Assembly (NCBI RefSeq): GCF_963921235.1
Contig: NC_086108.1
Coordinates: 91,824,001-91,888,000 of the forward strand
Reading direction: 5' to 3'
DNA length: 64,000 nt
From: Mobula hypostoma
Taxonomy: Eukaryota
Part shown: piece by piece, positions 1 through 64,000 of the stretch
Layout: each line of letters begins with the position of its first letter
Position numbering within the stretch: the stretch's first letter is position 1
Made by a program: the position numbers and the translations under genes
The notes under the pieces: model-generated
The model's input: only the letters and a program-made list of their open reading frames with translations
The model's database searches: none
Told to the model about the DNA's origin: nothing

Positions 1-2330
1 GTGGAGAAAATGATGGAAACTGGGGAGAAAATGGGGGAAATGAAAGGTGAAGTCTTTCACCACATACGGACTAGCAAGGAGGAGGTTTTAGAAGCTGTAA
101 AGTGGACAAATCCTTAGGGCCAGACCTAGTGCATTCTCAGACCTTGTTAAAAGCTAAATAAGAAATGGCAGAGGCCCTTACAGAGCTTTTTGCTCCATAG
201 GTGAGGCTTTGGAAGACTGAAGAGTGGCTAATGTGCTGCCATTGCTTTAAAAGTGTTGCAAAACCAGGCTAGGAAATTACAAGCAGTGAATCTAACATCG
301 ATGGCAGGTAATTTACAGGAGTGGATTCTGCAAGACAGGATTTACCATCAGTTGGAGAGAGAGAATCCAATTCATGACAGTCAGCTTGATATGCACGGGA
401 AGTTGTCTCTGGCAAATCTCTTGGAGTTCTTTGAGGAAGTAACTAAGAAACTAGACAAGGGCAAGGCATTGGATATTGTCAATAAGTACTTTGGAAGGGC
501 CTTTAATTAGGTCTCTCTTGTAGGCTAGAAGGTTAAATTGCATAAGATCCGGGGAGATAGCGGACTGGATTCGTAAGTAGCTTAATAGTGGGAAGCGGAG
601 GATGATGGTTGAGGAGAGCCACTGTGGTCAGTGCTGGTACCTTTGATTCAAGGCATGGTTAGCACATTTGCGGATGTTACTAAAATAGGCGATGTTGTTG
701 ACAGTGTAGAAGGTTATGAAAAATCACAGGGGGATATTGATCAGCTAAGTACGTACGCAGTGAACATACAAACTCCTTACAGACAGTAGTGGGAATTTAA
801 CCTCGATCACTGACACTGTAAAGTGGTATGCTAACCACCACGCTACCATGCCACCTTAGGACCTAAGGTCTAGATCGAGGAATGCAAGTGCATAATTCAC
901 TGAAAGCAGCATCACAAGTAGATGGGATGATGAAGAAGTCATTCCGTATGCTGGTCTTCATCAGTCAAGGTCATGAGTTTAGGCTTTCAGTTCAGATAAA
1001 TGTGAGGTTTGCATTTTGGGATATTAATCCAGGTTAGTACTTGTACAGTGAATGGTAGGGCACTGGGGAGAATTATGGAAACGATAAAATAGAGTAGCTT
1101 TATTTGTCACATCTTTTCGAAACATGCAGTCATAGTCATACTTTATTGATCCCAGGGGAAATTGGTTTTCATTACAGTTGCACCATAAATAATTAAATAG
1201 TAATAAAACCATAAATAGTTAAATAGTAATATGTAAATTATGCCAGGAAATAAGTCCAGGACCAGCCTATTGGCTCAGGGTGTCTGACCCTCCAAGGGAG
1301 GAGTTGTAAAGTTTGATGGCCACAGGCAGGAATAACTTCCTATGACACTCTGTGCTGCATCTCGGTGGAATGAGTCTCTGGCTGAATGTACTCCTGTGTC
1401 CATCCAGTACATTATGTAGTGGATGAGAGACATCATTTGTGATACATAGTGAGATACATCATTTTGGGTCAATGACCAACACAGTCCAAGGATGCGCCGG
1501 AGGCAGCCTACAAGTGTTGCCACGCTTCCAGCACCCACACAGCAAGCCCACAACTTACTAAACCATGTGAGCATCTGGAGGAAACCCATGTGATCAAGGG
1601 GAGAACATACGAACTCCTTACAGACAGTAGTGGGAATTTAACCTCGATCACTGACACTGTAAGTGTTATGCTAACCACTATGCAGGACCTAAGGTCTAGA
1701 TCTAGGAATGCAAGTGCATAATTCACTGAAAGCAGCATCACAAGTAGATGGGATGACGAAGAAGTCACTAGGTACGCTGGTCTTCATCAGTCAAGGTCCT
1801 GAGTTCAGGAGTTAAATTGGAGGTGAGGCCACACTTGACTTATCGTTTACAGTTTTAGTCACCCTGTTAAAAGAAAGATGTTTTTAAACTACAAAGAGTG
1901 CAGAAAAGATTTACCAGGATGTCACCTGAACTTGGTGGCCCGAATCGCAAGGAGAAGCAGCAGAGACCAAGAGTTTATTCCCTGGAATGTTAGAGACTGA
2001 GGGGTGACCTAATAGAGGTATGCAAGATCATGAGGGTGAAAGCACATAATCTTTTCCAAGGGAAGAGGTGCTAAAAACAGGAGAACATAGGTTTAAGATC
2101 AGAGGTGAGATTGAGATTTAAATGGGAATTCAGGCACAATCTCTTCACACAAAGGGCAGTGCGTGTTTGGAACGAACCGCCAGAAATAGTAGATGAGGTG
2201 AGCATATCAGCAATGTTTAAAAACCATCTTGATAGTCCCTATCTGTGTACCTATCAGCAAAATGTAGGCACATGGGCAACATAGTTGGCATGGACGAATT
2301 GTCCAAAGGGAGTTTTTTTCCATGTGGTAG
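1..2330 (+). mobile_element. Degraded CR1-type LINE ORF2 (RT) to 3' end, interrupted by SINE and Rex fragments
   Basis: ORF 253-510 contains a CR1 RT motif (HGKLSLANLLEFFEEVTKKLDKGKALDIV). Downstream pieces at 1810-2330 resemble the CR1 3' ends found elsewhere in the window. Confidence 0.8.
1129..1435 (-). mobile_element. Rex1/Babar LINE 3' end
   Basis: Reverse complement closely matches 59070-59390, including the (TATGAC)n tail. Confidence 0.85.
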
Positions 2331-4109
2331 GACTCAACCTTTCCTTCAAGTGCATGGTTCTGAGGAAGTGTCCCTGGTCCAAAACATTAAATGAATTCTC
2401 TTTGCACAGATGATACCTGGCTGGCTGAATTTTCCAGAATTTTCAGCCCTTGTTTACCAATCCCTGTTTGTAATTCTTTGCATACCCCACAGCGCAACGC
2501 AACCTGGAAATTTTTTTAAACATGACGTGAAACGGTGCAGCTTTTTTGCATGTCAGTATTGAATTAAAAACTTACTGAAGCCTAATGCCTAACCACAGGA
2601 CCCAATCTATCACACAGTCTATTTCCACTAGTCCAAATGCACAAAAAGAGATTAAAATGGCACATCACATGGTTGCAAACAAAGCAACACAAATCCAAAG
2701 GACATAAACTGAAAATGAAACGAGAAGAAGCAGAAGAAATTTGGATACATGCTTCTTGTAGAGTTGGTTAAAACACTGAATCCTATAACTATACTGATCC
2801 TTTAAACAGCATGACATTATAAGTCAGGGAGGTGCCAATCAAAGAGAGCTTAAAGCCTGTCAGTAATTTATATTGCCATTCCTCAGCTTTCATTCCCACA
2901 TGAACACCACAACAAGAAAATCAATTTTTATGCTGGGATCTGAACAAAGTCTATCATTTGCTGTGGTTTACTCTGCCACAATTGTGTTAGGTCATCATGA
3001 GAACTAAAATATTTCAGCACACACCTAATAGCATAAATAATTCTTGCTGCTTGACCCACTGCAATTCCTGCTTTAACATAAGCTGAAAGCAAAGTAAAAC
3101 ATTCTTATTCCTTCTTTCCTATTTTTATTTTTGAAATTGGTGTGATATATAGTTTACTTAGTTTCTCAAATAACATGTAGAAAATTCCATTAGAATTTAA
3201 AATAATATTACCTTTTGCAGCTTGTGTTCCAGTCTCTTAAGAGCAATTTGTAACACCCTACTGGTGATCTTTCTTTCTGAGCAATCCTCCATGTATTCTG
3301 TTAAGCAGGTTCTTACTTAGAGTAAGTACCCAGCCCCAGCAGCTGATTCATAATATTTATGTACATTAAAGGTTCTTAAAGTGAAGACCACATTGGTATT
3401 TACAAAGCATTCAATCTATCAAGTACACAGAGAATTGAACATAGGACATCACTGCAGAGTACAAGCCCTTCAGCATGCTACGCTATGCAGAGCTTTTAAC
3501 TTACTCTAAGATAAAGGTAACCAATCCCTCCCACATAACTCTCTGTTTCTCTATCAGTCATGTGCCTATCTAAGGCTTTTTAAATGTACCTAATGTATAT
3601 CCATCTACCACCCACCTCTGGCAGCACTTACCCACCATGCTTTGTGTAAAAGCTGACTACAGCCAGCACTCTATTATGAAGGCTTCCATATGTGGAAAAC
3701 TATCTGAATTGCGATTTTCCATACATCACAGCCTCTTTTCCCAGTGAAGCCTACATTTTACATGGAGCTGTGCTCCTGCAGGATGTTTTTCCCTCATCTT
3801 ATCAGCAATAATAAAGTGAATCACTGGGCCTTTATTTCACAGCTGAGGTCAACGTTAGATGGACAAGGTTCACAGACTAGGAATGGGTTTAGGAAGTGGG
3901 AATATCAGGGAAAGGAATAGGATTCAAGGAATGGGGTTCACAGGAGAAAGGTCAAGTAGGAGTTCAGGAGAGTAATGGGTGAAAGCACAGTGACTTAGTG
4001 GAGGGATTACTTTAAGGAGCCAACCCACTGAGCCTATCCTGATCATCATCCACTAATCCTACACTAATACTTTTTTTAAGAACTTACCCCACTAGTAAGT
4101 GTTACCCTA

Positions 4110-4680
4110 TGAAGCAAGTTGCAGAAAGTTGTAAAATTAGTCAGCTCCATCATAGGTACTAGCTTCTGTAGTACAAGACCAGAAGATATAGGCATAGGAA
4201 TAGGCCATTTGGCCCATCAAGTCTGCTCCGCCATTTCACCATGGCTGATCCAATTCCTCTCTCAGCCCCAATCTCTTGCCTTCTCCTTGTACCTCTTCAT
4301 GCCCCAGGTCTCTTCAAGACATCTTCGATGAATGGTGCCTCAGGAATGTTGGATCCGTCGTTAAGGACCTCCACCACCCAGGACATTCCCTCTTCACGCT
4401 GTTACCACCAGAAGACACAAATTCAGCAATTCAGAAACAGCTTCTACCCCTCTGCCATCTGATTTCTAGACGGGCGTTGAACCCATGAGCCCTACCTCAC
4501 CACTTTCTTTATTTTTATTTCTGTCTTTGCGCTACTTATTTTAACTATTTAATATGCTTACATACACCAACGTAATTCAGTTTTTTTCCCCATATTTACC
4601 ATGTACTTCATTGTACCACAAAGTTAACAAATTTCACCACATATGCCAGAGATATTAAACCTGATTGTCATTCTGATTCT
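4110..4680 (+). mobile_element. Rex1/Babar 3' fragment with a CR1 tail inserted (about 4175-4310)
   Basis: Encodes KDLHHPGHSLFTLLP...FRNSFYPSAI, the recurrent Rex C-terminus. Confidence 0.7.
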
Positions 4681-6379
4681 CAGTTTGAGAGTGATTAATT
4701 GGCCTCAGTTGGAAACTCGCACACTTAGAGTGAAAATGCACAAACGCCACACAGGCAGCACCCAAGATCATGAGTAAAGCTGAGGAGCGGGGCTGCTGGG
4801 AGACAGATACTTGAGCCACCGTGCCATCCAATTTGTAGTTAGGTTCATCACGGACTTCCGCAGTGAGGCGCACAATAGCACTGTTATGCAAAATATTTTG
4901 TAGGCCAAGTACAAGAATTTAAGTATATATGGTTATGAAATTTCATCTCTTCATCTTGAATTCATTCCTCAGTAAATACCAAACACAATCATTTTACACC
5001 ATAATGTCTCTGTGATGTTGTTCCATTTTTGATAACACAAAGAGAGGCTGCACTGTTGGCCACAAGGGCCTTTAACAGACAGTTCAACCTGATGTTAGGC
5101 CAGAGAATAGGGAGATCGGTCCTCTCAAACTGGCTAATCTAAAAGCAGGGTTGAGAGGAAGTTTTATTCCCCGCAGTCATCATAATCTTTTGAGTTTCTG
5201 CCCGTACATGAACAGCCGAGAGAAAATGCTTTCGTTTAGACTGGCTTTATTTAGAGATTCCTTCTTCCATTTACTGGATTAGTTAGACAGCTGCTTCTCC
5301 ATCCAAGTTACTTGAGGCTGCGGTCTGAGACTAATGAGCTGGCTCCAAATTCCTGGAGCTTGATATTATTCATTTCTAAAATATTTATATACTTTTCTGT
5401 AGCTTTTGATTTCATTTGAGCAATATAAATAGCCATTGAAATTTAGGCAAGTACGACATTTTTAATTTTAAACTAACGAAAAGCATCAGGGTAGAATAAT
5501 ACTTATTTTTTGATAATCTTTATATCTTCTTATGACATATAAGAGGACATTTGGCCCATCAAACATATGTCAGCTCTTGAATATCCCCATCAATCCTATT
5601 CCTTCACTTACTTCCCTGTAGCTTATTTTCCCTCACAAGCCCCTCGACTGCTCTTTGATTGTTCAGTCATCCACCCACATGATGGACAATTTTACAGAAA
5701 CCAGTTAACATACCAGCAAAACACCAGACTGTGGGAGATGCACTTGGAGAAGACACACACATCATGGAGGTAATGTGCTAAATCCATGCAGGTAGTGCCC
5801 AAAGTCAGGGAAGAACCTGGATCGCTGACTACCTGCCACACTGGTACATGATATTGCTCCGGTGTAGAAAAAAAGTCAATGCAGAATTCATTCTGATGCT
5901 GTAAGGGTGTTTTCAAAGCCCCATTAAAGGTCACTGTAAAAACTCAGAAATATAACCTTAGAGCAGGAAAAATATGCTTATATTTTATTGCATCTAAATT
6001 TTTAGGTCTAAATTTACAGATAATCCAGAATATGTAATTTCCAGAAACATTCTCTTAGCCTTTAGTTTTGGGAGAGTGAGGTGTAGGGTGGGGGGGGGGG
6101 TGGTTGTTGCATTTCTTATATTATGTTATAGCATCCACTTTAAAAAGATCAAGTTTCCCTTTTAACAGGTTGGGGCATATGTAACAGATAGAATGAGGCA
6201 CTAAAGAAGCAACCATGTCTCCTTTCATCTCCTTCTTAAGCGTGTGTGTGCTTAGTTGCTCATGTAGGAGTTAGCATGCAGGGCTGACGGTGCACAACTA
6301 CAGTACTCAGCAATGAAACGTCTGCAACAACAAATGGCAGTGTGGTGAAAAATCTGGCATTGCACCGATGTCCAGGAAA

Positions 6380-7670
6380 GGAAAATCCAACTAAAAATAA
6401 TGGATACGGCCCAGTCCATCACAGGAAAAGCCCTTCCCACCATTGAGCGCATCTACAAGCAGCACTGCCACAAGAAAGCAGCATCCGTCATCAAGGCCCC
6501 CTACCATCCAGACCACATTCTCTTCTCTCAGCTGCCATTGGGAAGGAGGTACAGGAGCCTTAGGCCCCACAGCTTCAGCTTTAGGATCAATTATTACCCT
6601 ACAACCATCAGGGCACTGAACCAGCTTGGGTAACTGCACTCAGCTCAACACTAAACTGATTCAACAGCCTATAGACTCACTTTCAAGGACTCTACAACTC
6701 ATTTTCAGTATTATTTATCATTATATTTGCAAATTGATTGTCAGTCTTTGTGTGTAGTTTTTTATTGATTCTATTTGCCCTACTGTGAAGGCCTGCAAGA
6801 AAACAAATGTCAGGGTAGAATACAGTGACATGTACATACTTTGATAATACATTAACTTTGAACTTCGATTGTTCTGAAATGTGAACATACTTGTTAAGGA
6901 TGGAGTAAGTTAGCTTACTCCTCAGTGCCTCTTCTTTCCGTTGAGTGATATCAGTATGCTTTTACTGGTACCTGAGTCTGCCAGCTGAGAGATGAGTTAG
7001 ATTGGATGGTGCGTTGAGTATTGTCTGAACACACCACATGAAAATCTCGTACTAAGACCAAGGAATTGATTATAGACTTCAGGAAGGAGAAGTGGGGAGA
7101 AAACGAACCAATCCTCAGAGGGATGAGAGGTGGAAAGTGTGAGCAGCTTTAAGTTCCTGGGCATCAATATCTTGGAAGATTTGTCCTAGGCCCAATAAAT
7201 AAATGCAATCATAAAAAAGGCATGCCGGGCCTCAACTTAATTAAGTGCTTAACGAGATTCAGTTTATCACTGAAGTCTCTTGCAAATTTCTATAGCTGTC
7301 TGGTGGAGAGCATTTATTTTATGGCACAACTCGCTCCACCTTCAAGAGGCCGCAACTCAAGAAGGTGGCATCCATCATTAAGGACCCTTATAATCCAGGA
7401 CATGGCCTCTTCTCATTACTACCACCAGGGATGATATCCAGGAGCCTGAAGTTGCAGACTCAACGATTCAGGAACAACTTCTCCCCCTCCACCATCAGAT
7501 TCCTGAACAGTCCGTGGATCCGTGAACAGTATCTCATTATTCCATTGATGGATTATTTATTTATTTTGCAATTTATTGGAGTTTTATTTCTTCACCATGT
7601 ACAGTTGCACAAATCAACAAATTTCATGTTATATAAAACATGGAATAGAAACCTGATATTGATTCTGTAT
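6380..7670 (+). mobile_element. Two adjacent Rex1/Babar 3' fragments
   Basis: ORFs 6400-6633 and 7365-7685 encode KAASVIKAPYHPDHILFSQLPLGRRYRSL and SIIKDPYNPGHGLFSLLPPG...FRNNFSPSTIR. Confidence 0.75.
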
Positions 7671-7768
7671 CTGTCTAAAGTGTAAGGTTTGACCAAAATA
7701 CAGTTTTCAACAGGGCCCACGTTTCAACAAAACAGGTTACCTTATCAGAAGTTAAGCAGCTTAACATA

Positions 7769-7979
7769 GACAGGTCCTCCCCAGTTTACAAGTGTCTGAC
7801 TTATGGACAGCCCATACATGCGAGCAAGTGCTTGCGAGACAGGCAAGATGGATTTGCCAACTACTGAGGGATACCAGGCATCTTCTACTGTGTAGGAACA
7901 CAGTTTGAAGTAGCATCTGACTTGTGAAATGTTCAAGTTACAGGAATCAGACCCTGCAATAACCTGGGGAAGATCTGTA
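7769..7979. mobile_element. Small Tc1/mariner-pogo (Tigger-like) MITE
   Basis: Imperfect terminal inverted repeats (CAGGTCCTCCCCAGTTTAC and ATAACCTGGGGAAGATCTG); TA follows the right end. Confidence 0.5.
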
Positions 7980-8329
7980 TGTACAGTTCAACCTCGTGGC
8001 TTTTAAAGTTGCTGGCCTGAGCAGTTTCTGCAGGTACAGTAGATGCCAATGCTTACTTGTACAACAATAGATTGTTTTTACAAAGATCTGCGTAGCAACC
8101 TAGGATGTGATTCATTGGTTGGATTAAAATAATAGATAAGGTTATGGGACTCACACAATAAAGAATGAGATCACTTTTGTTAGTTGTATTCCATTCTATT
8201 TTATCAGTGAGAATGCCTCTGAGCTTTTCTTTACACTTTTAGTTGCAGACATGTTGCTCACTAATTCCGTTGCCATGGTAACTTTTATAGCTGGACAGTG
8301 AGATTCCTTTGCAAAGCTTGCTTAAACAC

Positions 8330-9000
8330 AATTCATAGAGTCCTAGAACAGTACAGCATAGAAACAGGCCCTTTGGCCCATCTAGACCATGCTGAACCAT
8401 TAATCTGCCTAGTTCCATCACCCTGCACCTAGACCCTAGTACTCCAAACCCCACCCATCCATGTGCCTATCAATATTTCTCTTGAATGTTGAAACCGAAC
8501 CCACATCCACCACTTGCACAGGCAAAAATCAATTTAAAATCTCCCCCACCGCTTTCAGTTTCACAGTCTCATCACACTCAGAGTGAAAAAGCTCCCCCTC
8601 ATATTCCCCTTAAGCATTTCACCTTTCACCCTTAACTCATGACCTCTACGTGTAGTCTAACCTAACCACAGTGGAAAAAGTCTGCTTGCAATTATATCCC
8701 TCATAATTTTGTATACCTCTATCAAATTTCCCCTCCCACTCTATGTTCCAATGAATAAAGTCTTGACCTATTTAAACTTTCCCTTCAACTCTATTCCTGG
8801 CAATATCCTTGTAAGTTTTCTCTGCACTCTTTCAATCTTATTTACATCTTTCCTGTAGGTAGGTGACCAAAGCTGCACACAATGCTCTAAATTAGGCCTC
8901 ACCAACATCTTAGACAGTACAATTTTGACCTAACATCCCAACTCCTGTACTCAATACACCAAATTATGAGGGTAACATGCCTAAAGCTTTATTTCTGAAC
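8330..9000 (-). mobile_element. CR1 LINE 3' fragment
   Basis: Reverse complement of the CR1 ORF2 C-terminus and 3' tail seen at 41260-41860. Confidence 0.75.
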
Positions 9001-9393
9001 CTACGTCCATCTCCCGAGTAAATACTCTCCCATTTAAAGTCTCTCCCATCTCTTTCAGTTCTGCACATAGATCTCCCAGAGGATCAATTTACTATCCTTT
9101 CTATCCTTTTCCTCTTAATATATCTGTGGAAGTCCACTAGAGCAACTTATGTCTTCTTTAAGTGCTACTGATTCTCTTCTCAAGTGTTCCCTTGCATTTC
9201 TTATGCTCCTCAGGTACTTCAGTTGTTACTACTTGCCTATACCAGAATACACCCCCTCCATTTTCTTAGCAGTGCCTCAATTCAAAGAAATGAACATGAA
9301 ATTGCTATATAAGGATTATGATCCCACTTACACAAGCTACATATCTTCTGCACTGACATGTATAGTACAAATATATATTACAAATGAACATAT

Positions 9394-9634
9394 TGTAGCC
9401 AGCACTCAGTTCATACTGGCAGACAAGAAGATCTCGTTTATCTCAACTGCCATTTTTATTGCAACAAGCACAATAACAGACAGAGCGCAACAACAGCTCA
9501 GTGAGAGCTACAGTAACTCAGTCACATAGAGATGGGGAGGGTGGTTATTACACACCTAAAAACAAGAACAATATGTAGTGTTGGCCGCTAGAAATGGTGG
9601 AGCGAGCAGTTGACCATGTTCCTAGAGCGCCACA
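9394..9634 (-). repeat. 3' LTR of the Gypsy element
   Basis: TGT...ACA ends. Shares blocks with 17484-17805 (CCATTTTTATTGCAACAAGCACAATAACAG, TATTACACACCT, TGGCCGCTA). Purine tract TGGGGGCAG lies immediately upstream on the minus strand (9635-9643). Confidence 0.75.
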
Positions 9635-11172
9635 CTGCCCCCACGTGAGGGATCAACCATCTGGGGAACCCAGAGTCCACAACAAATTCCGAAAGTCCCA
9701 GTGGTGGTCGATGTCGCTGCCTGGGGCACTGGGCAAGGGGGTGTCTGTACCCCTATCCCCCAGGGAGGCACTGTTTGGTGAGGCAACAGGCAATGCACTC
9801 TGAGTGTCACTTTCCTCCCTCAGCCTCAGTGGGTCAGAGGTGCCAGACGGTACAAGTGCAGCACGACTGCCTCCTGTGTGCAGGCAGCCATACCTGGTAC
9901 AGTATACCACGTCAGAGATGCAGGGAAGCACTTCTCCCGGCTCCTTCCAGTGGCGTCCCAAACTTGGGAGGTAGTTTCCTCTTCCAGGTGGGGCAGCAAA
10001 TCCATACTCCTCAGTAAAGTCCTGTATCTGGCTGCGGGCATCATCAGCGCGTTTTTTTGGCAGCTGCTAGCTGCTCTTTGGTTCTGCCGAGCCACAACAT
10101 AAACAGCCCGCAGGCGCCCCCTGATGTGCTGCTGTTACTCCAACCCGGCCTCCCCAGGAATCTCTGTCTCTGGAGGGGGGACAAACACCGGATCAACCAG
10201 CGTGCGCAGCGCTGGCCTGAACATGAGTTGCAACTGGGAGCTGAAAGTCCAAGGTTACACATTGTATCGGAGGGACAGTAAGGTAGGCAGAGGGGTCAGC
10301 ATGGCTCTGCTGGTTAAGAATGGCATGACATTATTAGAAAGATGTGGCGTAGGATTGGAAGATGTTGAATCCTTGTGGGTTGAATTAAGAAACTGCAAAA
10401 GGGTAAAAGGACATCGATGGCAGTTATATACAGGCTTCCAAACAATAGCTGGGATGTAGACTACAGATTACAATGGGAAACAGAAAAGGCCTGTCAATAG
10501 GGAAATGTTACGATGGTCATGGAAGATTTTAACATGCAGGTGGGTTGGGAAAATCAGGTTGGTAATGGATCTCAAGAAAGTGAATTTGTTGAATGCCTAC
10601 AAGATGGCTTTTTAGAGCAGTTTGTTGTTAAGCCTTACTCGGGGATCAGCTATACTGGATTGGGTGTTATGTAATGAACTGGAGGCAATTGGGGAGCTTA
10701 AGGTAAAGGAAACCTTAGGAGACAGTGATCACAATATAATTGAGTACAACTTGAAATCTGATAGGGAGAAAGTAAAGCAACACACATCAAAGTTGCTGGT
10801 GAAATGCAGCAGGCCAGGCAGCATCTCTAGGAAGAGGTACAGTCAAAGTTTCGGGCCAAGACCCTTCGTCAGGACTAACTGAATGAAGAGCTAGTAAGAG
10901 ATCTGAAAGTAGGAGGGGGAGGGGGAGATCCAAAATGATAGAAGACGGGAGGGGGAGGGATGGAGCCAAGAGCTGGACAGGTGATTGGCAAAAGGGATAT
11001 GAGAGGATCATGGGACAGGAGGCCCAGGGAGAAAGAAAAGAGGAAGAGGGGGAAAAAACCCAGAGGATAGGCAAGGGGTATAGTCAGAGGGACAGAGGGA
11101 GAAAAAGGAGAGAGAGATAAAGAAAGTGTATATAAATAAATAACGGATGGGGAACGAGGGTGAGGTGGGGCA

Positions 11173-11499
11173 TTAGCGGAAGTCAGAGAAGTCAATGTTC
11201 ATGCCATCAGGCTGGAGGCTACCCAGACGGAATATAAGGTGTTGTTCCTCCAACCCGAGTGTGGCTTTATCTTTACAGTAGAGGAGGCCTTGGATAGACA
11301 TATCAGAATGGGAATGGGACGTGGAATTAAAATGTGTGGCCACTGGGAGATCCTGATTTCTCTGGCAGACAGAGCGTAGGTGTTCAGCGAAATGATCTCC
11401 CAGTCTGCGTCGGGTCTCGCCAATATATAGAAGGCCACATCGGGAGCGCCGGACGCAATGTATCACCCCAGCCGACTCACAGGTGAAGTGTTGCCTCAC
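11173..11499 (-). CDS. GIY-YIG endonuclease domain (C-terminal part of a Penelope ORF, 5'-truncated)
   Basis: FTCESAGVIHCVRRSRCGLLYIGETRRRLGDHFAEH...VATHFNSTSH...EQHLIFRLGSLQPDGMNIDF matches the PLE GIY-YIG pattern. Confidence 0.85.
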   Translation of the reverse strand: MRQHFTCESAGVIHCVRRSRCGLLYIGETRRRLGDHFAEHLRSVCQRNQDLPVATHFNSTSHSHSDMSIQGLLYCKDKATLGLEEQHLIFRLGSLQPDGMNIDFSDFR

Positions 11500-12110
11500 C
11501 TGGAAGGACTGTCTGGGGCCCTGAATGGTGGTAAGGGAGGAAGTGTAAGGGCATGTGTAGCACTTGTTCTGCTTACAAGGATAAGTGCCAGGAGGGAGAT
11601 CGATGGGGAGGGATGGGGAGGATGAATGGACAAAGGAGTCGCGTAGGGAGCGATTCCTGTGGAAAGCAGGGGGGGGAGAGAGGGAAAGATGTGCTTAGTG
11701 GTGGGATCATGTTGGAGGTGGCGGAAGTTACGGAGAATAATATGTTGGACCCGGAGGCTGGTGAGATGGTAGGTGAGGACAAGGGGAACCCTATTCCTAG
11801 TGGGGTGGCGGGCACCTCCCCCTCGTACCCCATCAGTGATCTATTTACGTACACACATTCTTTCTCTCTCTCTCTCTCTCCTTTTTAACCCTCTGTCCCT
11901 CTCACTATACCCCTTGCCCCTCCTCTGGGTTTTTCCCCCCCTCCCCCTTTTCTTTCTCCCTGGGCCTCCTGTCCCATGATCCTCTCATATCCCTTTTGCC
12001 AATCACCTGTCCAGCTCTTGGCTCCATCCCTCCCCCTCCTGTCTTCTCCTATCATTTTTGATCTCCCCCTCCCCCTCCCACTTTCAAATCCCTTACTAGC
12101 TCTTCTTTCA

Positions 12111-12150
12111 GTTGGTCCTGATGAAGGGTCTCAGCTTGAAACGTCGACTG
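12111..12150 (+). ncRNA. Minimal type I hammerhead ribozyme motif in the Penelope pseudo-LTR
   Basis: GGTC-CTGATGA-A-GGGT CTCA GCTT-GAAA-C-GTC-GACT: core boxes, stem II, GUC cleavage triplet, and stem I GGTC/GACT. Confidence 0.75.
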
Positions 12151-15100
12151 TACCTCTTCCTCGAGACACCGCCTGGCCTGCTGCGTTCACCAACAACTTT
12201 GATGTGTGTTGCTTGAATTTCCAGCATCTGTAGAATTGCTCGTGTGAGGGAGAAAGTAAAGTCTGACGTAGCAATATTTCAGTGGAGTAAAGGAAATTAC
12301 AGTGCTATGAGAGAGGACGGTGAAAGTAAATTAGATGCTAGCAGGGATGACAGCAGAGCAGCAAGGGCTTGAGTTTCTAGGAAATATTAAGAAGATTCTG
12401 GATAGATGTAAAACGAGGAAATACCTAAATGGCAAAATAGTACAACCATGGCTGAGAAGGGAATTAAAAGCTAATGTAAAAGCAACAGAGGGGACATACA
12501 ACAAAGCAAAAATTAAGATAGAGGTTTGGGAAGCTTTTAAGAAACTACAGAAAGCAACAAGAATCATTAGGATACAAAAGATGAAATATGAAACCTAGCG
12601 AGCAAACAACATCAAGGTGGATAGAAAAGGACTTTTCAAGTATATTAAAAATAGAGAGGTGAGAGTGGATATAGGACCACTAGAAAATGGGGCCTGAGAA
12701 ATAATATTGGGGGACAAGGTGATGTCAGATGAACTAAATGAGTATTTTGCATCAGTCTTCACTGTGGAAGACACTAGCTGTGTGCCAGATGTTGAAGGGT
12801 GTGAGGGAAGAGAAATGAGTGCAGTTACTATTACAAGGGAGAAGGTGCTCAAAAACTTGAAAGACTTAAAGATACATAAGTCACCCAGACCAGATGAACG
12901 ATACCTTAGGGTTCTGAATGAGGTAGCGGTCGAGATTGTGGAGAAATAAGTAATGATTTTTCAAGAATCACTGGACTCTGACATAATTGTAAAATTGCAA
13001 ATGTCACTCCACTCTTAAAGGAGGAAGGCACCAGAAAGGAAATTATAGACCAGTTAGCCTGACCTCAGTAGTTGGGAAGATGTTGGAGTCAATTGTTAAG
13101 GATGAGGTTGTGGAGTACTTGGTGACACTGGACAAGATAGGACAAAAGTCTGCATGGTTTCCTCAAGAGAAAATCTTGCCTGATGAACCTGTTGGAATTC
13201 TTTGAGGCGAATACAAGTAGGATAGATAAAAGGGATGCCATGGATGTTGTATATTTGGATTTTCAGACGGCCTTCGACAGGGTGCCACACTTGAGGCTGT
13301 CTACCAAGTTAAGAGCGCATGGTATTGCAGGAAAGTTACTAGCATGGGTGGAGCATTGGCTGATTGGTAGGAGGCAGTGAGTGCAAATAAGATGATCCTT
13401 TTCTGATTGGCTGCCAGTGACTAGTGGTGTTTCACAGGAGTCAGTGTTGGGACCGCTTCTTTTTATGCTGTATATAAATGATTTAGATGATGGAATAGAT
13501 GGCTTTGTTGCCAATTTTGCAGATGATACGAAGATTGGTGGAGGGGCAGGTAGTGTTGAGGAAACAGGTAGAGTGCAGAAGGACTTAGACAGATTAAGAG
13601 AATGGGCAAGAAACTGGCAAATGAAATACAATGTTAGAATGTCTAGGGCAAGAGAAATGGAGAAATTTCTTTAACCAGAGGGTGGTGAATTTATGGAATG
13701 TGTTACCACGGGTAGCTGTGGAGGCCCGGTCATTGGGTGTATTTAAGGCAGAGATCGATAGGTTCTTGACTGGCCATGACATCAATGGTTAAGGGGAGAA
13801 GAGCAGGCAGTGGGGCTGAAGAGGGGAAAAATGAAGCAGCCACGATTGAATGGCAGAGCAGACCTGATGGGCCAAATGACCTAGTTCTGCTCCTGTGTCT
13901 TAAGGTCTTATGCCAAACACCTGCACCTCAACGTTGCACCCCTGGCTGTTGTGGATTTCCTCAGAGGTGCCATAACTGTGGAAGACCTCCTCGATGAGTC
14001 TCTCAGTGGTGGTGGTAATGTTTTGGTCCAGGTCATGTATGCCTCTGACCACTCTGTGAAGTAATCCATGGCCACGGGAACGTAGCAGTTCCCACTGTCG
14101 GTGCAGGGAATGGACCAAGGATATCCACCCCTACGCACTCCATTGGGGCCCCCACCAGGTACTGCTGCACTGGTGCCCTAGACAGGTGACCCATCCCCTT
14201 CTGGGACGTGCAAGTGTCGCAACAGTGCACAAACTGCTCCACGCCCTACCAGCTCCCAAGCCAATAGAAGTGTTTGCACAACTTGCCCAACGTCTTTGTG
14301 ACCTTGAAATGGCTTGCCCCCACCAACCCGTGCACCGACCGCAGCACCATGACTTCCCGGGGAACCTCCAACTGTAGGAGATGTCTGTCACCATCGAAAA
14401 ATCTGCCACCAACAGAACAACAACCCGTTGTGCACCTCCAGTGTGCCCCACTGAGAATATAGGGCACCAGGGCAGAGACTACTGCCCACTCTATCCGCCA
14501 TCCCAAGGTCAGCCATCTCCTCACACGGGCTAGCACAGGGCCACTCTCCTGCTCGCTGCGCAGCCGCTGGCCAGTGATAGGGAGGTCTACCTCGCCGCTG
14601 GCTGCCCCCTGAAGCGCCGCCACCGCCGCTTGTCCCTGGCTCTACTCGTCGAGCGGTGACAGTAACGACACTCGATGGCCTCACAGGGATGGAGAGGGAG
14701 TGTGACAGGATTGCTGTGCTGCCTTCCAACGAGGTGCTATACATTGAAATCATCGTCCTGTAGAGCCTCTGGTCACTGCGCCAGCTGCCCCTTGGGACCG
14801 CGGAAGCTCAAATGCCAGCTCAGCGACACATGCTCCGTCCAAGAGGTCGGGGCGGAACTGGTGGATGGCCATGAACACCCGACAGGTGACACAACAGTTC
14901 AGTTCAGGGCGGTTCAAATACGCCACAACGCGTTCGCCTTGGACCCCTTCTGTGACAGAACTGCGCCAAACCGTGCCATCCCCACCCCTGATGCTGGCAT
15001 CTGCAGCAATGAAGGGGCACGCTGGATTGGGGTATCCCTGCACCAGGGCCTAGGTGAGCACAGCTCAGAGCTGGTCGAAAGCCGCATTGCCGGTGTGAGT

Positions 15101-17464
15101 CCAGGTGAAGGGCCTCCCCTTCTCAGTGAGCTGGTGCAGGGGCCTGGCAATGGTGGCGGTCCTGGATAAACTGGCAGTAGTATGATGCCAGCCGCAGGAA
15201 GCTGCAAAGCTCAGAGGCATCACGGAGGGTGGGCCATTCCCTGAACACCGCCACCTCCTCAGGGTCCTTTGCCACTTCTTCCACACTCACTGCGTGGCCC
15301 TGGAGCTTGGACTGGTAGCACAGCAGCCAGCTTTTTGCGGGGTTGATGTTCGCCTGGCTAATGGCGCCAAAGACCTCTTCCAGCTTCTGCAGAGCATCAT
15401 CAAGAATGGCAGTGAGCACCAGGAGATCGCCCAAGTAGATGACACAGTGATTCCGTGGAATGTGAGCCTGCACCCTCTCCATTAGTCTCTCTATGTGGCC
15501 GGGGTGCTACACAGGCCATCCGGCATTACCCAGAAGTGCCTTAGCCCTAGACCAATGATGAAGGCAGCCTTGGGCCAGTTCCGCCTACCACTACGGAGAT
15601 AGAACCAGTTCAAAGCCGTGATACAGTACAGGGTGTCATCGATTAGGGGCAGGAGGGTAGGAGCCCTTCTGGGTCACAGCATTGAGACTGCGATAGTCTA
15701 TGCAGAACCGCCGTGACCCATCTTTCTTCCTGACCAGCACAGGCTGCCAGAGGATTTGATGGTGCCAGCTGCTGCCACCTCTTTGATCCACTGCTCCACA
15801 CTGCCAAACATTTGGCAAGGGCCAGGCTATGGGGCTGCAGGCAGTAGGTCTGGGCAACCCCTGTGTTGGACCAGCCCCGTCAGTCTACAAGTCTCATCCT
15901 TGGCTGCAAAGATGTCGAGGGGCTGGTCCAGGTAGTGGTCTTTCAGCTGCCATTGCTGGACCTGATCCACGCCCTCCTGCTCTGCCGCCCCTGTTCAAGC
16001 ACCACCTGGCTGGCCTTGCTGGAGGGCAGCACAGGAGGGCTGCCGATGTCAACACACTGCGCTGACGTGGTTGCTGATGACAGGGGGACGGCGAGCTGTG
16101 CTGGGGCGGCCGGTGATAGTGCATGTCACCCCGTCGCAGGTTTCAGAGTGGTGCTCTGGGTTGCGTCGGGCTGCGGCGGCGTGTGCTGCATTGAGCAGGA
16201 GCCCTATCAGACCGGTGGTGGTCATTGCTCGCTCGTCTGATCTACTTCCTGGAGCTGCCCTGCCGGAGAGCCACGGCTTCAGTGCACATTGAGACGGAAC
16301 CCGCAGTGGGACGACAGGTCCAGGCCAATGACGCAAGACTCCTGGATGTCAGTGAGCCACATCTCATGCTCCACTGTGTTTTTCCCCACTGTAATACACA
16401 GCCTCCTCTTCCCTCTCATCGCTGCACAATCACCAATGACCGTCGCCAGCTGGACCGCCATCATTGTCCACCCAGGCGGGGATAGCTGGTCTGTGTTGGG
16501 GAGGACACCAGGACTGATGATGATGATGATGATGTTTGACCCTTTGTCCACCAGAGCAAAGCATCTGATGCCCTCTACCACACAGTCTGCATATAAGCCT
16601 TGCCCTTCACCCAAATGGCCTACCCGGAGAGGTGACAACAGAAGGATTCTGCTGGAGGTCTTGGGTGGCCAATGGATACGCTGGGCTGCAGCGTAGCACT
16701 TGTTCGTGGCCACACTAGAGCGCCTCAGAGGTCTAAAGTTTCTTTTGCCCTCTCTGCCTCCACCAGCTCCTTGGCCAGCAATGATGGTGATGTCAGGCAA
16801 ACGTACTGCTGAAGGAGCACCGGTGTCAGCGCTTCACAAAGGCTTGGACAGCAAGCCTTTCCTGGGCAATGGGAGGGAACTGAGGGTAACCATGCCAACC
16901 ACAGTGGCCGAGATCTGCAGTGAATGCCCCCAGGCTTTCTACCACCCGGTGCCGCCTGCTGCCCAGCTCTTCCCTCATTGCTTCCTCCAATGGCCTCTGC
17001 TTGAAATGCCGCTACCAGGTCCTATAGAAAGCTGTTCAGCTGGTGTTAGATTGAGGAGAGCCTCAGAGGGCATCCACCTCCAATGTCAGGGCAAGGTGCA
17101 GCGCCCTGCACCCATTGTGCCATGCAGCAAGTTTGACTTGTGCCAGGTAAGGCTCCAGGCGGCCAGTACCATTACATCTGGGGAGCTTTAGGGTAGACCT
17201 TGTGGCATTAATTCCTGGGGCCCATTGGTGATGCACTTCACCATTTACCTCAGGTTGCAAAGCCTGGGTATGAATGCCCCATTGAGGTTCCCTAGCAAGG
17301 CATGTATTTGGTTTCCAGGTTCTCCCTGCGGGTCGGCACCCAGTCTTTGGAAACCTGGCCTGGCGATGCGGGGCAGACATAATGCTTGGTCCCTCCACTT
17401 ATTCCCCAGGTCTTAAAACGCTCCGTCCAACATCGTAGCTCTTAAGTTTTGCCATCAATTTTTG

Positions 17465-17482
17465 ATCCCACTTCTGACACCA
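17465..17482 (-). promoter_or_regulatory. Primer-binding site complementary to tRNA-Leu 3' end
   Basis: TGGTGTCAGAAGTGGGAT directly follows the 5' LTR on the minus strand. Confidence 0.85.
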
Positions 17483-17483
17483 A

Positions 17484-17805
17484 TATGGTGAGCATTTGGT
17501 CCCTGATGACAGACAACTACCATTTTTATTGCAACAAGCACAATAACAGGGAGAGGACAGCAGATGAGTGAGAAATAACCGGTGAGACTGGGGAGCAGAG
17601 TATTACACACCTGGGTACATTCGGGGCGACATATAAACACGCAAACGATCTGCTGTATAACCCGAGTTAAAATAAATGAACTTGAAAATGTCACCATAAT
17701 TCTACTGAACACACGCATCACAAACACGTTTTCAAACAAGAATAAGTAGCGCTGGCCGCTAAGAATGCTGGGGCAAGCTATTGATCCCACCCCCCGAGTG
17801 CCAAA
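17484..17805 (-). repeat. 5' LTR of the Gypsy element
   Basis: Adjacent to the PBS and homologous to 9394-9634; AATAAA on the minus strand. Confidence 0.75.
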
Positions 17806-18054
17806 ATACGAGTCAGGAGCAGGAGCAGGCTTTTCAGTCCCTCGTGCCTGCTCCATCTTTTAACAAAATCAGGGCGATCTGATTGCAATTTAAACTCCAT
17901 CGGGAAGGAGGTATAGGACCCTGAAGGCGTGCACTCAATGCTTTAGGGACAGCTTCTTCCCCCAGCAATTAGATTCCCAGAAGGTCTTTGAACCCATGCA
18001 CATGACTTCACTATTCCGCTTTCGATCTACTTAATTATTTTTTTTATTGTATCC

Positions 18055-18810
18055 TTGCAACCTTTGTACAAGTCTTTGATGAGGCCACACTTGGAGTGCT
18101 GTGTACGATTTTGGTACACAGGGAAGAGGTGGTTAAACTGGAAAGAGTGCAGAGAAGAACTACAAGGCTGTTGCCAGGGCCTGCGTTCTTGGGAGAGGTT
18201 ATGCAGACTGGGTCTTTATTCCTTGGAGTGTGAGAGAATGAGGGATAACCTTATAGAAATGTTTAAAATTATGAAAGGCATAGGTAAGATGGAGGGTAAT
18301 AGACTTTACCCCAGGGTAGGATATCCAAAACTAAGGGTGGGAGGTGCATAGTTTTAGGCTGAAAGTTGAAAAACTTGAAAGGGACCTGAACGGCAATGTT
18401 TTCCTGCTAAGGGTGGTGAGTATGTGCAATAAGCTGCTCGAGGAAATGGATGAGGCAGATGCAACAGCGTCTTTCAAGAAACACTTGGGTAAGTGGAAAT
18501 AACTTGGAAAATGAGCAGCTCTGGTGGTTGATGGTTCGGCTGTGGTGGACCCTGATCTTGATAATCCATTTGCAAACGTTTCGTTGGCATAAGAGGAGAC
18601 ATCATCAGTGTGCACTGATGATGTCTCCTCACACAGTGGTGGAACATTTGCAAGTGTATTGGCAAGATCAGTTTGTGGAGGAGAGGGGCCTGGAGGGATA
18701 TGGACTGAATGCAGGAAATTGGGGCTAACTATGTGGACAATGGAGTCACCATGGACTTGTTGGGCCAAAAGGCCTGTATCCATACTGTAATGCTCAATGA
18801 CTATGACTAT
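18055..18810 (+). mobile_element. CR1 LINE 3' fragment interrupted by a palindromic insert (about 18497-18672)
   Basis: LYKSLMRPHLECCVRFW...LGLYSLE...NLIEMFKIMKG; (TATGAC)-like tail. Confidence 0.8.
18552..18671. repeat. 120-bp inverted repeat with two head-to-head hammerhead-like cores (second Penelope-type family)
   Basis: Perfect 18-bp stem at 18593-18630. The minus arm reads CACTGATGATGTC...AACGAAACGTTTGCA. Confidence 0.7.
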
Positions 18811-19389
18811 AAATATACAGCTATTTACCTTTTTTCAACCATCCTTTGAGGAAGATCATTCCAAAGACGATGTCAAATACTAGAGGGCGTGTATTTAAGA
18901 TACAGTATATACAGCATATTTGACATGTTCATGTTCAACTGCTGAAGTAGAGTGCATGTGTATAGCATAAACTTTGACTGTGTATTAAGATGTATGGGGG
19001 AGAATGTTTTTTTTTCACTGAAACGCATAAAATCAAACTTCCTGGAAATCTACTGGAAGTGATGTGCCTTGAAGAGAGGGACTGTCTACTAGAGAAGATG
19101 TTGCTCCCCATTGCTTTTCCAGAGACCCTATCGGTAGGGTTTTAGAAGGTATGATCTTTGTTCAATGGACTGCATTGGTTATAAAAGTAAAATGCAGCAT
19201 TATAATGAGTATGGTCTATGTCTCATTGGTTTTATGTGCAAAAATGTGTAATATACTCAAGCTTGAAGATTGTTTAATGTCATTTCCAATACACAAGTAT
19301 AAAGAAGAATGAAATAATAATTACTCTGGCTCTGTTGCAGCACAAAACAAAACACAGTAAGACAATGAAGAGAATAATTTAAAAGAAAC

Positions 19390-19680
19390 ATGGCAACATG
19401 GTAGTGTAGTGGTTTACACAACACTTTACAGTACCAGTGACCCGGGTTCAGTTCCTGCCACTGTCTGTAAGAAGTTTGTATGTTCTCCCCATGACTGTGT
19501 AGGTTTCCTCTGGGTGCCCCAGTTTTCTCCCTCAGTCGAAGGTCATACTGGTTGGTAGGTTAACTGGTCATTGTAAATTGTTCCCTAATTAGACTAGGGT
19601 TAAATTGGGGGTTGCTAGGCAGTGCAGCTGGAAGGGCCAGGAGGGCCCACTCAACACTGTATCTCAATAAGTAAATAAAT
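19390..19680 (+). mobile_element. tRNA-derived V-SINE (HE1-like)
   Basis: A box TAGTGTAGTGG, B box GGTTCAGTTCC, V-domain-like GTTTGTATGTTCTCCCC...GGTTTCCTCTGGGTG, (TAAA)n tail. Related copies at about 1445-1685(-), 5600-5850(-), 20200-21060 (split), 45590-45840 and 51078-51340(-). Confidence 0.8.
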
Positions 19681-20329
19681 ACACAAGATAGATTATATAC
19701 ATAGATTGATTGTATGTGCTGTACTTAAAGTGATGCTAGGTAACGGAGTCAGTACAAAAGGCAAGGTAAAAAGAAAAAAAACATGTCTAGAAACGAAGAA
19801 AAGCATTTAAAAATGCCAATAGCAATATTATGTTTTGTCATCACCAGTCACATAATATAATAAAATATGTTAATTAAATCTCTAATACATCACTCCTATC
19901 AGATTAGAACAATATGTGAACCCAGATGAGTAATAAAATAGGTAGATGTAGCTCCCAGTCCTGCATGATAATAGCACCTCAACTGTCTCCTCCTTTTTTA
20001 AAACCAACAAATTTAATTGCAGACCTGGTTTTATTTTATTAGCAGCTCCATGGGAGAGTATTAACTGCAGATAGCAGCTCCCTGTCAGTTCTGTCTATGA
20101 TTAAACAAAGTGCATCTACATTTACCAAAGTGAACTTGTATGCTGCTAAAAGATCAGCTACTTTATAATGCAAACTGTGTTAGCTACTTTCTTATCCTAC
20201 CGCTGCTTGTAAGGAGTTTGAATATTCTCCCCGTGGCCTCATGGGTTTCATCCAAGAGCTTCAGTTTCCTCCCACAGTCCAAAGACATGCTGGTTGGTGG
20301 GTTAATTGGTCATTGCAAATGAGTAATGC

Positions 20330-20960
20330 TGCACTTGGAGTATTGTCCGCAAGGCAAATGCAGTGCTGGCATTTATTTCAAGGGGAATAGAATATAAAAA
20401 TAAGGAGATAATCCTGAAGCTTTAGAAGACACTAGTCAGGCCGCACTTTGAGTATTATCAACAGTTTTAGACCCCTTATCTCAAAAAGGATGTATTGTCA
20501 TTGGAAAGGTTCCAAAGAAGGTTCACAAGGATGATTCTAACATATGAGGCAGCTTTAGGCCTGTACTCACTGGAATTTAGAATCTCATTAAAACCTGCCG
20601 AATGTTGAAAGGACTAGATAGGGTGGATGTGCAGAGGATGTTCCCTCTGGTGGGTGTGTCCAGAACTAGAGGGCACAGCCTCAAAACTGAGGGGCAGCCT
20701 TACAGAAGGGATTTTCTTTTAAGCCAAAGAGTAGTGAATCTGTGGAATGCTCTGCCGCAGACTGCGGTGGAGGCCAAATCCATTGGTATACTTAAAGCGG
20801 AAGTTGATAGATTCCTGATTGGTCGGGGAATCGAGGGCTATGGTGAGAGGGCAGTTGTATGGGGTTGAACGGGATCTGGGATCAGCCATGATGAAATGGC
20901 GGAGTGGATCTGAAGTGCTGAATGGCCTAATTCTGCTGCTATGTCTTATGAATTTATGGT
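20330..20960 (+). mobile_element. CR1 LINE 3' fragment
   Basis: ORF 20602-20868 LKGLDRVDVQRMFPLVGVSRTRGHSLK...QRVVNLWNALP. Confidence 0.85.
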
Positions 20961-21861
20961 CTTAAATTGTACCTGGATTAGGCTTGGGTTAAATCAGAGA
21001 ATTGCTGGGCTCAATAGGCCAGAGGGGCCGATTCCACACTGCACTGCAATAAGTAAAATAATAAAAAAATAAAATATCCGGAGATAAACAGAGAACTTAG
21101 CACAAAGTTGTCAGTAGCACTTTTTAAACACACACAAAATGCTGGATGAACTCAGCAGGTCAGACAGCATCGATGTAAATGGATAAAGAGATGTTGTTTC
21201 GGGCTAAGACACTTCAACTCTTTATTCATATCCTCAGTTACTGACTGACCTGCTGATTTCCTCCAGCATTTTGCGTTTTACCCTGGACTTCCAGCTTCTG
21301 CAGAATCTCTTGCGTTCATAATCAGCATCAGGTTTAGCATCACTGGCATATGTCGTGAAATTTGTTAACTATCGCAGCAGTACAATGAAATACATAAGTA
21401 AATAAAGAGAACAAAAAAACTCAGTTACATTAAACATATATATTAAATAGTTAAGTGAAAATAAGCAGTGCAAAATAAAAAGAAATTTAAAAGTAGTGAG
21501 GTGGTGTTCATGGGTTCAATGCCCATTTAGAAATCAGACAACAGAGGGGAAGAAGCTGTTCCTAAATCACTGAGTGTGCACATAATTGTACAGAATGTCC
21601 CACATTTTGTTTTGAATATCGTTGTATTTAATTGCAAAAAAAATTAACCATTATGTTCTCACCATAAGCTTTTCGAGCTCATCACAGAACAATGATGTAG
21701 GTAGCACCCTTGCCGCTTGAAACTAACAATTCACAAGGGCTATACCACAAGAGCTATAATGTATCCTATTAAACATAAATTCATTTTTGCCTAATTAGTT
21801 TTTAATGAATGGCATAAACAGATTCTATTATGGGGCCCATTGGGTGCAATTTAAATCCTAC

Positions 21862-21996
21862 CTGTAGTGCTGACCATAATTCATCTGAAACTTCATCAAC
21901 CTTCAGTCTTATCAGTTTGTTCCAGGTTTGGAGTATGAATATTTTCACAAAGCCTCTTGTAGACTTGTCACATGCACATGCTGCCCAGACTCTCAA
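21862..21996 (-). CDS. Candidate internal coding exon of an unidentified host gene or pseudogene
   Basis: Acceptor ttgatctttcag, donor CAG|gtagga, 135 nt, phase 0-0. Only one frame is open: LRVWAACACDKSTRGFVKIFILQTWNKLIRLKVDEVSDELWSALQ. Not repeat-like. Confidence 0.55.
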
Positions 21997-22465
21997 CTGA
22001 AAGATCAATGAAGTGCATGTAAATATGCGACAAATGCAATCAGTGTTAGGTAACCGTCAGTCAGTGGTGCAGTAGCATCCACAACAGACATCGAGGTGAG
22101 TGGTCCCAAGTTCGAATCTGGCTGGCTTCTTGTATGCTTTCCACTTGTGCCATGTTGAACATCGAGCTAGCTCTGCGGCCTCATAAGAAAACGGTTAAAT
22201 GCTTAAAAAAAGTGGCAAGTCTGCCACCCAGCGCCTCACAAGGTGTGCATCGGAACTCCTATACCCAATAAAATGGCCACCAAATATATTTCAAGGTCTT
22301 CTGCTGCTCTGGCCCAGCCACTTCATGTTTTACCAAGTTGTGCATTCATATATGCTCTTTTGCACATCCTTTTTGTAACATGTGATTATTTGAGTTACTG
22401 TCATCTTCCTGTCAGCTTGAACCAGTATGGCCATCTCCTTTGACCTCGCTCATTAACAAGACATA

Positions 22466-25400
22466 TAGCATATAGAACATAGAATAGTACAGCACAAAAC
22501 AGGCCCTTCGGCCCACAATGTTGTGCTGAACCCTAAACCCTGCCTCCCATATAACCCCCCACCTTAAGTTCCTCCATATACCTGTCTAGTAGCGTCTCAA
22601 ATTTTACTAGCGTATCTGCCTCCACCACTGACTCAGGCAGTGCAGTCCACGCACCAACCACTCTCTGAGTAAAAAACCTTCTTCTAATATCCCCCCTGAA
22701 CTTCCCACCCCCCTACCTTAAAGCCACGTCCTCTTGTATTGAGCAGTGGTGCCCAGGGAAAGAAGCGCTGGCTGTCCACTCTATCTATTCCTCTTAATAT
22801 CTTGTACACCTCTATCATGTCTCCTCTCATCCTTCTCCTCTCCAAAGAGTAAAGCCCCAGCTCCCTTAATCTCTGATCATAATGCATACTCTCTAAACCA
22901 GGCAGCATCCTGGTAAATCTCCTCTGTACCCTTTCCAATGCTTCCACATTCTTCCTGCAGTGAAACAACCAGAACTGGATACAGTACTCCAAGTGTGGCC
23001 TAACCAGTGTTTTATAGAGCTGCATCATTACCTCACGATTCTTAAACTCTACCCCTCGACTTATAAAAGCTAACACCTCATAAACTTTCTTAACTACCCT
23101 ACCTACCTGTGAGGCAACTTTCAGGGATCTGTGGATGTGTACCCCCAGATCCCTCTGCTCCTCCACGCTACCAAGAATCCTGCCATTTACTTTGTACTCT
23201 GCCTTGGAGTTTGTCCTTCCAAAGTGTACCACCTCTCACTTCTCCGGGTTGAACTCCATCTGCCACTTCTCAGCCCACTTCCGCATCCTATCAATGTCTC
23301 TCTGCAATCTTCGACAATCCTCTACACTATCCATAACACCACCAACCCTTGTGTCATCTGCAAACTTGCCTACCCACCCTTCTACCCCTACATCCAGTTC
23401 GTTAATAAAAATCACGAAAAGTAGAGGTCTCAGAACCAATCCTTTTGGGACACCACTAGTCACAACCCTCCAATCTAAATGTACTCCCTCCACCATGACC
23501 CTCTGCTTTCTGCAGGCAAGCCAATTCTGAATCCACCTGGCCAAACTTCCCTGGATTCCATGCCTTCTGACTTTCTGAATAAGCCTACCGTATGGAACCT
23601 TGTGGTAATGCCTTACTAAAATCCATGTAGATCACACCCACTGCACTACCCTCATCTATATGCCTGGTCACCTCCTTAAAGAACTCTATCAGGCTTGTTA
23701 GATGCAATCTGCCCTTCACAAAGCCATGCTGACTGTTCCTGATCAAACCATGATTCTCTGAATGCCCATAGATCCTAACTCTAAGAATCTTTTCCAACAG
23801 CTTTCCCACCACAGACATAAGGCTCACTGGTCTATAATTACCCGGACTATCCCTGCTACCTTTTTTGAGCAAGGGGACAATATTCGCCTCCCTCCAATCC
23901 TCCGGTACCATTCCCGTGGACAACAAGGACATAAAGAACCTAACCAGAGACTCAGCAACCTCTTCCCTCACCTTGTGGAGCAGCCTGGGGAATATTCTGT
24001 CAGGCTCTGGGGACTTATCCGTTCTAATGTATTTTAACAACTCCAACACCTCCGCTCCCTTAATATCAACATGCTCCAGAACATCAACCTCACTCATATT
24101 GTCCTCACCATCATCAAGTTCCCTCTCATTGGTGAATACGAAAATAAGTATTCACTGAGGACCTCGCTCACTTCCACAGTCTCCAGGCACATCTCCCCAC
24201 CTTTATCTCTAATCAGTCCTACCTTCACTCCTGTCATCCTTTTGTTCTTCAAATAATTGAAGAATGCCTTGGGGGTTTCCTTTACCCTACTCGCCAAGGT
24301 CTTCTCATGCCCCCTTCTTGCTCTTCTCAGCCCCTTCTTAAGCTCCTTTCTTGCTATCCTATATTCCTCAATAGACCCATCTGATCCTTGATTCCTAAAC
24401 CTCATGTATGCTGCCTTATTCCACCTGTCTAGATTTTCCACCTCACTTGTCACCCATGATTCCTTCACCCTTCCATTCCTTATCTTCCTCACCAGGACAA
24501 ATTTATCCTTAACATCCTGCAAGAGATCCCTAAACATCGACCACATGTCCTTAGTATATTTCCCTGCAAATACATCATCCCAATTCACATCCGCAAGTTC
24601 GAGCCTTGCAGCCTCAGAATTTGCCCTTCCCCAATTAAAAATTTTCCTGTCCTCTCTGATTCTATCCTTTTCCATGATAATGCTAAAGGCCAGGAAGCGG
24701 TGGTCACTGTCCTCCAGATGCTCACCCACTGAGAGATCTGTGACCTGACCCAGTTCATTACCTAATGCTAGATCTAGAATGGCATTCCCCCTAGTCGGTC
24801 TGTCAACGTACTCTGACAGGAATCTGTCCTGGACACACTTAACAAAATCTGCCCCATCTAAACCATTGGAACTGATCAGGGGTGCCATCAATATTAGGGC
24901 AGTTAAAGTCACCCATGATAACAACCCTGTTAATTTTGCACCTTTCCAGAATCTGCCTCCCAATCTGTTTCTTGGTATCTCTGCTGCTACCAGGGGGCCT
25001 ATAGAATACTCCCAATAGCGTAACTGCTCCCTTCCTGTTCCTGACTTCTACCCATACTGACTCAAAAGAGGATCCTGCTACATTACACACCTTTTCTGTA
25101 GTTGTAATAGTATCCCTGACCAGTAATGTCACCCCTCCTCCCCTCTTCCCCCCTCCCCCAATCCCTTTTAAAGCTCTGAAATCCAGGAATATTGAGAATC
25201 CTTTCCTGCCCTGGTGCCAGCCAAGTCTCTGTAATGGCCACTGCATCATAACTCCATGTATGTATCCAAGCTCTCAGTTCTTCACCTTTGTTCCTGATGC
25301 TTCTTGCATTGAAGTACACGCACTTTAGCAATTCTACCTTATTACCTTTACACCCTTTATTCTGCTTCGCTTTTCTCAAACCCTCTTTATATGTTAGATC

Positions 25401-26757
25401 TGGCTTTACTCTATGCACTATACTTGCAGTTCTTGCATGACCTTTATCCTCCTCCACCTCACTATCTGCTCTAACACTCTGGTTCCCCTCCCCCTGCAAA
25501 TCTAGTTTAAACCCCCCAGAGCAGCACTAGCAAACCTTTCCGAAAGGATGTTAGTCTCCCTGCAGTTCAAGTGTAAACCGTCCCGTCGGAACAGGTCCCA
25601 CCATCCCTGGAACAAGACCCAGTTTTCCAGAAACATGAAGCCCTCCCTCCTGCACCAACTCCTTAGCCACGTATTTAGCTGCATTATCTTCCTATTTCTA
25701 GCCTCACTAGCACATGGCACGGCTAGAAATCCTGAGATTGCAACCCTGGAGGTCCTGTCTTTCAACTTTGCACCTAACTCCCTAAACTCTCTTTGCAGGA
25801 CCTCCTCCTTCTTCCTATCCATGCCATTGGTCCCTACATGGACCACAACATCTGGCTGCTCACCCTCACTGTTGAGAATACTGAGAACTCGATCCGAGAT
25901 ATCACAGACCCTGGCATCAGGGAGGCAACAGACCATCTGGGACTCTCGATCTCTCCCACAGAACCTCTTATCTGTCCCCCATATATCGAATCCCCTATCA
26001 CTACTGCTCTCCTCTTTTCCCTCCTTCCCTTCTGAGCTGAGGGCCTCATCTCGGTGCCAGAGACGCAACCACTGCAACTTGTCCCTGGTAGGTCATCCCC
26101 ACAAACAATATCTAAAATGGTATACTTCTTGTTGATGGGAACAGCCACAGGGGTGTTCTGCTCTTTCTGTCTATTCCCCTTCCCTCTCCTGACAGTCACC
26201 CAGCTACCTGCCTCCTGACTTTTAGGGGTGACTATCTCCCTGAAACTCCTGTCTATTTCTGCCTCTGCCTCAGGAATGATCTGAAGTTCATCCAGCTCCA
26301 GCTCTAGTTCCCTAACTCAGTTTGTCAGGAGCTGCAGCTGAATGCACCTTTTACAGATGTAGTCATCAGGGACAATTGTGTTCGCCCTGACTTCCCACCT
26401 ACTGCAAACTGAGCACTCGACTGACCTAACTGCTGCCTCCATTACCTACTTCTAAGTTAGTTAGATTAATTAAAGGAGCTTACCCGGCCTTACCTCACTG
26501 GGAGCAAGCTCGTCCTCAGCCTCTGCTTGCCGAAGCCTCTCGAGCCAAAGCCTTCCTACTCTGTCTCCCAGTACTCCGTCGCCTGCTCCGTTAATCTGCT
26601 CACTTTTTAAACTCTCCCACTGTTCTCACAGGCTGACCTTCACGCACTTGCACAGTCGCGCCCTGTTCAAACTACCAAAGAAATGACCTTCCCCTTACTC
26701 AATCTGCTCGCTTTTTAAACTCTCCCGCTGTTCTCACAGGCCGACCTTCACGCGCTT
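22466..26757 (-). mobile_element. Near full-length CR1 LINE (5'UTR, ORF1, ORF2, 3' tail), with stops and frameshifts
   Basis: ORF2 pieces at 22684-25499: CVYFNARSIRNK...AITETWL, GVFYRPP, MGDFN, TRGNAILDL...DSDH, NYRPVSL, SQHGFVKG, FADDT, RPHLEYC. (CTATGTT)-type tail. Confidence 0.95.
25502..26442 (-). pseudogene. CR1 ORF1 (N-terminal Cys finger plus SGNH esterase-like domain), frameshifted
   Basis: ATG at 26442: MEAAVRSVECSVC...YICKRC; then VVIGDSI, MVCCLPDARV, VVVHVGTN and DGLHLN. Confidence 0.85.
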
Positions 26758-27330
26758 TTGCCTACAGAACTGCCTTTCACTGAGTTTTGTGTTTTGTACT
26801 ATTCTCTGTAAATTCTAGAGACTGTTGTGTGTGAAAATCTCAGGTGATCATCAGTTTCTGCGATACTCAAACCACACTGTCTGGCACCAACAATCATTCC
26901 ATGGTCAAGTCACTTGGAACGTATTTCTTCTCCATTCAGATGTTTGGTTTGAACAACAGCTGAACTTCTTCATTATGTCTTAATGCATTGAGTTGCTGTC
27001 ACATCATTGGTTGATTAGATATTTGTATTAACCAGTAGATGCACCAGATAAAGTGGCCACTATGTGTGTATGCCCTGTCTAATTAGAAAATCCGATAAAC
27101 CTATTGTAGATGCTTTAGCAGCTCACCATATTTCTTTGTGTTTCTCTATATACTCTGCATTGTTACGTTTGAGGTAATGAATGCAGACACAGAAAATTGA
27201 CAATGAGGTTACAAAATATAAACTTTAAGTTTATCAGGGAATGTGTGTGATCTATTTGAGGGATAAGTGTCAATCCCCATGACCACTTTGAACTCATGAA
27301 CAGATTAGTTGTTTCAAATTTGACCTAATT

Positions 27331-27408
27331 CAGTGATTCCCAACCTTTATATACCATGGACCCCTACCATTAACCATGGGGTCCATGGACCCCCAGTTGG
27401 GAACCCCG
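27331..27408. mobile_element. 78-bp hAT-type MITE
   Basis: TIRs CAGTGATTCCCAAC and GTTGGGAACCCCG; 8-bp TSD ACCTAATT/ACCTAGTT. Second copy at 49140-49232. Confidence 0.8.
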
Positions 27409-28139
27409 ACCTAGTTTAAGTTCATAGAAGACAGTGCATTATGGAAAAATAATGTTAATAGAAAGGACTTAGCCAGCTCCATCAAGGGCACTAGCCTCCA
27501 AAACATTGAAGATATCTTCAAACGATGATGACTCAGAAAGGCAACATCCATCATTGAAGACCTGTATCATTCCGGACATGCCCTCTTCTGATTGCTACCA
27601 TCCAGAAGGAGATTCCGGAGCCTGAAGACACACATTCAACATTTTAGGAACTGCTTCTTCTCCTCCATCATCAGATTTATAAATGGTCAATAAACACATG
27701 TACACGACTTCACTACTTTTTTTTTGCTGTCCTTTTGCACTACCTGTTATGTTTTGTAAACTCCAAAACAAAAAACTAATTGAACGGAGTCCAACATAAG
27801 AGTCTAACTTTGTTTTATACTTTGAGAGAGATGTGCATGATAGCATACTAAATGCCATTTATGTATTTTTATATACAATCTGCAATGCATTATCTAAACA
27901 AACAAGAATTTTTAATCGAACTACATATATATACACACACACACACTCAGTATATCTTAGTTGGATATCTGCAGGCTTCGGTTCAGTATCTTTGAAATGC
28001 CATTCAAATTCATTCACAGCATTGTAAATGTTTTATATTTTCCCATTCAGACCTAAAGGTTTAATTGCTGTGGAGGCTTTCTTATCTGGTGGGATAATGT
28101 ATTTTCTGACAAGCGGGATCACTCTGTTTGGCAGGTGAG

Positions 28140-28376
28140 GAGGAGGGGAGGGAACGTCAACTCAGACCATGAGAGGCCTACGTTGGGCATTTTCATGCCT
28201 TACAAGGCGCAGATTGGAAGTCTATGTGAGGCTCCACTCCTCGCACAGTGTAGAGCAATGTGTGATTAAGTGCCTTGCTCAAGGGCACAAACACGCTGCC
28301 ACAGCTGAGGCTCAAACTAGCGATCTTGAGGTAACTAGACGAATGCCTTAACCACTTGGCCACGTGCCCAACACAC
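28140..28376 (-). mobile_element. tRNA-derived SINE
   Basis: Head TGGCCAAGTGG, core CCTTGAGCAAGGCACTTAA; 12-bp TSD TTGGCAGGTGAG at 28128-28139 and 28377-28388. Confidence 0.85.
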
Positions 28377-28479
28377 TTGGCAGGTGAGACTTGTGGCTAT
28401 AAAACAATCTGAGGTTCTGGTGGTTGTTTAAGTTGACTCTGAGACCGCAGGAAGTGGCTCTGACAGCTCTGGACACCTT

Positions 28480-29212
28480 TCTTCTCCTTTTCTTGGCTTT
28501 TCTCTCTGGATCTATTTCAATGCTTGCTTCTCACCTGGTCCTGGCTTTTTTCTCTCTCTTTATCCTGCTCTTTTTTTTCTCAAGTTTCTTCTCTCTTTCA
28601 TGCCTTTCTCTTTATCACTCATGTTCCTTCACTCTGTCTCTTCGCTTCTTTTTGACTTCTTGATTTTGTTTATCCCGCCTTCCTTTTTATTCTTCTTGCT
28701 AAATTCTGGAGAAATTCGGTCTTGTTTATCCTCTTCCATTTCCATAGCATTTATGTCATCCTTGTCCTTCTTTTCCTGCTTCTTCTTTCTACGATGTGCA
28801 TCTTGATTTTGTGTATTTAGTTCTCACTGGAGTATTCTCTTATTAATCCTTCTATTGTTCCCTTTTCTATCTGATCAATCCTCTTGGTTTCTGCATCCAC
28901 AACACCATCTAATGAATACTCTGTTTTCGTATCTCCATTGACTCCTTTCTCTTTAGCCTTCCATTCATCCCGTAGGGCTATGACCTTTGCATTTACTTTT
29001 ACATGCAGCTTTTTGTTTCCTACTTGAAGTTCAGGCAATAACCAAAATGCACATAGAGTAGATTCTGGTACTTTATACTCACGACAGCTGAATGCTTGCA
29101 ACTTTCCTAAAGGTCCTTGAACTCTCTTCTAGCTTAATACCAAGCCACATTTCGCAAGTAACTGCCTGATTAACATATCAGAAGCTCTTTCAGATATGTT
29201 ACCTACAAAAAC
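28480..29212 (-). pseudogene. RBM25: Intronless RBM25 fragment (RRM plus RE/RD-rich region), decayed retrocopy
   Basis: Translates as VFVGNISERASDMLIRQLLAKCGLVLS*KRVQGPLGKLQAFSCREYKVPESTLCAFWLLPELQVGNKKLHVKVNAK...DEWKAK...IEGLIREYSSE, then after a frameshift KKKQEKKDKDDINAMEMEEDK...RSREKS. This matches vertebrate RBM25 as I recall it. Confidence 0.9.
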
Positions 29213-30379
29213 CTTTGCACCACATGCAAGCCCAAAGTGGCTTGTTGGTTGTTGTATTTCCCTATTATGAATGTTATTCCCACAGGAGTTATCTTTCCTC
29301 CTGTATAATTTCTTAGTTGGATATCTACATTATCTTTGAAATGCTGATCAAACTTCTTTTGTGGAATAACAGAAACAGCCGAATCAGAGACCAATTTCAT
29401 TTTAATTAATTGGCAGTTAACTTCTGGCGTAAGCCATATTGCTTGCCTATTGTTAATTTTCATCTTATAAATCTTAATGTTACCCACTACTACGTCACTC
29501 TCAAATTTATCAAATTTTCCATCAAAAGCATGCAGATTAGTGCTCTTTTTGAAACTACAAATTGACTTTTTAGCTTCTTCTCTTCCCTGTGTAGTCCATT
29601 TATTTTTGTCAGCCTGACATGCTCTTTGTATGCCTCCTACTTTCTTACATTTTCTGCAAGTTTCACCTTTAAACTTGCATTGTTCTAATGTATGTGAGCC
29701 CCTGCTACAATGGTAAAACAATTTGTTCAGGCAGGTTGGTTTCTGCTTTGAAGTTGCAATTTTGTTCATGCTCACTTTCATTGCTGACTGCAACTCAACC
29801 ATTTCTGTCTGTTTCCATTGATACAGCTATTTCAACTGCTCTTTTAAATGTAAGCTGTGCTTCAGTTAGGAGCCATTTTTGAATGTCCACAAACTAATTG
29901 CATCATTAAGCCCATTATGGAACTAAGAATGCTCAAGTAACTTCTTCAATTCAGCCATGTATGGTAAAGTGGGCTCCCTTTTCTTTTGATTACACTTATG
30001 AAACCTAAAGTGTTCTGCAATCAATAGTGGTTGTGGTTCTAAATATTTCTGCATTACTTTCATGATATCAGCAAATATCATTTCAGCTGGTTTGTTGGAG
30101 CAGTTAAACTTCAGAGCAAACTGTATGCCTTTAAATCTAATGTACTCTGTAAAATTGGTACTTGTTTCTCATTGGCTATTTCATTTGCTTTAAAATACTG
30201 CTCAATTCACTCGGTAATATATGAGCCAGTTATTCGTTGTGTAATGGAATGTGTCTACCTTTCCGATGTAGCAAACAATTTTCTAAAAAGCAGAAATGAT
30301 TTATGGTTATTATCACCTGATATTCACTGTTTGTGAACCCATGAGTTTGTCTGTTTTCCTTCTTTTTAAAAAATTCTGA

Positions 30380-30970
30380 CATAGAAACATAGAAAACCTA
30401 AAGCATAATACAGGCCCTTTGGCCCACGAAGTTGTGCCGAACATGTCCCTAACTTAGAAATTACCAGGCTTACCTATAGCCCTCTATTTTTCTAAGCTCC
30501 ATTTACCTATCCAAAAGTCTCGTAAAAGACCCTATTGTATTCGCATCCACCACCATTGCCGGCAGCCCATCTATGCACTCACCACTCTCTGAGTAAAAAA
30601 CTTACCCCTGATATCTCCTCTGTACCTACTCCCCAGCACCTTAAACCTGTATCCTCTTGTGGCAAACATTTAGGCCCTGGGAAAATGCCTCTGACTATCC
30701 ACATGATCAATGCCTCTCAACATCTTATACACCTCTATCAGGTCACCGCTCATGCTCCACGGAGAAAAGGCCGAGTTCACTCAACCTGTTTTAATAAGGC
30801 ATGCTCCCCAATCCAGGCAACATCCTTATAAATCTCTTCTGCACCCTTTCTATGGCTTCCACATCCTTCCTGCAGTGGGGCTACCAGAACTGAGCACAGT
30901 ACTCCAAGTGGGGTCTGACCAGGGTCCTATATAGCTGCAACATTACCTCTTGGTTCCTAAATTCAATAGA
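30380..30970 (-). mobile_element. CR1 LINE 3' fragment
   Basis: (CATAGAAA)n tail at 30380 and reverse-complement ORF2 C-terminus. Confidence 0.85.
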
Positions 30971-32106
30971 CAATAGACAATTTTAAATTCTTCTCTAGAA
31001 GCCAGTTTAAATGCCCTGTTCTGAAGGATCGAAATGTGTCCATTGTCCATCAATTCTCTGGGTATGTACATCCCATTAGTGAACCAATCATAAACTGAAA
31101 TCAGTCTTGATGTAAAGTCCCCTGTCCTCTCCTATGATATTCATTCTTCTTCAGCCCTTTACCTCTTCCACCTATCAGCTTTTCACTTCATTCTCCCCTC
31201 CTTTATCCATCCATCTTCCCTCTCACCCGGCTTCACATATCACTTACCATCCTGTCCCATCACTTCCCCTCTCCCCACACACAGTACTTATTCTGGATTT
31301 TTCCCCCTTTCTTTCCAGCCCTGATGAAGAGACCAGGTGGAAAATATCAGCTGTTTATTCCTCTCCATAAATGCTGCCCAACATACTGAGTTCCTACAGC
31401 ATTTTGTGTTTGTTGATGCAGGGGTCTGAAACATTTCCTGCCACAGATTCTACTCAACCCACTGTGTTCTTCCAGCAGATTGTCTGCTGCACCAAGTGAA
31501 ATGTAGTGAATCGTCTTTGATGTGCAAATGCGTTTGTCTCTAGCTTTCTTCCAGTTGCTTTACTATGCCTGTCTTGCACAATTCTTATAAATACAGCCCC
31601 ACTCACCTTCTAACCTGATCCTTAACTAAGATTTCTCCCTTTTGGGCTCTCAATAATCTGCTCCATATTTTTACTATAGAACATACCTGTCCTTGGCACT
31701 ACTGAGTCCAGCTTGTTTATGAGCTTCAACTGGAAGCCAAGTTTTAAAACTTTTTAAATTAAAAAAAAACTTTTATTGTTGGCTTGTAACCTGATTTCTT
31801 GTAATATAGTATCTAAAATTTCACAGCTTTCAGGTTGTACATAGAACACATTTTTATGTCACATAACAAAGTGGAAATTGATGGTGATGTTAAGAATGCA
31901 CAAAGAAAGGAGTAAGGAAATCTATTCTTCTAACAGAAATGGCTTCTGAAAGGTAGAACGCATTAGCAAATCTTTTAACAGCACTGATAGCTAAATGGAC
32001 TTTATTTGACAAAACAGAAGAGCAGTCACAGGATTTCATAAATCCTAAACAATCAGAAAGTCAGAAGACTGAAAAATTTGGGACTTGAGATCTGAAATCA
32101 GGCAAG

Positions 32107-32202
32107 CCTGACGAAGGGTCTCGGCCTGAAACGTCGACTGTACCTCTTCCTAGAGATGCTGCCTGGCCTGCTGCGTTCACCAGCAACTTTGATGTGTGTT
32201 GC
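32107..32202 (+). mobile_element. Short Penelope-derived element starting at the hammerhead core
   Basis: CTGACGAAGGGTCTCGGCCTGAAACGTCGACTG followed by the pseudo-LTR 3' segment seen at 12118-12212. Confidence 0.85.
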
Positions 32203-33215
32203 AGGCCTGGTATTGTCTCCTTCAAGGGCCTGCCTCAGAACTGGAAGTGTGGAGCATTAGACAGCACATTTCTGTGTGATAAGTTTGATTTTTTAAAATC
32301 AACAAGTACTTGAGGTTGCCCCCCAAAATTCCAAGGTCTAAAGTGAAGGCATCAGCGCATGCTGAAGAATTCTGTTCAAGAGAAAAGTTAATGGCCATGT
32401 AGCACTTCCGTCCATGTGGTGAAGTGTTTTGTGAGGCTGGTAAAGAAAGATATCAACTCCTGCCTGAGAAGTGACATGGATGCCCTCTCATTTGCCTACC
32501 GTCATAACAGGTCAACAGCAAATGCCATTTCATTGTCTGCTCATCCAATCCTGAAACATCTGGACAATGAAGATGCATACACCAGGATGCTCTTCATTGA
32601 CTACAGCTCAGGACTCAATACTAGAATCCTCTCAAAAATAATCAATTAGCTTCAAGTCCTAGACCTCAATACCTCCTTGTGCATCTATGTCCTCAATTTC
32701 CTCACTTGCAGACATCAATCTGTTCAGTTTTGACAACTTAACCTCTGCAATCACCATCAGCACAGGTGCACCACAAGGTTGTGTGCCTAGCCTTCTGTTC
32801 TACCCGCTTTATACTTAATACTGTAAAGCTAAGCAGAGCTCCGTTGCTGTATTTAAGTTCGCGGTTGACCCCACTGTCGTAAACCGAATCAAAAGTGGCG
32901 ATGAATCAGCATATAGCAGGGAGATTGAAAATCTGGCTGATGAGTGGTGCGACAACAACCTTTTACTCAATCTCAGCAGAACCAAGGAGTTGATTATTGG
33001 CTTCAGGAGGAGGAAACCAGAGGTCCATGGGGATTGAGGTAGAGAGGGGCAGCAACTTTAAATTCTTCAGTGTTCTAATTTCAGAGGATCTGACCTGGAT
33101 CTGGCATGTGAGTGCCATTACAAAGAAAGCACAGCTGCACCTCTACTTTCTTAAAAGTTTGCTAAAATTTAGCATGTCATCCTGAACTTTGACAAAATGC
33201 AATAGGTCATGCCAT

Positions 33216-33345
33216 CGACAGGAATTCTGCAGATGCTGAAACTTCAGGCAACACACATTAAAGTTGCCGGTGAACGCAGCAGGCTGGGCAGCATCTCTAG
33301 GAAGAGGTACAGTCGACGTTTCAGGCCGAGACCCTTTGTCAGGAC
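33216..33345 (-). mobile_element. Short Penelope-derived hammerhead element
   Basis: Perfect 12-bp TSD AGGTCATGCCAT at 33204-33215 and 33346-33357. Confidence 0.85.
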
Positions 33346-33404
33346 AGGTCATGCCATGCTCTCCTCCTGCTGCTGCCATCAGGAAGAAGGTATAGGAGAC
33401 TCAG

Positions 33405-33619
33405 AAACAAGAGAAAATCTTCAGATGCTGGAAATCCAAGCAACACACTCAAAATGCTGGAGGAAATTTGCAAGCCAGGCAGCAGCTATGTAAAAGAGGA
33501 AACAGTCGATGTTTCGGGCTGAGACCCTTCATCAGGACTTGGCCCGAAACAACAAATGTTTACTATTTTCCATAGCTGCTGTCTGGCCTGCTGAGTTCCT
33601 CCAGCATTTTGTGTGTGTA
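33405..33619. mobile_element. Inverted-repeat Penelope-derived mini-element
   Basis: Head-to-head arms; flanks AGGAGACTCAGAA/AGGAAACTCAGAA. Confidence 0.8.
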
Positions 33620-35262
33620 GGTAGGAAACTCAGAACCTGCACCATCAGGTTCAGGGACAGTTATTACCCCTCAACCATCAGACTGTTGAACCAAAGATGA
33701 TAACTTCACACCCCATCACTGAACAGCTCCCACAGAACTGTACTCATTTTAAATCTCATGTTCTCAATATTTATTGCTTATTTATTAGTACTATTATGTT
33801 ATACTATTATTATTATATTATAAACCAGGGTACTGTCTGATTTATAGAGTATGCATTATGATCAGAGATTAAGGGAGCTAGGGCTTTACTCTTTGGAGAG
33901 AAGGAGAATGAGAGGAGACATGATAGAGGTATACAAGATATTAAGAGGAATAGATAGAGTGGACGGCCTGCGCTTCTTCCCCAGAGCACCACTGCTCAAT
34001 ACAAGAGGACATGGCTTTAAGGTAAGGGGTGGGAAGTTCAAGGGGGATGTTAGAGGAAGGTTTTTTTACTCAGAGAGTGGTTGGTGCGTGGAATGCACTG
34101 CCTGAGTCAGTGGTGGAGGCAGATACACTAGTGAAATTTAAGAGACTACTAGACAGGTATATGGAGGAATCTAAGGTGGTGGGGGGTGAAATGGGAGGCA
34201 GGGTTTGAGGGTTAGCACAACATTGTGGGCCAAAGGGCCTGTACTATGCTGTACTGTTCTATTGTTTTGTTCTTACTTTTCGTATTTGCACAGTTTTTGT
34301 TGCTTTTTTTGTGCACATTGGTTGTTGTCCAACCAGATGGGTATTGTCTTGCACTGACTCTATCGTGTTTCTTGGATTTACAGTGATTGCCCACAAGAAA
34401 GTTAATCTCAGGGTTGTACATGGTGACATATATGTACTTTGATCATACATCTTGAACTTTGAACTTAGGCGCGATTTTGAAGCTTAGAGTCCAAATCAGA
34501 ATCTGAAGTGCATGGGATAGAGTGGGGTGTAATGCTCTTGGGGATACAATGGAAGTCATCCACCATCACCTTACTTACTTTAGGCGAATGTAGTGAAAGC
34601 TTTTTAAACACACTGGGTCTCTGCCAGGAACCAGCAGAGAAATTCCATCTATCCCATTCCCCCCTCCTTATTTCCTCAGACTCCTGCAATCAATTTTCTC
34701 TCACCTGCTCATCAACTTCCCCTTCTTTTGACATATGCCTAGAATTAGGACAATTTACCGTGGCCAATTTACCAACCAGCATATCTTCGGGACGTGGAAG
34801 AAAACTAGAGTTGCAAGGAGAACAAATGGGCATAAATGGAAAATTGAAGCTGGACTAGAAGGAAGTGTTCTTTCCGGTGGATCAGAATCACGTTCAGATA
34901 TGCAAATGGGAACTATGTAGAAATGTGTGATATGACCTGAGCTTCATAGATTATAATGCTCATATGTGTGTCAAATCTCGTTCAAAACTGTCGTACTTTA
35001 TATGTTCTATTTAAGTTGAAAAAATATGAGGAGAAGGAGTCGATAAGTTAGAACAAAATGTAGTCCAGTTCAGGGCAGCTCGTTAGTGTAGTAGTTAGTG
35101 CAATCACTTTACAGTGCCAGTGATCCGTGATCACGGTTCGACTCCCTCACTGTCTGTATGTTCTCCTCATGACTACATAGGATTCCTCTGGGTCCTCCAG
35201 TTTCCTCCCATATTCCAAAGACGTACCAGTTAGGGTTTAGTGAGCTGTAGCTGTATACTGAT

Positions 35263-35666
35263 CGTAAACACAAAATACTCTGCAGATGCTGGGGTCAAAG
35301 CTACACTCACAACATGTTGGAGGAACTCAGCAGGTTGGGCAGCATCCGTGGAAACAACCAGTCAACGTTTCGGGCCGGAACCCTTCGTCAGGACTTTGAC
35401 CTGCTGAAGCACCTTCAATTACTCCAAAAGACTGAGGTTTGGTAAAATACTGAAAGGCTTTTATTCACTGTACAATACGACCTCCACAGTGAGTGTCTGC
35501 CCCCGGACTGAGGAGGAGGGGCAAGGCGAACACCTTTATACAGGACTCTGTGGGAAGAGCCACAGGGGCAGTCAGCAGAGGGGTGTGTCCAGACAGGTAA
35601 CCGAGTTACAACATATATACATGGTTTACCACACCTGCTGAGTTCCTCCAGCGTGTTGTGAGTATT
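35263..35666. mobile_element. Inverted-repeat Penelope-derived mini-element with an intact hammerhead motif, interrupted by a solo LTR
   Basis: TSD GCTGTATACTGAT at 35250-35262 and 35667-35679. Minus strand reads AGTC-CTGACGA-A-GGGT TCCG GCCC-GAAA-CGTT-GACT at about 35360-35396. Confidence 0.85.
35405..35633 (-). mobile_element. Solo LTR, 229 bp
   Basis: TG...CA ends; perfect 5-bp TSD CCTGC (35400-35404 and 35634-35638); TATAAA followed by AATAAA on the minus strand. Confidence 0.9.
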
Positions 35667-36769
35667 GCTGTATACTGATAGTGTCAGAAGTGTGGCAACC
35701 TTTTCAGACTGTGTTGGTTGTTGACACAAAACAGTGCATTTCACTGCGTGTTTTGATGTGCATGTGACAAATAAAAATAATATTTTTAAAGCTAATCTTC
35801 AATGCCAATCGTAATAGTCTTAAAACAAACAACAAGCTGATGGAGACATTTCCGCTGGATTGGAACTAAAGCAGGAATTATCTGTGGTGATTACAAGATG
35901 ATATTGACAAGGAGCGGAGGCTGCTGTGGATTTCACAAGACATAAATGCAGAATCAGCAGGAGCCAACATTTTCACCAAAATTAATTTGTCACAGATAAA
36001 TATTCTGAGTGGAATGTGGTTAAGGGGAGTCAGAAATATTTCACAATGAACATGTTTACTCTTATATAAAATTAACTCATGAAAGGAAACCATCAACAAA
36101 CATCTCTTAAGGATATAAAGGACAAGATACAACACAGCAGAGGTACGTCAAGTGCCAAACGCATACATTACAAGCACTAAAGAAAATCTTTGAACATCAG
36201 AAGTCTTTGATCAACCACATAAGTACAACGTTAAGCTCAAGCAGGGCAAATGTGCATTCACCTTAGAGCCTGATGAAGGGCCTTGGTCTGAAACATAAAT
36301 TGTTTATTCCTGCCGTTGATGGTGCCTGAATTACTGAATCCCACCAGCATGTTGTATGTAGTGCTGAATAATGTCACTTTCCGCAATAGGGTTTACTTGT
36401 GCTTGAGTTACCAAGGCTCGGTTAACTCAGAACCTAATTGAGTTCAGTTCAGCCCAATCATTAGACGCAGATGAAAGGAAAACAGTTGAGAGGGGGAAAA
36501 AGTTTTGACTGAAGTCATGGAGAAAAGCAATTCAAACAATGTAATAAGGTGAACATTGCCTGGCAAGTATGACTTTTGAAACGTGGATGTGAGAGTGAGA
36601 GTGAGAGTTCAAATTTGCGATGCAAAGAAGTGCCTGCAGAAAAAAGGAAATAGCATAACAGATGTGAATGCAAGTCGCACAGGTCCAGCAAGAGATATAC
36701 ACAAGAATATCAAAATAATGTAGATGCATAAAAATTGTAAATTGTCCTACGATTTGTAAATTGTCCCTG

Positions 36770-37190
36770 AATTCTGGATTTCAGAAGAATGGGGAGTGAC
36801 CTAAATGGAACCTATTGAAAGGTGAAAGGCCTTGATAGAGTGGACGTGGATAGGATATTTCCTATGGTAGGAGAGTTTAAAATCAGAGGGCACAGCCTCA
36901 GAATAGAGGGGTGTCCTTTTAGAATGGAGACAAGGAGGAATTTCTTTATTCAGAGAATGGTGAATCTGTGGAATTTGTTGCCACAGGCAGCTGTGGAGGC
37001 TAAGTCTTTATGTATATTTAAGGCAGAGGTTGATAGATTATTGATTGGTCAGGGCATGAAGGGATATGGGGAGAAATCAGGAGATTGGGGCTGAGAAGGA
37101 AATTGGATCAGCAACGATGAAATGGTGGAGCAGACTCGCTGGTCTAAATGGTCTTATTCTGCTCCTATATCTTATGGTTTTATGGTCTTG
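36770..37190 (+). mobile_element. CR1 LINE 3' fragment
   Basis: ORF 36822-37094; (TTATGGT)n tail. Confidence 0.85.
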
Positions 37191-38097
37191 TGGATTTGGT
37201 TGTTTGGATTAAATCAGGGGGATTGATGGGTGGCTTGGCTCGAAGGGTCAGAAGGTCCTGTTCTGCACTGTATCTCAATAAATAAATAAACAAACAAACA
37301 GGCAAACAAGTAATAAATGGTTGTGAACGATGATTGTCACCCAGAGGCTAACACTATTTTAAACATTGTGTCATGTGAGTGGCTGCTTTGTGGGTTGTAA
37401 TAGTATGTGGAATGCAATCTTGAAGAGAAAAGCAGTGCACATGTTAATATGTGACGTGTACAATATATACTGTATAGACAGTGAAATGAATCACATGCCT
37501 GAGCATCTCTCAGTCTCTGCATGTTTCTCCACACAGTAAATGCCTCATTATTTCCATTCAAAGGAATTTTGGTGCATGTACAAGGGGGTTTGACTTTTAG
37601 AGTGTGAACGCAATGAATATTTAATTAATAAACCCATTATTTAATAGCTAAACCCTACTATTCAAAATGGCTGTGACTGGCTCACACATTTGTGGGTAGA
37701 AAATTAGGTGTAACTACAGAATTTAAATATCAGAACCCCCAAAAATTCAAAGCATTGATATGGACTGTTGCAGTGACAACACTACACCCCACTGTATGTA
37801 CTTTTTATGAATAAGGTATTTTTATAATTTAAAAACCTTTTTACTATAATTAACCCTTCGCATAAATATCACTTTTTTTCAAGCAATATCAATTAAAGTC
37901 AATCAGTCTTCAATGAACTTGTCCAATGATCTGGAGAATTGGCACATTGAAACTATCAGTGAAAATTATTATTTAATAGCCATATGCCATACATTAGTGT
38001 CAAATCACCTTACAAATGAGAACTGTTCTCCCATCATCCACATTATGTCAAAAGAATGGGTTAGAAAATGATAAACAAACCTACAGGTTCAAGAGGC

Positions 38098-38270
38098 AAA
38101 CATGTGGAAATCTGCAGATGCTGGAATTTCAAGCAACACACATAAAAGTTGCTGGTGAACTCAGCAGGCCAGGCAGCATCTCAAGGAAGAGGTACAGTTG
38201 ACGTTTCAGGCCGAGACCCTTCGTCAGGACTAACTGAAAGAAGAGCTAGCAAGAGATTTGAAAGTGGGAG
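38098..38270 (-). mobile_element. Penelope pseudo-LTR fragment with hammerhead motif
   Basis: Matches 10778-10915; flanks CTACAGGTTCAAGAG/CTACAGTTCAAGAG. Confidence 0.85.
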
Positions 38271-38432
38271 CTACAGTTCAAGAGTGGTTTTAAGCCTCAT
38301 TGAAATTGAGATCTGCCTCACTTTGATGCTGAGATACAGCCCCAGATGCGCTGAGACACACCATCAGGTTACTTTGTCAGCACAACATTGTGGGCTGAAG
38401 GGCCTGTAATGTGCTGTAGAATTCTGTGTCCT

Positions 38433-38825
38433 ATGTAACCCTGGGTCATGGGGTGTTTCCGGCCTTTCAACACCAGGCATTCTTGCCCAGGTGACCCAGC
38501 CAGGGTTGACCAGGCCTGGCTTGTATTCCAGTAGCGTTGGTCCATGTGTCACACCTCTTGATCCATAGCCATCTGAAGGGTCTGTGATGGTCCTGGTGGC
38601 TCTTCTCTTTGAAGCCCTCGTAATGCCATGCCAAGGAGAGAGTAGGTTCTGCACAGGAAGCATCCAGCAAAATCTCTACAGCCACCTCTATAGGCTCGCG
38701 TCGTGCCCTCCACCTCTGCCTTATTGTAAAATGTGTGATAAACGTGCAGCTGGAGTCTTCTCATACCTTCCAAATCATCAAAGGACTGATCACGTGGTTA
38801 TTGCCTGTTGCACAGAATTGCTAAC
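38433..38825. mobile_element. Possible solo LTR
   Basis: A GC-richer block of about 390 bp starting TGTAAC, with CTA(T) on both sides. The 3' CA end is imperfect. Confidence 0.3.
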
Positions 38826-40459
38826 TATGAATTTTTAGCAAATGCAACAAAGCAGAGTTTCTTATTTGGATATGAAATGTCATTGAAAGACTATATCAAC
38901 ATTAATGTAGCAGCTGACACTAGGATTCACTTCTCTTTGTTTCTACCCCTCCAGGCTATGTGTTAAACCTTGACCATTCCAGTGGCTAATCTGATAATGA
39001 TCCATGAGAAATGTTTTCTAATTCACTGTCCTGACTGCTACTCTTGCCTCAGTGAAACCCCTGTCACAGTACTGCCCTAATCCCAGTGCAACTCCTGTCT
39101 CTGTAAAACCCTAGACCCAATGAAGCTGCTGTCCTAGTGTTGGGGAGTGACTAATTACCCTCTGTTGAATGCAGTAACTATGATTGAGAGGTCTTGCTGT
39201 TAAAGTAAAATCTCACTGTCACCGACAATATTAACTGTGATTTTCCCTTTGATCTTTGCCTTTACACTCCCTCTCTCCCTTTGGATTTAACGAACGATAC
39301 TTTTACACATTTATCTTTCTCAAGTCTGACAAGAGTTTTAGTGTTTTAACTTCCCATCTATAATTTATGTTCTCGATGCTCAGATATAATTTGAGGTAGA
39401 AAGGGCTTCCTTTTAAGTGAAACTTCCCAATAGCTCACAAACTCCTGCATATCAGCCTTTTCAAATGCTTCATTAGACAAAACTCAGACAGAATGAACCT
39501 CTACTTTATGCAAGTACTGGGAAGACTATCTTTTTTGGATAAACAAACTCCTCTGATGGCCAAGCCTGAAGCCCCCTTTCACAGTCTACAATCCAATTCA
39601 GAGCCTTCTGAAGCCTTGTTCTCTCAAAGTACGATGGGAAGGAGGGAATTAATTTTTCAACCAATTCCTGGCAGACATCACAAACTTCACATTGACTGTT
39701 CAGACTTCCAGCTCGGTCAGTTTAGTAATGTCAGTCACCCTTCCTTCAGGTGTCGCCACATAAATTTACAAGATAACACTTCAGCAGCAAATTTTATTCA
39801 AATATAGTTCGACAAAATCTCTGTTATAAATGAAGTACTACATACAAAGATCATTGACCTGAAACAATAAGTCTACTTCTTGTTCTCCACAAGACACATG
39901 ACTCTGAGGATTTCCAATACGTTCTTGTTTTTACTTCAGATCTCCACCACAAGAACATTAAAATATAGGAACAGAAATAGGCTCCTTATTCCCGATGTAA
40001 GAATTACTGGAATCATGGTTAATCTGCTCATTGCCTTTAACCCAACTTTCCTCTCTGATCCCCAGAACACTTGATTCTGTTGTGTTCCGAAAACTTGTCT
40101 CGGTCTAGAATATACAACGGCTCAATGTCCACTGCTCTCTGAGGCACAGAATTCCAAATGTTTACGATCATCTTGGTCATCTCAATTTTAAATGGTTGGT
40201 CCCTCAGCTAGAAGTTATGCTCCCTGCTTCCAAATCCTCTTATGATGATACTCCCCAGAATAAAATCCAAATTAGTCAAACCTGCACTTTCCATTAAAAC
40301 ATTCCATTCCAGGGATAAATCTTCTCGGCATCCATTTCGCCAAGACTCTCAGAATTTTACATGTTCCTATGAGAACCACACAATAGAATACAGCCCATCT
40401 GCTTAATCTTTCCTCACAAGGCAGTCCCTTCACACCATGAATTAACTGATACTACTAGA

Positions 40460-40940
40460 ATTACTAGAATGATTCCGGGAATGAGAGGGTTAACATATGA
40501 GGAACGTTTGTCGGCTCTTGGACTGTACTCCTTGGAGTTTAGAAGAATGAGGGGGGACCTCAGAGAAACATTTCGTATGTTAAAAGGCATGGACAGAGTG
40601 GATGTGGCAAACCTGTTTCCTATGATGGGGGAGTTTAGTACGAGAGGGCATGACTTAAGGATTGAAGGGCACCCATTCAGAACAGAAATGCGAAGCAATT
40701 TTTTTAGCCAGAGGGTGGTGAATCTATGGAATTTGTTGCCACGGGCGGCAGTGGAGGCCAGGTGATTGGGTGTATTTAAGGCAGAGATTGATAGGTATCT
40801 GAGTAGCCAGGGCATCAAAGGTTATGGTGAGAAGGTGGGGGAGTGGGACTAAATGGGAGAATGGATCAGCTCATGATAAAATGGCGGGGCAGTCTTGATG
40901 GACCGAATGGCCAACTTCTGCTCCTTTGTCTTATGGTCTA
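40460..40940 (+). mobile_element. Young CR1 LINE 3' fragment
   Basis: ORF 40469-40765; near-identical to the reverse complement of 47340-47810. Confidence 0.9.
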
Positions 40941-41259
40941 TATTAAATATTAAATAAGTTCCTACATTAATTAATTGTTGTCACATGTATCGAGGCACAG
41001 TGAAAAAGCTTTGTTTTGCATGTCATGCCTACCGATAATTTCATCTTGTCAGTCCATCGAGGCAATACAAGCAAGAAGTAATAAAGAATAAATAATATAG
41101 TGTTGCAGTTACAGAGAAAGTGCAGTGCACGCAGACAATAAGGCAGATGGTCATGATCCATCAAGATTTCATCTAGTGAAAATTGTTTTAACTATTCCAA
41201 GATAAGGTCTCATTTCAGATTTCCAACATAAAAAAACATGAGAAATAGTGGCAGGGGCA

Positions 41260-41860
41260 GTATTGGAATGTTATGATGAGGTTGTATAAGGCATTGGTGA
41301 GGCCGAATCTGGAGTATTGTGTTCAGTTTTGGTCACCAAATTACAGGAAGGATATAAATAAGGTTGAAAGAGTGCAGAGAAGGTTTACAAGGATGTTGCC
41401 GGGACTTGAGAAACTCAGTTACAGAGAAAGGTTGAATAGGTTGGGACTTTATTCCCTGGAGCGTAGAAGAATGAGGGGAGATTTGACAGAGGTATATAAA
41501 ATTATGATGGGTATAGATAGAGTGAATGCAAGCAGGCTTTTTCCACTGAGAAAAGGGGAGAAAAAAACCAGAGGACATGGGTTAAGGGTGAGAGGGGAAA
41601 AGTTTAAAGGGAACATTAGGGAGGGCTTCTTCACACAGAGAGTGGTGGGAGTATGGAATGAGCTGCCAGACGAGGTGGTAAATGCGGGTTCTTTTTTAAC
41701 ATTTAAGAATAAATTGGACAGATACATGGATGGGAGGTGTATGGAGGGATATAGTCCGTGTGCAGGTCAATGGGACTAGGCAGAAAATGGTTCGGCACAG
41801 CCAAGAAGGGCCAAAGGGCCTGTTTCTGTGCTGTAGTTTCTATGGTTCTATGGTTCTATG
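41260..41860 (+). mobile_element. Young CR1 LINE 3' fragment
   Basis: Open 168-aa ORF2 C-terminus at 41273-41779; (TTCTATGG)n tail. Confidence 0.9.
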
Positions 41861-42090
41861 GCAGACCACTGGAGCTTTTGCTGATTAACTTCATGTATCC
41901 TTGTTCCAAGGACTTGCAGTCTCTTTGAGCACCAATACTCATTATTCTCGCACAATTTCAATAATATTATGCCTTTTTTTCATTCTTTCTACAAAAGTGG
42001 AATAACCTCACATTAACCCATTTGATATTCTCTCTACTGGATTTTGTCCGGTCACTTAGTTTGCCTATAGCACATGGCAGGCTTCTTACA

Positions 42091-42331
42091 ACACACACAC
42101 AAAATGCTGCAGCAACTCAGCAGGGCAGGCAGCATCTACGGAGGGGAATAAACGGTTGATATTTCAGCCTGAGAACCTTCATCAGAATTCAAGAAGGCTC
42201 CTGATGAAAGGTCTCAGCCTGAAATATTGACTGTTTATTCCCCTCCATTAATGCTGCTGGCTTACTGAGTTCCTCCAGTATTTTGTACATGTTACTCTGC
42301 ATTTTCAGCATCTGAAGAATCTCTTGTGTTA
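42091..42331. mobile_element. Inverted-repeat Penelope-derived mini-element with two hammerhead cores
   Basis: CTGATGA...GAAA on both strands (42157-42233); TSD CAGGCTTCTTACA/CAGACTTCTTACA. Confidence 0.8.
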
Positions 42332-42861
42332 CAGACTTCTTACAGAGAATGAATTTGTTAAAAAAAATTAAAAATTCATTCCTTATCCTTTCTGATTCAG
42401 CAGCAAGAGGTGGAGTCAAACAAAAGAAGCCTGCACATGGTTTATCAGTATAAAGACACTACTTGATTAGGATGATACGAAATGTACTCATTTACCATTT
42501 CAAAAAAGCTACAGAACAGTAGAATGCAAAGAATACTTATCAGCCACTCAGTGAACTGATCTGCACAGTACTCTAGGGCACCCCAGGTGTCTGACAGCCC
42601 CTTCCACTTTTTCTTCTCTCCCTCTCGCTCTCCCCTCCTCCTGTTTGTCTGTTCCATTTGTCTAATCATGACTCCAATTTTAAGCAAGAGTACACCTGCC
42701 TTCTTTATACCCTTAAAGCCCTTACCCTAATATTTTTCCATAGTATCAGGTGTTACTTATTATTAAGCCCTTTCAACATAGACACAATTTAAAAACAGAG
42801 ACAGTCTGTTTAGGGTTAAAACACATTTTCCACTATTATCAGTCAACTAACCTTGCAACTT

Positions 42862-43120
42862 GGCCGGCTGGTGGTGCAATGGCATCAGCGCCGGACTCCG
42901 GAGCGAAGGCTCCCGAGTTCGAATCCAAGTCGGGCCACCCCCTGAGCACGCTTTCCATCCGTGCCGGGTTGAGCGTCGAGCTAGCCACTTGGCCTTGTTA
43001 AAAAAAAAGGGTCGAGTCAGGAATGTTCATATCATGATCCGGTTAATCCGAAAGGAGACCAATCCTGACAACACGCGCCAGACAAGAATGGCTGACTGTC
43101 TGGTGCGACGCGCTAAAAAA
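42862..43120 (+). mobile_element. Young CpG-rich tRNA-derived SINE
   Basis: A box TGGTGCAATGG, B box GTTCGAATCC, A tail, 13-bp TSD AACCTTGCAACTT/AACCTTGTAACTT. Older relative at about 22055-22250. Confidence 0.85.
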
Positions 43121-43544
43121 AACCTTGTAACTTGTAAATTTCTTAATCAAGCATTTAGCAGGGCAGGGGGAGGGAGAAGGAAAGAAACTGTCGCAATGTA
43201 TACGGAGCAGTAGAATACTGACCAATTCTTTAACATCCAGCTGGGATGAGCAGATATAGCAGTCTGTTTCAGAAGCTACTTTTCTATTTACACTTTTGCA
43301 CAGAAAGGAGGAATTAAATATCACTTTGAGAAAATTCAATTCTCTCTATACTGTTTTCACAAGTATTTCTATATTTTTTTGCAAATTTTGTTACAAAACA
43401 CTCAGAATATTCATCCAAATCCTTAATGAATTATAAATCTTCCCTCTTCTTTTCTTAAGAAATTCAAAGTTCTTAAGATCTTCAAGATGCTTCTCTGTTT
43501 GGAGTTATCACGGTCTGGGGATTTTCACAAGCGAGTGATGATTT

Positions 43545-43690
43545 TACGATTTCTTCAAGGTGGTATTAAGAGCATCCTTGACTTGTTTCTCCTGTCCCAC
43601 TACTCTTTTGCCATGATGAAGCATGAAGTAGAGCATCTGCTTTGAGAGTCTGTTGTCAGGCGTGCCCATCAGATGAAGGTAATCCGAGCC
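43545..43690 (-). mobile_element. RTE-clade LINE C-terminal fragment
   Basis: PDNRLSKQMLY...HGKRVVGQEKQVKDALNTTLKK. Confidence 0.65.
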
Positions 43691-43913
43691 TTGGTACATA
43701 CAATGGTACAACACAGAAACAAGCCCTCCGGCCCAGCAAGTCAGTGCCAAACATGATGCCAATCCAATGAACCCCATCTGCCTGCACATGGTGCTTATCC
43801 CCGCCCTGTTTTTTGCACATTTGTACGTCTGTCTAAATGCTATGTAAACTTTTCTTTAGTAAACACAAGAGATCCTGAAGACGTTGGAAATATTGAGTAA
43901 CACACACTAAATG

Positions 43914-44352
43914 ACTTCTGGTCAAGATGATGCCTGCTAACAATACTCCTTCAGTCGACATCTTCTGGATAAATCATGAAACCATATATTTCACTTCTTT
44001 GTGGCGAGAAGGCTGCAAGCTGATGTTTGACTCAATTTCACCAATTGAGGCAATGAGGGAGATCGAAATGCTGGATGGCTGCCGTTTTATCGCTGGAGGA
44101 TCGCTCTGCTATGGAGAGACAGAATGTTGCCCTGGTTTTCTGTATTTTGGATGTGAACTTGGACTGTGGACTTCTTTCAGTCTTACATGTTTTTTTCTGT
44201 ATTCTGTGTTTTTCACCCGATCTTTCTAATTTTTTTTTGTGTGGAGAGGAGGGATTTAGGGGTTGGTGATCGTGCTGCCTTTCTTTTCTTTCTTAGTGTC
44301 ATGGCTGTCTGGAGAAGAAGAATTTCAGAACTGTATACTCTGACAATAAATG
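43914..44352 (+). mobile_element. Non-autonomous LINE-derived element
   Basis: Starts ACTTCTGGTCAAGATG and ends with a Rex-like tail (TGTATACTCTGACAATAAATG); splits a Penelope mini-element at AAATG. Confidence 0.55.
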
Positions 44353-45124
44353 AAATGTTGGAGGAACTCAGCAAGTCAGTCAGCATAAAACTTAATATTT
44401 TGCATCAATCTACTAAGAGATCTTGTCAAATGCTTTACTGTAGTATAGAGAACACTCACTGCCCTTCTTTAATCATCTTCATCACCTCTGAAAAAGCTTA
44501 GTCAAATTTTTTGAGGAAGAACCTTGCCAGAACAAAGTGATATAGATTATTCCTAACATGTCCATCTTTTCCCAAATGTGAGTAAACCCCACTCCAATGA
44601 ATTTTCTACAGAGATTTCCCTACTGTTGATATAGGCTCATAGCCCAGATTGCTGCCCTTAAGTAAAGGTACACTATTGGCTATGGTTTGGCATATTGGCT
44701 TGGGAGATTATCGAGACAGTGGGTTTTGAGCATTTTCCAAAGGCAGCAATAGTTGTATACTCAGGTATTTTGAATGCTTATTGTGGATGGGCCATAACTT
44801 ACTGGCACACTCTAGCTCCACTACAGAGTTTGGAGAGACTTTTTTTCTGGACTGGAATTAACGTAGGTTGAACAATTTCTTATCAGTCCCCTAGATTAGC
44901 TCCATTCCAGCGGGATGTTTATTGAGGTAGCCAATATTCAAACACAGATCCCATTATAAATACCCTAATTATGTCATGCCAACCTGAAAATGGCCCATTT
45001 CTTGCTACTCTTTGTTTCTACTCACTCTCTGTTCTCTCTCCAACATAGTACACTGATATATACGCAGTGGCTCATTAATACAAATATCTAATCAGCCAAC
45101 ATGTGACAGTGACTCAATATATAA

Positions 45125-47010
45125 AGGCAACTTATCAAAGGCCTTATGACAATTTAAGTAAACAATATCCACTGACTCCCCTTTGTCTATTCTTCCTGTT
45201 ATTTTCTCAAAAAATTCCAAGAGGCTTCTCAGGCAAGATTTCCCCTGATGGAAACCACGCTGATCTTGGCCTATTTTATCATGTGCCTCCAAGTACACTG
45301 AAACCTCATCTTTAATAATGAACTCCAAAATCCTCCCAACCACTGAAGTCCTTCCTTCTGCCTCTCTCCATTCTTAAAGAATGGAGTGATACTTGCAGTT
45401 TTCCAATGTTCTGGAACCAAAGATCAATTCAGAATTGAAGCTAGGAGAATAATTTACAGTTGGAGGATTATTTGCAGCATGTGCCAAATATACTCCATGG
45501 GTAGACCAGCCGTTCCTTCCCAGAATGTGGCAACAGAACACTCCTTAAAATGTCTGTTTTGGAACTTAATAGAATCCTGTGAGTAAAAGGGAGTTCAATC
45601 CCCACATCCTCTGTAAAGAGTCTGTATGTCCTCCCTGTGGAATACATGGGTTTTCATCAGATACTCTCGTTTCCACCCACAGTCCAAAGCCATACGGATT
45701 AGTAGATCAATTGGTCATTGTAAGTTGTCCCGTGATGAGTTTAGGGCTAAATTGGAGGTGGTCAGGTGTTGCTGGGAGGCGTGTCTCGAAGAGCCAGAGG
45801 GGTTTATTCCATGCTGTATCACTAAATAAATAAATAAACAAACATCATTACTAATCTCTTCAGCTACCTTTTTCAGAACCCTGGGGTGTAGTCCATCTGG
45901 TCCAAGTGACTTATCTACCTTCAGACCTTCCAGCTTCCCAAGCACCTTCTCCTTAGTAATAACAACTATACTCACTTCTGCCCCCTGACACTCTTGAATT
46001 TCTGCCAGAATACTTATTAAGTTCATCTATCACTTCTTTGTCCCCCCATAACCATCTCTCCTGTGTCATTTTCCAGCGTCTAATATCCACTGTCGCCTCT
46101 TTTTCACTCCCTATATATATGAAAAAAAATCTTTGGGTATCCTCTTTTATATTTTGGCCAGCTAACCTCCATATTTTACCTCTTCTCTCCTTTTAGCTTT
46201 TTTTACTTGCCTTCTATTGGCTTTAAAAGCTTCCCAACTCCCTAATTTCCCACTAATTTTTGCTATATTATATGCCGTCCCTTGTGCTTTTATGCTGTCA
46301 CTGAATTTCCTTGTTTTAGGATTTGATTTCATTATTTACCAACGGAACCACTCCACCCCTCTGTCAACCTCCCTGTTCCTTTAATACAAGTTGTATCCTT
46401 GAATGTTAGGTTCCCAACTATGATCTGCTTTCAGCCACGTCTCAGTGATGCCTTCGTCATACCTGCTAAATTCTGACCAAGCTACATGATCATCTACCTT
46501 ATTCCGTACACCATATGCATTCAACTATAATACCTTCAAGTCCTGTATTCATCGCCCTTTTTCCATTTTTGCTCCTATGTTACACTTCACCTCATTCCAC
46601 TGACTGTAATTTTGCCCTATCATCTTCCCGTCCATCCTCGCAGTCTCACCACACACTGCATGGACTAGTATACCAACTGCACCATCCTCAGCCCTACTGA
46701 TCCAATACCCATCCCCAACCAACTTAGTTTAAATTCTCCCCAACAGCTCGAAGAAGCCTGTCTGTAAGGATATACATCCTCCTCATGTTTAGGTGTAAAG
46801 CAACCTTCTTTACATACCGTACCTTCCTCAGAAGAGATCCCAATATTCCAGAAGTCTGAAGTCCTGTCCCCTGCACCACTTCCTCAGCGCTTTACTCACC
46901 TGTACTATCATCCTATTCCTGCCCTGACTAGCTCTTGTTACTGGGAATAATCCAGAGATTACTACCTTGGAAGTCCTGTTCTTCAGGCTCATCCCTAACT
47001 CCTTATACTC
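45125..47010 (-). mobile_element. Decayed CR1 LINE internal fragments (ORF1/ORF2) with a SINE insert
   Basis: GRILEFIIKDEV...GFHQGKSCLRSLLEFFE; KVDKSLGPDGLHPRVLK. Confidence 0.75.
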
Positions 47011-47339
47011 AGTGAAAGCTATGGAATATTAAAAGGGCTAGATAGAGTTGACGTAGATGGCTTGTTTGAATTGTGGGAGAGTCTAGGATCAAGGGGTGTA
47101 ACCTCAGAATACAAATACGTCCCTTTAGAATAGAGATGAGGAGGAATTTATTTAGATAGAGGGTGGTGAATCAATGGAATTCTTTACCACAGATGGTTGT
47201 GGAGGCCAAGTCATTGGGTTATTTAAAGTGGAGGTTGATAGGTTCTTGATTAATCAGGGTTTCAAAGATTATTGGGAGAAGGGAGGAGAATGAGTTGAAT
47301 GGGATAATAAATCAGCCATAATTGAATGCCAGAACAGAT

Positions 47340-48130
47340 CATAAGACAAAGGAGCAGAAGTCGGCCATTCGGCCCATCGAGTCTGCTCCGCCATTTTATC
47401 ATGAGCTGATCCATTCTCCCATTTAGTCCCACTCCCCCACCTTCTCACCATAACCTTTGATGCCCTGGCTACTCAGATACCTATCAATCTCTGCCTTAAA
47501 TACACCCAATGACTTGGCCTCCACTGCTGCCCGTGGCAACAAATTCCACAGATTCACCACCCTCTGGCTAAAAAAATTTCTTCGCATTTCTGTTCTGAAT
47601 GGGCGCCCTTCAATCCTTAAGTCATGCCCTCTTGTACAAGACTCCCCCATCATGGGAAACAACTTTGCTACATCCATTCTGTCCATGCCTTTCAACATTC
47701 GAAATGTTTCTATCAGGTCTCCCCTCATTCTTCGAACCTCCAAGGAATACAGTCGAAGAGCGGACAAACGTTCCTCATATGTTAACCCTCTCATTCCCGG
47801 AATCATTCTAATGAATCTTCTCTGTACCCTCTCCAACATCAGCACATCCTTTCTTAAATAAGGAGACCAAAACTGCCCACGGTACTCCAAGTGAGGTCTC
47901 ACCAGTGCCTTATAGAGCCTCAACATCACATCCCTGCTCCTATACTCTATTCCTCTAGAAATGAATGCTAACATTGCATTCGCCTTCTTCACTGCTGACT
48001 CATCCTGGAGGTTAACCTTAAGGGTATCCTGCACAAGGACTCCCAAGTCCTGTTGCATCTCAGAACTTTGAATTCTTTCCCCATTTAAATAATATTCTGC
48101 CCGTTTATTACTTCTGCCAAAGTGCATAAC
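47340..48130 (-). mobile_element. Young CR1 LINE 3' fragment inserted in an older CR1 tail (47015-48180)
   Basis: Open ORF 47423-48130 encoding the CR1 ORF2 C-terminus. Confidence 0.9.
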
Positions 48131-50248
48131 CAGACTCAATGGGATGAGTGATCTAATTCTGCTCCTATGTTTATAGTCTTTCAGAATCAATTCAATAATT
48201 TCTACAGTTAGATATATTTCTATGTTGACATTTGATCAGGAATGTAAGAGATGTCTGCAATTATATTGGCAATCGGGCTGCTTTAGATGGATTAGCCAAG
48301 ATGCTGGATCAGGTCAGACAGCTTCATGTTGCTGGCATGAGAATGGATGTTTACAATCTATCTAATGTATGAGCCGCGTTTTCCCCCCGATGAGGTTTTT
48401 TTTTGTATTCTGCTTGATGGTTGTCCAGGAATTGAAGGCTCAGAGCATCTGTGCAGATAAATCCCACAAGCAAATACTAAACCCCGTAAACCTGTGTAAG
48501 GCCCCTGAAAACCTGCTCAGTGTTTTTCCTTTCTGCCTGTGGCGATAACCTTATGGCATTTCCCCATGGAGCTCTGCTGTTCTAGCAGGATTTTTCTTTC
48601 AAGTTTCTCCTGCATGTTTCGGCATTTTAATCCTTGGCCAGTGCCTACCTCTCATTCTTTGACCTGAAAAGTCAATGACCTCAGAAATATTTTGATCGCA
48701 GCAGAGTCATAAACTGGGAGAAAAAGGAACGGAAAGAAAATCTCCTTTTGCTCCTCTGAGGCCTGCATTCTTGATCAGCCTCACTACCAAACTTCCTTCA
48801 AAGGCTTGGCTGATTCTGATGGGTGTAAGAGTGTTCATTACTTTTGCTTGTTGGAAGACCTTGGAGTCTTCTTTGAGTAGAGAAAAACTGCTGAATGCAG
48901 TTATAAAAAATTCTATTTCCCATCATTATTGAGTATGCCTAACCATGGCTTAAGCAGTTCTTTACAAAATAGACAAGCTGTGGGCAAATTATAAGTCAGA
49001 TTGTAAAATAAAACACTTTTCAATTAATTTATTGTTTCAAACTGTTTGTCTCTACATATGTAACGTGATGAATGTGCAAAGTATGCTTGTTAGTATGATC
49101 CCACCTCTCAGTATGGAGTACTTTGATGTAAAATTAGAACAGTAGTTCCCAACTTTTTTTATGCCATGGAGCCTCGCCTTGGAGCCTTACCACTAACCGA
49201 GGGGTCCATGGACTCTGGGTTGGGAGTGCCTGGATAAGAGTATTGGGAGCAAGACTAGAGATTTAGAGGTGAAATTGGGGAAGGGTTTCAGAGCCTGTAC
49301 TCAAAAGGTCAGAGCCTGTATCCTAATGGGTCAGCTCAAAACATTGGTGAGGGCACTATGCTAATTGATGTAAGGAGTTCCAGCTGCTCTATAAGTAAGT
49401 GATGGTCCATGCAGAGCCCAACAATGGTCTAATTTCCTTTACAATATTCCAAAAGAGAGAGAAATATGTTCCTTCTGTATTCCACTCATCTGGAAATCAA
49501 ATTTGCTTACAATTCACACTGCCTCAGTAAAGCAGCCGGCATAATCAAAGACCTCACTTACCCCTGGCATTCTCTCTTCTCCCCTCTTCCATTGGACAGA
49601 AGATCTAAAAACCAGGAAGTACATAATACCAGACTGAAGGACGGCTTGTACCCGGCTGTCATAAGATGATTCCCAAGTGTGACAGGATGAAATCTTACCC
49701 TCACTAAGAACCTCATTAAGATCTCGCACTTTATTGTTCAGCAGCACTGCACTTTCTCTGTAGCTATTACCCTTTATTCTGCATTGTTATTGCTTTATCT
49801 TGTTCTGCCTCAATGCATTGTGTAATAATTTAATTTGTATGAACAGTATACAAGACAAACTTTTCACTGTATCTCAGTATGAGACAATAATAAACCAATT
49901 CCAATTCCAAAATCAGGCACATGTGTGATGATTCTTTGAAATAATCAGTTGAATTTCTGAAATGACATGAAAAAAGTCCAAAAATTGTGATTGCTACCTC
50001 TCACTGCAAGGGGAAATATTCAATATACTAGCACAGAAAACCAAAGAGTATTTCTTATTGGATTGCTGCTCACATGTGTCAGGAGTGTAAAAGCACAAGG
50101 AAATTCCCTGGAAACCACAACACCTATTTTTTTTAGTGCCCCAGTCAAGAAATATTTACTATACAAGAGTATTGAGGAAGTCAGATGAAGACTAAAGAGA
50201 GCACAAGTGCTGAAATGTAGAACAAAAACAGAATATTGGAAGATCTCA

Positions 50249-50454
50249 AACACGAGAAAATCTGCAGATGCCGGAAATTCAAGCAACACACACAAAATGC
50301 TGGTGGAATGCAGCAGGCCAGGCAGCATCTATAGGAAGTAGTACAGTCAACATGTCGGGTCGAGATCGAGATCGACCCAAAACTTTGACTGTACTTCTTC
50401 CTATAGATGCTGCCTGGCCTGCTGCGTTTCACCAGCATTTTGTGTGTGTTGTTT
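50249..50454. mobile_element. Inverted-repeat Penelope-derived mini-element
   Basis: Arms of about 85 bp; perfect 15-bp TSD TATTGGAAGATCTCA (50234-50248 and 50455-50469). Confidence 0.85.
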
Positions 50455-50881
50455 TATTGGAAGATCTCAGCAGGTTAAGCAGCGTCCATAGGAGCAAAAA
50501 GTGTAAGTGGATGGTATGGGTCGAGCCCGGAAGCCCTGCACTGGTATTGACAAAGTAATTGTTTTGTTATTTGCCAATTAAAAAAATACCCTTCACGAGA
50601 GCAATTTTCAGAGATACAGCAGGGTAAAATACAGTGGGCTCAGTATAACGAGCTGATAGGGCTGAAGATTAAATGTCCATGTCCTAGAATACAAGGTATG
50701 ATCTGCCCGACAATTCCACAATCCAATTTAATTCATTATTGCCACTGTGTCCTGATGATTCTGAGTACAGATTCTGCACCCAAGATCAATTGAGTTGATA
50801 CTTAATTTTATAATCAATGAAAAGAGGCCCGTTGAAAATTATTTTAAAACAATCTCCTAAAGCTGTATAGATTATTTATTT

Positions 50882-51063
50882 CGCAAACAACAGGAATTCT
50901 GCAGATGCTGGAAATTCAAGCAACACACATCAAAGTTGCTGGTGAACGCAGCAGGCCAGGCAGCATCTCTAGGAAGAGGTAGCAGGCCTGTACGTCGACT
51001 GTACCTCTTCCTAGAGATGCTGCCCGGCCTGCTGCGTTCACCAGCAACTTTGATGTGTGTTGC
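50882..51063. mobile_element. Inverted-repeat Penelope-derived mini-element
   Basis: Near-perfect arms of about 63 bp; 14-bp TSD TAGATTATTTATTT (50868-50881 and 51064-51077). Confidence 0.85.
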
Positions 51064-51374
51064 TAGATTATTTATTTGTTGAGCTACAGCATGGAGTGGG
51101 CCCTTCTGGCCCTTCGAGCTGCACCGCCCAACAATCCCCAATTTAATCTTAACCTAATCACAGGACAATTCACAATGGCCAGTTAACCAACCAACTGGCC
51201 TATGGACTGTGGGAGGAAATGGGAGCACCCAGAGAAAACCTGGGGAGAACATACAAACCCCTTATAGACATTGGCAGGAATTGAACTCAGGTCACTGATA
51301 CTGTAAAACGTTGTGCTAGCTACTACACTACCATGGCAGCCCATTATTAACATAGTTAACTTTAAACTTAGTGT

Positions 51375-51865
51375 GGAAACCATAGAAAGGGTGCAGAGGA
51401 GATTTACAAAGATGTTACCTGGATTGGGGAGCATGCCTTATGAGAATAGGTTGCGTGAACTCGGCCTTTTCTCCTTGGAACGATGGAGGATGAGAGGTGA
51501 TCTGATAGAGGTGTACAAGATAATGAGAGGCATTGATTGTTGGATAGTCGGAGGCTTTTTCCCAGGGCTGAAATGGCTAGCACAAGAGGGCATAGTTTTA
51601 AGGTGCTTGGAAATAGGTACAGAGGAGTTGTCAGGAGTAAGTTTTTTACGCAAAGAGTGGTGAGAGCATGGAACGGACTGCCGGCAGTGGTGGTGGAGGC
51701 GGAAATGATAGGGTCTTTTAAGAGACTCTTGAATGGCTACCTGGAGCTTAGAAAAATAGAGGGCTATGGGTAAAGCCTAGGTAGTTCTAAGGTAGGGACA
51801 TGTTCGGCACAGCTTTGTGGGCCAAAAGGCCTGTATCATGCTGTAGGTTTTCTGTGTTCCTATGT
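51375..51865 (+). mobile_element. CR1 LINE 3' fragment
   Basis: ERVQRRFTKMLPGL...LGLFSLE...QRVVRAWNGLP. Confidence 0.85.
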
Positions 51866-54800
51866 TACAAGGAAACCTATTCAGCTTTTACCGCCTAATG
51901 TACATTTACCAGGTGTCATCAAATGTCACAGCGACATTCACCAAATAAAGGCGACTAAAATGAACATTGACGCATCCATCAACTACCTACACACAGAAAT
52001 TTACAGTACTGGGGACCATTCAGTCTGTCACATCTGTGGTAGCTCTTTGAAAGAGCTTCTTCGCCCTGATCCCTGCCTCTTCTATTTTGTTTATCCATAA
52101 TCACGCATTCATGTAGCTCTCTCCAATTCACATTTCAGGTTACTTGTACTGACACAACTTTTCATAGAACATTTCTGACCCCAATATCACTGAAGGGTAC
52201 AAAAAGTTCTCATTTCTCCTCCAGAATTTTGATTATTAACCCACTCCTGAGAAGGATTGAATTTTCTATTCACTCTGTCAGAACTTTTCAACCAGTTGAG
52301 AACTTCTACATGGATTCCTCTTTACTTTCACTTTAGCAAGAACTGTTTAACTTGAGGAACAATTTTTCAGAGTTCACCTGTAGAGTGGGAATCTTGTGGT
52401 TGTATCTCACGAACATCACAGCAGTTCACCAGGAGTTACCTCATATTATAATTTTATGAGCAGGAAATCAAATACAGTTAAGCAACTATAGAAAGAAAAT
52501 TATTTTCTTTAGAGCAAAGCTATTTCCACAGGTGGGAGAGAATCCAGATCTTTGGCACAAACCTTGATTTGCTGCCAGAACTTTTGGAAGGTCAGACCTC
52601 GCCTACATGCAGAAGGTTGATGAAAGTATGCCTTTCCACAAGACAAAAATTGATGCTGCAGCAGCTGTTAATTTCAAATCTGATAATGGATAAAGGTGGG
52701 CTTGTGGAGTGAGGCCTCTTCAGCAACAGGCTTGTTAAATGACAGCACAACCTCAAGGTGTGAATCAGATCTTCCAGTTCCTACCTCCTTACATGCATTT
52801 ATATAGGATCCATATCACCTCAGGTTGCCTAACTATGCACGTTCAATGTAGAAACCACCACAGTCAATTTAAACACTGCAAGCTTGATTTAACATTTCAT
52901 CTGGAAAATTATATTTTGGACAGTACAGTAATCTCAGTACTTAATTGAGGTGACTCCTACAATTTTGGTGTAAGAATTCTGAGTGGGCCATGATCTCCAT
53001 AATCTTGTGACTCAGGGGCAAAAGAGCTATTTAAATGAAATACATATTAACCATTTAAATGATAAACTATTGAATGAGTTTAGAGTATACAACCACAATA
53101 ATTAACTTAAACATATCAGTAGTGTTGTTTTTAATTGTTTTATTTAAAACTGAAATATTTTAATCATGAATGAAATGTGCCTAAGAACTCAAAGCTATGA
53201 TCTCTGCCTTTTTATATATGTTTCAAAAAGTTCAGTAAGCTGTGAAGGATAGTCCAATTGAAACATCATCTGTATGTTATAGATGGAAAGTCAAGTTGAA
53301 AAAATAAAAAAGAGTAAAATGTATTTGAATAATAAACCCTTTGACAATTATGGAAAATCTAATAATAGTATGTTTGAAATATTAATTCTGTATGTTCTTC
53401 CTATGAACTTTTCCCAGGCTTAGATTTACAGTGGTACACCTGTTGTGCTGTAATTATACTCTACTGTCAAGCTGCATGATTTTGAAAAGTCAGTGAATTG
53501 TTCTCTGGTACAATTATCACTGCCTTCTAATCCCAGTTCACCTGCAGATTACACTCAGTTTTGATTCCTCATGAACAATGCCACAGGAGATTGACCATTA
53601 CTATATTAAAGGACTTATCACTGTGACTCAATTCTTGCAAATGTCACATTGGCTTTCTGTAATACATCGGACATCACAATTTATATGCTACATTTGTATA
53701 CCTTCCGATGCACACCGCAAACACCATACCGATCCCGAAACACTATCCCCTGCTTCCCTTCCACTTATATACAGTAGTGCATTACATACAATCTCATGCT
53801 CTTTGAATGCAAGGTTAAATGCACCTATGCTACCTTTAAGATACAAGTTCATTGCTTTTGTTTAAAATGTGACTGCTAAACGTGAAGATTTCACCCATGG
53901 ATTTCTTTATTAAGAGAAAATTAAATGTGAAAATTTTGACAGCAATACATTGCCTAAATGAGTGAAATAGATTTCAATAATGACTGATCCATAAAAATAT
54001 ATTCATCTTGTCCTCACATAAAGGTAATCCTGCCCAAGAAACAATCAATGTTAAAAGCAATGTGTGACACCTGAACCTTCTGCTCCTCAGAGGCTCCTCA
54101 TTTTCATTTGAATTAAGCCTCTGCTATTTTCTTCAGAGACTGTTTCAAGTCTTAATGTACCAAACAGATCACAAAAAGCTTAAGGCTTACAAGCTAATTA
54201 AAAAGGACCAGGTGTTGCAAAATAAATAACAGCATCTCCAATGCTCAGCAATAAGCCAGACTGATCATTGCACTGTTTGCTGTGTCCTTTAGAAATAGAA
54301 AACATGAATATTCAACTTGATTCTCTGTTCGGGTATTATAACAAATATAAAAATTTGGTTTCAATTATTTCATTTGGAGATGTAATAAGCAGAAGCAAAC
54401 AACAATTGATTTATTACATACAGAATTAGTTGCATTGCAAAATACATTTCCTGCACAAAATTGTTTATATTCCTGTAAGCACCATTACCAATAGACAATT
54501 GCGGTGAACAAGACAAAATCTTTGTTCAGAAATGAGGCAACAATCGAGGTAAACTTACAGAGACCTAATTATTCAGTGAAGCTCTACATAAAAAAGCTTT
54601 TCAAAATGATAACAGCTGAGAAATCACTCTCTCAGCCCCTACTGCTATGCCTACACCACCCACTCTTCTCATTGCCATTCATTATTCTAGGGATCACCTT
54701 AGTTCTTAGGGCACCACTACCACCTTGGTCTGAATCGTGGGTTCCTGTTTCACTCTGAAGACTTGAGTGCAAAACCATCTAGGTTGACATTTCAGTGCAG

Positions 54801-55451
54801 TGCTGAGGTAATGGTCCATTGTGAAAAGTCCATCAGACCATAAGATATAGGAGCAGAATTAGGCCATTCAGCCCATCAACTCTGCTCTGCTATCGTGGAT
54901 GATTTATTATCACCTTCAACCCCATCATCTTGCCTTCATTTTGTAACCTTTGACACCCTTACTAATCTAAAACCTATCAACCACCGTTTTACGGATACTC
55001 AATGACCTGACCTCCACAGCTGCCTGTGGCAACATACTTATAAGATTCTTCAGCTTAAGAAATCCCTCTTCATTTCTGTTCTAAGGGGACGTCTTTGTAT
55101 TCTGAGTCTGCGCCCTCTGGTGCTAGACTCTCCGACTCTGCAAGGACCTATCGTTCAAGTGAGATGTAAACCATCTCCACTCTTGAGGGGAAATAAAATA
55201 TCCATGAAACCATTTTAAAGAAGGGAAAGAAAACTCTTGGCCTTCAATCACAATCACTAATTATTTACCGCTCATTATCAAGGGTTGTATGTGTGAGATC
55301 ACTGCATGCAAGTTTGCTGTAATAGTTCGCAACTACATTTCAAAATTCTGAGGTCTGGGAAGAAGTCATCATTTTCCAAGGTCTCACTATGAATCTTTAT
55401 TGTCAGTATTGCACAGGAAGAAGGTTGAGAAAGGGATTTTGGTCAGAAGTT

Positions 55452-55633
55452 CTTTCCCCTTACTGGTTTTTCACCTGGAACCTACAAGCCTTCTCCTGCC
55501 CACCCTCCCCCCACCTTCTTTATAGGGTCTCTGCCCCTTCCCCCTACAGCCCTGACGAAGGGCTCCGGCCCGAAACATCGACTGATCGTTTCCACGGATG
55601 CTGCCTGACCTGCTGAGTTCCTCCTGCGTGTTG
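55452..55633 (+). mobile_element. Penelope-derived short element with hammerhead motif
   Basis: CTGACGA-A-GGGC TCCG GCCC-GAAA-C-ATC-GACTG at 55552-55584; duplicated flanks of about 26 bp (TGAGAAAGGGATTT...TCAGAAGTT). Confidence 0.8.
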
Positions 55634-56329
55634 TGAGAAAGGGATTTGTTTTTCAGAAGTTGGGGACAAGGAGCTCACAAGCTCTAGTGAGCAAATTAAA
55701 GATGACTGTAAGCTGAGCCTTCCAATGCAAGTAAACACAAGCGATGGCTGTGTCCTGCAGCTCAGATACTGAGGATGGGGTGAAACTGGTTTTGGAGTAG
55801 AAATGACAGAAGGTGAAGTTCCCCTTTAGTTCTGTAGATTAGAACCACTCCAGCAAGATGCTTGTTGGAGGCGAGGTGAAGCCTTGTAACAATTAAGACT
55901 GAAGGTAATGTAGGGGCAATGGTGCAGTTCACTTTACATCAGTCTTCACTCAGACTGGCTCTGTCGAGGACCCCTTCGTTAGATTTCATACCATCATGCA
56001 TGGAAATAAAGTGAGGATATATTGAAGAGGATGGCACACTGACCTACTCAGCTGCAAGGGTTAAAGGATTTAGAGGTCAAAAACATCCATATGTAATGAT
56101 TAATGCAGCTTTCTTGGAATTGTCTCTTGATGAAGATCTTGTTCTTGTGCATCTGGATGGATGGAATCCTCTCTGTGATTCAAACAGCAGGGAGGCCCCT
56201 CTTTGTTTATCATGGTAGCACTTATCTCCTTCCTTCAGCATGGTCAGATAGCATTTTCCCAGATTTGTGAGATGAAATTACAAAGTTTTTCATCAAAACG
56301 TTTCAGAACCTCAGCACAAACATCTTCAG

Positions 56330-56570
56330 AGAGGAGTCACCTCCGAGCAAACATAGGCATCCCTGAAGAAATTCACTAAATCTGCTGTGTGCACCAGCAT
56401 TGCCTTTGGGTGTCTGAGGAAAAGAGTGTTTGGCCGTCAAGACTTCAAACCTAGCACTAAACTTATGATTTACCAGATAGCAGTCAACCTTGCTATTCTA
56501 TCTGTATCTGAGACGTGGATTACCTTCAGTAATCATTTCAAAGCACTGGAGAGATACCACCACCATGGTC
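56330..56570 (+). mobile_element. RTE-clade LINE fragment
   Basis: AFGCLRKRVF...STKLMIY...SETW...KALERYH. Confidence 0.7.
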
Positions 56571-56704
56571 TAGGTGACATGCTACTAACTAAGAGTCTAC
56601 CCAGCTATTGGCATTCAATGGCATCAGTATGTGGTGGACAATGATGTGCTAAGCATACTGAGAAGTAACACACAGTAGTCAAGGCAAGGAGAAACGATAC
56701 TACT

Positions 56705-57460
56705 ACCTGATGGAATTTCATGCAAATGAGTGCGAGGTTTTGCACTTCAGTAGGACCAACCAGGGTACGGCACTGAGGAATGTGATAGAACAAAGGGATT
56801 TGGGAATACATGTCCATAATTCAATGAAAGTAGTGTCACAGGTAGAAAGGGTCATAAAAAAAAGAACTTTTGGCACATTGGCCTTCTTATTGAGTACAGG
56901 AGTTGGGATGTTATGTTGAAGCTGTATAAGATGTTGGTGAGGCCTATTTTGGAGAATTGTGTGTAGTTTTGGTCACCTACCTACAGGAAAAATGTAAACA
57001 AGGTTGAAAGACCATAGAGAAAATTTACAAGGATTTTGCCAGGTCTGGAGGACCTGAGTTATAAGGAAAGCATTCTTTAGGAAGTAGAGGAATGAGAGGA
57101 GATTTGAGTATATAAAATTACGAGGGGTATAGATAGGATAAATGTAAGCAGGCTTTTTCCACTGAGGTTGGGTGGGACTACAACCAGAGGTCATGGGTTA
57201 AGGGTGAAAGGTGAGAAGTTTAAGGGGAACATGAGGGGAAACTTCTTCACTCAGAGGGTCATGAGAGTGTGGAATGAGCTATCAGCAGAAGTGGTGCATG
57301 CAAGCTCGATTTCAACACTTAAGAGAAGTTTGGACAAGTACATGGATGGTAGGGGTGTGAAGGGTTATGGTCCTGGTGCTGGTGGATGGCAGTAGGCAAT
57401 TCAAATGGTTTTGTCATGGACTAGATGGGTTGAAGGGCCTGTTTCTGTGCTGTACTTCTC
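56705..57460 (+). mobile_element. CR1 LINE 3' fragment
   Basis: MEFHANECEVLHFSRTN...QRDLGIHVH; TRGHGLRV...QRVMRVWNEL. Confidence 0.85.
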
Positions 57461-57498
57461 TCTTCATGTGCAGGTGAATGGGAATGTTAAGGCTATAC

Positions 57499-57585
57499 CT
57501 TGAAGGAATGACAGAGGCTCGTCTGCTGCCCGTTACGGGAATAGTGGCTCTCCTGCTCAGAGACCTTCGGGCAGCTGACCTCAGC
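57499..57585 (-). CDS. Candidate 87-nt coding exon of an unidentified host gene or pseudogene
   Basis: Acceptor cctctctgtag, donor AAG|gtatag, length divisible by 3, two open frames (one is LRSAARRSLSRRATIPVTGSRRASVIPS). Confidence 0.4.
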
Positions 57586-58402
57586 CTACAGAGAGGCACC
57601 ACAGACAAATTCCAGAACAGACAATGAAAGAATATTCAAAAAGGAGTAGCTTATGGATGCTTGCGTTTTGCCTTGATTTAATTGAAAATACACTGCTATT
57701 TTTGTATTGTTGGAAGTCAAAGGGTGCAGAAACAGAGAGGACCATGCAATAACTGATGAAGAGGAAAGATAGGCTTTGTTCATCTTTTGTGGACTGCTGG
57801 AGCTTATGGCCCACCAGCAGAGAAAGGAATCAACGTTGAGCAACACACACACAAAATGCTGGAGTACACAACAGGTCAGGCAGCATCTATGGAGAGAAAT
57901 GGTTCATTTCCCTTCATAGGCGCAGCCTGACCAGCTGAGCTCCTCTAGCATTGAGTGTGTTCCTCAGGATTCCCAGCATCTGCTGAATTTCTTGTGTCTA
58001 AGGTGATCAATGTTACAGCTTCCCTCCCATTTTGTGCTCCTCTACTTCCCGTTGTATTACCTGCGCCCTTTCTTCCTTGTAGTCACACTCCTCAACCTCT
58101 CAGCTGATTGGGCAGTTACTTCATCACAGCTCAAAGCAACTTTTACAAATCTTGATTTCTATTTCACTGATAATAGATCCAGAACAACTTAATCTTTGAC
58201 GCTAAGCCTTCACCTGTCTTTCTTTATGCAGTGTTTCATAAACTCTGCTGTATTTATCCCCTGTGGTATCCAAGACATCCTCAAGGAGCTCAGAAAAGCA
58301 GTTTCCATCATCAAGTACCCCCACCACCTAGGACATGCCCTCTTGTCATTGTTACCGTAGGAAGGAAGTACAGAAGCCTGAAGGCACACACTCAAAGATG
58401 CA

Positions 58403-59391
58403 AATGTGTCCGACAGAGTGATTAGCAGCACTGGGGCTCCACAGGGGACTGTCTTGTCTCCCTTTCTCTTCACCATTTACACCTCAGACTTCAGCTACTG
58501 CACAGAATCTTGTCATCTACAGAAGTTTTCTGATGACTCTGCCATAGTTGGGTGCATCAGCAAGGGGGACGAGGCTAAGTACAGGGCTACGGTAGGAAAC
58601 TTTGTCACATGGTGTAAGCAGAATTATCTGCAGCTTAATGTGAAAAAGACTAAGGAGCTGGTGGTAGACCTAAGGAGAGCTAAGGTACCGGTGACCCCTG
58701 TTTCCATCCAGGGGGTCAGGGTGGACATGGTAGAGGATTACAAATACCTGGGGATACGAGTTGACAATAAACTGGACTGGTCAAAGAACACTGAGGCTGT
58801 CTTCAAGAAGGGTCAGAGCCATCTCTATTTCCTGAGGAGACTGAGGTCCTTTAACATCTGCCGGATGATGCTGAGGATGTTCTACGAGTCTGTGATGGCC
58901 AGTGCTATCATGTTTGCTGTTGTGTGCTGGGGCAGCAGGCTGAGGGTAGCAGACACCAACAGAATCAACAAACTCATTCGTAAGGCCAGTGATGTTGTGG
59001 GGATGGAACTGGACTCTCTGACGGTGGTGTCTGAAAAGAGGATGTTGTCCAAGTTGCATGCCATCTTGGACAATGTCTCCCATCCACTACATATTGTTCT
59101 GGTTGGGCACAGGAGTACATTCAGCCAGAGACTCATTCCACCGAGATGCAACACAGAGCGTCATAGGAAGTCATTCCTGCCTGTGGCCATCAAACTTTAC
59201 AACTCTTCCCTTGGAAGGTCAGACACCCTGAGCCAATAGGCTGGTCCTGGACTTATTTCATAATTTACTGGCATAATTTACATATTACTATTTAACTATT
59301 TATGGTTTTATTACTATTTATTATTTATGGTGCAACTGTAACGAAAACCAATTTCCCCTGGGATCAATAAAGTATGACTATGACTATGACT
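58403..59391 (+). mobile_element. Young 5'-truncated Rex1/Babar LINE with an open RT C-half (ORF 58406-59239), nested in an older Rex 3' end (58265-59710)
   Basis: STGAPQGTVLSPFLFTIYTSD...KFSDDSAIVG...LQLNVKKTKELVVD...YKYLG; (TATGAC)n tail. Confidence 0.92.
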
Positions 59392-60067
59392 AAGAACCAG
59401 CATCTTCCCCTCTGCCATCCAATTCTAAATGGACATTGAACCCATGAACACTACCTTCACTACCTTTTTCTGTTCTGGCACTATTTATCTCACTTAACTA
59501 TTTAATATACACACATAAACAGTTTTTTCTCTATGTTTATTATGTATTGCATTGTACTGCTGCCACAAAGTTAACAAATTTCATGACGTTCTGAATGCCA
59601 GTGATATTAAACCTGATTTTGTTTCTGATAAGTGCCTGTAAGAAAATGAATCTGAAGGCAGTATACAGTGACATATGTATACTTCAATAGTAAATTTATT
59701 TTGACTTCAACTTTGAAATAAATAACAGAAGCATTGGTTCAGGAAATGGGTAGTTTCTTCCATGTCCCTTGAGCAAGCATGCCTCTCTCTCCTTTGGTGA
59801 ATGCTCTAGCCAAAGGCTAGATTTACATAAAAGCGTGAGGACCAGCTCACTTCCCAGAAAAAGGTCATCCTGACCAGCCATAACCTGAAGCAACAACAGA
59901 GGCTTTCAAATTCAGCAAAAAAAAAATCACTACTGCATAGACCATTGTCTTTACTCCACATTAATGTTAGCCAAGTAAAGCTACAAAAATGCATCTAATT
60001 GTACCAACAGACAGGGAAATAGTAATTAATCAGTAATCACCTCTGAATAAAGTTGTAGTGAATTCTT

Positions 60068-60765
60068 CATAGAAACATAGAAACATAGAAAATAGGTGCA
60101 GGAGTAGGCCATTCGGCCCTTCGAGCCTGCACCGCCATTTATTATGATCATGGCTGATCATCCAACTCAGAACCCCACCCCAGCTTTCCCTCTATACCCC
60201 CTGATCCCCGTAGCCACAAGGGCCATATCTAACTCCCTCTTAAATATAGCCAATGAACTGGCCTCAACTGTTTCCTGTGGCAGAGAATTCCACAGATTCA
60301 CCACTCTCTGTGTGAAGAAGTTTTTCCTAATCTCGGTCCTAAAAGGCCTCCCCTTTATCCTCAAACTGTGACCACTTGTTCTGGACTTCCCCAACATCGG
60401 GAACAATCTTCCTGCATCTAGCCTGTCCAATCCCTTTAGGATTTTATACGTTTCAATCAGATCACCCCTCAATCTTCTAAATTCCAACGAGTACAAGCCC
60501 AGTTCATCCAGTCTTTCTTCATATGAAAGTCCTGCCATCCCAGGAATCAATCTGGTGAACCTTCTTTGTACTCCCTCTATGGCAAGGATGTCTTTCCTCA
60601 GATTAGGGGACCAAAACTGCATACAATACTCCAGGTGTGGTCTCACCAAGGCCTTGTACAACTGCAGTAGTACCTCCCTGCTCCTGTACTCGAATCCTCT
60701 CGCTATAAATGCCAGCATACCATTCGCCTTTTTCACCACCTGCTGTACCTGCATGCCCACTTTAT
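60068..60765 (-). mobile_element. Young CR1 LINE 3' fragment
   Basis: Open 202-aa ORF 60167-60775; (CATAGAAA)n tail. Confidence 0.9.
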
Positions 60766-61309
60766 GTTCAGTCATTCATTGGATGTGAATCACAGTGGCA
60801 AATCAGATGGAATCATGTATTGTTAGTACACAGAGGAGGCCACTTGAGTGTATCTGAGTCCATCTTTTATTTATTTTGGTTAGAGATACAGCACAGAATA
60901 GGTCCTTCTGGCCCTTTGAGCCATACATACCGCCCAGGAACCCCTGACAAACCCGATTTAAACTTAACCTAATCACGGGAACAATTTACAATGACCAATT
61001 AACCTGCCTGGTATGCTTTTAGACTGTAAATACATAAAGTTTATGAAACAAAATTATAAACCATTTGTTGGGTTACAGTTTGGCTACAGTATGCAGATCT
61101 TGTGACCAAAAATTAGGAAGGACATGATTACCCTGGAGAAGGTGCAGAGGAGGTTTATCAGTATGTTGCTTGGAATGGAGTGCTTTAGTCATGAAGAGAG
61201 ACTGATAACATGGGTTCCCTTTCCTTGGAGCAGAGAAGGCTGAGAAGGACCTGATAGAATTATACAAAATGTTGAGGAAAATAGAAAGGATATTGCAACA
61301 ATTGTTCCA

Positions 61310-62115
61310 TAAGGTTTTGCGCCTCAAATAGCTCTGACAACCAAGCCCAGCTCCTGGGCTTCACATGAATCTTAGCTACTAAGCCCAGCGGAACCGTTCC
61401 TATTGACAGGAGAAGGGGCACTGGCACCTTAAAACCAGTTGTTTCGGGCAGATGGGGCTCGTCAGCCGTGGTTGGCAGCTCATCTAGGAGAATGAAAACT
61501 TTGATCTCAAACTTCCGCTGTATTGTGGCTATATCCACTCACGGGGAAGGCATCGGGTGTAAACCCTGAGAGAAAAATCCGGAACTGGATCCTAAGGCAG
61601 TCCTACATTGAGTTCAACACTGACTGGCAATGCCCACAATGCTGCTGGTACCAAACCGTATCAGTCTCTGCCATTCCTTTGGGTGCTTCAGATGCATGGA
61701 GGGAGGGAGCTTGCTACATGGAAAACACCTTGCTCTCCATATTGTACTGCCTAGGCTTGCATACCAGCGGTGCATGGCCAAGTGGTTAGGGTGTTGGGCT
61801 AGCGATCTGAAGGTCGTGGGGTCGAGCCTCGGCCGAGGCAGCTTTTGTGTTCTTGAGCAAGGCACTTAACCACACAATGCTCCAGTCTACCCAGCTGAGT
61901 ACCAGCAAAAATGCTGGGGGTTAACCTCGCGATAGACTGGGGTCCTCTCCGGGGGGGGGGGGGGCAGAGTCTCGTACTCTCAGTCACTTTCATGCTATGG
62001 AAACCGGCATAAGCACCAGCCTGATGGGCCACAAGGCTTGTGACAGACTTTAATCTATAAAAAAAATGCTTGCATACCTAGGCAGCTAAGACATAATATC
62101 CAAGGTCAACTCTGA
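61310..62115 (+). mobile_element. RTE-like 5'-region element interrupted by a SINE
   Basis: Motif CAGCTCATCTAGGAGAATGAAAACTTTGATCTCAAAC resembles RTE 5' UTRs as I recall them; no ORF. Confidence 0.35.
61766..62067 (+). mobile_element. tRNA-derived SINE (same head and core as 28140-28376, different tail)
   Basis: TGGCCAAGTGG, GGTCGAGCC, CTTGAGCAAGGCACTTAAC, A tail; 11-bp TSD GCTTGCATACC. Confidence 0.85.
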
Positions 62116-62219
62116 CCCACAGAGGCCCTCACTCACTGTGAGAACATTCCGATATTCCACCAAAAACACCCTGAGCTGTCTATAGACACAAAGCCCAGGT
62201 TTAATGTAAGGAATAGGAT

Positions 62220-63030
62220 ATTTCAATTTAATGTCAGAGAAATGTATACAATATACATGCTGAAATTCTTTTTCCATCGCAAACATCCATGAAAACAGTG
62301 GAATGAATAACAGTTGAAGTTGGAACCCCAAAGCCCTCTCCAGCTCCTCCCTCCCATGCACAAGCAGCAGCAAGGCACGAACCCCTCCCACCAGCAAAAA
62401 GCATCAGCGCCCTCCACCGAGCACTCAAGTGTGCAGCCAGCATCAATAAAGGAACAGACTTGCAGTATCACAATGACTCCTTGTTCACCTGGTAATTTCA
62501 CATATCATAGGCTCTCTCTTTCCCTAATAAGGAAAAAAGAGGTGTCCCCATTTCACAGCAAAAGGGGAGACATAACAAACAACTTGATGATTTACCATGT
62601 TAAACATCTGTTGCATCCCTTTTTCCAAGCTCTGTGCCCAGAGAGATGGCCCCAGAAAGGCGCAGATCTCTGGACACACAACCCACGGCAGCTAACCCAC
62701 GACCCCCAATGCTGCATGTTCTCCCACGATGCCTCAGTCAGGGGCACCGGCCTAGAATCAGCACATCTCCAGAGCCATGAAAATCCAGAACCCTGAAGGT
62801 GCACTAGTCTTCCATGCTGTGTCCCTGGGATATCAAAAAGTGGCTGGTCATGAGGCTCTGACAGCAGGTCCCATTCCTGCAAAGAATCGCAGTCAGGGTG
62901 TAACTCAAGGTCAGGGTCCTCAAAAGAACCCTGAAAAGGAAAAAAAAAAAGAAGTATCAAAGATAGAAATAGAGCTGTTTCCGAAGATGCAAACAAAGGA
63001 GTCGCTGTTTAGTGCCATCTTGACTTTGTT
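62220..63030 (-). mobile_element. Non-autonomous LINE-derived element
   Basis: 5' GTCAAGATGGC; 3' TGTATACATTTCTCTGACATTAAA, like 43914-44352. Confidence 0.55.
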
Positions 63031-63384
63031 CCGCCCTCCGATTAGTATTTAGTAGGAATCTGAGTAAAAATTATTTTCATCCAGCAGGTGGTGGAATTTG
63101 GAATGAACTGCCACAATGGTTGGTGAAGGCAAATGCTCTCACAACGTTACAAGGTATCTAGATGAGCATTTGAGTCATCATGGGATTAGAAGTCAATGGG
63201 CCAAGTGCTGATAAATAAGATTAACATGGCTAAATACCTGATATTTGACATAACACAAAGAGTCAAAGGACCTACATCTATGCTGAATGAATCTATGATC
63301 TACAGTAAAATATCTCATCAATAAACAATTTGTTCATTTGATCAATGAGAGAGTGAGACATGCATAGGTACAATACAGCAAATG

Positions 63385-64000
63385 GATCAGAATCAGATTT
63401 AGGTTTAATATCACTGGCATATGTTGTGAAATTTGTTGTTTTATGGCAGTAGTACAATGAAATACATAATAATATAAAAAGGAGAGAGAGAGAGAGAGAG
63501 ACAGAAGAGATTAAATTAAATTGGTACTGCAGAAAAAGAGCAACAAAATAGAAAAATAAAGAGGTAAGGCGCAGTACGTGGGCTCATTGTCTATCGTCTA
63601 AACTTGATGACGGAGGGGAAGAAACTGTTTCTGAATCATTGAGTGTGTGTCTACAGGCTCTTGTACCTCCTCCCTAATGGTAGCAATGAGAAGAGGGCAT
63701 GCCCTGGGTGATGGGGGTCTTTAATAATGGATGCTGCCTTTTTGGCTTGTCCTCCATCCTGGGAAGGCTGGTGCCCATGATGGAGCTGGCTGAGTTCACA
63801 ACTTTCTACAACTTTTCCTGATCTGTACAGTGGCCCCTCCATAACAGATGGTGATGCAACCAGTTAGAATGCTCTGCATGGCCCATCTGTAGAAATCTGT
63901 AAGAGTCATTGATGACATACCAAATCTTCTCCAACTCATAGTGAAATATGTGTGCCTTCTTTGCAATTGCATCAATATGTTGAGCCCAGGATATATCTTC
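63385..64000 (-). mobile_element. Rex1/Babar 3' fragment
   Basis: KKAASIIKDPHHPGHALFSLLPLGRRYKSL; (TCTGAT)-type tail. Confidence 0.8.

Follow-up and report, generated by a model that had tools for sequence, protein, structure and literature searches.

LTR-mediated retrocopies of animals, as described in the accessible sections of Tan et al. (2016, PMC5131818), carry part of a spliced host mRNA in place of internal open reading frames of an LTR element, with neither a poly-A tract nor a TSD. According to the same sections, microsimilarity is present at 25 of 29 fly junctions, older examples with one side lost are found, the animal cases described are represented by a handful of copies each, and such retrocopies can be recopied as non-autonomous elements. 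Maize Bs1, with sequence from three donor genes and 1-5 copies per Zea species, is treated in the Discussion of that paper (PMC5131818), and capture by template switching is also a subject of a plant review, in the portion of it available (PMC13317346). Two further systems are relevant for their spread. The TR-GAG elements of plants, in the available part of Chaparro et al. (2015, PMC4350172), are non-autonomous LTR elements of less than 4 kb that encode only gag and have spread nonetheless. In the fungus Pseudocercospora, the accessible text of one study (10.1101/550798) describes hundreds of dead copies of a histone H3 sequence carried by a hAT transposon in related species.

We analyzed a stretch of 64,000 nucleotides from Mobula hypostoma (contig NC_086108.1), hereafter the window. 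Between 27745 and 30330, its minus strand runs from a Gypsy gag-protease region (30279-29215) into sequence of the splicing factor RBM25 (29212-28487) and from there into a Gypsy integrase tail. This order of gag-protease, RBM25 and integrase tail had been proposed in a preliminary description of the sequence, and it is borne out by matches to aa 4-346 of the Gypsy polyprotein P0147, to RBM25 proteins and to the C-terminal motif. Our preferred reading, to which we give a probability of roughly 0.75, is that RBM25 mRNA was captured by an LTR-mediated route and that the product was then amplified as a non-autonomous Gypsy family. The features are listed below in the order of the minus strand, with the evidence for each in brackets.

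30379..30964, minus strand: LINE-type 3′ fragment, on the element’s 5′ side (self-matches within the window, contig loose ends)
30280..30378, minus strand: probable 5′ leader remnant of the element (judged from its position)
29215..30279, minus strand: decayed Gypsy gag, its two zinc knuckles degenerate, followed by a truncated aspartic protease (tblastn to P0121/P0147)
28487..29212, minus strand: intron-free internal piece of RBM25, comprising the whole RRM, the linker and the start of the RE/RD-rich region (protein matches, exon junctions)
28377..28486, minus strand: first half of the integrase C-terminal tail, rich in Pro, Ser and Thr (translation, linking contigs)
28140..28376, minus strand: SINE-like insert with a 12-nt TSD (TSD, second copy, depth; labeled by eye)
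28053..28139, minus strand: second half of the tail, with YPTR, a frameshift, RKPPQQLNL and a stop (motif in Gypsy relatives)
27950..28014, minus strand: second scrap of protease, 65 nt, at the expected site of the polypurine tract (alignment)
27745..27949, minus strand: LTR-like 3′ end terminating in CA, putatively an LTR (repeat depth)

Like the retrocopies of Tan et al. (2016), this locus has a host piece lying between discontinuous parts of one LTR element, with the internal reading frame replaced, and the piece is intron-free (judged against the non-host locus L001), cut at both ends and devoid of poly-A and TSD. It differs from them in that contig depth suggests hundreds to approximately 1,000 copies in three organisms. 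As to an LTR pair, the 3′ end is LTR-like and repeated, and the 5′ side is taken up by a LINE fragment. Maize Bs1, as far as the accessible text describes it, is likewise an LTR element with spliced host exons and was recopied with shared switch points, whereas here there is a single donor, a vertebrate host and far higher depth. With the TR-GAG elements of the available account, the locus shares a length below 4 kb, a retained gag, the lack of enzymes and, in all likelihood, spread in spite of that lack, but it also has most of a protease, an integrase tail and host cDNA; the RBM25 element is not a TR-GAG member, though it may work like one. The hAT-borne histone H3, in the text available, is a precedent for scale, as housekeeping-gene sequence was amplified by a transposon there too, although that system is a DNA transposon in a fungus and was inactivated by RIP. 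The polyproteins P0121 and P0147 of Triplophysa rosa (‘K02A2.6’-like) share with the locus gag, two zinc knuckles, a protease (43%) and a YPxRxxKPPxxLxL end. They have the RT, RNase H and integrase that are absent here, and they are distant relatives rather than the direct parent.

In tblastn, residues 4-42 of P0121/P0147 align to 30212-30096 (59%) and residues 44-346 to 30093-29215 (43%, E 2e-63), and 258 relatives of the gag-protease part are found at E≤0.001. We take P0121 and P0147 to be of the Mag clade. Pfam domains of P0147 are the protease (aa 273-359), RT (464-614), RNase H (662-793) and integrase (905-1065). Homology to P0147 ends at aa 346 and thus within the final portion of the protease, which is truncated about 13 residues short of the Pfam domain end. 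The zinc knuckles and protease reported at first sight are present in the alignment to P0121, but both knuckles and the catalytic Asp are degenerate, and a Pfam search with the window’s own gag and protease ORFs returned no domain match. The reported absence of RT, RNase H and the integrase core is confirmed, as P0147 aa 464-1065 has no match in 27700-30450; without these three, the element falls outside the autonomous Gypsy elements. Homology to P0147 resumes only at the C-terminal motif, leaving a gap of 911 aa in pol. Judged from these alignments, Gypsy pol is replaced by RBM25 and not merely interrupted.

The tail had been located at about 28480. The motif halves YPTR and RKPPQQLNL actually lie at 28096-28056, with the SINE-like insert splitting the tail. 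A terminal motif of this kind ends 4 of the 152 Gypsy relatives that were checked (P0147, P0173, P0204 and P0208). The last 16 aa of P0147 have their best match in the window at the tail, yet with a score of 34 against 32 for the next match. The claim that both flanks belong to one type of Gypsy polyprotein is upheld, with a strong match over the N-terminal 346 aa and a C-terminal motif that is weak on its own but is backed by the contigs of other copies in which RBM25 and the tail are linked.

On the minus strand, the RBM25-like translation begins at 29212 with VFVGNISERASD. A stretch of 131 codons (with X at the stop) matches 255 of 1,537 longer candidate proteins, at best with 69% identity and E 1e-41, and 23 of 136 candidates of similar length. 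The top match overall is the RBM25-like protein P0122 of Heptranchias perlo (79%, E 2e-51), so the identification as RBM25 holds. The piece extends from the RRM to the RE-rich region and ends about 480 codons before the RBM25 C-terminus; positions 1-69 of the RRM_1 profile are covered and the capture starts at the first residue of the RRM. The linker scores 88-100 with the three proteins of the shark RBM25 cluster of P0122 and no more than 59 with the other 167 RBM25 matches, and as it scores highest with shark RBM25, the donor is an RBM25 of cartilaginous-fish type, consistent with host origin. Horizontal transfer of the piece was considered and is not favored, the linker being closest to shark RBM25. 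Searches of viral contigs with the RBM25 piece, the gag-protease part and a 20-nt pattern gave no related loci.

As an exon reference we used L001, a non-host vertebrate RBM25 genomic locus and the sole locus obtained from a metagenome scan of about 2 of 64 parts. Its AG/GT-bounded exons are at 129-311, 2522-2575, 2833-2916, 6519-6787 and from 7758 onward. The cassette exon at 2522-2575 is absent from the window. Positions 28899-28765, 28762-28696 and 28695-28603 match three L001 exons (67-73% at the DNA level) that lie 2,521 and 3,602 nt apart, such that 454 nt of the window span 7,662 nt of L001. At the junction at 28760, the following 24 nt agree with the next exon at 21/24 positions and with the intron at 8/24, and the preceding 24 nt agree with the previous exon at 19/24 and with the intron end at 2/24. 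At 28505, the corresponding values are 9/10 for exon versus 3/10 for intron, and 16/24 versus 5/24. The junction at 28933 (after NG), in the variable linker, is weak (11/24 to the exon start), and the DTHK/KLEE junction lies inside a 25-nt gap. With two junctions clear, one weak and one in the gap, the segment covers several exons of L001, which bears out the claim of spliced RBM25 and excludes the alternative of a single exon. Judged against this non-host vertebrate locus, the RBM25 piece is thereby shown to be intron-free. Among 162 proteins with a GKLQ anchor, 13 end there, 12 have a 5-aa insert and one runs into unrelated sequence; a further exon junction after GKLQ is implied. Two shark proteins, P0122 and P0146, show read-through at KKEE and DTHK, which suggests that sharks have the same introns.

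The RBM25 part had been called uninterrupted. This stands with respect to introns but not with respect to its reading frame, which has a stop at codon 28 (inside the RRM), a frameshift near 28823, the 25-nt gap (28696/28695) and further stops downstream. Residues of the RRM differ from P0122 at 16 of 77 positions, versus a median of 4 among 135 RBM25 matches. The copy had been described as dead, and so it is, given the stop and frameshifts in RBM25 and a reading frame offset by 2 from the protease ORF. It survives as a neutral fossil.

We aligned contigs from 4 of the 24 runs, representing three organisms (A, B and L), to 27650-30450 at 80% likeness; of the 20 runs that contain all or part of the stretch, 17 were left out. 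In run X1 (organism A), the RRM bins have a mean depth of 12,491, compared with depths of 12.6 and 14.1 for two difference-free contigs of this locus. The RRM value is roughly 890-990 times the locus depth and differs from a copy number in that overlapping contigs raise summed depth and divergence lowers it. We therefore state the family size as hundreds to approximately 1,000 copies. As many as 126 contigs lie over one RRM site, with the number per site capped at 128. Dividing RRM depth by gag-protease depth gives 0.33 for A, 0.40 for B and 0.35 for L, the run of organism L having only 9% of the window’s words. The likeness of the ratio in A and L suggests that capture and spread preceded the split of these two organisms. 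The idea that the chimera was possibly amplified thus gains support from an RRM piece that is highly repeated in the contigs of three organisms. One contig of organism B, with 5 differences from this locus in 228 letters, probably represents the same insertion, and this insertion probably predates the A/B split. The RE-rich part (28496-28777) reaches only 2-3% of gag depth; the low depth here and at the LTR-like end may reflect heavy decay of this copy. The RRM/gag ratio is 1.22 in run X22, whose nature as RNA is a guess only, and we have set this value aside as a sign of expression.

Copy number of this order might also come about if a single dead chimera had undergone segmental or tandem duplication, without retrotransposition. 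We regard this as extremely improbable, as 40,538 of 51,471 aligned X1 contigs are less than 95% alike, sequence that departs from this copy makes up more than 90% of the depth at many sites, the SINE-like insert of this locus is missing from 46 contigs, and the 64-kb window has neither a tandem array nor a second RBM25 copy. Amplification by retrotransposition, as in the preferred reading, leads us to the junctions of the element. At the 3′ side, at least 37 contigs in 4 runs link RBM25 (28824-28827) to the tail (28485-28494), representing either a short form or copies whose middle part has diverged beyond alignment. At the 5′ side, among the matches listed, one contig links RBM25 to protease (X5, 28950 joined to 29222), and RBM25-side contigs with ends at 29138, 29187 and 29189 extend no further than 29220. 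A joint or indel at this junction that is common to the family is absent from the best 15 joints (of 2,154), 12 indels (of 111) and 24 loose ends (of 7,182). This copy may diverge from the others right at the 5′ junction, its out-of-frame state may be private, and other copies with a different 5′ junction are possible. Contigs that leave the window at 29219 number 218 in X1 and 212 in X5; by eye, their loose letters past this point resemble the protease continuation of P0121 and P0174, as would be expected of relatives that retain pol.

The frame at the 5′ junction also bears on whether the cargo was ever of use to the element. A founder with the RRM in frame behind Gag, in which an advantage in packaging or RNA processing drove the hybrid to about one third of gag-bearing copies, is a doubtful proposition. 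Leads toward it are that capture begins exactly at position 1 of the RRM profile, that relatives encode gag-pol as a single ORF (P0147), and that the contigs of other copies seem to part at the junction, such that the frame here may be private. Against it, this copy is out of frame, and no Gag/protease-RRM fusion is present among the best 150 of 258 relatives or among the RBM25 matches inspected. If true, a retrotransposon would have exapted a domain of a splicing factor, with each Gag bearing a host RNA-binding domain.

The RBM25 piece has the same sense as the element. Its longest run of A in 28430-28620 is 8 nt and lies within the coding part rich in K, E and R, and the longest word common to the flanks is also 8 nt. 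We rejected this word as a TSD, as it adjoins neither junction. The absence of poly-A and TSD noted in the preliminary description is therefore confirmed, and the RBM25 part has none of the marks of a processed pseudogene (poly-A, TSD, mRNA 3′ end). LINE copying begins at the mRNA 3′ end. An alternative history, in which a LINE-made processed pseudogene of RBM25 inserted in a Gypsy element, was trimmed by deletions and was then amplified by Gypsy enzymes, is unlikely in our estimation: neither poly-A nor TSD is found, the RBM25 C-terminus lies about 480 codons beyond the end of the piece, and two extra deletions would be required, trimming the mRNA ends and 911 codons of pol while sparing the ends of the element. 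In its favor, the window is rich in LINE fragments, and a contig of X5 (record 25, at single-copy depth and 443 nt long) has a gapless match to 28975-29212 followed by 203 unlike letters, so that intron-free RBM25 with another upstream neighbor may exist. The family itself would be unchanged by this history and only the founding step would differ.

Direct capture of the mRNA, the reading that we prefer, can also be set beside a founding event at the DNA level. The second protease scrap (28014-27950) matches P0147 aa 296-314 and has 12 nt that are missing from the main protease copy; its depth is 50,124 in X1, and 27 contigs join 28008/28014 to 29391. The longest purine run in 27930-28056 is below 8. 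Such a scrap indicates that this copy took short templated patches, and in a similar manner an RBM25 cDNA could have patched a double-strand break in an integrated Gypsy element that then spread as a non-autonomous family, again giving an internal, poly-A-free piece in place of pol. We consider this origin very unlikely, in that free RBM25 cDNA and a 2.7-kb deletion would have to coincide, whereas template switching is a single step that the accessible sections of PMC5131818 document across animals.

The ends of the element are less well preserved. The 3′ end had been described as LTR-like, and it is indeed repeated and ends in CA, but no partner for 27745-27949 is found within the 64-kb window. 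Two candidate partners (48867-49037 and 35755-35835) scored 51 and 48, compared with 41-44 for five shuffles, and were rejected as being at noise level, with alignments that resemble AT-rich noise. Depth at the LTR-like end is 372-1,236 in X1, or approximately 30-95 times the locus, against approximately 2,900 times for gag-protease; a depth so far below that of gag is unexpected for an LTR unless the LTR of this copy is badly diverged. At the other end, the bin of the 5′ leader (30282-30375) has a depth of 639 in X1, compared with 12.6-14.1 for the locus’s own contigs. The adjoining LINE-type fragment (30379-30964), presumably CR1-like, matches 51372-51865 at 84% (495 nt) and 22472-23049 at 70% (598 nt). 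At 30379, between 246 and 279 contigs per DNA run have unrelated loose ends, and the fragment is likely a later insertion.

Capture in the preferred reading would have started with RBM25 mRNA co-packaged with Gypsy RNA in a virus-like particle. Reverse transcriptase would have left the element within the integrase tail for the RBM25 mRNA, copied about 725 nt of it, and returned to the element near the end of the protease, making two template switches. The hybrid would have kept gag and the terminal signals, which may have aided packaging of its RNA, and would have multiplied with the enzymes of intact relatives. With RT and integrase lost and the protease truncated, the hybrid would have had to be mobilized in trans. 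As for the order of events, capture and spread would precede the A/L split, followed by the present insertion, probably ahead of the A/B split, and then by the SINE-like insert. This copy has decayed and has received the SINE-like insert and, likely, the LINE insertion.

The mechanism of capture is already known; the scale and age are unusual. Among the titles and abstracts surveyed, no paper reports an RBM25-carrying Gypsy family, and RBM25 is absent from the main text of the paper on elasmobranch LTR retrocopies. The VGP pipeline, in the available part of its description, drops candidates with ≥40% repeat overlap (PMC13320880) and could therefore miss RBM25 copies. In terms of the Tan model, host cDNA that has become a major repeat family of several species would be its ‘pseudo-LTR element’ step taken to the limit. 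Hundreds of datable copies make it testable whether the cargo is neutral or useful to the element, and also whether small RNAs from such families serve to silence or regulate the donor. More practically, annotation of RBM25, the mapping of reads and counts of retrocopies would all be confounded by RBM25-bearing copies.

The SINE-like insert (28376-28140) is flanked by a perfect 12-nt TSD (28388-28377 and 28139-28128), has a second copy at 61775-61882 (77%) and reaches a depth of 2.8-7.2e5 in X1. ARAGORN detects no tRNA at the insert, and 27000-32000 has no Rfam match. At least 46 contigs in 4 runs join the first half of the tail to 28074-28085 without the insert, and its 3′ bin has 7.5 times the gag depth in organism A and 0.06 times in L. 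By both observations, the insert is younger than the element.

Some other copies of the RBM25-bearing element may carry a shorter RBM25 piece: window points 28824 and 28485-28494 are joined in 37 contigs. The frameshift in the RBM25 sequence of the present copy (about 28823) coincides with the 28824 joining point of those contigs, and a short subfamily that retains only the RNA-binding domain (RRM) may exist. A 443-nt contig of single-copy depth (record 25 of sequencing run X5) aligns to the RRM at 28975-29212 without gaps and at 80%, and 203 unlike letters lie beyond the match, beginning exactly at 29212. This contig may represent another processed copy, or one whose 5′ neighbor differs. As to exon content, a 54-nt cassette exon, located at 2522-2575 of a non-host vertebrate RBM25 locus (L001), is missing from both the captured piece and P0146, a protein of the shark RBM25 cluster.

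The element also holds a second trace of the protease region:

27950-28014: protease-region scrap of 65 nt, lying past the stop codon of the tail and before the LTR-like end

Because this scrap retains 12 nt that are absent from the main protease copy, it either comes from another family member or is older than that deletion. A further template switch is possibly its origin; no purine run of at least 8 nt was found in 27930-28056.

Among Gypsy relatives, P0173 (Metynnis hypsauchen, a teleost; 652 aa) has annotations for gag, protease and the terminal motif, but RT, RNase H and integrase were not found in it by Pfam match. Either the element has suffered an internal deletion or the gene model is an artefact. 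Further features occur in the window:

14069-15749, minus strand: second decayed Gypsy pol, GC-rich, with RT, RNase H and integrase zinc region, 24-30% to the Triplophysa rosa Gypsy polyprotein P0121
25502-26316: open frames, GDSL-lipase-like by their match to PF13472 (E 7e-6, under the curated cut-off)
33422-33639: head-to-head inverted pair of two related 105-nt repeats, 77% complementary, spaced by 8 nt

The decayed pol belongs to another lineage. The open frames are probably ORF1 of a LINE, which we take to be of CR1 type.
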